Assembly: GCA_964016885.1 (NCBI GenBank)
Contig: OZ024742.1
Location: 52,824,001 to 52,888,000, forward strand
Reading direction: 5' to 3'
Source of the DNA: Eledone cirrhosa
Taxonomy: Eukaryota
DNA: 64,000 nucleotides
Shown: positions 1 to 64,000 of the stretch, in pieces
How positions within the stretch are numbered: the first letter of the stretch is position 1
Layout: every line of letters begins with the position of its first letter
Notes under the pieces: model-generated
Database searches by the model: none
Seen by the model: only the letters and a program-made list of their open reading frames with translations
Told to the model about the DNA's origin: nothing
Made by a program: the position numbers and the translations under genes

Positions 1-3000
1 GGTGTTGGTGTTGGTGTTGGTGTCGGTGTTGGTGTTGGTGTTGGTGTTGGTGTCGGTGTCGATGTTGGTGTTGATGTTGGTGTTGGTGTTGGTGTTGGTG
101 TTGGTGTTGATGTTGGTGTCGGTGTCGATGTTGGTGTTGGTGTTGGTGTTGGTGTCGGTGTTGGTGTTGGTGTTGGTGTTGATGTTGGTGTCGGTGTTGT
201 TGTCGGTGTCGATGTTGGTGTTGGTGTTGGTGTCGGTGTTGGTGTCGGTGTCGATGTTGGTGTTGGTGTTGGTGTTGGTGTTGGTGTCGGTGTTGGTGTT
301 GGTGTTGGTGTTGATGTTGGTGTCGGTGTCGATGTTGGTGTTGATGTTGGTGTTGGTGTTGGTGTTGGTGTTGGTGTTGGTGTTGGTGTCGGTGTCGGTG
401 TTGGTGTTGGTGTTTGTGTTGGTGTTGATGTTGGTGTCGGTGTCGATGTTGGTGTTGGTGTTGGTGTTGGTGTTGGTGTCGGTGTTGGTGTTCGTGTTGG
501 TGTTGGTGTCGGTGTCGATGTCGGTGTTGGTGTTGGTGTTGGTGTTGGTGTCGGTGTTGGTGTTGGTGTCGGTGCTGGTGTTCGTGTTGGTGTTGGTGTC
601 GGTGTCGATGTTGGTGTTGGTGTTGGTGTTGGTGTTGGTGTCGGTGTTGGTGTTGGTGTTGGTGTTTGTGTTGGTGTTGATGTTGGTGTTGGTGTTGGTG
701 TTGGTGTTGGTGTCGGTGTCGATGTTGGTGTCGGTGTTGGTGTTGTTGTTGATGTTGGTGTTGGTGTTGGTGTTGATGTTGGTGTTGGTGTTGGTGTTGG
801 TGTTGTTGTTGATGTTGGTGTTGGTGTTGTTGTTGATGTTGGTGTTGGTGTTGGTGTTGATGTTGGTGTTGGTGTTGGTGTTGGTGTTGGTGTTGGTGTT
901 GGTGTTGTTGTCGGTGTTGGTGTTGGTGTTATTGTTGATGTTGGTGTTGGTGTTGATGTTGGTGTTGGTGTTGGTGTTGGTGTTGATGTTGGTGTTGGTG
1001 ATGGTGTTGGTGTTGGTGTTGGTGTTGATGTTGGTGTTGGTGTTGGTGTTGTTGTTGATGTTGGTGTTGGTGTTGGTGTTGATGTTGGTGTTGGTGTTGG
1101 TGTTGTTGTTGATGTTGGTGTTGGTGTTGTTGTTGATGTTGGTGTTGGTGTTGGTGTTGATGTTGGTGTTGGTGTTGGTGTTGGTGTTGGTGTTGGTGTT
1201 GGTGTTGTTGTCGGTGTTGGTGTTGGTGTTATTGTTGATGTTGGTGTTGGTGTTGATGTTGGTGTTGGTGTTGGTGTTGTTGTTGGTGTTGGTGTTGGTG
1301 TTGATGTTGGTGTTGGTGTTGGTGTCGGTGTTGGTGTTGATGTTGGTGTTGGTGTTGGTGTTGATGTTGGTGTTGGTGTTGGTGTTGGTGTTGGTGTTGG
1401 TGTTGATGTTGGTGTTGGTGTTGGTGTTGGTGTTGGTGTTGGTGTTGATGTTGGTGTTGGTGTTGGTGTTGATGTTGGTGTTGGTGTTGGTGTTGGTGTT
1501 GGTGTTGGTGTTGATGTTGGTGTTGGTGTTGGTGTTGGTGTTGGTGTTGGTGTCGGTGTCGGTGTTGGTGTTGGTGTTGGTGTTGGTGTTGTTGTTGATG
1601 TTGTTGTTGGTGTTGGTGTTGGTGTCGGTGTCGGTGTCGGTGTTGGTGTTGTTGTTGATGTTGGTGTTGGTGTTGGTGTTGTTGTTGATGTTGGTGTTGG
1701 TGTTGTTGTTGGTGTTGGTGTTGGTGTTGGTGTTGGTGCTGGTGCTGGTGTTGGTGTTGGTGTTGATGTTGGTGTTGGTGTTGGTGTTGGTGTTGGTGTT
1801 GATGTCGGTGTTGGTGTTGATGTCGGTGTTGGTGTTGAAGTTGAAGTTGGTGTTGGTGGTGGTGTTGGTGTTGATGTTGGTGTTGATGTTGGTGTTGGTG
1901 ATGAAGTTGAAGTTGGTGTTGGTGGTAGTGTTGGTGGTGGTGTTGGTGTTGGTGTTGGTGTTGGTGTTGGTGTTGAAGTTGGTGTTGATGTTGGTGTTGG
2001 TGTTGGTGTTGGTGTTGTTGGTGTTGGTGTTGATGTTGGTGTTGGTGGTGGTGTTGGTGTTGGTGTTGGTGTTGATGTTGGTGTTGGTGGTGGTGTTGGT
2101 GTTGGTGTTGGTGGTGGTGTTGGTGTTGGTGTCGGTGTTGAAGTTGGTGTTGGTGTTGATGTTGGTGTTGGTGTTGGTGTTGGTGTTGGTGTTGGTGTTG
2201 ATGTTGGTGTTGGAGTTGGTGTTGAAGTTGGTGTTGGTGTTGGTGTTGTTGGTGTTGGTGTTGGTGTTGGTGTTGGTGTTGATGTTGGTGTTGAAGTTGG
2301 TGTTGGTGTTGGTGTTGGTGTTGGTGTTGTTGGTGTTGGTGTTGGTGTTGGTGTTGGTGTTGGTGTTGGTGTTGATGTTGGTGTTGGTGTTGGTGTTGGT
2401 GTTGGAGTTGGTGTTGAAGTTGGTGTTGATGTTGGTGTTGGAGTTGGTGTTGAAGTTGGTGTTGGTGTTGGTGTTGTTGGTGTTGGTGTTGGTGTTGGTG
2501 TTGGTGTTGATGTTGGTGTTGAAGTTGGTGTTGGTGTTGGTGTTGGTGTTGGTGTTGGTGTTGGAGTTGGTGTTGAAGTTGGTGTTGGTGTTGGTGTTGT
2601 TGGTGTTGGTGTTGGTGTTGGTGTTGGTGTTGATGTTGGTGTTGAAGTTGGTGTTGGTGTTGGTGTTGGTGTTGGTGTTGATGTCGGTGTTGTTGTTGAT
2701 GTTGATGTTGGTGTTGGTGTTGGTGTTGGTGTTGGTGTTGTTGTTGGTGTTGGTATTGGTGTCGGTGTTGGTGTTGATGTCGGTGTTGTTGTTGGTGTTG
2801 GTGTTGGTGTTGGTGTTGGTGTTGGTGTTGGTGTCGGTGTTGGTGTTGATGTCGGTGTTGGTGCTGGTGTTGGTGTTGGTGTTGAAGTTGGTGTTGGTGT
2901 TGGTGTTGCTGTTGGTGTTGGTGTTGGTGTTGGTGTTGGTGTTGGTGCTGGTGTTGGTGTTGGTGTTGAAGTTGGTGTTGATGTTGGTGTTGAAGTTGGT

Positions 3001-6000
3001 GTTGATGTTGGTGTTGGTGTTGGTGTTGGTGTTGTTGTTGGTGTTGGTGTTGGTGTCGGTGTTGGTGTTGTTGTTGGTGTTGGTGTTGGTGTTGGTGTTG
3101 GTGTCGGTGTTGGTGTTGTTGTTGGTGTTGGTGTTGAAGTTGGTGTTGGTGTTGGTGTTGGTGTTGGTGTTGTTGTTGGTGTTGGTGTTGAAGTTGGTGT
3201 TGGTGTTGGTGTTGGTGTTGGTGTTGGTGTTGGTGTTGGTGTTGAAGATGGTGTTGGTGTTGGTGTTGGTGTTGGTGTAGGTGTTGTTGTTGGTGTTGAA
3301 GTTGGTGTTGGTGTTGGTGTTGGTGTTGTTGTTGGTGTTGAAGTTGGTGTTGGTGTTGGTGTTGGTGTTGGTGTCGGTGTTGGTGTTGAAGTTGGTGTTG
3401 GTGTAGGTGTTGTTGTTGGTGTTGAAGTTGGTGTTGGTGTTGGTGTTGGTGTTGGTGTCGGTGTTGGTGTTGATGTCGGTGTTGGTGTTGGTGTTGGTGT
3501 TGGTGTTGATGTCGGTGTTGGTGTTGGTGTTGATGTTGGTGTAGGTGTTGTTGTTGGTGTTGAAGTTGGTGTTGGTGTTGGTGTAGGTGTTGTTGTTGGT
3601 GTTGAAGTTGGTGTTGGTGTTGGTGTTGGTGTTGGTGTCAGTGTTGGTGTTGGTGTTGGTGTCGGTGTTGGTGTTGGTGTTGGTGTTGGTGTTGATGTCG
3701 GTGTTGGTGTTGTTGTTGATGTTGGTGTTGGTGTTGGTGTTGGTGTTGTTGTTGGTGTTGGTGTTGGTGTTGTTGTTGATGTTGGTGTTGGTGTGGGTGT
3801 TGGTGTTGGTGTTGGCGTTGGTGTTGGTGTTGGTGTTGGTGTTGGTGTCGGTGTAGATGTTGGTGTTGGTGTTGGTGTTGGTGTTGGTGTTGGTGTTGGT
3901 GTTGAAGTTGGTGTTGGTGTTGGTGTCGGTGTTGGTGTTGATGTTGGTGTTGGTGTTAGTGTTGGTGTTGGTGTTGGTGTTGGTGTTGGTGTTGTTGTTG
4001 ATGTTGGTGTTGATGTTGGTGTTGGTGTTGGTGTTGGTGTTGGTGTTGTTGTTGATGTTGGTGTTGGTGTTGTTGTTGATGTTGGTGTTGGTGTTGGTGT
4101 TGATGTTGGTGTTGGTGTTGGTGTTGATGTTGGTGTTGGTGTTGGTGTTGGTGTTGGTGTTGGTGTTGGTGTTGGTGTTGGTGTTGGTGTTGTTGTTGAT
4201 GTTGGTGTTGGTGTTGGTGTTGATGTTGGTGTTGGTGTTGGTGTTGGTGTTGGTGTTGAAGTTGGTGTTGGTGTTGGTGTTGGTGTTGATGTTGGTGTTG
4301 GTGTTGGTGTTGTTGTTGATGTTGGTGTTGGTGTTGGTGTTGGTGTTGAAGTTGGTGTTGGTGTTGGTGTCGGTGTTGGTGTTGATGTTGGTGTCGGTGT
4401 TGGTGTTGGTGTTGGTGTTGGTGTTGGTGTTGGTGTTGGTGTTGTTGTTGATGTTGGTGTTGGTGTTGGTGTTGATGTTGGTGTTGGTGTTGGTGTTGGT
4501 GTTGTTGTTGATGTTGGTGTTGGTGTTGTTGTTGATGTTGGTGTTGGTGTTGGTGTTGATGTTGGTGTTGGTGTTGGTGTTGATGTTGGTGTTGGTGTTG
4601 GTGTTGTTGTTGATGTTGGTGTTGGTGTTGATGTTGGTGTTGGTGTTGGTGTTGGTGTTGGTGTTGTTGTTGATGTTGGTGTTGGTGTTGTTGTTGATGT
4701 TGGTGTTGGTGTTGATGTTGGTGTTGGTGTTGGTGTTGGTGTTGGTGTTGGTGTTGTTGTCGGTGTTGGTGTTGGTGTTATTGTTGATGTTGGTGTTGGT
4801 GTTGATGTTGGTGTTGGTGTTGATGTTGGTGTTGGTGTTGGTGTTGATGTTGGTGTTGGTGTTGGTGTTGGTGTTGGTGTTGTTGTTGATGTTGGTGTTG
4901 TTGTTGGTGTTGGTGTTGGTGTTGGTGTTGATGTTGGTGTTGGTGATGGTGTTGGTGTTGGTGTTGGTGTTGATGTTGGTGTTGGTGTTGGTGTTGTTGT
5001 TGATGTTGGTGTTGGTGTTGGTGTTGATGTTGGTGTTGGTGTTGGTGTTGGTGTTGTTGTTGATGTTGGTGTTGGTGTTGTTGTTGATGTTGGTGTTGGT
5101 GTTGGTGTTGATGTTGGTGTTGGTGTTGGTGTTGGTGTTGGTGTTGGTGTTGGTGTTGTTGTCGGTGTTGGTGTTGGTGTTATTGTTGATGTTGGTGTTG
5201 GTGTTGATGTTGGTCTTGTTGTTGGTGTTGGTGTTGGTGTTGGTGTTGGTGTTGTTGTTGGTGTTGGTGTTGGTGTTGGTGTTGGTGTTGGTGTTGGTGT
5301 CGGTGTCGGTGTTGATGTTGGTGTTGGTGTTGGTGTTGGTGTTGGTGTTGGTGTTGATGTTGGTGTTGGTGTTGGTGTTGGTGTTGGTGTTGGTGTCGGT
5401 GTCGGTGTTGGTGTTGGTGTTGGTGTTGGTGTTGTTGTTGATGTTGTTGTTGGTGTTGGTGTTGGTGTCGGTGTCGGTGTCGGTGTTGGTGTTGTTGTTG
5501 ATGTTGGTGTTGGTGTTGGTGTTGTTGTTGATGTTGGTGTTGGTGTTGTTGTTGGTGTTGGTGTTGGTGTTGGTGTTGGTGCTGGTGCTGGTGTTGGTGT
5601 TGGTGTTGATGTTGGTGTTGGTGTTGGTGTTGGTGTTGGTGTTGATGTCGGTGTTGGTGTTGGTGTTGAAGTTGGTATTGGTGTTGAAGTTGGTGTTGAT
5701 GTTGGTGTTGGTGTTGGTGTTGGTGTTGAAGTTGGTGTTGATGTTGGTGTTGAAGTTGGTGTTGATGTTGGTGTTGGTGTTGGTGTTGAAGTTGGTGTTG
5801 ATGTTGGTGTTGGTGTTGAAGTTGGTGTTGATGTTGGTGTTGAAGTTGGTGTTGATGTTGGTGTTGGTGTTGGTGTTGGTGTTGAAGTTGGTGTTGATGT
5901 TGGTGTTGGTGTTGGTGTTGAAGTTGGTGTTGATGTTGGTGTTGGTGTTGGTGTTGAAGTTGGTGTTGATGTTGGTGTTGGTGTTGGTGTTGAAGTTGGT

Positions 6001-9000
6001 GTTGATGTTGGTGTTGGTGTTGGTGTTGAAGTTGGTGTTGATGTTGGTGTTGGTGTTGAAGTTGGTGTTGATGTTGGTGTTGAAGTTGGTGTTGATGTTG
6101 GTGTTGGTGTTGGTGTTGAAGTTGGTGTTGATGTTGGTGTTGGTGTTGAAGTTGGTGTTGATGTTGGTGTTGAAGTTGGTGTTGATGTTGGTGTTGGTGT
6201 TGGTGTTGAAGTTGGTGTTAATGTTGGTGTTGGTGTTGAAGTTGGTGTTGATGTTGGTGTTGAAGTTGGTGTTGATGTTGGTGTTGGTGTTGGTGTTGAA
6301 GTTGGTGTTGATGTTGGTGTTGGTGTTGAAGTTGGTGTTGATGTTGGTGTTGGTGTTGAAGTTGAAGTTGGTGTTGGTGTTGGTGTTGGTGTTGATGTTG
6401 GTGTTGATGTTGGTGTTGGTGATGAAGTTGAAGTTGGTGTTGGTGGTGGTGTTGGTGGTGGTGTTGGTGTTGGTGTTGGTGTTGGTGTTGGTGTTGAAGT
6501 TGGTGTTGATGTTGGTGTTGGTGTTGGTGTTGGTGTTGTTGGTGTTGGTGTTGATGTTGGTGTTGGTGGTGGTGTTGGTGTTGGTGTTGGTGTTGATGTT
6601 GGTGTTGGTGGTGGTGTTGGTGTTGGTGTTGGTGGTGGTGTTGGTGTTGGTGTCGGTGTTGAAGTTGGTGTTGGTGTTGATGTTGGTGTTGGTGTTGGTG
6701 TTGGTGTTGGTGTTGGTGGTGGTGTTGGTGTTGGTGTCGGTGTTGAAGTTGGTGTTGGTGTTGATGTCGGTGTTGTTGTTGGTGTTGGTGTTGGTGTTGG
6801 TGTTGGTGTTGGTGTTGGTGTTGGTGTTGGTGTTGGTGTTGTTGTTGATGTTGGTGTTGGTGTTGGTGTTGGTGTTGGTGTTGTTGTTGATGTTGGTGTT
6901 GGTGTTGGTGTTGGTGTCGGTGTTGGTGTTGATGTCGGTGTTGTTGTTGGTGTTGGTGTTGGTGTTGGTGTTGGTGTCGGTGTTGGTGTTGATGTCGGTG
7001 TTGTTGTTGGTGTTGGTGTTGGTGTTGGTGTTGGTGCTGGTGTTGGAGTTGGTGTTGAAGTTGGTGTTGGTGTTGGTGTTGTTGGTGTTGGTGTTGGTGT
7101 TGGTGTTGGTGTCGGTGTTGGTGTTGATGTCGGTGTTGTTGTTGGTGTTGGTGTTGGTGTTGGTGTTGGTGTCGGTGTTGGTGTTGATGTCGGTGTTGTT
7201 GTTGGTGTTGGTGTTGGTGTTGGTGTTGGTGCTGGTGTTGGAGTTGGTGTTGAAGTTGGTGTTGGTGTTGGTGTTGTTGGTGTTGGTGTTGGTGTTGGTG
7301 TTGGTGTTGATGTTGGTGTTGAAGTTGGTGTTGGTGTTGGTGTTGGTGTTGGTGTTGATGTCGGTGTTGTTGTTGATGTTGATGTTGGTGTTGGTGTTGG
7401 TGTTGGTGTTGGTGTTGTTGTTGGTGTTGGTGTTGGTGTCGGTGTTGGTGTTGATGTCGGTGTTGTTGTTGGTGTTGGTGTTGGTGTTGGTGTTGGTGTT
7501 GGTGTTGGTGTCGGTGTTGGTGTTGATGTCGGTGTTGGTGCTGGTGTTGGTGTTGGTGTTGAAGTTGGTGTTGGTGTTGGTGTTGCTGTTGGTGTTGGTG
7601 TTGGTGTTGGTGTTGGTGTTGGTGCTGGTGTTGGTGTTGGTGTTGAAGTTGGTGTTGATGTTGGTGTTGAAGTTGGTGTTGATGTTGGTGTTGGTGTTGG
7701 TGTCGGTGTTGGTGTTGTTGTTGGTGTTGGTGTTGGTGTCGGTGTTGGTGTTGTTGTTGGTGTTGGTGTTGGTGTTGGTGTTGGTGTCGGTGTTGGTGTT
7801 GTTGTTGGTGTTGGTGTTGAAGTTGGTGTTGGTGTTGGTGTTGGTGTTGGTGTTGTTGTTGGTGTTGGTGTTGAAGTTGGTGTTGGTGTTGGTGTTGGTG
7901 TTGGTGTTGGTGTTGGTGTTGGTGTTGAAGATGGTGTTGGTGTTGGTGTTGGTGTTGGTGTAGGTGTTGTTGTTGGTGTTGAAGTTGGTGTTGGTGTTGG
8001 TGTTGGTGTTGTTGTTGGTGTTGAAGTTGGTGTTGGTGTTGGTGTTGGTGTTGGTGTCGGTGTTGGTGTTGAAGTTGGTGTTGGTGTTGGTGTAGGTGTT
8101 GTTGTTGGTGTTGAAGTTGGTGTTGGTGTTGGTGTTGGTGTTGGTGTTGGTGTCGGTGTTGGTGTTGATGTCGGTGTTGGTGTTGGTGTTGGTGTTGGTG
8201 TTGATGTCGGTGTTGGTGTTGGTGTTGATGTTGGTGTAGGTGTTGTTGTTGGTGTTGAAGTTGGTGTTGGTGTTGGTGTAGTTGTTGTTGTTGGTGTTGA
8301 AGTTGGTGTTGGTGTTGGTGTTGGTGTTGGTGTCGGTGTTGGTGTTGGTGTTGGTGTCGGTGTTGGTGTTGGTGTTGGTGTTGGTGTCGGTGTTGGTGTT
8401 GGTGTTGGTGTCGGTGTTGGTGTTGGTGTTGGTGTTGGTGTCGGTGTCGGTGTTGGTGTCGGTGTTGATGTTGGTGTTGGTGTTGGTGTTGGTGTTGGTG
8501 TCGGTGTCGGTGTTGGTGTTGGTGTTGGTGTCGGTGTCGGTGTCGATGTTGGTGTTGGTGTCGGTGTTGGTGTTGGTGTTGGTGTCGGTGTTGGTGTTGG
8601 TGTTGGTGTTGGTATTGGTGTTGGTGTTGGTGTTGGTGTTGGTGTTGGTGTCGGTGTCGATGTTGGTGTCGGTGTTGGTGTTGATGCTGGTGTTGGTGTT
8701 TGTGTTGGTGTTGATGTTGGTGTTGGTGTTGGTGTTGGTGTTGGTGTTGGTGTTGAAGTTGGTGTCGGTGTCGATGTTGGTGTTGGTGTTGGTGTTGGTG
8801 TTGGTGTCGGTGTTGGTGTTGGTGTTGGTGTTGATGTTGGTGTCGGTGTTGGTGTCGGTGTCGATGTTGGTGTTGGTGTTGGTGTTGGTGTCGGTGTTGG
8901 TGTTGGTGTTGGTGTTGGTGTCGATGTTGGTGTTGGTGTTGGTGTTGGTGTTGGTGTTGGTGTTGATGTTGGTGTTGGTGTTGGTGTTGGTGTTGGTGTT

Positions 9001-12000
9001 GGTGTTGGTGTCGATGTTGATGTTGTTGTCGGTGTTGGTGTCGATGTTGGTGTTGGTGTTGGTGTTGGTGTTGGTGTTGGTGTTGGTGTCGGTGTCGATG
9101 TTGGTGTTGGTGTTGGTGTTGGTGTCGGTGTTGGTGTCGGTGTCGATGTTGGTGTTGGTGTTGGTGTTGGTGTCGGTGTTGGTGTCGGTGTCGATGTTGG
9201 TGTTGGTGTTGGTGTTGGTGTTGGTGTTGGTGTTGGTGTTGATGTTGGTGTCGGTGTTGGTGTTGGTGTTGGTGTTGATGTTGGTGTCGGTGTTGGTGTC
9301 GGTGTCGATGTTGGTGTTGGTGTTGGTGTTGGTGTCGGTGTTGGTGTCGGTGTCGATGTTGGTGTTGGTGTTGGTGTTGGTGTTGGTGTCGGTGTTGGTG
9401 TTGGTGTTGGTGTTGATGTTGGTGTCGGTGTCGATGTTGGTGTTGATGTTGGTGTTGGTGTTGGTGTTGGTGTTGGTGTTGATGTTGGTGTCGGTGTCGA
9501 TGTTGGTGTTGGTGTTGGTGTTGGTGTCGGTGTTGGTGTTGGTGTTGGTGTTGATGTTGGTGTCGGTGTTGGTGTCGGTGTCGATGTTGGTGTTGGTGTT
9601 GGTGTTGGTGTCGGTGTTGGTGTCGGTGTCGATGTTGGTGTTGGTGTTGGTGTTGGTGTTGGTGTCGGTGTTGGTGTTGGTGTTGGTGTTGATGTTGGTG
9701 TCGGTGTCGATGTTGGTGTTGATGTTGGTGTTGGTGTTGGTGTTGGTGTTGGTGTTGGTGTTGGTGTCGGTGTCGGTGTTGGTGTTGGTGTTTGTGTTGG
9801 TGTTGATGTTGGTGTCGGTGTCGATGTTGGTGTTGGTGTTGGTGTTGGTGTTGGTGTCGGTGTTGGTGTTCGTGTTGGTGTTGGTGTCGGTGTCGATGTC
9901 GGTGTTGGTGTTGGTGTTGGTGTTGGTGTCGGTGTTGGTGTTGGTGTCGGTGCTGGTGTTCGTGTTGGTGTTGGTGTCGGTGTCGATGTTGGTGTTGGTG
10001 TTGGTGTTGGTGTTGGTGTCGGTGTTGGTGTTGGTGTCGGTGTTTGTGTTGGTGTTGATGTTGGTGTTGGTGTTGGTGTTGGTGTTGGTGTCGGTGTCGA
10101 TGTTGGTGTCGGTGTCGGTGTTGGTGTTGGTGTTGGTGTTGATGTTAGTGTCGGTGTTGGTGTCGGTGTCGATGTTGGTGTTGGTGTTGGTGTTGGTGTT
10201 GGTGTCGGTGTCGGTGTTGGTGTTGGTGTTGGTGTCGGTGTCGATGTTGATGTTGGTGTTGGTGTCGGTGTCGGTGTCGATGTTGGTGTTGGTGTTGGTG
10301 TTGGTGTTGGTGTCGGTGTTGATGTTGGTGTTGGTGTTGGTGTCGGTGTTGGTGTTGGTGTTGGTGTTGGTGTTGATGTTGGTGTTGATGTTGGTGTTGG
10401 TGTTGGTGTTGAAGTTGGTGTTGGTGTTGGTGTTGGTGTTGATGTTGGTGTTGGTGTTGATGTTGGTGTTGGTGTTGATGTTGGTGTTGGTGTTGGTGTT
10501 GGTGTTGATGTTGGTGTTGATGTTGGTGTTGGTGTTGGTGTTGAAGTTGGTGTTGGTGTTGGTGTTGGTGTTGATGTTGGTGTTGGTGTTGATGTTGGTG
10601 TTGGTGTTGATGTTGGTGTTGGTGTTGATGTTGGTGTTGATGTTGGTGTTGGTGTTGGTGTTGATGTTGGTGTTGGTGTTGGTGTTGGTGTTGGTGTTGG
10701 TGTTGATGTTGGTGTTGGTGTTGATGTTGGTGTTGGTGTTGGTGTTGGTGTTGGTGTTGATGTTGGTGTTGGTGTTGATGTTGGTGTTGGTGTTGGTGTT
10801 GATGTTGGTGTTGGTGTTGGTGTTGGTGTTGATGTTGGTGTTGGTGTTGGTGTTGGTGTTGGTGTTGGTGTTGGTGTTGATGTTGGTGTTGGTGTTGATG
10901 TTGGTGTTGGTGTTGGTGTTGATGTTGGTGTTGGTGTTGGTGTTGGTGTTGATGTTGGTGTTGGTGTTGGTGTTGGTGTTGGTGTTGGTGTTGGTGTTCG
11001 TGTTGGTGTTGGTGTTGGTGTTGGTGTTGATGTTGGTGTTGGTGTTGATGTTGGTGTTGGTGTTGGTGTTGTTGTTGGTGTTGATGTTGGTGTTGGTGTT
11101 GGTGTTGGTGTTGATGTTGGTGTTGGTGTTGGTGTTGATGTTGGTGTTGGTGTTGGTGTTGGTGTTGGTGTTGGTGTTGATGTTGGTGTTGGTGTTGATG
11201 TTGGTGTTGGTGTTGGTGTTGATGTTGGTGTTGGTGTTGATGTTGGTGTTGGTGTTGGTGTTGATGTTGGTGTTGGTGTTGGTGTTGGTGTTGATGTTGG
11301 TGTTGGTGTTGGTGTTGGTGTTGGTGTTGGTGTTCGTGTTGGTGTTGGTGTTGGTGTTGGTGTTGATGTTGGTGTTGGTGTTGATGTTGGTGTTGGTGTT
11401 GGTGTTGTTGTTGGTGTTGATGTTGGTGTTGGTGTTGATGTTGGTGTTGGTGTTGGTGTTGGTGTTGATGTTGGTGTTGGTGTTGGTGTTGGTGTTGATG
11501 TTGGTGTTGGTGTTGGTGTTGGTGTTGGTGTTGGTGTTGGTGTTGATGTTGGTGTTGGTGTTGATGTTGGTGTTGGTGTTGGTGTTGATGTTGGTGTTGG
11601 TGTTGGTGTTGATGTTGGTGTTGGTGTTGGTGTTGGTGTTGGTGTTGGTGTTGGTGTTCGTGTTGGTGTTGGTGTTGGTGTTGGTGTTGATGTTGGTGTT
11701 GGTGTTGATGTTGGTGTTGATGTTGGTGTTGATGTTGGTGTTGGTGTTGGTGTTGGTGTCGGTGTTGGTGTTGGTGTTGGTGTTGGTGTTGGTGTTGTTG
11801 TTGATGTTGGTGTTGGTGTTGATGTTGGTGTTGGTGTTGGTGTTGATGTTGGTGTTGGTGTTGGTGTTGATGTTGGTGTTGGTGTTGGTGTTGGTGTTGG
11901 TGTTGGTGTTGAAGTTGGTGTTGGTGTTGGTGTTGATGTTGGTGTTGGTGTTGATGTTGGTGTTGGTGTTGGTGTTGATGTTGGTGTTGGTGTTGGTGTT

Positions 12001-15000
12001 GGTGTTGGTGTTGATGTTGGTGTTGGTGTTGATGTTGGTGTTGGTGTTGGTGTTGATGTTGGTGTTGGTGTTGGTGTTGATGTTGGTGTTGGTGTTGGTG
12101 TTGGTGTTGGTGTTGGTGTTGGTGTTCGTGTTGGTGTTGGTGTTGGTGTTGGTGTTGATGTTGGTGTTGGTGTTGATGTTGGTGTTGATGTTGGTGTTGG
12201 TGTTGATGTTGGTGTTGGTGTTGGTGTTGGTGTTGATGTTGGTGTTGGTGTTGATGTTGGTGTTGGTGTTGGTGTTCGTGTTGGTGTTGGTGTTGATGTT
12301 GGTGTTGGTGTTGATGTTGGTGTTGATGTTGGTGTTGGTGTTGGTGTTGGTGTTGGTGTTGGTGTTGGTGTTGATGTTGGTGTTGGTGTTGATGTTGGTG
12401 TTGATGTTGGTGTTGGTGTTGGTGTTCGTGTTGGTGTTGGTGTTGAAGTTGGTGTTGGTGTTGGTGTTGATGTTGGTGTTGGTGTTGATGTTGGTGTTGA
12501 TGTTGGTGTTGGTGTTGGTGTTGGTGTTGGTGTTGTTGTTGGTGTTGATGTTGGTGTTGGTGTTGATGTTGGTGTTGGTGTTGGTGTTGATGTTGGTGTT
12601 GGTGTTGGTGTTGATGTTGGTGTTGGTGTTGGTGTTGGTGTTGGTGTTGGTGTTGGTGTTCGTGTTGGTGTTGGTGTTGATGTTGGTGTTGGTGTTGGTG
12701 TTGGTGTTGGTGTTGGTGTTGGTGTTGATGTTGGTGTTGGTGTTGATGTTGGTGTTGATGTTGGTGTTGGTGTTGGTGTTCGTGTTGGTGTTGGTGTTGA
12801 AGTTGGTGTTGGTGTTGGTGTTGATGTTGGTGTTGGTGTTGATGTTGGTGTTGATGTTGGTGTTGGTGTTGGTGTTGGTGTTGGTGTTGGTGTTGGTGTT
12901 GATGTTGGTGTTGGTGTTGATGTTGGTGTTGGTGTTGGTGTTGATGTTGGTGTTGGTGTTGGTGTTGATGTTGGTGTTGGTGTTGGTGTTGGTGTTGGTG
13001 TTGGTGTTGGTGTTCGTGTTGGTGTTGGTGTTGGTGTTGGTGTTGATGTTGGTGTTGGTGTTGATGTTGGTGTTGATGTTGGTGTTGGTGTTGATGTTGG
13101 TGTTGGTGTTGGTGTTGGTGTTGATGTTGGTGTTGGTGTTGATGTTGGTGTTGGTGTTGGTGTTCGTGTTGGTGTTGGTGTTGGTGTTGGTGTTGATGTT
13201 GGTGTTGATGTTGATGTTGGTGTTGGTGTTGATGTTGGTGTTGGTGTTGATGTTGGTGTTGATGTTGGTGTTGGTGTTGGTGTTGGTGTTGGTGTTGGTG
13301 TTGGTGTTGATGTTGGTGTTGGTGTTGATGTTGGTGTTGATGTTGGTGTTGGTGTTGGTGTTCGTGTTGGTGTTGGTGTTGAAGTTGGTGTTGGTGTTGG
13401 TGTTGATGTTGGTGTTGGTGTTGATGTTGGTGTTGATGTTGGTGTTGGTGTTGGTGTTGGTGTTGGTGTTGGTGTTGGTGTTGATGTTGGTGTTGGTGTT
13501 GATGTTGGTGTTGGTGTTGGTGTTGATGTTGGTGTTGGTGTTGGTGTTGATGTTGGTGTTGGTGTTGGTGTTGGTGTTCGTGTTGGTGTTGGTGTTGGTG
13601 TTGGTGTTGATGTTGGTGTTGGTGTTGATGTTGGTGTTGATGTTGGTGTTGGTGTTGATGTTGGTGTTGGTGTTGGTGTTGGTGTTGATGTTGGTGTTGG
13701 TGTTGATGTTGGTGTTGGTGTTGGTGTTCGTGTTGGTGTTGGTGTTGGTGTTGGTGTTGATGTTGGTGTTGATGTTGATGTTGGTGTTGGTGTTGGTGTT
13801 GGTGTTGGTGTTGGTGTTGGTGTTGTTGTCGGTGTTGGTGTTGGTGGTGGTGGTGGTGGTGGTGTTGGTGTTGATGTTGGTGTTGATGTTGGTGTTGGTG
13901 TTGGTGTTGGTGGTGGTGGTGGTGGTGGTGTTGGTGTTGATGTTGGTGTTGATGTTGGTGTTGGTGTTGGTGTTGGTGTTGGTGTTGGTGTTGGTGTTGG
14001 TGTCGGTGTTGGTGTTGGTGTTGGTTTCGGTGTTGATGTTGGTGTTGGTGTTGGTGTCGGTGTTGGTGTTGGTGTTGGTGTTGGTGTTGGTGTCGGTGTT
14101 GGTGTCGGTGTCGGTGTCGGTGTTGGTGTTGGTGTTGATGTTGGTGTTGGTGTCGGGGTTGGTGTCGGTGTCGGTGTTGGTGTTGGTGTTGGTTTCGGTG
14201 TTGATGTTGGTGTTGGTGTTGGTGTTGGTGTCGGTGTTGGTGTTGGTGTTGGTGTTGGTGTTGGTGTTGATGTTGGTGTTGGTGTTGGTGTCGGTGTTGG
14301 TGTTGGTGTTGGTGTTGGTGTTGGTGTCGGTGTTGGTGTCGGTGTCGGTGTCGGTGTTGGTGTTGGTGTTGATGTTGGTGTTGGTGTCGGTGTTGGTGTC
14401 GGTGTCGGTGTTGGTGTTGGTGTTGGTGTTGGTGTTGGTGTTGGTGTCGGTGTTGGTGTTGGTGTTGATGTTGGTGTTGGTGTTGGTGTTGGTGTTGTTG
14501 TTGATGTTGATGTTGATGTTGGTGTTGGTGTTGATGTTGGTGTTGGTGTTGGTGTTGAAGTTGGTGTTGGTGTTGGTGTTGGTGTTGGTGTTGGTGTTGG
14601 TGTTGATGTTGGTGTTGGTGTTGGTGTTGAAGTTGGTGTTGGTGTTGGTGTTGAAGTTGGTGTTGGTGTTGGTGTTGGTGATGTTGTTGATGTTGTTGTT
14701 GATGTTGGTGTTGGTGTTGGTGTTGAAGTTGGTGTTGCTGTTGATGTTGGTGTTGGTGTTGGTGTTGGTGATGTTGTTGATGTTGTTGTTGATGTTGGTG
14801 TTGGTGTTGGTGTTGAAGTTGGTGTTGGTGTTGTTGTTGGTGATGTTGTTGATGTTGTTGTTGATGTTGGTGTTGGTGTTGATGTTGGTGTTGGTGTTGG
14901 TGTTGAAGTTGGTGTTGGTGTTGATGTTGGTGTTGGTGTTGATGTTGGTGTTGGTGTTGGTGTCGGTGTCGGTGTTGGTGTTGGTGTTGGTGTTGTTGTT

Positions 15001-18000
15001 GATGTCGGTGTTGATGTTGGTGTTGGTGTTGGTGTTGGTGTTGGTGTTGGTGTTGGTGTCGGTGTTGGTGTTGATGTCGGTGTTGGTGTTGGTGTTGGTG
15101 TTGGTGTTGATGTCAGTGTTGGTGTTGGTGTTGAAGTTGGTGTTGGTGTTGATGTTGGTGTTGGTGTTGGTGTTGGTGATGTTGTTGATGTTGTTGTTGA
15201 TGTTGGTGTTGGTGTTGGTGTTGAAGTTGGTGTTGGTGTTGATGTTGGTGTTGGTGTTGGTGTTGGTGATGTTGTTGGTGTTGGTGTTGATGTTGGTGTT
15301 GGTGTTGGTGTTGGTGTTGGTGTTGATGTTGGTGTTGGTGTTGGTGTTGGTGATGTTGTTGATGTTGGTGTTGATGTTGGTGTTGGTGTTGGTGTTGAAG
15401 TTGGTGTTGGTGTTGGTGTTGGTGTTGGTGTTGGTGTTGGTGTTGATGTTGGTGTTGGTGTTGGTGTTGAAGTTGGTGTTGGTGTTGGTGTTGGTGTTGG
15501 TGTTGGTGTTGATGTTGGTGTTGGTGTCGGTGTTGTTGTTGGTGTTGGTGTTGGTGTTGGTGTTGGTGTTGGTGTTGGTGTTGGTGTTGGTGTTGGTGTT
15601 GTTGTTGATGTTGGTGTTGGTGTTGGTGTTGGTGTCGGTGTTGGTGTTGATGTCGGTGTTGTTGTTGGTGTTGGTGTTGGTGTTGGTGTCGGTGTTGATG
15701 TTGGTGTTGGTGTTGATGTTGGTGTTGGTGTTGATGTTGGTGTCGGTGTTGGTGTTGGTGTTGGTGTTGTTGTTGATGTCGGTGTTGATGTTGGTGTTGG
15801 TGTTGGTGTCGGTGTTGGTGTTGGTGTTGGTGTTGGTGTTGGTGTCGGTGTCGGTGTTGGTGTTGGTGTTGGTGTTGTTGTTGATGTCGGTGTTGATGTT
15901 GGTGTTGGTGTTGGTGTTGGTGTTGGTGTTGGTGCTGGTGTTGGTGTTGGTGTTGATGTCGGTGTTGGTGTTGGTGTTGGTGTTGGTGTTGATGTCAGTG
16001 TTGGTGTTGGTGTTGATGTTGGTGTTGATGTTGGTGTAGGTGTTGGTGTTGGTGTTGGTGTTGATGTTGGTGTCGGTGTTGGTGTTGGTGTTGGTGTTGA
16101 TGTTGGTGTCGGTGTCGGTGTCGGTGTTGGTGTTGGTGTTGGTGTTGGTGTTGGTGTTGATGTCGGTGTTGGTGTTGGTGTTGGTGTTGGTGTTGATGTC
16201 AGTGTTGGTGTTGGTGTTGGTGTTGGTGTCGGTGTTGGTGTTGATGTCGGTGTTGGTGTTGGTGTTGGTGTTGGTGTTGATGTCAGTGTTGGTGTTGGTG
16301 TTGATGTTGGTGTTGATGTTGGTGTAGGTGTTGGTGTTGGTGTTGGTGTTGATGTTGGTGTCGGTGTTGGTGTTGGTGTTGGTGTTGATGTTGGTGTCGG
16401 TGTCGGTGTCGGTGTTGATGTTGGTGTTGGTGTTGGTGTTGATGTTGGTGTTGGTGTTGGTGTTGAAGTTGGTGTTGGTGTTGGTGTTGAAGTTGGTGTT
16501 GGTGTTGGTGTTGGTGATGTTGTTGATGTTGTTGTTGATGTTGGTGTTGGTGTTGGTGTTGAAGTTGGTGTTGCTGTTGATGTTGGTGTTGGTGTTGGTG
16601 TTGGTGATGTTGTTGATGTTGTTGTTGATGTTGGTGTTGGTGTTGGTGTTGAAGTTGGTGTTGGTGTTGGTGTTGGTGATGTTGTTGATGTTGTTGTTGA
16701 TGTTGGTGTTGGTGTTGATGTTGGTGTTGGTGTTGGTGTTGAAGTTGGTGTTGGTGTTGATGTTGAAGTTGGTGTTGGTGTTGATGTTGGTGTTGGTGTT
16801 GGTGTCGGTGTCGGTGTTGGTGTTGGTGTTGGTGTTGTTGTTGATGTCGGTGTTGATGTTGGTGTTGGTGTTGGTGTTGGTGTTGGTGTTGGTGTTGGTG
16901 ATGTTGTTGATGTTGTTGTTGATGTTGGTGTTGGTGTTGGTGTTGAAGTTGGTGTTGCTGTTGATGTTGGTGTTGGTGTTGGTGTTGGTGATGTTGTTGA
17001 TGTTGTTGTTGATGTTGGTGTTGGTGTTGGTGTTGAAGTTGGTGTTGGTGTTGGTGTTGGTGATGTTGTTGATGTTGTTGTTGATGTTGGTGTTGGTGTT
17101 GATGTTGGTGTTGGTGTTGGTGTTGAAGTTGGTGTTGGTGTTGATGTTGAAGTTGGTGTTGGTGTTGATGTTGGTGTTGGTGTTGGTGTCGGTGTCGGTG
17201 TTGGTGTTGGTGTTGGTGTTGTTGTTGATGTCGGTGTTGATGTTGGTGTTGGTGTTGGTGTTGGTGTTGGTGTTGGTGTTGGTGTCGGTGTTGGTGTTGA
17301 TGTCGGTGTTGGTGTTGGTGTTGGTGTTGGTGTTGATGTCAGTGTTGGTGTTGGTGTTGAAGTTGGTGTTGGTGTTGATGTTGGTGTTGGTGTTGGTGTT
17401 GGTGATGTTGTTGATGTTGTTGTTGATGTTGGTGTTGGTGTTGGTGTTGAAGTTGGTGTTGGTGTTGATGTTGGTGTTGGTGTTGGTGTTGGTGATGTTG
17501 TTGGTGTTGGTGTTGATGTTGGTGTTGGTGTTGGTGTTGGTGTTGGTGTTGATGTTGGTGTTGGTGTTGGTGTTGGTGATGTTGTTGATGTTGGTGTTGA
17601 TGTTGGTGTTGGTGTTGGTGTTGAAGTTGGTGTTGGTGTTGGTGTTGGTGTTGGTGTTGGTGTTGGTGTTGATGTTGGTGTTGGTGTTGGTGTTGAAGTT
17701 GGTGTTGGTGTTGGTGTTGGTGTTGGTGTTGGTGTTGGTGTTGATGTTGGTGTTGGTGTTGGTGTCGGTGTTGGTGTTGGTGTTGGTGTTGGTGTTGGTG
17801 TCGGTGTCGGTGTTGGTGTTGGTGTTGGTGTTGTTGTTGATGTCGGTGTTGATGTTGGTGTTGGTGTTGGTGTTGGTGTTGGTGTTGGTGCTGGTGTTGG
17901 TGTTGGTGTTGATGTCGGTGTTGGTGTTGGTGTTGGTGTTGGTGTTGATGTCAGTGTTGGTGTTGGTGTTGATGTTGGTGTTGATGTTGGTGTAGGTGTT

Positions 18001-21000
18001 GGTGTTGGTGTTGGTGTTGATGTTGGTGTCGGTGTTGGTGTTGGTGTTGGTGTTGATGTTGGTGTCGGTGTCGGTGTCGGTGTTGGTGTTGGTGTTGGTG
18101 TTGGTGTTGGTGTTGATGTCGGTGTTGGTGTTGGTGTTGGTGTTGGTGTTGATGTCAGTGTTGGTGTTGGTGTTGGTGTTGGTGTCGGTGTTGGTGTTGA
18201 TGTCGGTGTTGGTGTTGGTGTTGGTGTTGGTGTTGATGTCAGTGTTGGTGTTGGTGTTGATGTTGGTGTTGATGTTGGTGTAGGTGTTGGTGTTGGTGTT
18301 GGTGTTGATGTTGGTGTCGGTGTTGGTGTTGGTGTTGGTGTTGATGTTGGTGTCGGTGTCGGTGTCGGTGTTGGTGTTGGTGTTGGTGTTGGTGTTGATG
18401 TTGGTGTTGGTGTTGGTGTTGGTGATGTTGTTGATGCTGGTGTCGGTGTTGGTGTCGGTGTTGTTGTTGATGTTGGTGTCGGTGTTGGTGTTGGTGTTGG
18501 TGTTGGTGTTGATGTTGGTGTCGGTGTTGGTGTCGGTGTTGGTTTTGGTGTTGGTGTTGATGTTGGTGTTGGTGTTGGTGTTGGTGTTGGTGTTGATGTT
18601 GGTGTCGGTGTTGGTGTTGGTGTTGGTGTTGATGTTGGTGTTGGTGTTGGTGTTGGTGTTGGTGTTGATGTTGGTGTCGGTGTTGGTGTTGGTGTTGATG
18701 TTGATGTTGGTGTCGGTGTTGGTGTTGATGTTGGTGTTGGTGTTGGTGTTGGTGTTAGTGTTGGTGTTGGTGTTGATGTTGGTGTCGGTGTTGGTGTTGA
18801 TGTTGGTGTTGGTGTTGAAGTTGGTGTTGGTGTTGGTGTTGGTGTTGGTGTTGGTGTTGATGTTGGTGTTGGTGTCGGTGTTGTTGTTGGTGTTGGTGTT
18901 GGTGTTGGTGTTGGTGTTGGTGTTGGTGTTGGTGTTGGTGTTGGTGTTGGTGTTGTTGTTGATGTTGGTGTTGGTGTTGGTGTTGGTGTCGGTGTTGGTG
19001 TTGATGTCGGTGTTGTTGTTGGTGTTGGTGTTGGTGTTGGTGTCGGTGTTGATGTTGGTGTTGGTGTTGATGTTGGTGTTGGTGTTGATGTTGGTGTCGG
19101 TGTTGGTGTTGGTGTTGGTGTTGTTGTTGATGTCGGTGTTGATGTTGGTGTTGGTGTTGGTGTCGGTGTTGGTGTTGGTGTTGGTGTTGGTGTTGGTGTC
19201 GGTGTCGGTGTTGGTGTTGGTGTTGGTGTTGTTGTTGATGTCGGTGTTGATGTTGGTGTTGGTGTTGGTGTTGGTGTTGGTGTTGGTGCTGGTGTTGGTG
19301 TTGGTGTTGATGTCGGTGTTGGTGTTGGTGTTGGTGTTGGTGTTGATGTCAGTGTTGGTGTTGGTGTTGATGTTGGTGTTGATGTTGGTGTAGGTGTTGG
19401 TGTTGGTGTTGGTGTTGATGTTGGTGTCGGTGTTGGTGTTGGTGTTGGTGTTGATGTTGGTGTCGGTGTCGGTGTCGGTGTTGGTGTTGGTGTTGGTGTT
19501 GGTGTTGGTGTTGATGTCGGTGTTGGTGTTGGTGTTGGTGTTGGTGTTGATGTCAGTGTTGGTGTTGGTGTTGGTGTTGGTGTCGGTGTTGGTGTTGATG
19601 TCGGTGTTGGTGTTGGTGTTGGTGTTGGTGTTGATGTCAGTGTTGGTGTTGGTGTTGATGTTGGTGTTGATGTTGGTGTAGGTGTTGGTGTTGGTGTTGG
19701 TGTTGATGTTGGTGTCGGTGTTGGTGTTGGTGTTGGTGTTGATGTTGGTGTCGGTGTCGGTGTCGGTGTTGATGTTGGTGTTGGTGTTGGTGTTGATGTT
19801 GGTGTTGGTGTTGGTGTTGAAGTTGGTGTTGGTGTTGGTGTTGAAGTTGGTGTTGGTGTTGGTGTTGGTGATGTTGTTGATGTTGTTGTTGATGTTGGTG
19901 TTGGTGTTGGTGTTGAAGTTGGTGTTGCTGTTGATGTTGGTGTTGGTGTTGGTGTTGGTGATGTTGTTGATGTTGTTGTTGATGTTGGTGTTGGTGTTGG
20001 TGTTGAAGTTGGTGTTGGTGTTGGTGTTGGTGATGTTGTTGATGTTGTTGTTGATGTTGGTGTTGGTGTTGATGTTGGTGTTGGTGTTGGTGTTGAAGTT
20101 GGTGTTGGTGTTGATGTTGAAGTTGGTGTTGGTGTTGATGTTGGTGTTGGTGTTGGTGTCGGTGTCGGTGTTGGTGTTGGTGTTGGTGTTGTTGTTGATG
20201 TCGGTGTTGATGTTGGTGTTGGTGTTGGTGTTGGTGTTGGTGTTGGTGTTGGTGATGTTGTTGATGTTGTTGTTGATGTTGGTGTTGGTGTTGGTGTTGA
20301 AGTTGGTGTTGCTGTTGATGTTGGTGTTGGTGTTGGTGTTGGTGATGTTGTTGATGTTGTTGTTGATGTTGGTGTTGGTGTTGGTGTTGAAGTTGGTGTT
20401 GGTGTTGGTGTTGGTGATGTTGTTGATGTTGTTGTTGATGTTGGTGTTGGTGTTGATGTTGGTGTTGGTGTTGGTGTTGAAGTTGGTGTTGGTGTTGATG
20501 TTGAAGTTGGTGTTGGTGTTGATGTTGGTGTTGGTGTTGGTGTCGGTGTCGGTGTTGGTGTTGGTGTTGGTGTTGTTGTTGATGTCGGTGTTGATGTTGG
20601 TGTTGGTGTTGGTGTTGGTGTTGGTGTTGGTGTTGGTGTCGGTGTTGGTGTTGATGTCGGTGTTGGTGTTGGTGTTGGTGTTGGTGTTGATGTCAGTGTT
20701 GGTGTTGGTGTTGAAGTTGGTGTTGGTGTTGATGTTGGTGTTGGTGTTGGTGTTGGTGATGTTGTTGATGTTGTTGTTGATGTTGGTGTTGGTGTTGGTG
20801 TTGAAGTTGGTGTTGGTGTTGATGTTGGTGTTGGTGTTGGTGTTGGTGATGTTGTTGGTGTTGGTGTTGATGTTGGTGTTGGTGTTGGTGTTGGTGTTGG
20901 TGTTGATGTTGGTGTTGGTGTTGGTGTTGGTGATGTTGTTGATGTTGGTGTTGATGTTGGTGTTGGTGTTGGTGTTGAAGTTGGTGTTGGTGTTGGTGTT

Positions 21001-22300
21001 GGTGTTGGTGTTGGTGTTGGTGTTGATGTTGGTGTTGGTGTTGGTGTTGAAGTTGGTGTTGGTGTTGGTGTTGGTGTTGGTGTTGGTGTTGGTGTTGATG
21101 TTGGTGTTGGTGTTGGTGTCGGTGTTGGTGTTGGTGTTGGTGTTGGTGTTGGTGTCGGTGTCGGTGTTGGTGTTGGTGTTGGTGTTGTTGTTGATGTCGG
21201 TGTTGATGTTGGTGTTGGTGTTGGTGTTGGTGTTGGTGTTGGTGCTGGTGTTGGTGTTGGTGTTGATGTCGGTGTTGGTGTTGGTGTTGGTGTTGGTGTT
21301 GATGTCAGTGTTGGTGTTGGTGTTGATGTTGGTGTTGATGTTGGTGTAGGTGTTGGTGTTGGTGTTGGTGTTGATGTTGGTGTCGGTGTTGGTGTTGGTG
21401 TTGGTGTTGATGTTGGTGTCGGTGTCGGTGTCGGTGTTGGTGTTGGTGTTGGTGTTGGTGTTGGTGTTGATGTCGGTGTTGGTGTTGGTGTTGGTGTTGG
21501 TGTTGATGTCAGTGTTGGTGTTGGTGTTGGTGTTGGTGTCGGTGTTGGTGTTGATGTCGGTGTTGGTGTTGGTGTTGGTGTTGGTGTTGATGTCAGTGTT
21601 GGTGTTGGTGTTGATGTTGGTGTTGATGTTGGTGTAGGTGTTGGTGTTGGTGTTGGTGTTGATGTTGGTGTCGGTGTTGGTGTTGGTGTTGGTGTTGATG
21701 TTGGTGTCGGTGTCGGTGTCGGTGTTGGTGTTGGTGTTGGTGTTGGTGTTGATGTTGGTGTTGGTGTTGGTGTTGGTGATGTTGTTGATGCTGGTGTCGG
21801 TGTTGGTGTCGGTGTTGTTGTTGATGTTGGTGTCGGTGTTGGTGTTGGTGTTGGTGTTGGTGTTGATGTTGGTGTCGGTGTTGGTGTCGGTGTTGGTTTT
21901 GGTGTTGGTGTTGATGTTGGTGTTGGTGTTGGTGTTGGTGTTGGTGTTGATGTTGGTGTCGGTGTTGGTGTTGGTGTTGGTGTTGATGTTGGTGTTGGTG
22001 TTGGTGTTGGTGTTGGTGTTGATGTTGGTGTCGGTGTTGGTGTTGGTGTTGATGTTGATGTTGGTGTCGGTGTTGGTGTTGATGTTGGTGTTGGTGTTGG
22101 TGTTGGTGTTAGTGTTGGTGTTGGTGTTGATGTTGGTGTCGGTGTTGGTGTTGATGTTGGTGTTGGTGTTGGTGTTGGTGTTGGTGTTGATGTTGGTGTC
22201 GGTGTTGGTGTTGATGTTGGTGTTGGTGTTGGTGTTGGTGTTAGTATTGATGTTGGTGTCGGTGTTGGTGTCGGTGTTGGTGTTGGTGTTGTTGTTGCTG
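1..22300 (+). repeat. (GGTGTT)n hexamer array with GAT/GAA/GTC/GTT variants and higher-order duplications
   Basis: Directly visible. Rare marker variants recur at offsets of 288, 300, 384, 1956, 3354, 4683 and 9378 bp. Confidence 0.98.
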
Positions 22301-22358
22301 TTGTTGCTGTTGCTGCCACTGCTCTGTCATCTACAAACTTGTTATCATATGTATTTTC
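1..22358 (-). CDS. Giant Thr-Pro (PTS/mucin-like) repeat exon, >=7,452 codons, continuing past the window start
   Basis: The minus frame reads [29 protein letters not shown]... (ACA CCA)n with no stop or frameshift seen. Common variants are synonymous (CCG/CCT/CCC, ACT/ACG/ACC) or P>S/T. The His-Gln frame has repeated stops; the Asn-Thr frame is open in the array but stops at 22328-22330. Coding status is inferred, not proven. Confidence 0.7.
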
Positions 22359-23795
22359 TTAGCCATGAGGGTTATTGCTTGATTTGTCTGCATTCATCTG
22401 ACTATGGTCTCCTTCTTTCCTGCTCAATTTAAACAGTAAAATATTCATGTAGTACATTGTTAGAAATCTACGTATATCTACTATAACACATTTTTATAGA
22501 ATTTTGTTGTAGTCTATGAGATATTTGAAACTCTAGCACCTTTAAATTTATATGGAAAATGTCTACCTTCTTGCTGGACTGTATATTAATCGTTAGAACA
22601 AGGCATGGAATGCTATAAAATTCATGAAATATTCTAATTTTGTTAAAACGTCTCACTTTTTTCCTCCACAATTAGATTATTGATTTCTTCAATCGAGAAG
22701 TTCTTTTGTTTACAGCAAGAAGATTTGATAAGAATCACACTCCTCCTACATTTGATGGTCGATAAATGAATTGAATGAAAATGAGAAAATTCTCAACGTA
22801 CTTTTCCCTACCAATGACATTTCTGGGGCAGTTGTTTTCCATTCGGAGCATTATTTCTCTTTGATCTCATACAAGGATATTCCCGAATAATTTATATTTT
22901 GTTATTATATTTTTATTTTATTTATATTTTTAGCTTAATTTCCTTTGACTAGAAAACACTTTTAATTTAGTCGACAAACTTGTTTCTTCTTTCTTGTTAA
23001 TACTCACTGTTGGGAATGTTATTCAAGTGCCACGCTTTGCAAAAAGAAACTTAGAACAGAACTACAGTTATGGCAGTTCTCTTACCGAAAACAATATTTT
23101 AGGGTTGTCGTCGCCATATTTCTTGCAGTAATGTTTACCAATTCACCTAATGAGTTCCTTTAACGGCAATTTATCTTCTTATGAAGAAATCGTATTTATT
23201 GTATTTATTTTCCTTATTTGTTTATTCCAGGATATGAGAAGGCATTTGAAAGTTAGAGTTATGAAACATAACAAATTCTACTTTTTACAACTACAGTCGT
23301 AAATATTTATCTCATAGATATCATTCGTCGTAATACACAGTTACAGTCAGTTTCCATTGAAGTGTTAATTATTTTAAAGTAGTTGTGAGAAAGTCGAATG
23401 ACTGTCTGCGTCATACTGAGATCTATTGATAAAATCTCATTCCAAAGTTTGTCTCTATTTCTTTTTTTTTTTTTGCTTACAATTTCATTTCTATTAACAT
23501 TTCTATTTCTTACTTATTTATTACTCACGTTTTCACCAATAATAGATACGTTCTCTGCTGTCAGATACAGGTACACTCTGAGGGCGAATCAACAAGAATC
23601 CTTCTTTATATAGAGTGTTGAAATGTTGGAGTCACTCCAAATTTCATTATTTATGACCCTACTGGAAAAGTGTAAAAACTGTGCACCATAAGATGCTGTC
23701 ATAACAGGTTATGATTGTTAGCAATCTTATGCCACAAACATTTTAATGACATTTCTTTTCAAATATTCCTCCCGATCAGTTCGAATATTTGGATA

Positions 23796-24060
23796 TCTGG
23801 TCACTCCTGTTATCAGGATATCTGGCTTAGCTCTGGCCACTAAAGTTTCTAGTATATGTGGTTTAGCTCAGGTTACTACAGTTTATAAGATATGTAGTGA
23901 GGCCCTGATTACTAGGGTTTCTTAGGTATGTAGCTTAGCTTTGGTCACTGCTGTTCCCAGTACATGTTGTTTAGCTCTGGTCACTACAATTTCCAGTATA
24001 TGGGGCTTAGCTCTGATCACTCTAGTTTCTAACATATATAGTGTGGCTCTGGTGACTAGT
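23796..24060. repeat. Diverged 36-bp tandem repeat, 7 full copies plus a partial copy
   Basis: Units start at 23796, 23832, 23868, 23904, 23940, 23976, 24012 and 24048; consensus about TCTGGTCACT...GTTTC.AGTATATGTGG.TTAGC; no indels. Confidence 0.9.
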
Positions 24061-24589
24061 TTTCACACCTTATAACAATGTTTTAACTCACATGTCTTCT
24101 AGTTTACTACCCGATAATCTGGTTTTTAATTATATTTAAATTCCTTTAAGAATTAAAGCAGCTCAAGAAATATTCAATAATAGTTTTAAATTGATTAAAA
24201 TGTTTTTTCATTTCACATAACTCTATGTTGTTCCACTTATATTTATCGAAAGATTATGCTAATAAATAACCAAGGAAATGTGTAAGTGTATGAAGCTCTT
24301 ATGTAAGGTGCTTTCAGTTAAGGGGAGCGTGAAATTCAATTTATTTAGTGGGGTTGATAGAAGTTTGGGGGCTGACAGTCCTATATTACATATATAGAAC
24401 ATATTGACGTCAACATAAGACTGTGCGTTTCTACCTGCTGATGAGATCTGTAGCATCTGTACTGCAATGTTTTTGGTATTTTCTACACACACACACACAC
24501 TCACACACACACACTCATATTAATCGGCTCAGTATTTTTATACTTGGAGCTTAATAGTTACAGGGTTCCAATTGAGTTTTAACTCTAAT

Positions 24590-24642
<53 letters not shown>

Positions 24643-24674
24643 CACATATATATATATATGCATGTAGTATATAA

Positions 24675-24915
24675 TTATAATTTCCCGTCGGTTAGTTTAA
24701 TAACCGGGGAGTTGTTTGATTGTTGATTGTCACAGCTTTTTCATCACACATTCTGTGAGCTTTTCAGTGATAAGATGGTGTAAAAAGAACGAAGAGGAGA
24801 CAAAGTAACATAGGTAGTCACAGAAGAGGTCACAGAATGCATGATGAAAGAGCTTTGGCAATTAACAACCAAAGAACCCTCCGGTTATTAAACTAACCGA
24901 CTGGAAATTATAATA
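24675..24915. repeat. Inverted (fold-back) pair of an ~85-bp repeat motif
   Basis: TTTCCCGTCGGTTAGTTTAATAACCGG...CATTCTGTGA is complementary to TCACAGAATG...CCGGTTATTAAACTAACCGACTGGAAA. A third copy lies at about 28400-28500. Confidence 0.8.
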
Positions 24916-25004
24916 AATTGAAGTGAATAAATATCTGTTTCAACACATGTTTTTACATCATAAATATTGTAAAAATATAAAAGAACGAAGTATATATAAT
25001 ATAT

Positions 25005-25043
<39 letters not shown>

Positions 25044-25189
25044 ATATTAACAAATGGAAACTATATTTATAAAACCATATTTATTTCATTATACATATTT
25101 CAAGGACACCAAACCAAATTATGGTGCGCTTTCATCAGATATCAGTTATAAAAATATTTGCTTGTTGTATCCCAACAAATTAAATATAA

Positions 25190-25235
<46 letters not shown>

Positions 25236-25323
25236 CAAACATATATATTATATAAAGATATATGCACACAAAACGTCACACACATATACATACATACAAC
25301 GCATACATACATAGATACATACG

Positions 25324-25357
<34 letters not shown>

Positions 25358-25908
25358 CATGGTGGCTGCCAACTCGTTTTCGGGTACGGCCACTACTTTA
25401 TATCCATGTAGGAGAACCCCTATCGATGCGCTGAACGAGTGTGACTTTTTAGTCCAGCCAGCCACTTGAAAACTCTGGCGACAAGTGCAGAGAGATCTCC
25501 AGATATAAAGCAATGCCTGTGCCGTGAAGCTTTTATAGTGAGCAAAGGCACTGCACAAAGCCAGTCCCACTCTCTTAACCAAGATGATATTTACCAAAAA
25601 GAAGAACAAGTCAACATCATTGGATACCATCAGGGTTGCAGGTGTTATATCAGAGTTTTCCTTCTCCTAGAATTCTGCCTTGACAAAGGCTAAGAGGTCA
25701 TCTCTCCCGGTGATTTCGGATGGCCATTGACTCTTACGAGCTCCTTTGCCCTTTGACAGGTTTTGTTTTTAGTCCTGCAGGATGTCCAAAGTCACCCTCC
25801 TCACCAAGAAACCTTGGTGGGGTTGCCAGTTTAGTCGTCAACGACCCGACCATGAGACAGGTTGTACTGGGATACATGTTACCAGTAGCACCAACTGGTG
25901 ACCTGACA
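25358..25908 (-). mobile_element. Short non-autonomous RTE derivative (RTE 5'UTR plus RTE 3' end), bounded by (TACA)n
   Basis: 25548-25700 matches the RTE upstream region at 58565-58730. The end GGCC..GAAAACGAGTTGGCAGCCACCAT-(GTAT)n resembles the RTE 3' end at 54432-54475. Confidence 0.7.
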
Positions 25909-25939
25909 TACATACATACATACATACATACATACATAC

Positions 25940-26347
25940 ATGGTGGCTACCAACTCGTTTTCGAGTAAGGCCACTACTTTATATCCATGTAGGAGAACCC
26001 TACCGATGCGCTGAATGAGTGTGACTTTTTAGTCCAGCCAGCGACTTGAAAACTCTGGTACAAACACTATACTTGTGACAATTATTGGCACATAGTGCTG
26101 GGCCCATGGTATCATGTGACGACAAGTGCAGAGAGATCTCCAGATATAAAGCAATGCCTGTGCCGTGAAGCTTTTATAGTGAGCAAAGGCACTGCACAAA
26201 GCCAGTCCCACTCTCTTAACCAAGATGATATTTACCAAAAAGAAGAACAAGTCAACATCATTGGATACCATCAGGGTTGCAGGTGTTATATCAGAGTTTT
26301 CCTTCTCCTAGAATTCTGCCTTGACAAAGGCTAAGGGGTCATCTCTC
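25940..26347 (-). mobile_element. Second, 5'-truncated tandem copy of the same RTE derivative
   Basis: Near-identical to 25358-25705, with an extra ~60 bp at about 26058-26118. Confidence 0.7.
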
Positions 26348-27019
26348 ATACATACATACATACATACATACATACATACATGTAGAGATGCCGGCAGAAA
26401 AAAAACTTACAGACAAGCATACTGACAGTCAGGTATAGAAAGCGAAAGATTGTGAGACAGACGACGTATAATGCACAACTAGGCACATATATACACCCAG
26501 TCATATATAATAAAGTGATATAAAAACTTTCGCAGCATTTTAAAAATGCGTCTCCTAATCAATATTCAACCAATATAAAGTAAAAGAGAAAATACATTGA
26601 TAACACTCTGACAATAACAAAAATATCAACAACAGTTGAAATAATACTGCCTCTATCAATACAATACCTACACCCACCACACCACACCCCAAGCCATGAC
26701 AGAAAATTGACTATTGATCTGATTAATACTTTCGTTTCTCTCTTCTTTTTTTAACTCTTTTCATTTCCCTATTTTTTTTGTTGTTTTGTTTTGTTTTTTA
26801 TGTTTTTTTTTGTTTGCTTTTTATTATTTTTTATTTAAGGGTTTCTTTCTTGTTATTTTTTTCTTTATTTTTTCTTTCATTTTTGTTGTTTCTGTTGATT
26901 GATATATTATCTATCTTAAGCTGTTTACTTTTTACTTCTTTCACTAGAAGACAATCTTGTGGTTATTACTTGAAATACCATTGTTTTGGTCTTTATGTTA
27001 TATTAAATGGTGTTGTGCG

Positions 27020-27410
27020 TATATGTACCTGTGTGCTTATATGTACCTGTATGCTTCTTTGTGTGTGTATGTGCGTGTGTTTCTTTTTATGTGTGTGTGT
27101 GTATTCTTTGTGTATGTGTACGTATGTTTTTGTGAGTGTACGAGTTTGTGTGTTTTTTTTTGTGCGTACGTATGTTAGTGTGTGTGTTTTTTTGTGTGCG
27201 TACGTATGTTAGCGTGTGTGTGTTTTTTGTGCGCCTACGTATGTTAGTGTGAGTGTGTTTTTGTGTGCGTACATGTGTTAGTGTGTGTTTTTAGTGTGCG
27301 TGTGTTTTTTGTACGTACGTGTGTTAGTGTGTAAGTTTTTTTGTGTTCGTACGTGTGTTAGTGTGTTAGTGTGTGTGTGTGTGTTTCTTTTTGTGCATGT
27401 GTATGTCTGT
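27020..27410. repeat. Degenerate GT-rich minisatellite (TTTTTGTGCGTACGTATGTTAGTGTGTGTG-like)
   Basis: About 30-bp motif repeated several times. Confidence 0.7.
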
Positions 27411-27862
27411 TTTCTATGGTATACCGTAATGTGTGTAGTACGTTATGGTGGTGAAGTGTTTGTGGACTGGGTGTGGACTATTGAACTCTATTTGGTGAGA
27501 TGTTTCTAGTATTAGTGATTGATTTCAACAATGTCTAGAACCTCTCAGAAGAAAATGTGTTATCAAATCATAAACACAATCGACAAATATACAAAGACAG
27601 CTTAATAATAAACTGTTTAAGTGTACAAATGAGAGAAGAATGTACTTCATGTATATATATATAGTAGAGTTCATTTCTTTACTTATCTGTTTATTTATTT
27701 ATTATCTATTTATTTATTTATTTGCTTAACTATTTATTTAATGTGTGTAAAGTTTGTATAACGAATAATATAAGATATGTTTACGAATAAACATTTGAAG
27801 TATTTAGCTATTAATTTTAATGGTGGTGGCTACCACCACCTATCTAGTTCTAGCAGAAGGAA

Positions 27863-27913
27863 GGGGGAGTTACCGACAGCTGTTTCTAGCTTGTGGCCGT
27901 TGTCAAGCACCCC
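27863..27913 (-). ncRNA. Degenerate type I hammerhead ribozyme motif (U3:A8 core)
   Basis: Minus strand: GGGGTGC-TTGACAA-CGGC-CACAA-GCTA-GAAA-CAGCTG-TC-GGTAACTCCCC. Palindromic stem III and a GUC triplet; stems I and II are imperfect. Confidence 0.45.
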
Positions 27914-28552
27914 TTCACCTTGCCTCACACTGGAACTCAAATAAGTCACAAAAATATAGTTTAACGCTTATGTATATGGGCTGATTAGACATACTTGCAG
28001 ACGGAGCTGTAGGCTGGCTCTGCCTGAACAAGAAATAGAATTAAGGTGTTCGCTCCAAAATAGCAGTATACATATAGGTATGTAAAGTGTGTATATCAAA
28101 TAATGTACGATATGTTTACGAATAAACACTTGAAAGCATTTAGCTATGGAAATATGGACAAGATGAATACATATAGAGACACAGAAGAACCAAACTAATA
28201 AAACAAACCAAACACACAGAGATAGAACAAACAACCAACTAGTGACAAGTAAATAAACGTATAAATATATGAATAAATAAATACACACACGACCTCGCGC
28301 GCACGGATATAACGCATGCGCAACTTAGGTAAACAGCACACAGCTCACAAAAACAAGTTAGTGTGAAAGAGACTCAAAATAACAAATTAGTCACTAAGGA
28401 GGTCACAGAATGTGTGATGAAAGAACTTTGAGAATAAACAAATAAACAACCATCCGGTTATTAAACTAACCATCTGGAAATTTGTAACAAATTGAAGTGA
28501 AAACCAACAGGTGTGTCCGTTTTTAATCGCAGCCTGACGCCCCCAAAGTATA

Positions 28553-28660
<108 letters not shown>

Positions 28661-28856
28661 TAAGTGTTTACAAACACACCGAGCATTATAATAAATGTTC
28701 GGTAAATCCATACGCACATATATATATGTGTGCATGTATGTATATATATACATACTACTGTACGTCTGTATACATATATGTATGTATGTGTACATACTTA
28801 TATTTAAGTAACAGCCGTACTAAGAGTGGGAAATGAAATTTCGTTTCATTTTTTCC

Positions 28857-28891
<35 letters not shown>

Positions 28892-28931
28892 TGAAAAAGA
28901 ACAAAGGAACTATTATGACATTATAACAAGT

Positions 28932-28986
28932 TTATTGCCGACAGCCGTTTCGTCCGACCTTATGGTGGGATTTTCAAGGCATATAA
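28932..28986 (-). ncRNA. Type I hammerhead-like motif (U3:A8 core)
   Basis: Minus strand: TGCC-TTGAAAA-TCCCACC-ATAA-GGTCGGAC-GAAA-CGGCTG-TC-GGCA. Stem I is TGCC/GGCA; the G10.1 partner of C11.1 is missing. Confidence 0.55.
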
Positions 28987-29904
28987 CATGTGATTGTAAG
29001 TTCATTATTTACATCAACGTATCACTCAAGACTAGCAGTTTGAAATTGTGGTATACATCAGCAGCTCCGCTTGTATATTTGGGGTCTATATTCTAAGGGG
29101 GCTCTTTTATATTAGTTGTCGGAGTCAGGGATTGAAGGTTAAAAATTAGATAATTTATAATTTACGCATTAAAAGTAAAAGACTTGGGATCACGTAGAAG
29201 CACCTTAAAAAATCCCTCAATAGGTGCATAAAGCTTACAAGCCCCAATAAACTTAACAAACTAGAAGAGATTAAGAGACTAATAAAATAAAAAAATAAAA
29301 ATATAAAGTTTCCCTAAAGAATATAAAGTTTCCTAAGAAATTCCTTCGAGAGAAAAAAAATTTTTCGAAAGAAAAAAACTTTCTTCCCCAGAGATCACGT
29401 TAAAAAATTTCAGAAAATTTACGAAGTTTTGATAATCCTTACTAAGTTGGAAGAAACTAATCAATTAAAGGTTAATTCAAAAAGCCTTCAATAAATCCCT
29501 CAGAAAAGGCCCCTTTAATATTTTTAATAGGAACCTCCTCCGTGAGACCCTTCGAAGAATTAAAATTTTAGAGAGCCTTTAAGGATATATATAAACGAAT
29601 TGAGGAAAATTATAAATTAAAAGTTAAAAATTACGGTATTTGGGATATCCGAGGAATTTTCAAAGGGCTGCTTCAACAGATACAACTTAGGTATAATAGA
29701 TAAAATAATTTAAGTAATTTAAGTAATTTAATTAGGGAGCAATTCAAAGAGCTTGTCAAGTTGGGCAAGATTAAAGAAATTGATAAGTAAGAAAATATAT
29801 AAGCAAAAAGACAATAATTATAAAATGTATTTTTAAGAAGGTATAAGGTAGCTTCAGTAATCTAATAATGTACTAACAAAAAATTATTATAAAATTATTG
29901 ATAC

Positions 29905-30155
29905 AGGATTAACAAAGACATAATAATATATTCCTGCCTAATTAACAAATAATCAATAAACAATTAACAGTCAAGCAAAATTAGCTCAGGGATATCCCGC
30001 GCTCGGATACTTTACACACATACAGCAACACATAGGATTAACAAAGACATAATGGTATATTCCTGCCTAATTAACAAACAATCAATTAACAATTGATATT
30101 CAAGAAAATGTACTCAGGGATATCCCACGTACGGATACTTTACACACATACAGCA
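29905..30155. repeat. 129-bp tandem duplication
   Basis: AGGATTAACAAAGACATAAT...GGATACTTTACACACATACAGCA starts at 29905 and again at 30034. Confidence 0.9.
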
Positions 30156-31549
30156 GGATGAACAATACAGGTGACCCTGTGGGCGCGATATCCATTATGC
30201 TATGTAGTCATCTGCATAGCTCCAGGCACAGTTGGTCTTGTTTAAAAGTTCAGAGTTCACGAATCAACTGGGATTCACTATCAGCCGCGTGGACTCTCTG
30301 GGAAATGTACCTGTGGATCAAAAAGCTAGTGGTTGCTGGGTGTGGTCCGTTCGATCTTTTAGTTTCGAGGATTGCACGCGTTTGCGATAGATCAGCCTGC
30401 CGGTTCTAAATCCAAGGTCTCGCTGCATAGGATGTATTGGTTTACATGCTATATTGGTAAAAAAAAACCAGTGTGGATTTGACTGGGGTGGTATATTACG
30501 AACTCCAAGCACACGCGCGACTGGTCAAATGCGACGGGCTGTCCCCTCTTTGTTTGCTGTATGGGTCGGTTCCAGCTTAGATGGTGGTCGTGTTATCCAT
30601 ATTCCGTCAGCCCTGTATATTCAAGACAGATCAGGGTATATATTTGCGGGAATGGTCTGGCGTCTACGCTATCCAAAGGGTCTCTCTTGTGGTATTTTCA
30701 AGTTCGCATGTCATCTCCCGGGTAAGACTGCGCATGCTTCGGTGAATCTCATGCATGGAATCTTGGGGTATCATATTACACGGGGTGACTAGCAGAAAAT
30801 ATATATTCTATGCTATCGCGCACGCGCTGGCCTGTGGCTACGACCGTGTCCAGTCTCGGGTAGTAGCAGACAGCAGGTAGACCAGCTAGACACACCCCTG
30901 CTCAAGGGGCACAACCCCTAACTTATCGAGTGGTCAGACATCAAGGGAGTCAACTCTCCAAGCCCATTAAGTCAACCGTGGTAATATACAAAAAAATCCC
31001 TATTAATAAAGAACTAACTCAAAAAGAACCACTAATAATAAAGAAGAACTAACTCAAAAGAAATGAGTGGGGGAGAATGGGGAGGGGCATCTATTTGGGC
31101 GGGGGTTTATTAGGGGAGGGGGAGGGGGGTTGATTGGTTATAGGCAGGGGGCGGCCGCCATATTGGGTGTTATGTTACTGTTTCCTTGGGCAAGTTCCCG
31201 AATTTGTTAACATACATCTCCGACGGCACCTCCCCAGATAAGTCAACGTGGGTCCAGGCACTCACAATGTCCTACACCGCAGGCATCAGCTGCCCCCAGG
31301 GTGCCCAGCAACAATGCTGTCACCAATCCCAAGTTGGCAAGTGGGACACAGGGTCGACTGCTCCTCACCAGAGTCCCCATCGGCAATCGGGGAGCCGAGG
31401 CATCAATGCGGCCGGGGTTACTAAAGAGCACCCTATTACATTAATATTTCTGCTCTGCTTATACGCATAGAGCTTAACTAGCTACCGTCACATATTTGGT
31501 AGGTCAGACGTGATCATCGCGATTCACATACGACCTACCATACATCTTG

Positions 31550-31639
<90 letters not shown>

Positions 31640-31945
31640 CATACACATACATATATATCGGCCAGTGGAGTGCGTAGGTTAAAGGTTTCCCCCGCAGAAG
31701 ACGCGGGTCTTCCATAAGTAATGTTTCCAGCTGGTCGGCTCTGGAACCTATTGCTGAGAGCTGACTGTTCTGAGGCAATATCCTCTAATGCGTAACCTGA
31801 CTAGAAACGTAGCCAGCACTCCAACTACCGATCTTATATCATAAATTATGAACAATTATTCCAGTATCCTATCTATACATATATATCGCCTCAGTACACA
31901 CCTCATACTTATACCTTTATTTACATGTTATATGTAGTTATATAC

Positions 31946-31987
<42 letters not shown>

Positions 31988-32024
31988 CTGTCTTTACATA
32001 GGAATGTACGCATATAAATAACTA

Positions 32025-32095
<71 letters not shown>

Positions 32096-32236
32096 GTATA
32101 CATACATACATACATACATACATACTTAATGCATACAAGCTCATACATGTCACTCCATTTACAATCACATCATGTACATATACATATGAATTTTTATATT
32201 GTCACACACAGACACACATGTATGTATGTTTGTATG

Positions 32237-32304
<68 letters not shown>

Positions 32305-32310
32305 TTTATA

Positions 32311-32382
<72 letters not shown>

Positions 32383-32387
32383 TACAT

Positions 32388-32437
<50 letters not shown>

Positions 32438-32715
32438 TTCCTTTGTCGCTGCTGTGGAATTTCATCATTCTTGATTGGCTACTTATGTAGTTTGAAAGGA
32501 GAATAACACGACGAAGAATTCATGTTTGACTTGCCGAATAGTACTAATGACAGACAAGCTATATTAAATAAATCTGTTTGTACCGCAGAATCCATTGCTG
32601 GAGTGAATGCGAGACAATTGTCTTGGTGGACAGTATAAAAGACAATAAGAATTAGATTTCATCATGAAATACATTTTATTTATTTTACTTATGTATTTAT
32701 AATGCATCTTTTACT

Positions 32716-32832
32716 CATTTATTTTATTTTATTTTATTTTATTTTATTTTATTTTATTTTATTTTATTTTATTTTATTTTATTTTATTTTATTTTATTTT
32801 ATTTTATTTTATTTTATTTTATTTTATTTTAT
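32716..32832. repeat. (TTTTA)n microsatellite
   Basis: Directly visible. Confidence 0.95.
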
Positions 32833-34195
32833 CTTATCTTATTTAAGTCTACTTTATATTATGGTGTTACAAGAGATCTGATATTCTGTTTCTATGCTGT
32901 TATTCTCATTTCAATGGTGAAAGCAAGCAAAAGGAACGAACAAAAATATAGAGAAACTCCAATTGATAACACATAATGGCATGTTAGAATAGGATGTAGT
33001 CTTGGGGCAAAAAAGTAATATTCACACAAAGAACAACAATACTGGAAGCACTTAAGATTCTACGCCACAATACACTCTACTAAACTTAGCTTATACTGCA
33101 CTTAAAAAAATATCTTCAATAGCTTAACAGTGTCAGGCCTTAATATTTCATTTAGCTTCATGGTTTTAGAAAGGTGTATGTGACAATAGTAACAACAGTC
33201 TCTGACAGTACAATGTTCTCACATCTACATATTAACATATGTTCAAACCAAAAAAGGAAAAATTCCAAACAAAAAACAAAAACAAGTGACAAAACAGAAC
33301 AAAACATAACAAAAACCATACAGCAACGACCGACAAAACTAATGCACAAAAGTAAAACATATATCTTTGAGTGTACCGAGTAGATTTACAGACAGGTAGA
33401 TGAGGGTGTGCCTATGTGGTCATTTCTATCTAATTTCTCGACCTGCTAGAAATAACAGCCCAAACGTATTGAAATAACTTTGAATGACCAAGATGGATTA
33501 TGTAGTTTCAGATATACTATGGGATAACAGAAAATGAGATGGTCACGGCTGGGACGTCCTTAATCATACACTTTATTTATTGAGATAGTAAAAAGAAGGG
33601 CGCATTAGATAACGTATTTCTATATATTCAATATCTGAATTAAAGATGATTCACGACAAAGGTGACGGCGACAATGTCTTTCGTCTTCTCTATTAGTGCC
33701 GTATGTATATATGGACCCGTAACAACTGGTGGAGGAGTCATAGGGGCAGCGTGGTTTCAGACAGCGTGTCTTGGACATTTCAAACATGGCGGAGCTCATC
33801 CCCTCTTTAGCCAATTTCTTCCAGAGAAGAAGAGATGGAGAGGGGGTGAGAAGGAGGTAGTAAATAAGAAAGATATATAGAAGAATAATCGATCCCAGTA
33901 CTGGACTGGTACTTTTTTATCGACTTCAAAAGGATGAAACACAAAGTTAACCTCGGTGGAATATATATATATAGCCCCGAAGAACAAACATCGAAGCCGC
34001 CTGTACCCATATCGATAGCCTCTATTGAATTAGTAATATAACATAACATCCTTATTACTAGAGATGATGTTGGTGAGGTGGTGGCGTGATGACTGCTATA
34101 CCTAATCATGAACGCCCCGGAAATATGCATTGAAGCGGATTCTTAATTAAATAAATTATGAGTATCTACATCTAGCCTTTGCAATTATCATTATT

Positions 34196-34365
34196 GTGGC
34201 ATAGAGTTACGACCCTTTACGTTCGGGATTCATATCCCGCCGTGGTTAGCTTTGCCTTTCATCCTTAGGGGGTCGATAAAATAAAGCATCAGTAATGCAC
34301 TAGGGTCCATTTAATTACTTCCCCTTCTCCAAATTGCTGGCCTTGTGCCTATAGTAAGAATCATC
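34196..34365 (+). mobile_element. tRNA-derived SINE (Meta-domain-like core)
   Basis: B-box-like GGATTCATATCCC followed by TTTGCCTTTCATCCTTAGGGGGTCGATAAAATAAAG and GGCCTTGTGCCTA; same family as 63052-63235. Confidence 0.75.
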
Positions 34366-34769
34366 ATTGTATGTATACTCCGCCATGAACTACCGAATCG
34401 CATTTGAAAGGACACACCTGTTGTTGAGTGCTTGAACCCAATTGTATCATAATTTGCTGATTGGATGTGTTGCATACACAGCACTGGTTGGTCAATATTG
34501 TATACAAAAGTATATATATACGAAAAGTACACGGAAATAATAAGGCAAACAATACTGTACAATGAAGAAATCTATTAGATTAACACGTGATATGAAAGCT
34601 GAACAGTGTTTTAATGTTTTGGACACTATTCTTTCATCAGAAGATAGAAGAAATACGAAGATAGAGAGTGAGAGAAGGAAGAAACGGGAAAAACGTCTTT
34701 TGGGGGAAAAAAGCACTTGTGTGTTCAATCAGATACATGAACAAGCATATATATAACAAACACACCACA

Positions 34770-34864
<95 letters not shown>

Positions 34865-35545
34865 CTTTGCAATCATGTGAATAATGAAAGTAAATTTATT
34901 GCATGTAATTTTATTTCGATTGCAATCGTACAGAGAGAATGGGCGTTCGTCAAGTCATTTTCAGAATACTGCTGAGAGGGGGAATGGATGTATGGATAGT
35001 TGGCCGGATTGATGGACGTATAGTTGGATGGTTGGATTGGTGGTTGGATAGTTGGATTGAATTAAGAGACTGATCAAAAAGGAAATCATGGTGAAACGAT
35101 AAAAGCCACATCATCAATAGCAACGACAATAACAATTAGAATGAAAAAAAAAATCAACGGCATCTGAGTTAAATATATAAAAGACGTGTGGACGTAGGAA
35201 AGACATTGAAAGTATTTCATTATAAAATGCAATGGAAAATTGATACTGAAAAACGAATTGTGATGGATTGTTAAATAAATAGTGTATAATGGAAGAGGAA
35301 AAAAATAAAGGAAAGTGAAAATATATGATGGAATTTAAAATTTTTCTGGTGAAAATTGGTAAAAAAAAAATCTTTAAATAATCGGCGAAATTGAAGTAGC
35401 CAAGAAAAGAAAGTGAAAAACAAAGTATGTGTAAGTTTAAGGCGACAGAGCTATTAACAACACTGAGTGTCGTGTAATTGGCTGTTAGGTAAGAAAAAAC
35501 GAACGAAAAAAAACAGAAATAAATAAATATAGATATATATATTGG

Positions 35546-35582
35546 TAGATAGATAGATAGATAGATAGAGAGATAGATAGAG

Positions 35583-35654
<72 letters not shown>
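35546..35654. repeat. (GATA)n microsatellite, 3' flank of the Tx1 element
   Basis: Directly visible. Confidence 0.95.
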
Positions 35655-35960
35655 TTCTTTATTAGCCACAAGGGCGCACAAGAAAAGGAGACAATACAAA
35701 GACATGCCGGGGATTTTACATACAGTCGTGTAAAAAATATAAAAACAAACAATTGCAACAATCGAAATCCCCAATAGGGGGGAGGCACCACAAATGGGTT
35801 GTTTAATACCCCGTCGATAGAACAACCCTCAACTGCAGGAGCGTGTTGTGCAAGTGCCCCTTTCTTCCTTTTGCTCTCTTCTTTAACCTACAGGCTTATA
35901 AACAGAGAAGGCACAATCACTCGGGCCATTTTCGCTTCATTCACCCACCTTTCAGTAAAT

Positions 35961-38900
35961 TTACTGGGATGCAGTGCCTCTCTCCACTCTGATTCTCATT
36001 GCAAAGTGATACTTAAAGAAGGGAATCAATTGTTGTCCGGAGAGAAAGGCATCTGTCCTCAGTCCTCTCAATCTCGTCCACCATATAACTTCTTTCACCA
36101 TAGCCAGCTCTGTACAGAGGAAAACCGCCTCTCTTTCGTTTTTGAAAGAGGCTGGCGGTTTTATCCTTACTATGGACTCGGCAGTCAACTGGATTTGTCC
36201 CATGCGCGACAGCAGTTGTTCTGCATAGTTCCACAGGTGGGTTACGCCCGTGCAGTGTACAATTACGTGCAGGACTGTTTCAATGTCCTGCGCGCATCTT
36301 GGACACGTCCTCTTGGAAGGATCCCTTCCGGGGCGTCCGTGCCTGTAGATCTTGTCGCGAACCGGTAGAGTTCCTCGATAGCACTGCCAGGCCAGGGACC
36401 TCTGGAAGTTGTCCATGGGTCCCGGGCGGAAAGTCCTACCAAACAGACTGGTGAACTCATCGTCTTCGACGCACAGAGTCTCTCCGAGCACGTCGTCGCC
36501 CTTGTAACGTACAATCCCTCTATAGAATGTCGAAGTGGAGTCTCCACTGATTGCTGCGCCCGCTTGCCAGAAGACTGTGAGCGCCTGAGCGCATTCAATG
36601 TGCCAGGCGCCCATCGTTTTCGGTCTTTTCTTCACCCAGGACTGCAGCTCTGTCAGCGAGACGAGATGTGGGAAAGCCTGTCTCACAAACGGTGCCCACG
36701 TCGGTTGGGGGTCGGTGAGGAATACCTGGAGATGCCGCAGCCTCAGCGCATGTTTGCGCATCATCAGCCACGGCATTCCCAGCCCTCCGTTGGAAGGGTG
36801 CTGACAGCAGACGGATCTCCTCACCAGCGGAGCCTGCTTGTTCCTCAGAAACTGGAAGAGCATGCGTTCCATCTTAGCGAGGTGTTCACGGGGACAAGGC
36901 ACGACAGTCAAGCGGTAGTAGATCACGGACGCTATGAAAGTGTTCGCCACCTCCGTTCGACCTTTCAAGGACAGTTTGCACTCTGCCCACTTCTGGGTGA
37001 ATGCAAACACCTTGGCCGTGACCTCGTTCCAGTTTTTCTCCACCTGGAGGTCTGGACCGAACCAGACCCCGAGCAATTTCACTGGTCCGTCCGTCCAGCG
37101 TCCAACGACGCTGTCGGACGTCATCGGTTTGCCTCTCCACGTACCGAGTTGCAAACCGACAGACTTGTCCGGGTTTAGTTTTGCTCCCGTCAGCGTTTCG
37201 TATTATTTCAGTAAGTTGCCGATCATCCCGATTTCCGAGGTGCTCGACACCATTACCGTCATGTCGTCAGCATAAGCCGACGCCCCTTTGCGCAGTCCCG
37301 GTTCTAGAGGGATGCCCTGCAATAGCTCCAATTTCCGCAGTAGTGGCTCTAGAGTCAATACATACAGAATGGAGGTGAGAGGGCACCCCTGTCGAATGGA
37401 ACGCGTGATTGCGAACGGCTCCGATAGGTAGCCGTTCACTTTCACCCTATCGCATGAGGTTGTCGTGTATGGACCTGGTCGGGATTGCACACGTTTGCGC
37501 TTTCCCTACCAGGTTCTCAACGACAAGCGCCAACCTCGTCGCTAGCACCTTGGCCAAAATCTTTAATTCTGTGTTGAGCAGAGTTATGGGCCTGAAGTTG
37601 TTAATTTCGTCCCCCTTGTTCTCGTCTTTCCTGATCAGCGTTACTACGCCCTTGCCTACAGAACTGTGAATTCTCCCGTTCTGCTGCCAATTGCAGTAGA
37701 CGGCTTCGAGGACGCCAGAGAACAAGTCCGGCATGCCTATGTAAAACTCATATGGTAGACCATCTAGACCGGCTGACTTGCGTTTCCCGCAGCGGCCCAG
37801 AGCGTCCCCTATATCAGTGTCCGTGATCGGTCTTTCGCAGAATTCGGCGTCCGTGTTAGAGAGACGCGGCAGGAGTTCGGCTCACCGTCGTTCTGCTCAA
37901 ACAGTCGCGCAAAGTGCTGCTGAAAGGCCGCGCACATTTGCTTGGGGTCAAGTAGCACGCGTCCGTTTTGGTCTTTCAAAGACCGAATCGTGGTCTTGTT
38001 GCCACTTTTCGCCTCCGCCACTCGGGCCTAGGTGACAGTTTTCGCTCCTTCGTTTCCTAGAGCAAGTGTTTTGCTTCTGACCACGCAGCCTTCTTGTTTC
38101 CCATCGAAGAACTGGTCTAGTGTCGTTCTTGACGCTACCACTCTAGTCGCGTTGCCACTTCTAAGCGCCTCCTCTATCTTGGCTACTAGTTCTCTTTCTA
38201 TTTTGTTTTTCTCTAAGGCTAAATCTCTGCTAAACTCTATCGATTCTCCTCTAGTTGCTTTCTTGAGAGAGTACCACCATCCATTGTTGACGATGGCTCA
38301 GGTTAACTTTTGCCTCACTAGTCTACTTATCCGTTCACTATAAGCTTTACGTGCCGGCAATGACACGTTCAGCTTCCAGTATCCGGGTCTTTGTCTATGT
38401 ATTCTATCACCGTTGACTAAGCAGACGACTAATTTGTGATCTGAGTAGGCAACCATGTGCATTCATGGACGGCTTAACATCTCCTTGTCCCTTTGTCTAA
38501 TGAAGAACCTATCTAAATACGATCTAGATGACCCGCTCCGGTTTGCCCACGTCCACTGTGGAGCAGTCGGGAAATCCAGTCGATACCTATCGGCCAGTTG
38601 GAATTGGCCGATTAAAGTTTTGAGGCTGTTGCACCCCCCTCTACTGGGACATGCTCCCACATAATCCCATCGTGCATCTAGGATACCATTCATTCCAGTC
38701 CCCCACTAAAAGTAAGGAGAGAGATGTTCCCAGAAAAGACTCTAGACGCTTAAAGAAGTCTGGCCGTGATTGCGATTGCCCGGTCGGGGCATAAACGGCC
38801 ACGAGTCTGAAGGCTCCACCTCCAATACTGTTCGCGTCTAGGACTACCAGTCTACTCTCCGCGTCCAAGTGTACTTGCTGTACTTCGACGTCCAGGTTCT

Positions 38901-39078
38901 TCCGAAACATGACAGCCACTCCCCTCCACCTCCTGGCTGGCAGAGAGATGCGTAGATCTCAAAGTCGTCGAAGATGGGGGTTAGTTGCTGCCTGTTGTGG
39001 ATCCTTTAAAAGTTGGCCCTGTTTCCAGGGCATTCCTAGGCCACGCACATTCACGCTTCCAGCTCGTAAACTAGCCAT
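35961..39078 (-). pseudogene. Tx1 ORF2 (APE endonuclease, reverse transcriptase, CCHC), disrupted
   Basis: Starts MASLRAGSVNVRGLG at 39078. Motifs VYAPT, GDWN, SYLDRFF, FRPITLLNTELKIL, RQGCPL, YADD and CPRCAQDIETVLHVIVHC. Several frameshifts, plus an internal deletion near 37445 that removes the AFD motif. Confidence 0.9.
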
Positions 39079-39120
39079 GTTGGTGAATAAAAGTTGGAGA
39101 AAAAGGACGAAAAGGTGCAC

Positions 39121-40996
39121 TTACCTTTTCGTTTCCTGGAGATCGGGTTGTTCAATCTCCATTTGGGTGCTGGATGGGGTGTTGGGTGGGGTGGGGAAAC
39201 ATTTTAATAGGACGCGGTTGATGGGTTTCTGGCAGGGGTTGCCCACGTCCTGTGAAAATTTATTTTTTATGTCACTATAGGTCTCCATAGAAACCCTTAT
39301 AAGTTTGAGGTGTGGAGACGATTCTGCTTTGACGAAACTTTTGCCCTCTGTCTCCACCTTGGGGTTTTGGGAGATGACCTCCATCACACACTTGTTGTTT
39401 GTGTTTTTGTTGTGTTGTTTTAGTTTGTTGTTCGTCCGGGAGTTTTCTTTTTATGGTGGGTGCTTATTTTGGGGTGGTGTTAGTGTTGGTTTTGCTGGTA
39501 GGGGGATGTTTGACTGTGGTGTTGTTTGTGTTGTTGTTTGTGTCTGTGGTTGTCGTTGGTGTTGGTGATTTGGAGTTTTTGGGGGTTTGTGGTGTCTCTT
39601 TTTTTGATTTTTAGATTTTTCACGGCTCTTCTTCTTCTTCACTTAAAGAAGGAGAAGCAGCCTCATCTGTCGGTGAATAATCATCGTCAGGAGTGTGGGG
39701 TAGGGGTATGTTGTGTGGTGGTGGTGTTTCGGTGTATGTGTTTGTGGTAGTGTTTGATGGAGTGGGGTGGGGCTGTGTTCTTCAGGGGTGTTGTCTGTGT
39801 TTTTTCTATTGTTGTTGGTTGAGTGGCTGTTTGTTTTGGTGTGTTTGCTCGTTTCGTCTGTTGCTGTACTTGTGGTGGTGGTTGTTTTGGTGTTGGTGTT
39901 AGTAATAGTGTTTTTTTAATGATGTTGTGGTGTGTTTGTAAAGGACAGGAGGCTTTTAGGTGTGCTGTGGTACCACAGCGAAAGCAATGAAGTTTTCGAC
40001 CCTCCACCGTAATGTTTATTTTGTTGTTGTCGTCGATGACGACTTTTACGGGTACTTTAGAGATTCTCTCCGGCCTCATTTGAATCAGAATCTCCAAATC
40101 AGTAGCCGCCCACCTTTGTCTAATAGACTTTCGTATCGAAAGAATCATATCAGTCTCTGGCTCTACGAAGCCAGCCAAGATCCACCAGATGTTAATGTTG
40201 GGTGGTATATTTTTTTTTTTTGTGTCCTTTTTCCCATGTATGTAGGGAAAAAGGTGAATGCTTTTGACACCATTGGTGTCACAGAATGTTTTTGGGCGAG
40301 TGCCTCGCTTTTTAACAGTACGGAAACACTTCCGTACTGTTTTCCTCGTTGGAGAAAGTCAATATTTGCTAGAATCTCCTTGAAGGTCGCTTCTATATCT
40401 GCTTGACTAATAAATATAGGCTTTCTCGTTGTGTTAGAGACATTCCTAAATGTCACTGTCCTTCGAACTGTCTCTTCTTTCATTTCGAGGGTGAGTTAAT
40501 TCTAAATCCACCCTTGTCTTCGAAAGTTACAAATTTTCTCCCTTGATGGAGCATATCTCTTGCATTGGAGATGTCAAGATTTATAAAATCTTGTTTTTTG
40601 TTCACTGTTTCAGCGAAAGACATTTTTTTTGTGTGGTGTTGCTGTTGTTGTTATTGTTATCGTTGTTAGCCTCGGTGTTGGAAATCTCAATTTCTTGACG
40701 AGGTGAAACTTTATGTGTAGATGTATTTATGGAGTTGTTGATGTTGTCTTTTTCATGTGTATGTTAATAGGTTTAATTCCTGTGTTTTCCCGTGTGTTAT
40801 TGTTATTTTTCTCCGCTTCGACGGTAGAAAATTTAAAATCTTCAAGTGGTAATATTGTTTTCTCTTTGTTGACAGTCGTATCTATGGCGACGTCCATAGT
40901 AGAAGAAGCAGATATAACGTTAATATCTGCCTCTCTACCTCTCTTTTCTCTGTCGACGTTCTCTAGCGTTCTTTCCGATCTATTCATAGTTGGCAA
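39121..40996 (-). pseudogene. Tx1 ORF1 (zinc-knuckle protein), frameshifted
   Basis: ORF pieces 40996-40727, 40483-40163, 40178-39687 (CX2CX4HX4C), 39642-39451 and 39387-39121. Confidence 0.75.
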
Positions 40997-41187
40997 AATT
41001 TGATATTTTAAAACAATTTTTAAATTAAATTTTCGCCCCTACAGGGGCGAAAAATGGGATTACCACCCAGCTGAAAATTCAGCTTGGGGGTTAATCTACA
41101 AAATGTTATGTTTTTTCAAACAATTAGTTCGGTTTTTTGCATAGAAATTAACAAAAAAGCTTACCGGCGATGTTTCACGCGTCATGC

Positions 41188-41279
<92 letters not shown>
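41188..41279. repeat. (GATA)n microsatellite, 5' flank of the Tx1 element
   Basis: Directly visible. Confidence 0.95.
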
Positions 41280-41544
41280 CAAAGTAATATTGGAAGAATA
41301 CTGCTTGGTAAAGGTCGTTGGTATTTTCTGCCGTTATAGATAGTATATATTTGTATATAAGGAAAGTAACCGATATATATATGGAATCTTAACTATTGAA
41401 AGAGTCGTAGCGGCGCCATCGACGCTTACAGCCTGTCTTGTGAATTCTAAATCTGATGGAGCTCATCCCCCTCACCATGTCTGAATACAGTCGCTTTCTT
41501 CCAAAGAAGGGTAGAGAGAGTAATAGAGATAGAGAGATATAAAT

Positions 41545-41700
41545 TGATCCTAGTACGGGGGTGGTCTTTTATTATCGACCTCGAAACGATGAAAATGAAA
41601 GTCATAGTTGACCATGGGCCATGGGCAGGAGTCGAATTCAGAGAATAAAGAAAACCGAAACGAATGCCACAATGCGTTCTATCGACTCCGCCAGTTCGTT
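41545..41700 (-). mobile_element. Diverged tRNA-SINE copy
   Basis: TTATTATCGACCTCGAAACGATGAAAATGAAAGTC...GGAGTCGAATTCAGA matches the family in reverse orientation. Confidence 0.55.
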
Positions 41701-43019
41701 ATCGAAATATAATAAATAAACAAATAAATGTCGTTGTCATTTAAACTGAAAATAGGATAAGACAATTGAGAAAAATAGATTAAAGAGGGGGGGGGGGGTG
41801 ACATAAAAATTATGATATTTACGGAAAGAAAAGAAGCAAGGACAAATGAAAATATAAGCAAAATTAAAAGGTTTTATTTGGTGAAATCATAACTCACATT
41901 TTGATTAGAAGGATTCAGTTTAAATCTGATATCCAATATCACATTCGACTGTTAGCTTTCTGGTAGAGTGTCAAATTACTTGCTAATCGATTGGAGATTG
42001 TAATGACATTGGGAGTATATATGTATGTATGTGTGAGAGAGAAAGGGAAGAGGAACAGTAGAGAGATGAAGAAAAAGTGGGGAGCTATCAGATATCGTCA
42101 AGATTGCTCATTACACACATATAAATGTAACGTATTAAAATAATAAGTTGCGAGACCCAGAGAGAAAATGCATTGGTAAAGAAAAGTTTTTCATAGAAAA
42201 CTTTCAGCCAAAGTCGAATTCTTTGCACACATAATCTTTAATTCTTGGTCAAACCCGAATAGGGTCCCATGTTAAGGATTATGTTTTTTCCTCAATATAA
42301 GGGGCAAAGATACAACCAGTTTCGTCCCTTGTTTAAACAAAAACATAAGTGGCAAAAACATTATGAATGAAAACTTAGTAAATTAGACATGAAAAAACTT
42401 TTGAAAAGCTGTTTTAAGCGAAACCGACCAAGTACAAAAGTACATAAAGTATTCTTTGTAATATGAAAAAAATGTTGTTGTGAAATTTACACCGTTACAC
42501 GTAATATGTATATAAATTCAAAAAACATTAGGTTTTCTTTTTTCAAATCTTTATCATTTTTTCCTATTTGTATATATATATATGTGTGTGTGTCTGTCTG
42601 TCTGTGTGTATGTGTAGATCCCGGGTTAAATCGGGGATAACCACAGTAAGTAAAGTATTCAATACATAGCAGAGTAAAAGTAATTTAATATAGAAATCGC
42701 TTCTACAGGACTAGAACAGTTTCATTCTAAAGCCGACTGTCAATGTAAATTTCTGGTATTTATACATGTTGTCATGGTAAGGGAAGGGTAATGGGGGGAG
42801 GGTGGTAGAGGTCATGATGGGATTAAAGGATGAGGATTTTTAGAAAAAACAAAATTTATTTCTATAAAGAAATTTAGTGGCAAGTTGCAATTGAAATAAA
42901 CACTACCTTATTCTATAGTACAATATTGAACAAAAGGTATATCAAGTAGTTGATCGAACATCTGGGGAAATGGTAGGTTAGGACTAGGTCACAAGCACAC
43001 ACGCCAACACACACGCGCG

Positions 43020-43121
43020 CGCACATAAATACACATAAACACTTACATATACATATATACAGACACACATACACACATGTGTATATATACATATATATAT
43101 GTATACACATATACACATATA

Positions 43122-43155
<34 letters not shown>

Positions 43156-43354
43156 CATATATATATATACATATATATATATACATACACATACATATAC
43201 ATATATATATACACACACTCTTACACAAATATATATATATATATATATACATACATATATACACACATATACATACATACATATATACACATATATACAC
43301 ATACACACACACATATATATACACATATATATATATACATATACATACATGCAC

Positions 43355-43415
<61 letters not shown>

Positions 43416-43757
43416 TATACATACACACATATATACAAATATACACATATATACACATACATACCATACACACACACATATATACATATATACATATATA
43501 TACACATACATACATATACATATATATATATATACATATACACATAGATATATATACACATATACATATATACACACATACACATATACATATATATGTA
43601 CACACATACATATATATGTACACACATACACATATACACACACATACAGATATATATACATATATACATATATATATATATATACACACACATACACACA
43701 TACATACATATATACATACATACACATATACATATATATACATATATATATATATAT

Positions 43758-43832
<75 letters not shown>

Positions 43833-43927
43833 CACACACACACATATATATACACATATACATATATATACATATATACATACACATACACACACATATA
43901 TACATACACATATACATATATATACAT
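43020..43927. repeat. Complex (TA)n/(CA)n/(TACA)n microsatellite, ~900 bp
   Basis: Directly visible; source of the spurious YI/HT ORFs. Confidence 0.95.
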
Positions 43928-45943
43928 TTCTGATGATTTCCTCCGAATGAAACAGTTCTAGTCCTGTAGAAGCCATTTCTATATATAAATATATATGTAT
44001 ATATACAATATATTAACAAATGGAAACTATATTTATAAAACCATATTTATTTCATTATACATATTTCAAGGGCCACCAGAGTAAACTATGGTGCGCTTTC
44101 ATCAGATAAAATATATTATAGGTTAGTTTTATAAATAAATATTGACATACCCTTAAAAAATGCAACCATTCTGGTTGGAATCTCTACATATGTATATATA
44201 TATTGGCGGTTGAGGAGTAATACTCATTACTACCGATGGCACCTATTTCAGCACCCGATGCTTTTTCCTGAATTGAATATTCAGTGTTATAAAGTGTGAA
44301 TTAACGCCGTCATCTGTGTCTTGTTGGCGTAATATGCGGAGAGTTTATATTAAGAAACATGTTAAAAAATATAATTTTTTACTCGGCGCGCAGAAACCCG
44401 TGATGAATACCACTTTCCAGCTTTCTAGTTACAACGTCTGCATGCTTTATTCTTCTAAATTTAAAAATGTTTTCCCCTGTAGCTCTTAATTTCTACTCTT
44501 ATAATCTTATTGTTAAGTACTTTATCGAACTAGTGAATGCGAGGAATAATAATTACAGTAGTTGCAGTAAACCATCTTTTTCGATTAATTTCTATGTCTA
44601 TAATCTATTGTTTTCAAACAATAAATAATCGGAACAGGTGTATTTTTATATCGAAATATATTTTTTTAAATATTGATAAGGACATTAGTAGCAAATTTTA
44701 AGTGGAATCAATATTTGAACCCGGATCATTAACTTGATTCCCTGGTTAGGTTAATATCGATTTCTCATTTAGGCTGAAGGCCAACATAAATAATTGTTTG
44801 TAACATAGGCACAATGAAAAAAAAAAAATAGCTCAATTTCTAATATTATTATTTTGCACATTTCGATAAGTATAGGGGACATCATTGAACTTTCTCAACA
44901 AAATATAGACTCCGATGCACTTTCCAAAGTAGAGATATGAGAATAACCAAGGGTAATTGCATATAATACTGACAAGCTAATGAGGGTGCAACTGTGCAAA
45001 CGTGTACCCTGCTAAAAGCAGCTAACAATTTGCCCTGAACTCCCATCCTACTACAATATAATTCTATATCTAATATGTCTGAAAAGAGAGAAAAAAGAGA
45101 TAGCTTTAGCTGTAATGTTTTGGACATAGGTCTGCTTGAATCCTTATAAACAAAATAAATATTCTTGATTTCTAAACTGAAAGGACTTCTCTATATTCAA
45201 AACGGTGTATATATTGTGGACCTTAAAATCATTCGAACTCAAAAATTAAAAGAATATTGTTAAATATCACAAATCCTATCATATGCCTTCACACTAACAG
45301 TTATAAATGTTGCTTAGACAATAGGAAAATGTCACTGATATGCAGATTTTGACCATCGGTCTACTCAATCAGGACTGACTTGCAGTTAAGCGGGGGAAAA
45401 CACAACAGACGCAACAAATTAGTCAATAACAGAAAAGCAGGTAAGACGTAATGTAATAATCTCATTTTAGTTTCTCGCAGAGAAGACCAAATATTCGAAG
45501 AATTTAATATAAATAATCTGCAAGTCATTTGGTTCACAATAAAAGTCATTTCGAGCGACAACAAAGCTGTCTATACCGATTAGGGGTGTCTGGAGTTCAG
45601 CTCAATAGAGTTCAATCACCCATATCAATGATTTAAGATCTTGATCTCATTTAATGGCAAGTTAAAACACCTACTGGGTTCATTCTATATATATTTCTTC
45701 TCTTAAATCTCCTATTTAATGGTGGACTTTCTAAATAGTTACATTTCCAACATTTACCTACTGACGTATGAAATAACGTCTAATGTGTCGTAAACGTTAA
45801 TTCACTCTCTCATACATGGCAAAGGAAACTACGATATATCAAATATTTCATTCAAATAACTGGAAATCTGAGAGGGAAATCAGTAATTATATGTGAGTGT
45901 GCGTGTGTATGTGAGAGTGTATATACATATATATATAAATATA

Positions 45944-46015
<72 letters not shown>

Positions 46016-46199
46016 ACACACACATAAATATAATGCATATTCTCTCCTGAAGGAGTAGTAGTGGCGCTGTATTGACATACGGCGTTTCTAGGGGATTTTT
46101 TTTCATAGCAGAGAGCGTCTCCTCTCCGGGTCTGCGACACCATATTTCTTCCAGAGAAGGATTGAGAATGAGAGAAAGAAAGTGAGAAATAGATACAGA

Positions 46200-46365
46200 G
46201 GAAGAATCGACCCTAGTACTAGACTGGTGATTTTTTATCAACCTCGAAAGGAAGAAAGGCAAAAGTGGCCTCGGCAGGATTTGAACTCAGGGACCAGAGA
46301 GCCGAAACAAATACCGCAAAGCTTTATATCCGACCTTCGAACGATTCTACCAATTCAACGCCTTA
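46200..46365 (-). mobile_element. tRNA-derived SINE copy
   Basis: TTTTATCAACCTCGAAAGGAAGAAAGGCAAAAGTGGCCTCGGCAGGATTTGAACTCAG. Confidence 0.7.
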
Positions 46366-46398
46366 TGATACATATACATATGTCTATATATGTATAAA

Positions 46399-46488
<90 letters not shown>

Positions 46489-46489
46489 C

Positions 46490-46556
<67 letters not shown>

Positions 46557-46567
46557 TATATATATAT

Positions 46568-46614
<47 letters not shown>

Positions 46615-46618
<4 letters not shown>

Positions 46619-47385
46619 ATTACGTAACTGTCTTTATCCCATTGCAGAAACTAATTAGTTGGAGTGAAAATTTTAGTAAGTTAATTTTTAAAAAATTTTT
46701 TAAATTTTCTTATTTTACGTCTTTTATATTATTGTTCTGCATCCTCCTGCATTGAACCACCTAGGTACTATGACATAACCTGTGTATTTGCTGGCATTAG
46801 CGTACATCCGTACGCATATGTTAGTAGATATACTAAATTCTCTATATTTATTTCCAAATTACTTATTTGTCGAGCAAACCTACCAAAACCACTACTAACT
46901 TATTGGTGTGATAGTAGGCATCTGTCATCTTACCATCCCACTCCTACCGACTAGCCTCAGTGTCATGTGATTGATTCTTTAGATTTTGCCATTTGACCAG
47001 AGACAGTGTGATTTTCAGTGCATGGAATCCAGTCCCCGCTAGCTGTTCCATCTACCGAATTAATATTATTTTTATGAGTCCCCAGTGTCCGCGCATTTCC
47101 TGGAGACTTAGCTGAGAATAGACTCCCTGATGACGCAATGAATTCTCGATAGTTTGATTACGTAACTGTCTTTATCCCATTGCAGAAACTAATTAGTTGG
47201 AGTGAAAATTTTAGTAAGTAAGTTAATTTTTAAAATTTTTTTTAAATTTTCTTATTTTACGTCTTTTATATTATTGTTCTGCATCCTCCTGCATTGAACC
47301 ACCTAGGTACTATGACATAACCTGTGTATTTGCTGGTATTAGCGTACATCTGTACGCATATGTTAGTAGATATACTAAATTCTAT
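46615..47385 (+). mobile_element. Head-to-tail 538-bp repeat (~1.4 units) carrying a hammerhead; retrozyme- or Penelope-pLTR-like, inserted in (TA)n
   Basis: 46615-46845 recurs nearly identically at 47153-47383; both ends abut (TA)n. Confidence 0.7.
47122..47203 (+). ncRNA. Type I hammerhead ribozyme
   Basis: ACTCC-CTGATGA-CGCAATG...CATTGCA-GAAA-CTAATTAG-TT-GGAGT. Perfect 5-bp stem I, intact core, 6-bp stem II with a GATAGTT/AACTGTC extension, palindromic stem III and a GUU site. C-A mismatch at 10.1/11.1. Confidence 0.75.
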
Positions 47386-47411
47386 ATATATATATATATT
47401 TTATATATAAA

Positions 47412-47443
<32 letters not shown>

Positions 47444-47814
47444 CATATATATATATATATGTGTGTGTGTATGTGTGTACATGTGTGTATTCGTATGTGT
47501 ATGTTTGAAAGCATTTATTTTAATGTGCGCGCACGTTTGTACGCGTGTGCGTGTGTATATTATTAGAGAAGAAAATAGATGACAATAGTTGTTTGAAAAT
47601 GGGGAACTCAGCTAGACAATAGTGATATCATGAGGTGAGATGGGACAGATGTTAAATGTGAATATGGAAAGACCATCACAGGATTTTTAATGAATACTAA
47701 CACTGGCAGACATGTTAGAATATTTATTTTGCCCGCACGCAGACATTCATATGTATGTTTGCATGTGTATGTGTGTGTGTGTCTTTGTTATATATAAATA
47801 TATAGTATATACGT

Positions 47815-47960
47815 ATTGGCAGAGTTATTAAGAAGTCGAATAGAATGCTTAACAGTATTCGTCCCACCTCATTGCGCGCCGTACTCAACTTTGATTTCAT
47901 CCTTTCGAGGTCGATATAAAACGTACCAGTCCAGTATTGGGGTCGATTCTTCCTCTATAA
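47815..47960 (+). mobile_element. Diverged tRNA-SINE copy
   Basis: TGGCAGAGTTATTAAG A-box-like sequence and TTTCATCCTTTCGAGGTCGATATAAAACGTACCAG core. Confidence 0.6.
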
Positions 47961-48063
47961 AAGAAATTGACTGTGTTCAGACCTGGAGAGGGTTGGGCTC
48001 CACCAAGTTTAAAAAGAGCCCTAGACATGCCGTATGAGGGTCCCTCTATGACTCCACAAGGAT

Positions 48064-48138
48064 TTGCGTTGAGGTTTCCTCATTATTCTACGAATTCTAA
48101 TATACACGCACTTCAAACACGATATCTGAGATAACGTT

Positions 48139-48191
<53 letters not shown>

Positions 48192-48367
48192 AACAGGCAA
48201 ATATAAATATATATATATATTTCCCTATGTTTATGTATATATATATGTATATATTTCCCTATGTTTATGTATATATGTATATATATATAAACAACGTTAT
48301 CTCAGATATCGTGTTTGAAGTGCGTGTATATTAGAATTCGTAGAATAATGAGGAAACCTCAACGCAA
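48064..48367. repeat. Perfect inverted repeat with ~85-bp arms around a TA-rich spacer
   Basis: TTGCGTTGAGGTTTCCTC...GATAACGTTGTTTATATA is the exact reverse complement of about 48283-48367. Confidence 0.95.
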
Positions 48368-48458
48368 GGAAGCTGTTAAAACAGCAAACAAAATGCCGTC
48401 AATGATGGCGTCGAGTAAAATTTACCTCAAAGGTTAGAAATCAGCGGATAGAATTATG

Positions 48459-48835
48459 TTGGCCCGCAGACGGGGCCGGCTGATGATACAACACGGCATA
48501 TTCTAGGACCCTTTGCCCTAGGCGTACGCTGTGACAATGGTGAACGGCTCGTGTCCTTCACGGATGCCAATCGTCTTATCGTCACCAACATCCGGTTCCA
48601 ACATCCTCGGCGTCACCTCGTCACGTGGCGATCCAATGACGGAAGAACGGCCAATCAGATTGACTACATCCTGGTCAGATCTCAGTTGGCCAGCTCAGTG
48701 ATGGACTCGCGTGCGTATCGGGGGGGGGGGAGATGATACGGGCAGTGAGCATGGGTCAGACCATACTCTTGTTCAAGCAACCCTTCATCTGCGGCTGCGA
48801 GCGAAACCTCCAACCGCCAGAAAAGGATCGATATC
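48459..48835 (+). mobile_element. LINE APE-endonuclease fragment (RTE-like)
   Basis: GPFALGVRCDNGERL...HLVTWRSNDGRTANQIDYILV...SDHTLV. Confidence 0.8.
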
Positions 48836-49301
48836 TCGCGACTCAAGTACAAGTAAGCAGGTAATAGGAAGAAAAATGAACGCAGACATTTGAATACTCT
48901 CATGAGCTTTTCGATCACCTGTGGTTTCGACGATTTAACTAAAAGTACCACCTAAAATAGACGGCTCGTAAAAACGGAAAAATAAGTATCTCTGTTGGTA
49001 TGATGTTTGTGTGGGGAACGAACATATTAGATAGACAGACAGGTCAAAGAGAGACAAAAATAAAGAACATTCACTCGGCCTAATGTCGCTTTAAGAAAAG
49101 GCAACATCAATGGATCTGTGTGCGGAGGAGATAGTAAGCGGAGGTGACGAATAAAATTGGTGGATGTAAGAAGAGAGAAGGAAACAAAAGAAGCAGGAAG
49201 AGCGGGAAAGAGAAAGAAAGAGTGAAAGAAGGGGAAGAAAGCTTCCTTGTGTTGAGTTTTTCCGATTCTAATATATTCGCGCTTCAAACTCGATATTCGA
49301 A

Positions 49302-49371
49302 ATAACTTTGTTTATATAACTTTGTTTATATAACTTTGTTTATATAACTTTGTTTATATAACTTTGTTTAT
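49302..49371. repeat. 14-bp tandem repeat (ATAACTTTGTTTAT)x5
   Basis: Directly visible. Confidence 0.95.
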
Positions 49372-49465
49372 CACAGCTATTGTACCTTTCTATTTCGGAC
49401 GGATACCATGCGTGAGGTTTGTTGGCTATTTTATCCCTCTTTCTTCCTCCTTCTTTCAACCTTCC

Positions 49466-50096
49466 AGTGATGTGGAGGGCTTATGCATACATAATATGAA
49501 AGAGTATTGGTAAAATATTCCTATCAAAACCTCAATAACATGCAAACATAACAGACCAGAAATAGTGATATTATTTGGGACAGAAGAAAGGCACACGGTG
49601 TAGTGGAAATCAGCTGCTCGGCAGTCGTCTATATATTGCTAAAGAATAGCGAAAAGGACATCCATGCTGAACTAATGAGGAATCTGCAGATACTCCACCC
49701 TGACTGTACCTGTGATCGTTGGTGTTCTTGGATATGTTACTAATTGCTTCAGTGCAAATCTTCAGAAGTTGGGCTTCACAGGACCAAAAATATTACGGCT
49801 AGTTAGGAAGTTGCGAGTACAGTCCATTAATGGAAATAAACATATATAAAGCGTATGCACGTGTACACATAAAAATCAAACCATACACATCCAAACATAC
49901 AATAACATACATACCTGCACACATGTACACAGAAACGCATATATAAATAAGTATTTACCTCGTTATATTGTCTAAATTCCAATGAGTCTTTTTTGTATGT
50001 TAGAAACTCTCTATTGGTGAACATATTTAAAATCATGGACCCCAGTATGTTAAAGATACTTTATTTTATCGACCTCAACTGGGGGCCTTTCACTCC
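49466..50096 (+). mobile_element. 5'-truncated R4/Dong 3' fragment (RLE domain and 3'UTR)
   Basis: Homologous to about 53685-54300 (CATACATAATATGAAAGAGTA, CATAACAGACCAGA, AATCTGCAGATACTCCACCCTGA); ends at (TACA)n. Confidence 0.85.
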
Positions 50097-50246
50097 TATA
50101 CATACATACATACATACATACATACATACATACATACATACATACATACATACATACATAGATACATACATACATACATACATACATACATACATACATA
50201 CATACATACATACATACATACATACATACATACATACATACATACA
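50097..50246. repeat. (TACA)n microsatellite
   Basis: Directly visible. Confidence 0.95.
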
Positions 50247-53200
50247 GTCAACGCGATCAGTCGCATATTTTGGCATGGGAGACTATTTATTAAATTTAAG
50301 ATGAATACTATCTCAGACAGTAATGCCACAACTACAGTCATGTTGAATAACTGGTTATTCTTCTAACTATATCCACTGAAGACACCTTTTATTCGAATTC
50401 GTAGAGATATTCGACTAAATACATAATTCATTTTACAAGGATTTGCTACAAACAGCATGGCTGAACACAGCATCAACATCAACATTAAGGAAGTATCGAA
50501 CATAAACAACGAGGAAAGAAAACAACATGTATTCAGTTGTAGCTACAGAAGAAACCGAAATTATAATACGCATTTCTCTTGGAGTTGTGAACTTAATGAT
50601 GATTTATTTAATTGTTATAAAATTGCAAAAACCAATCCCTCCATTGGCTATATGAACAGAATGAAGCTACACTGGGACGAAATGCACCCAGAGCTAAATT
50701 ATATTACAGCGAAACAATTACGCCAACAAACGACGTTTGTTGGACGTAAAAATAAGATAAATATTATTAATTGTAAGACCCCCACAACAAACATGTGATC
50801 AACAACACGTGCTACAAGTCGGCATGCTTCCTAGCAGCCAGGTCGAACAGTGCCTGTAAGAAACTTGACACCACGTGTACCTTCTAAGTCTACTTCGAAT
50901 GCTGGGGAAAACACTATCGATAATTATAATAATCGAAGAAATTTGATACCACGTGTACCATCCGAGTCTACCTCGACTATTGTGGAAAATACTATCGATA
51001 ATGATAATAATCAAAAGTTTAAACAATTGAAAATTTCACCCAACGAAATCTTCCAGAGAGAAATTAATTCATATATAAATATCTCTCTTGCTGCACGTAT
51101 TAAAACGACAGTATTTTATAAAAAGAAAAAAACAAATAATGAAATATTACGTGTTATTGACGAAATAGGAGATGAATATTTACGACGGATAAAAACCCCA
51201 ACATTTTGGCAAATCAACGCCTGCTTATATGCCTTAGCAACGACTGTGAAGCATTATCTTGGTGATAGCCGAGATATTAACAACAAAACACCACCAAAAA
51301 TACCATCATATATAACTAAAATAGAAAAAAAGATTGCTGACCTACGAAAAACCATAGGATATGCGACAATGCTCCTTACATGCAAACAAACATAAAAAAA
51401 CTTCACTCCTCACCAACAAAGAATGAAAAATAAAATAGAGACGATGTTTGGTAACAGTAGAACCATAACTCTTCGATATAAGCTGATCACCTTCAAAGAA
51501 TTGAGAGCTATCAGCGAAAAAGGCCGATACCTGAAGAAGGTAGATGAAAGTAAAATGCTTAATAAAAGATTCAGACAAAACCAAACATCAGTCTATAGAG
51601 ATATGAAGGGCAAAATAATAAGTGTCACTGAGGCCCCATCCCAGAAAGACATAGATTCCTTTTGGAGAAAAATATGGGGTGAAAAGAAAAATTTCAACCA
51701 AGATGCAGTGTGGCTAAAAGAAATCCAAAAGAACTATTGCTCCTAAACTACAACAAAAACATACGAAATAAGTGAGGGTACCCTTGAGACTGTGATAGGA
51801 AAACTCCAAGATAAGAAAACACAAGGAAGAGACATGATTGTCGACTACTGGTACAAAAAACTAATATTCTATCGGAGGTATCTTACCGACCTCTACCAGC
51901 AAGTTCTTAGGGGAGCTACATTTATACCAGAATGGTTGACATTAGCACAAACATTACTAGTCCCCAAGAACAAAGACACCCACTTGACAAAAAACTACCG
52001 AACCATTGCATGCCAGAACCTGATGTATAAGATGTATACAGCCTGGCTGAATCTATTCCTCCAGGATCACTATGAAAATAATAACATCATCACAGATGAA
52101 CAAGCAGCTGGAAAGAAAGGGGCTTGGGGATGAGCTGAACAACTCCTAATCAACAAAACTGCGATGCCTGCCGGAGGTGTGACAACTTAGGAGGAATATG
52201 ACTACAGTCTGGCTGGACTACATGAAAGCTTTCGATTCTGTTCCCACTCTTGGATGATAGAGGCCCTCCGACTTGCTAAAGTACCAGACATTATTATCAT
52301 AGCCATAAAAAAGCTGTCTTCTTCTTGGGCTACTATCCTAAGGTTAAAGACAGAGAAGGAGGACTCTATATTCACTGATAAAATAAAATATCGCAGGGGT
52401 ATATTTCAGGGAGACAGTCTTTCTGTGATATTATTTATCCTGTCATTAAACCCCTTGTTCTTTCTGCTCAAAGAATGTGAAGGATACATCATTAGCTCAC
52501 AGGAGGACAGAAATACGAACCTAACCCATAATTTCTTTGTGGATGATCTGAAACACTATGCCAAGAACATGGATGGGATGAAGAAAAATCTTGACCTGGT
52601 TACAACGTTCTCAAAGGATATAGGCATGGAGTTTGGCCAAGATATATGCTCATATATGACTGTAAAGCGGGGAAGAACAACAACCCAATCTAGCAGCATT
52701 GTCATCAATGGCCTAACTGTTTCACCGATATTTGATGAAGACTGCTACAGATACCTGGGGAAAGATGAGAACATATCCTATAATGGTATCTGTAATAAGG
52801 AACGCTTAACCAGGGAATACTACACCTGATTAAGGAATATTTGGTCATTGGAACTCTCTGCACAAAACAGAACAGTGGCTCACAATGTGTTTGCTGTGCC
52901 TGTCCTAACACCAACGTTTGGAATACTCAATTGGACGATAGACGAAATCCGAGCAGTTGATGTTAGAACTCGAAAAATACTAAACAACACTGGAAACTTC
53001 CGCATCAACAGTGACATAGACCGCCTTTACTTGAAACGTAAGCAGGGAGGCAGAGGCCTAACATCAGTTCAGACAGCATTTGAATGTCGTATCATATCTC
53101 TCCGACGACATCTACGAACCTCGAAGCGTAGGAGCCCATCTTTCGAGCAAGTCTATCTGCATGAAACAGATAAGATCATGAGAGTTGGGAAGGAACTCCT

Positions 53201-54322
53201 CGAGAGATATTCCCTGTGTGATAATCAAAGACTCACACTCGGGGAAGTCGCTCAGCAGTATCGCATTGAATCCATAGATGAAAAACTGCATGCTTATCAG
53301 CAAAATATCATACACGGATATGTTGCCAGGAAGCTGTGGCCAGAGTGAGGTTAATATAGATAAACAAAGTAGTCTATCTTGGACCTACAACCTCTATATT
53401 GGCTCCCACTTTGAAGGATACGCTTTTACAATCCAAGAACAGGAGATTAACACGAAATACCTGATTCACAAAAGAAATAGGGATGCAGACAAAACACCTA
53501 GATGTGATAACAAGTGCAGACTCTGCAGAATTAACATCGAAGATGTCATCCATGTCATAAGCAGCTGTCAAAAGATGTCATCAGGGTACTATCTGCCTAT
53601 GAGTCATGATGTAGTGGCCAAAACACTGTACAATGCAATCCGTAGAAAAGATAGCCCCTATAATAAACACATTAAAAGCTACAGCAATGTGGAAGAGATA
53701 CATATACATAATATGAAAGAGTACTGGTAGAATGTTCCAGTAAAAACCCCAATAAAATGCAGGCATAACAGACCAGATATTATAATATGGGACTGGGAAA
53801 AGAAGGCATGCGCAGTAGTGGAAGTTAGCTGCCCAGCAGATGCCAATATAATATCAAAGATTAGCGAAAAGGAGAATATTTATGCAGAATTGATGAGAAA
53901 TCTGCAGATACTCCACCCTGATTATACCTTCAGATTTATGCCTGTGATTATTGGGGCACTGGGATATGTTAGTAACTACCTCAAATCTTGAGAAGCTGGG
54001 CTTCACAGGAACAGAAAGAACACAACTAGTTAGGAAATTACACGTACAATCCATTAATGGAACAGTAAAAATATGTAAAACATTCCAAAAATGTTGCATC
54101 TAATAACTGAATATACACATGTACAGATACAAAGCATATACACATGCACACATACAACTCAAAACATACACACCCACACTTACAATAACATCCATATCTA
54201 CACATGCATGCATGCAGACATGCAGACATATCTACCTAGTTGATGTTGTGTAAATTCTAATGAGGGAGTCTTGTGTCTCTCTCTCTATTGGCAAAAATTT
54301 GTGAAATTTTAAAACCAGAAGA
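50247..54322 (+). mobile_element. Near-full-length degenerate R4/Dong-clade non-LTR retrotransposon (RT plus restriction-like endonuclease)
   Basis: Motifs NYRTIACQNLMYK, AFDSV, GIFQGDSLS, FVDDLK, RYLG, DRLYLKRKQGGRGL, CRLC...HVISSC, HDVVA and RPDIIIWD...VVEVSCP. No APE domain. (TACA)n on both sides; many stops. Confidence 0.9.
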
Positions 54323-54432
54323 ACATACATACATACACACATACATACATACATACATACATACATACATACATACATACATACATACATACATACATAC
54401 ATACATACATACATACATACATACATACATAC
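54323..54432. repeat. (TACA)n microsatellite, probably the RTE tail
   Basis: Directly visible; abuts both the Dong 3' end and the RTE 3' end. Confidence 0.9.
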
Positions 54433-54543
54433 ATGATGATGGCTGCCCCCTCGTTATCGAGTATGGCCATTGCACGAGGAGAAAAAAAAATAATAATAAT
54501 AATGATAATAAATAAATAAAAAATAAAATTAAAATAAAAATAA

Positions 54544-54587
<44 letters not shown>

Positions 54588-54769
54588 CATATATACACAC
54601 ACACACATATACACACACACATATACATTAATAACAATAATAATAATAATAATAATAATAACAACAATAATAATAACGACAACAACAATAATAATATACA
54701 TATACATATATATATACACATACAAGCACACACATAAACATATCTATACACACACACACACGATAGCAA

Positions 54770-57700
54770 CTAACAGCGCTGCGATCGAATGTGGCTTTTT
54801 AGCCCAGCCAATGATCTAAAATGTCTTGCACAGAGTCGGCAACCAAAACATTCACTGGGAATAGTCAGCTGTGGTTGGAGTTCGTGTACTTTTGCATGTC
54901 GCTTGAGCCCTCCTGCTGATTTACATTCTCTACCACATGTTTGGCAAGCATGATGAGTAGGATCTCCAACAGCAGCCTGGTAGTCAACCACTGGTCTTAC
55001 TTTATGACTGCAAAGATGACTTTCGAGTCCAGCTTTGCTTAGGCAGAGTCTCGCACAGACGCTGCATGTCAGCACCATAGGAGGACACTCGCCGTCTGGA
55101 AGTACAACAGCAATGCTCTTCCTCACATCCCGCTTTACTTTCTCGTATGCGATTCGAGATGCCTCAAAGTCAACTTTTCCCTCATATACAGTCTTTCTCC
55201 ATTTATTACGATCAGCAGCAATATTTCCCATGTATCAGCAGAGATGTTAGCGTCTTTCAGAGAGGCTTTCAAGAAATCCTTATACCTCTTTTTTGGTTTA
55301 TGTAGCGGTCGTTTTCCTTTAACCAACTCTCCATAAAAGAGTTGTTTTGGTATTCTAGAATCCTTCATCCTGGCAAGGTGACCACTCCAACGGAGTCGTT
55401 GCTTAAGCACAAGAGCTTCTATACTCTCACACATAGAGCTTTCCAAAATCTCGACATCACTGATGTGGTCCCTCCAGTGAACGCCATGGATCCGTCTGAG
55501 ACACATCTGATGGAAACGCTCCAATTGCTTAAGGTGGTGTCGATATGTGACCCAGGTCTCGCAGGCATAAAGAAGACAAGAGAGCACACATGCCCTGTAC
55601 ACCTTTACCTTTGTCCTCCTGCATATGTCTCGCCGACCCCAGAGTCGCCTTTCTAGATTTCCGAAAGCATCACTTGCTTTCCTAATCCTAAGTGAGATTT
55701 CACTGTCAAGGTTGCCGTATCGATTGACAGTGCTTCCCAGGTAGACAAACTGATCAACCACTCCAAGTCGTTTACCATACACATAGATATTTGGTTCAGT
55801 GTACTGCTTACCAGGGGCAGGTTTGTACATGACGACGGTTTTCTTGAGACTGACAGTCAATCCTAGGGCAGTGCAAGCGTCAGAAAATGCATTCAAAATG
55901 TGCTGCATATCACTCTCTGTGTGCGCTACAAGATCGCAATCATCTGCATACAAGAGGTCTCTTATGATTGATGTAAATACTTTTGTCTTTGCATCAAAGC
56001 GCCTGATGTTAAATATGCTGCCTGAGGTTCGATATCGGATGTAAACACCATGCTCGCAATTCCTGAATGCAATACAGAAAACCATTGCAACGTATATGGC
56101 AAACAGGGTCGCTGCTGGAATATCCCCCTGTTTCACTCCATTTTTTACTGAGATAGGCTCCGACATGTTACCTCCGACATTAACCCAAGCCTTCATGTCG
56201 TCATGGAAAGACCTAACTAAAGCAAGGAACTTATCAGGGCAACCAAGTTTCTGGAGAACCTTCCATAATGCATCTCTGTTAACAGTATCGAAAGCTTTTG
56301 TCAGATCGACAAAAACCTGATACAGATCCAAGCCTTGTTCCATGCACTTCTCCTGGAGCTGTCTAGCTGAGAAGATCATATCAATAGTGCCGCGTCCAGC
56401 ACGAAAACCAGATTGACTTTCAGGAAGAACACAATCTGCAATGTGTGTCAGCAGACGGTCCAGAAGCACCCTACATAAAACTTTCCCTACGACAGAAAGC
56501 AATGATATACCTCTGTAGTTCCCACAATCGTTCCTGTTACCCTTTCCCTTGTACAAGACCACCATTACTGCATCTCTCCAGTCCTCAGGTACGGATTCAT
56601 TAGCCCATATCCTGCCAAATAAAGAGTGAAGATGTTGCAGGAGTCTCTCACCACCATATTGTAGGAGCTCAGCATGTATGCCATCCATACCTGGAGATCT
56701 TTTACTGTTCAGCTTCGAAATAGCCACTGCAACCTCCACAAGCGTCGGAGGTTCTGCGAGAGCTACTTTCACAGGACTTTCTGGAATGAGATTGAGGAAA
56801 TCTTCACTGACGACAGACGGCTGATTCAAAAGATCATCAAAGTGCTCTCGCCACCTTCGTAGAATTCATTGTGAGTCACGAAGAAGTTCTTTGCCATCTT
56901 TGCTGCGAAGCGGTGTCACCAGAGAAGAAGATGGTCCATAAACCTTACGCAAGAGACTGTACAACAGCTTTGTGTTATTGGAGTCTGACGCAGTTTGTAT
57001 CTCACCAGCCTTCTCACTCCACCACTGATCCTTCATCTGAGAAAGACTCCGCCTAACACGTGATTTTACATCCTTGAGTTCCTCATGCAACGTATTCCTC
57101 TCCTGTGGTTTTGCCGTCAAGTAGCGTGACAGAGCACGCCTCTTATCAGCCAACAAGTATTCTATATGTACATCATTCTCATTAAACCAGTCCTGATGTT
57201 TTCTCTGCACCAATCCCAGAACACGCCTGCCTACATCATAAACCGACTTTTTAAGGGTCGGCCAATCCTCACCAAGATCTGCAGCCTGCATCTCTTCTTC
57301 CAATGTCCTCTTCACATTTTTATCCTTAAGACGAGCAGCATTCAATCTTTTGGGCAGGGCAACACCAGGAGCCCGGATTTTACGTTTAGTGATTCGTTTC
57401 ACTTTTGCGCGTACCAGGCGGTGGTCCGTCCAGCACTCAGTTCTACGAAGAGCACGAACACACTGCACATCCTGTCTGTCACGCATCCTGACTAGGACGT
57501 AGTCCAAAAGATGCCATTCCTTAGATGCAGGATGCATCCATGTGGTCTTGAATTTGTTCTTTTGTTGGAACATGGTGTTGGTAACACACAGATCCAGCTC
57601 CTCACACATCTGCATCAGGAGCATACCATTGTTGTTACACTTTCCCACCCCATGCCTTCTGATTACATTCCATGTGTTAAAATCCCTATCCACTCTAGCA

Positions 57701-58320
57701 TTAAAGTAACCAAGCACGATGACTTTGTCTGCCTGAGGGATATTTCTTAAAACACCTTTCAAGGCATGGTAAAAGGACAGTTTTTCTTCATCGACAGAAT
57801 TCATAGTTGGAGCATACACACTCACCAGGGTCGCATATCTTCCTTTGTCCAGCGGAATTCTCATGGACATAAGACGCTCACTAATCCCTACTGGGAATTC
57901 TTCTAATGTATTCACAAGAACAGTCTTAACAGCAAATCCTACCCCAGCCTCTCTTCTGGTTCCTTCATCTCTTCCTTTCCAGAAGAATGTATATTCTGCA
58001 CAAAATTCTGTAAGATGACCATCTCCAGCTAACCTCGTCTCAGATAAAGCCACGATGTCAAGATCGTAACGTCGAAGCTCCTTTGCAACAAGAGCGGTCC
58101 TTCGTTCAGGACGCTCCAAGGAATCCCTGTCAAGCAGCGTCCGTACGTTCCAGCAGCCAAGACTAAATGCCTTGTTTGGCTCTATTACAATGGCACGATG
58201 ACGAGCGGGCCCAGGCTGTGATAACCTGGGGCCCCTGCCCTTATTGCCAATTATCTTTTTTGTTCCAGAACCTAAATTGCCAATTATCTCTTTTATATTG
58301 TTCTGGAACATCATTGAATT
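54770..58320 (-). pseudogene. RTE ORF: APE endonuclease, RT and three C2H2 zinc fingers, broken into three frames
   Basis: WNVRTL, SETRL, YAPT, DYVL, TDH; NYRGISLLS, DLTKAFD, GVKQG, YADD, YLG; CSVC..H, CQTC..H, CRLC..H. Breaks near 56860 and 55230. Confidence 0.9.
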
Positions 58321-58364
58321 GGAAAAAAAAAAAAGTAATAATAATAGTAACAATAATAATAATA

Positions 58365-58475
58365 ATTGTTTCTACTTTTGGCACAAGGCCAGCAATTACC
58401 AATGCATTACTGGTACTTTATTCTATCGACCCCGGAAGAATGAAAGGCAAAGTTAACCTCGGCGGGATTTGAACA
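58365..58475 (-). mobile_element. tRNA-SINE inserted in the RTE 5' region
   Basis: GGCACAAGGCCAGCAA...TATCGACCCCGGAAGAATGAAAGGCAAAGTTAACCTCGGCGGGATTTGAAC, flanked by (AAT)n. Confidence 0.8.
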
Positions 58476-59019
58476 ATAATAATAATAATAATAGTACACT
58501 ATTAATAATTATTAATGCACTCGTGCAATGCCTGTGCGTGACGAATATTTTTAAAGTGGGGAAAGACTGTGCACTGAGCCAATCCCACTCTCTGAGCGAC
58601 AGTAGCTATAACCCGAAAAGAAGAAAAGATCAACATCATCGGTAACTACTGAGCCGCAGGTTTTATGTCGGAGTTAACCCAGTTCCTGAGATGCCTTCTC
58701 CTAGCAGAATGCCCTGACAAGGGCTAGGGGTTCTTCACTCCCATTGGTTTAACTGCGCGATCGGGCATCCAGCCCGATTATTTCTATGTCCCCGCGCAAA
58801 ATAAAAAACAAAAAAAAAACTCACTTATTGACACTTATACGTACGACATACACACACACGCATACATATGCGCGCACACAGCAACACTCATACATACAAC
58901 AAACACACACGCTACTCTACTCACTTACACGCACACACACACATATATATATATATATTACCGTCATTACTGATACAAGATTACAAGATTATGTCAACTG
59001 TTGACTTTCAAGAGTTTGT

Positions 59020-59200
59020 ATAGTTGAAGCCGATCGTATTACAGTCCAGTATTACTATAATTGCTTTACAGCATAGAGTTATGGCTCTCCGCGCTCTGAG
59101 CTTAAATCCCGCCGAGGTCAACCTTTCCTTTCATCCCCACGGAGTCAACAAAAGAGAGTATCAGTGATCCGCTGGACCAGTCGCTGGATCCGTGCCAAAA
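59020..59200 (+). mobile_element. tRNA-SINE copy
   Basis: CTGAGCTTAAATCCCGCCGAGGTCAACCTTTCCTTTCATCC. Confidence 0.7.
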
Positions 59201-59870
59201 GCAGAAAAATTATTATTAAAGTTGTTTTCTTAAGGCCCGGTCGCTGGTGATGGTGATGGCAGCGGTGGTGGCGGTGGTGGTGGTGGCAGTTGATGTTGTT
59301 GTTGTGTTGTGTGCGTGTGTGTGTGTGTTTTGTTATTTTGAGTTTTTTTGTTTGTGATTTTTTTTTTGGGGGGGGGGGGGGGGGTTTACTTTTGATGCTG
59401 CTGTTGTAAATGTTCATTTCAATTCATTCTGAAGCTGTTGTTGCTGTAAACATTAGTGCCGGTGTTGTTGTTGTAGATGTTGGGGTTGAAATCTGGTACA
59501 TACATACATACATACATACATACATACATACATACATACATACATACATACATACATACATACAATCCAATACAAGAAATACATACCAAGTTAGATCCTC
59601 TACTTGGTCACTGAATATATATAATTAAGCAGACCTATACTCTAAGACATTGAGTCATGACTATTCTGTCCTTTCAAAAATAGTTTTATATTTGATAAGA
59701 TTCACCTTTATAACTTTCCTTTCTTTTAAAGACAGTAGGAGGATTTGATATAGATTTTGTAGCTACTTTTAGCAGATCAAGCGAATACATAAGGACACTC
59801 TCAGTTATCATATGACAATGAAATGAAAGACAGAGAAACAAATTTAGACAACAGTATATTGGTCACATAC

Positions 59871-60117
59871 TTTATAAATATATAAGTAATTAATTTTAAA
59901 GGAGTTGCTTATCGCACTGTGACGTTAAGTTTACGCTTATTCTCAAGATAGTAAACTGTTTTTCAAATGTCATTAACGATACTGGTGAAGACATTAAACA
60001 TCACGGTACTAGAATTCTTAACAGTCTTTGTTTCTGTAAATCCGAGATGAAATATTTTGTATGTAATCACTCATATGATATCACTGATGGCAATGTATCT
60101 ACTTCTGTAAGATATTA
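59871..60117 (-). pseudogene. Candidate degenerate exon with SEA-domain-like pattern (3 in-frame stops)
   Basis: Acceptor CTTTTTTTCTTTAG and donor AA|GTATGT. Reads DII*VITYKIFHLGFTETKTVKNSSTVMFNVFTSIVNDI*KTVY...LNVTVR. SEA resemblance judged by eye only. Confidence 0.3.
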
Positions 60118-60419
60118 CTAAAGAAAAAAAGCATTTTCTATTTAAAACAAGTCTGACAGCAGACACGGAAGACATATAAAACAGAGATTTGAGTAGTTAG
60201 TGGGAGTACACAAGTTAGTGTTTGTATTGCTGGTGGTGGTGGTTTATACTGTGTGATCCTCGATCGACCTGGTTTTGCTTTATATGAATCGATATGTGAT
60301 TTTAGGCAAATTTAGTTGCTATTTCTAGCAATTATTAGTTTGTGTTTTCTTTGTTTACTCTCTTGGTATTTTTTGCATGCTAAGGAAGAGAATTTGCAGA
60401 TACTTTAGGATACAGGGTT

Positions 60420-60540
60420 TAAAATATACCAGTATTTGTTCCGCTCACTTCACTCTGAGTTCAAATACCACGGATGCCAACTATTCTTTTCATTCTTTCA
60501 AAGTCGATAAGTAAAGTGCCAGTCAAGTACTGAGGTCGAT
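60420..60540 (+). mobile_element. tRNA-SINE copy
   Basis: CTGAGTTCAAATACC...TTTCATTCTTTCAAAGTCGATAAGTAAAGTGCCAG. Confidence 0.65.
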
Positions 60541-60949
60541 TCTTCCTCTTTCTTTCTTTCTCATTTTCTTTCTTTCTCTTTCTTTCTCGCTTTCTTTCTT
60601 TGAAAGAAATTCGTCGCGTTCCACCTGGAGAAGGATGAACTCCACCATCTGTAAAATGCTTGAAATACTCCAAATATCAGGAAATGTGAACTTGTCAGGA
60701 CTTAAGGACTCTCTTATCTTCTGCCTGTATTCATTGTCGTATCTCTAACCGCATTCACATTAAATTTTAATTATATATTTGTAATTGTAATTTAGGTTTA
60801 CTTTAGCCATTCGAAAGATATAATTAATTTAACTATTAATATGATTACTCAGACTCTCTCTCTCTATCTATCTATCTCTTTCTCTCTCTCTCTCTCTCTC
60901 TCACTCTCTCTCTCTCTCTCTCCCTCTCTCCCTCTCTCCCTGACACCAC

Positions 60950-61630
60950 CGCGTTTCATCTTCTTCTGAACATCAACATGGGGAGTTGCTCTTAGGAGAC
61001 TGTGGTCTGTTCAAAAACTCTGCCCCTCTAATACAACAGTTAGATCTCACATCCCGCAAATCGTTACGTCTCACAAACCCGTAATCAATAATATGTCAAT
61101 GACTTGAACGTAGGTACATCCAGATCCCCTTGTACTTGTTCTTCTATTTGAACCATGTGTTTCCTAATACACGATCGAATTCCTGGCACATATGTAACGG
61201 AAGAAGTCCATTGCTATTTCACTTTTCCATTCTATGCTGCGTCCAACACAAGCATTCAAATCAATCAACACTAGAAATATGTCATGCCTATTTACGTTTT
61301 TCAAGACTGTACACATTGACCAAAGTCATATAACGATTCAAGTGAACCAGCAACCCTGATGTCATAATCCGATTGGAGACACCATGCCAAAGCTCCGTCA
61401 GATGTTGCACCAGGGAGATTCTTCAGGTTTTCTACCAGAGTTTCCCTCTCCTAGTAAGCTTTTGGATGGCCATTGACTTATTTGAGTTCCTTTGTCCGTT
61501 CACGGTTTTTTTTTCTTCCCGCAGGATGTCCAAAACTGCTCATAAAGTTAGCTTGTTGGGGTTGCCAATTTAGTCACCAAGGATCCCACAATGAAATAGG
61601 TTACCAACAGCGCTCGAGAAGGACCTGACA
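60950..61630 (-). mobile_element. Degenerate RTE 5' fragment (5'UTR plus endonuclease)
   Basis: Minus strand reads NSNGLLPLHMCQEFDRVLGNTWFK..HIIDYGFVRR, similar to the RTE endonuclease; 61395-61630 matches the RTE 5'UTR. Confidence 0.7.
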
Positions 61631-61642
61631 TAATATACATAC

Positions 61643-61721
<79 letters not shown>

Positions 61722-61724
<3 letters not shown>

Positions 61725-62155
61725 GGTGGTGGCAAATTCTGCTAAGAGTTTTGCAATCGCTTGTCAGATTATAGAGTTAGATGCACCTTTAGGCTACAGC
61801 CAGCCACACGAACCTGTAACAGATTCTGAACAAGCAATGTCTGTGCTTTGAATGTTTTTTAAGTGGTGAAAGGCCTTGCACTCGACCAATCCCACTCTCT
61901 GAGCATCGAAAACACCACCCGATAAGGAGAACTGGTCAACATCATCGGATGCTTCCGAAGCCGCAGGACGCTCTCGAGTGCTACTGGTAACATGTAACCC
62001 AGTACAACCCGTCTCATGGTCGGGTCGTCGGCAACTAAACCGGCAACCCCACCAAGCTTGCTTAGTGAGGAGGGTGATATTTGGACAACCTGCGGGATGA
62101 AATACAAACTCGGCAAAGGGTGGAGAACTCAGCAAAGTCAACGGCCATCCAAATA
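61722..62155 (-). mobile_element. Short RTE derivative with an inverted 5' part
   Basis: 61860-61968 is collinear with 25545-25645, while 61980-62150 is the reverse complement of about 25718-25890. Confidence 0.7.
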
Positions 62156-62321
62156 GTGTTTTGTTTTTTTTTTGTCACCTGGGAGTGAAAGGTCCCCAGT
62201 TGTTGCCATAACACCTTTCTAAGAGAGGGAAACTCTGATATATACCTATACATACATAACTATGATTACTTCCAAATGAAACAGTTCTAGTCCTGTAGAA
62301 GTCATCTCTATAATATAATGA

Positions 62322-62354
<33 letters not shown>

Positions 62355-62843
62355 CGCGCGTGTATGTATATATATAATTGTAATTATGGAACGAAGCTTA
62401 TCAAATAGAGTGACACAGCTTCGGTTGATTTCTAACTCACTCAATAATTTAATTAAGTCCGAATTATAAAAACTCGAACCGATTGGAATGTACACTTAAA
62501 CGTTAATCAGTGAGGAAGACGATTTCGTGTGTGTAGGAAGTTTGAGTTACCCGGACCAATGTACCGGTTTTTTACGATTCCGATCTGCCGGTGGTGGTCT
62601 GAATGGTGTAGAAAAGGGTAAGGTTAGCATACATTACGTAAATTAGCAGAAACTGTGACGTCAGCGGGAGTTTGATTCCCTGACTGGAAAGTTCCATATG
62701 GCTACCTAGTACATCAGGTTGCTGGTCACAAGTGATATAACAGTAACACTCAACTTACTGTGACATATATCTATATCTATATCTATATACGGCGATGAAT
62801 TTGTTTTGCAAGGCTTTTGATATGAAATCGTGTGTCGAAACAA

Positions 62844-62972
62844 ATATTGTTAAACTTGGGGAGGGTCATATTGTTATAATATTGCCATAAATAATAACAG
62901 AACACACTCACAGTGCGTGTATTCTGTCCTTATTTCTGGCAATATTATAACAATATGACCCTCCCCAAGTAT

Positions 62973-62980
<8 letters not shown>
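62844..62980. repeat. Near-perfect 137-bp hairpin (MITE-like)
   Basis: ATATTGTTAAACTTGGGGAGGGTCATATTGTTATAATATTGCCA pairs with TGGCAATATTATAACAATATGACCCTCCCCAAGTATAACAATAT; abuts (TA)n. Confidence 0.9.
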
Positions 62981-63016
<36 letters not shown>

Positions 63017-63051
63017 GTGTAGTGAAACAGTATACACAATAAAAAAATAAC

Positions 63052-63235
63052 TGTTTCTACTTTAGGCACAAGGCCAGCAATCACCCAGTGTATTACTGGT
63101 ACTTTATTTTATCGACCCCGTAAGGATGAAAGGCAAAGTCAACCTCGGCGGGATTTGAACTCAGATAGTAAAGGGACGTAACTATGCTGGAAAGCATGGT
63201 GTCTGACCCTCTACCGATACTGCCAATCCACAACT
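63052..63235 (-). mobile_element. Full-length tRNA-derived SINE
   Basis: Minus strand has A-box TGGCAGTATCGGTAG, B-box GAGTTCAAATCCC and core TTTGCCTTTCATCCTTACGGGGTCGATAAAATAAAGTACCAG. Confidence 0.85.
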
Positions 63236-63599
63236 TCATATAAACGTAAATTCATTGTTTTGATTAATATATACACTCTACCTGTGCATCGAGTGCTGAA
63301 TTTGGTACCAACACCACTAATTCACTGAATCACATACACTATATATATAGTTAGATAGATGCAAAATGCTTATCTCCATTTTAAGCTTCTGTTTTCTTCC
63401 TGACATACAGTGACTTTCTGTGTCTCTTTTTAAATCTCACGATTTCTACCTAGAGCAGACTAAACACATTTTAATGTTTTATGTGTCAGTTTCTCAGACT
63501 ATTATATGTCATTCTTCTCTGTGTTCTTTCTGATAAGGTAGCTATTGAAATGAGACAGTTGTCTGTCTCCGTTTATTAATTTATATCGCTAAAACTCAC

Positions 63600-63846
63600 C
63601 TTCAGCTGGCAATAATCCAATTTGTGAATTGTCTGCCATGATATAATTATCTAGATTTAATGTTGCTGGTTGCAGCTGCAGCGACTCTTGTCGGTGTTGC
63701 CATTGTTGTTTTTGGTGGTGGAAGTATTATCGCTGTGTCATTGTTGTTTTTGGTAGTGATAGTGTTGTTGTTATTGTTTGCAGTGTTAATTGTGGTAGTG
63801 ATATATTGTTGTTGTTTATCCCCAAGTCAACATTCATATAGTTGAC
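63600..63846 (-). pseudogene. Candidate Thr/Pro-rich exon with a strong donor site and one in-frame stop
   Basis: Acceptor ATAATAG|G and consensus donor GAAG|GTGAGT (63599-63594). Reads VNYMNVDLG...TITTTLSLPKTTMTQR*...MADNSQIGLLPAE. Confidence 0.35.
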
Positions 63847-64000
63847 CTATTATCAAATGAGGTTTAACTAATACAATCTCGTCTTTTTTTTTTTCAGGCA
63901 CATTATATTTATAACATCATTGCCCTATTTATCGCTTTTAGTTTTTTAAGACAGTATGGTATGTGTAATATTGGTGAGATTTCACTGATATTTCTAGAGA

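Follow-up and report, generated by a model that had tools for sequence, protein, structure and literature searches.

The in-frame TAA that stands just ahead of a giant (ACACCA)n array on the minus strand of the window (the whole 64-kb stretch of DNA that was analysed) is real yet unremarkable, and there is no sign that a real gene is broken or switched by it. We tentatively favour, at somewhat less than even confidence, the reading that it is an ordinary stop, that the array is untranslated and that the TAA possibly closes a 12-codon ORF of a small two-exon transcript. The features from which this reading is argued are directly observed, namely the letters themselves, the chance levels of such a stop, the openness built into the repeat and the lack of both a further ATG and a signal peptide.

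The window consists of AT-rich animal DNA in which microsatellites and LINE-like reverse-transcriptase ORFs are frequent, and its repeat landscape suggests an octopod genome. Its left part is occupied by the (ACACCA/GGTGTT)n array (1–22303), which is at least 22.3 kb long and extends past the left window end. The array has a period of 6 with triplet slips, contains no frameshift in 22.3 kb, and is stop-free in three frames, Thr-Pro and Asn-Thr on the minus strand and Gly-Val on the plus strand. Higher-order copies at a lag of 3,354 bp were identical at 3,344 of 3,354 positions, with a longest exact run of 3,281 nt, and these copies are young. Nested higher-order duplications were observed within 1–22303 at lags of 3,354, 1,956, 1,398, 384, 288, 4,680 and 9,378 bp, together with regional variant signatures comprising a CGA block (∼13700–11000) and a TCG block (∼10300–8500) that is repeated at 720–60. 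A simple repeat of such length (22 kb) is unusual, and the array far exceeds all others in the window, where the next longest simple repeat measures ∼0.85 kb. In the flank at 59289, a 57-nt tract of triplets with a C core carries CCA/CCG/TCA/CTG variants as in the array.

The sequence-only reading had placed a TAA at 22361–22359 on the minus strand, in frame with the Thr-Pro array, and two AG acceptors ahead of exon starts at 22419 and 22330, the latter as TTTGTAG|AT in phase 1. The letters and the phase were borne out, with 22419 requiring phase 2. On the minus strand, the sequence runs TTGAGCAG followed by G AAA GAA..., with 22419 as the first base after the AG, and the TAA (22359–22361) lies in the context GGC TAA GAA, 18 codons upstream of the array. 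Past the TAA, the Thr-Pro frame continues for 7,452 open codons, from 22358 as far as the window edge. As the local stop rate in the neighbouring unique DNA is 0.08 per codon, a stop 18 codons into the unique lead of this frame is expected. Of 1,865 windows of this unique DNA, 20.8% had at most one stop per 38 codons, as did 5,424 of 20,000 segment shuffles (∼27%), so that the TAA and its open lead are not beyond chance. The lead contains one stop in the Thr-Pro frame versus two and four in the other frames. Any coding exon at 22419–22362 is putative.

The candidate acceptor at 22419 (22419–22424, minus strand) is a tandem GAG/CAG (NAGNAG) with a T-rich tract upstream, and GC content shifts there from 0.26 upstream to 0.40 downstream. 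The candidate at 22330 (TTTGTAG|AT, 22330–22337, minus strand) is weak, with a second AG 5 nt upstream and the better acceptor, 22419, standing 89 nt upstream of it. Ranking by a simple pyrimidine count, with no trained model behind it, showed that 386 of the 2,230 minus-strand AGs (17%) match or beat 22419 and that 763 (34%) equal 22330, being a YAG with as many pyrimidines. Since the two acceptors differ in phase (2 and 1), one upstream exon could not give rise to short and long forms of a single frame, barring a frame change.

The openness of the giant frame is uninformative on coding because the hexamer keeps its frames open by construction. None of the 18 single changes of ACACCA creates a stop in any of the three frames (Thr-Pro, Asn-Thr and Gly-Val); the stops expected from the minor codons amount to only ∼0.7 events, giving a rough probability of ∼0.5 for observing none. 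The sequence-only reading overlooked this built-in openness, as well as the possibility that the array is untranslated and the overlap of the TAA with a plus-strand TAG that ends the Gly-Val frame. Should the stop be an ordinary one, the lesson is caution in annotation, with (ACACCA)n yielding three huge open frames, so that nothing is proved by a giant ORF that has a stop shortly upstream.

The codon content of the Thr-Pro frame was examined with the same question of coding in view. P, T and S make up 98.9% of its 7,434 codons, of which 7,376 have C at position 2. Among the variants, TCA (P to S) and the synonymous CCG and ACT are the commonest; with these three excluded, a crude clustering of the rare variants by context yielded 25 clusters that exit P/T/S and 12 synonymous ones, and in the same crude clustering Thr-removing rare changes were not depleted. 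By this crude cluster count, made with the common variants set aside, the rare changes carry no purifying signal. The Asn-Thr frame was rejected as a coding frame, its third position being invariant and an ATG lacking, and the His-Gln frame was rejected as a long product on account of 26 stops within the array.

On the favoured reading, the TAA would be a genuine ordinary stop, and no translated Thr-Pro protein would be broken by it. We infer that the array grew as a hexamer repeat via triplet slippage and kilobase-scale unequal exchange, a mode of growth that would keep the frames open without selection, and the TAA would simply be the first stop reached on exit from the array. If the region is transcribed, this would most likely occur as a small minus-strand unit driven from a TATA box at 23612, with a non-coding exon at ∼23579–23529, an intron of 1,109 nt and a second exon from 22419. 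In such a transcript, presumably spliced as described, the TAA would close the 12-codon ORF and the array would lie in the untranslated tail.

The elements of this putative unit lie on the minus strand. A TATA-box-like TATATAAA (23605–23612) is followed ∼31 nt further on by an initiator-like TCAGAG (23581–23576), both being called by a match to the motif consensus only. The donor-like AAC|GTGAGT (23523–23531) would start the candidate intron (23528–22420) at 23528, and 11 of 2,556 GTs score at least 8 of 9 as this donor does; the candidate exon 1 (51 nt) contains no ATG, and 22419 would begin exon 2. The 12-codon ORF, MNADKSSNNPHG, spans 22359–22397 from the ATG at 22397 to the TAA. From 22420 down to 1, the Thr-Pro frame contains no ATG but this one, with none past the TAA. 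That the first ATG past 22419 falls in the Thr-Pro frame is expected in 1 of 3 cases by chance. No signal peptide was found in the model starting at ATG 22397, the best 9-residue hydrophobicity of MNADKSSNNPHG being −1.76. When the candidate exon 1 is joined to 22330 instead, the first ATG lies in the His-Gln frame and meets a stop after 29 codons, and such a splice would therefore lack the giant tail. Of the 31 TATA boxes tested on the two strands, one, at 23612, is paired with a strong donor (23528). This approximates the chance expectation for the whole window (about one pair), and solely the closeness of the pair to the array, which was spotted post hoc, is suggestive.

A run of seven to eight degenerate units of 36 bp each (23805–24056) lies immediately upstream of the TATA box and reads VTRAKPHILETx with three stops on the minus strand and TVSSICSLALVT with one stop in 83 codons on the plus strand. 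This repeat (24056–23805) was considered as a broken coding exon and rejected, with variation of 14/17/20 at the three codon positions and three stops in 84 codons giving no clear coding signal.

Several observations stand against an ordinary stop: the 98.9% P/T/S together with the position-2 C resembles a mucin domain, the common variants TCA, CCG and ACT are either synonymous or P to S, the first ATG past 22419 lies in the Thr-Pro frame, and the length of the array is unusual. The ATG bears on the proposal of a nonsense allele or pseudogene raised by the sequence-only reading. Here exon 2 would begin at 22419 and translation at ATG 22397, codon 13 would have mutated to TAA, and a giant Thr-Pro protein would recently have been silenced, which we consider unlikely. 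Compatible with it are the elements found 1.1 kb upstream (TATA box, initiator-like motif and donor), which form the only such pair among the 31 TATA boxes, the sharp composition change at 22419, the in-frame first ATG, the lead stops (1 versus 2 and 4) and the still homogeneous array. However, at most one stop per 38 codons is a 21–27% event, a signal peptide would be missing from the product, and protein searches revealed no relatives. Searches with the read-through lead detected no homologues at E up to 10 among proteins of 26–86, 87–2,000 and 1,980–6,300 aa, a weak test for a 49-residue query, and an exact 31-mer with the first stop base left free had no match in metagenome contigs. Among sequencing runs, three contig sets from one sample and one study contained 0.87–0.89 of 147 words and may represent the source sample, and no RNA set was among the matches. 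If the TAA segregates as a null allele, a 22-kb coding repeat would stand under a switch that is simple and can be tested.

A consensus error, with a sense codon as the true codon, had likewise been raised and appears extremely improbable. The window contains no N, the TAA site is not a homopolymer, and the array shows no frameshift in 22.3 kb and an exact repeat of 3,281 nt between copies. A base error at the TAA is unlikely because the intact frame and the exact repeat imply a high local accuracy.

The resemblance to a mucin can be developed into a reading in which the array serves as PTS exon in a giant mucin, entered downstream of the TAA at 22330 (phase 1) from signal-peptide exons upstream, so that the TAA would be intronic and harmless; we regard this as possible but somewhat unlikely. 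The Thr-Pro frame contains 60% T+S (0.603) and 39% P (0.385), above the thresholds given for PTS domains (T+S at least 40% and P above 5% in a repetitive domain; PMC4948705). Its codon position 2 is nearly invariant, and a 9-of-9 phase-1 donor at 63599 is compatible with 22330. Phase-1 borders are common for extracellular modules. This donor (AAG/GTGAGT, phase 1) belongs to a distant candidate exon on the minus strand (63594–63726) that ends ...MADNSQIGLLPAE G/GTGAGT and gave no match in Pfam. The same segment reads ...HQKQQWQHRQESLQLQPATLNLDNYIMADNSQIGLLPAE, and the Q/W/H residues at its start bear a loose resemblance to MTEQWQQQ...HQHQHR as read at 22330.

Against entry at 22330 as a mucin exon stand the weakness of this acceptor, 89 nt upstream of which lies a better one, the absence of a mucin domain from 123 upstream stop-to-stop segments of at least 42 aa, and the candidate exon at 63599, which is not hydrophobic (0.46). 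The Pfam set comprised these 123 minus-strand segments, all of at least 42 aa, above an entropy filter and clear of two LINE regions, and two chosen ones (125 in total). None of the 125 segments reached the Pfam curated cut-off and eight gave weak matches, all below it; VWD-C8-TIL or other mucin domains were thus detected at this cut-off in none of the 125 (at least 42 aa, within the window). A search of 22950–64000 against Rfam gave no match. Furthermore, by the crude cluster count, Thr-removing rare changes are undepleted in the array, unlike in rodent and feline mucin repeats (PMC9417175). The Thr-Pro frame would act like a mucin PTS domain, but a mucin assignment is not made: the composition agrees, whereas the ATG 22397 model has no signal peptide and no mucin domain was detected in the 125 segments. 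If the array were nevertheless a mucin exon, it would encode a very long PTS domain (>7,400 residues) with a two-residue unit and recent kilobase duplications.

The overlap between the two strands provides another explanation. The Gly-Val frame ends on a plus-strand TAG (22360–22362) that overlaps the minus-strand TAA, and a (Gly-Val)n protein might start left of the window and end at this TAG, in which case the TAA would be the shadow of that stop. The plus frame is open for 7,453 codons up to the TAG, and a T, sufficient for a minus-strand TAA, precedes 36 of 87 nearby plus-strand TAA/TAG. The plus strand is also T-rich and devoid of AATAAA/ATTAAA for 1.8 kb past the stop, as a 3′ UTR might be; 32 of 500 shuffles are likewise devoid of these hexamers. 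The link between the stops, however, works both ways, as A or G follows 36 of 85 TTA, so that each stop implies the other in ∼4 in 10 cases. Moreover, the skew was matched in 16 of 83 windows, the commonest array variant would change Gly to Asp, and a pair of TATA box and donor is absent from the plus strand. A plus-strand gene is a weak rival and quite improbable.

The sequence-only reading had further suggested an alternative acceptor that switches between a short product and one with the giant tail. In its extended form, a TATA-driven two-exon transcript would carry the 12-codon ORF, the UAA and >7,400 Thr-Pro codons, opened on demand either by the choice between 22419 and 22330 or by two A-to-I edits that turn UAA into UGG (Trp), giving a 12-residue peptide or decay on the one hand and a giant protein on the other; we hold such a regulated gate, whose product would lack a signal peptide, to be very improbable. 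Two AGs do flank the TAA, UAG to UGG stop-loss editing is described for coleoid transcriptomes (PMC8382921), and the host may itself be an octopod. UAA, however, requires two edits, and the site is not more strongly folded than its shuffles (z +1.23 and +0.77). Searched over 2.1 kb on the upstream side and 2 kb on the downstream side, the best duplex for the TAA was not above shuffles, the control being shuffled for the upstream side only, where the best duplex (−19.2 kcal/mol) was equalled by 12 of 40 shuffles. Acceptor choice fares no better, since exon 1 has no ATG and a splice to 22330 leads to the His-Gln-frame ATG with its stop after 29 codons. UAA-G is, in addition, a strong stop context, which counts against the gate. 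In the literature within reach, which did not extend to most subscription papers, no report of an octopod Thr-Pro array or of double editing of UAA in cephalopods was found. An editing or splicing gate would likewise place the 22-kb coding repeat under a simple switch that can be tested, and two edits within one UAA, if true, would exceed the cephalopod UAG cases of PMC8382921. A variant code with TAA as a sense codon was rejected on the basis of three LINE-like ORFs (576, 501 and 413 aa), which contain 19 CAA codons but neither TAA nor TAG internally, a mild test given that these are stop-to-stop ORFs.

Several other elements were noted in the window. A nearly intact LINE-like copy on the minus strand (54770–58371), presumably of an RTE-like family, comprises endonuclease, reverse transcriptase and a C2H2-like tail and is interrupted by one TGA at 56868–56866 and a frameshift near 55200. 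A decayed LINE-like copy on the same strand (35961–41000) has an ORF1-like region, in which a CCHC motif lies near 39970, together with a donor-like AAG/GTAAGT (9 of 9) at 39124, immediately ahead of ORF2. On the plus strand, a decayed non-LTR reverse-transcriptase element (50427–53730) consists of several in-frame pieces parted by stops. Local tandem duplications with 95–99% identity were found at 25325–25706 and 25906–26347 and at 46615–46851 and 47153–47393. A short interspersed repeat family, with a possible resemblance to an octopod SINE tail, has numerous copies, in both orientations, at 33814–34304, 46144–46357, 47886–47959, 58349–58474, 59062–59226, 60432–60583 and 63036–63230.

Compared with known systems, the array resembles a mucin PTS domain or exonic VNTR (PMC4948705, PMC9417175) in its 60% T+S and 39% P, its one very long repeat frame and its kilobase-scale internal duplications. 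It differs in that no signal peptide, start codon, VWD/C8/TIL or other domain was found with it, and in that its unit is only two residues long with Thr-removing rare changes apparently undepleted. Correction of premature stops by A-to-I editing is known in fungi for Fusarium PUK1 and others (PMC11156358), and these cases, like the coleoid UAG to UGG changes (PMC8382921), share with the present one an in-frame stop before a long open frame. Here, in contrast, the stop is a UAA that requires two edits, no duplex is predicted, and no conserved protein lies on either side of the stop. In comparison with an expanded hexanucleotide simple-sequence satellite, the array is far longer than the other repeats of the window and its position-2 C is nearly invariant, whereas it shares with such a satellite the period of 6 with triplet slips and no off-frame indels, the built-in openness of three frames, rare changes close to neutral and a setting rich in microsatellites.
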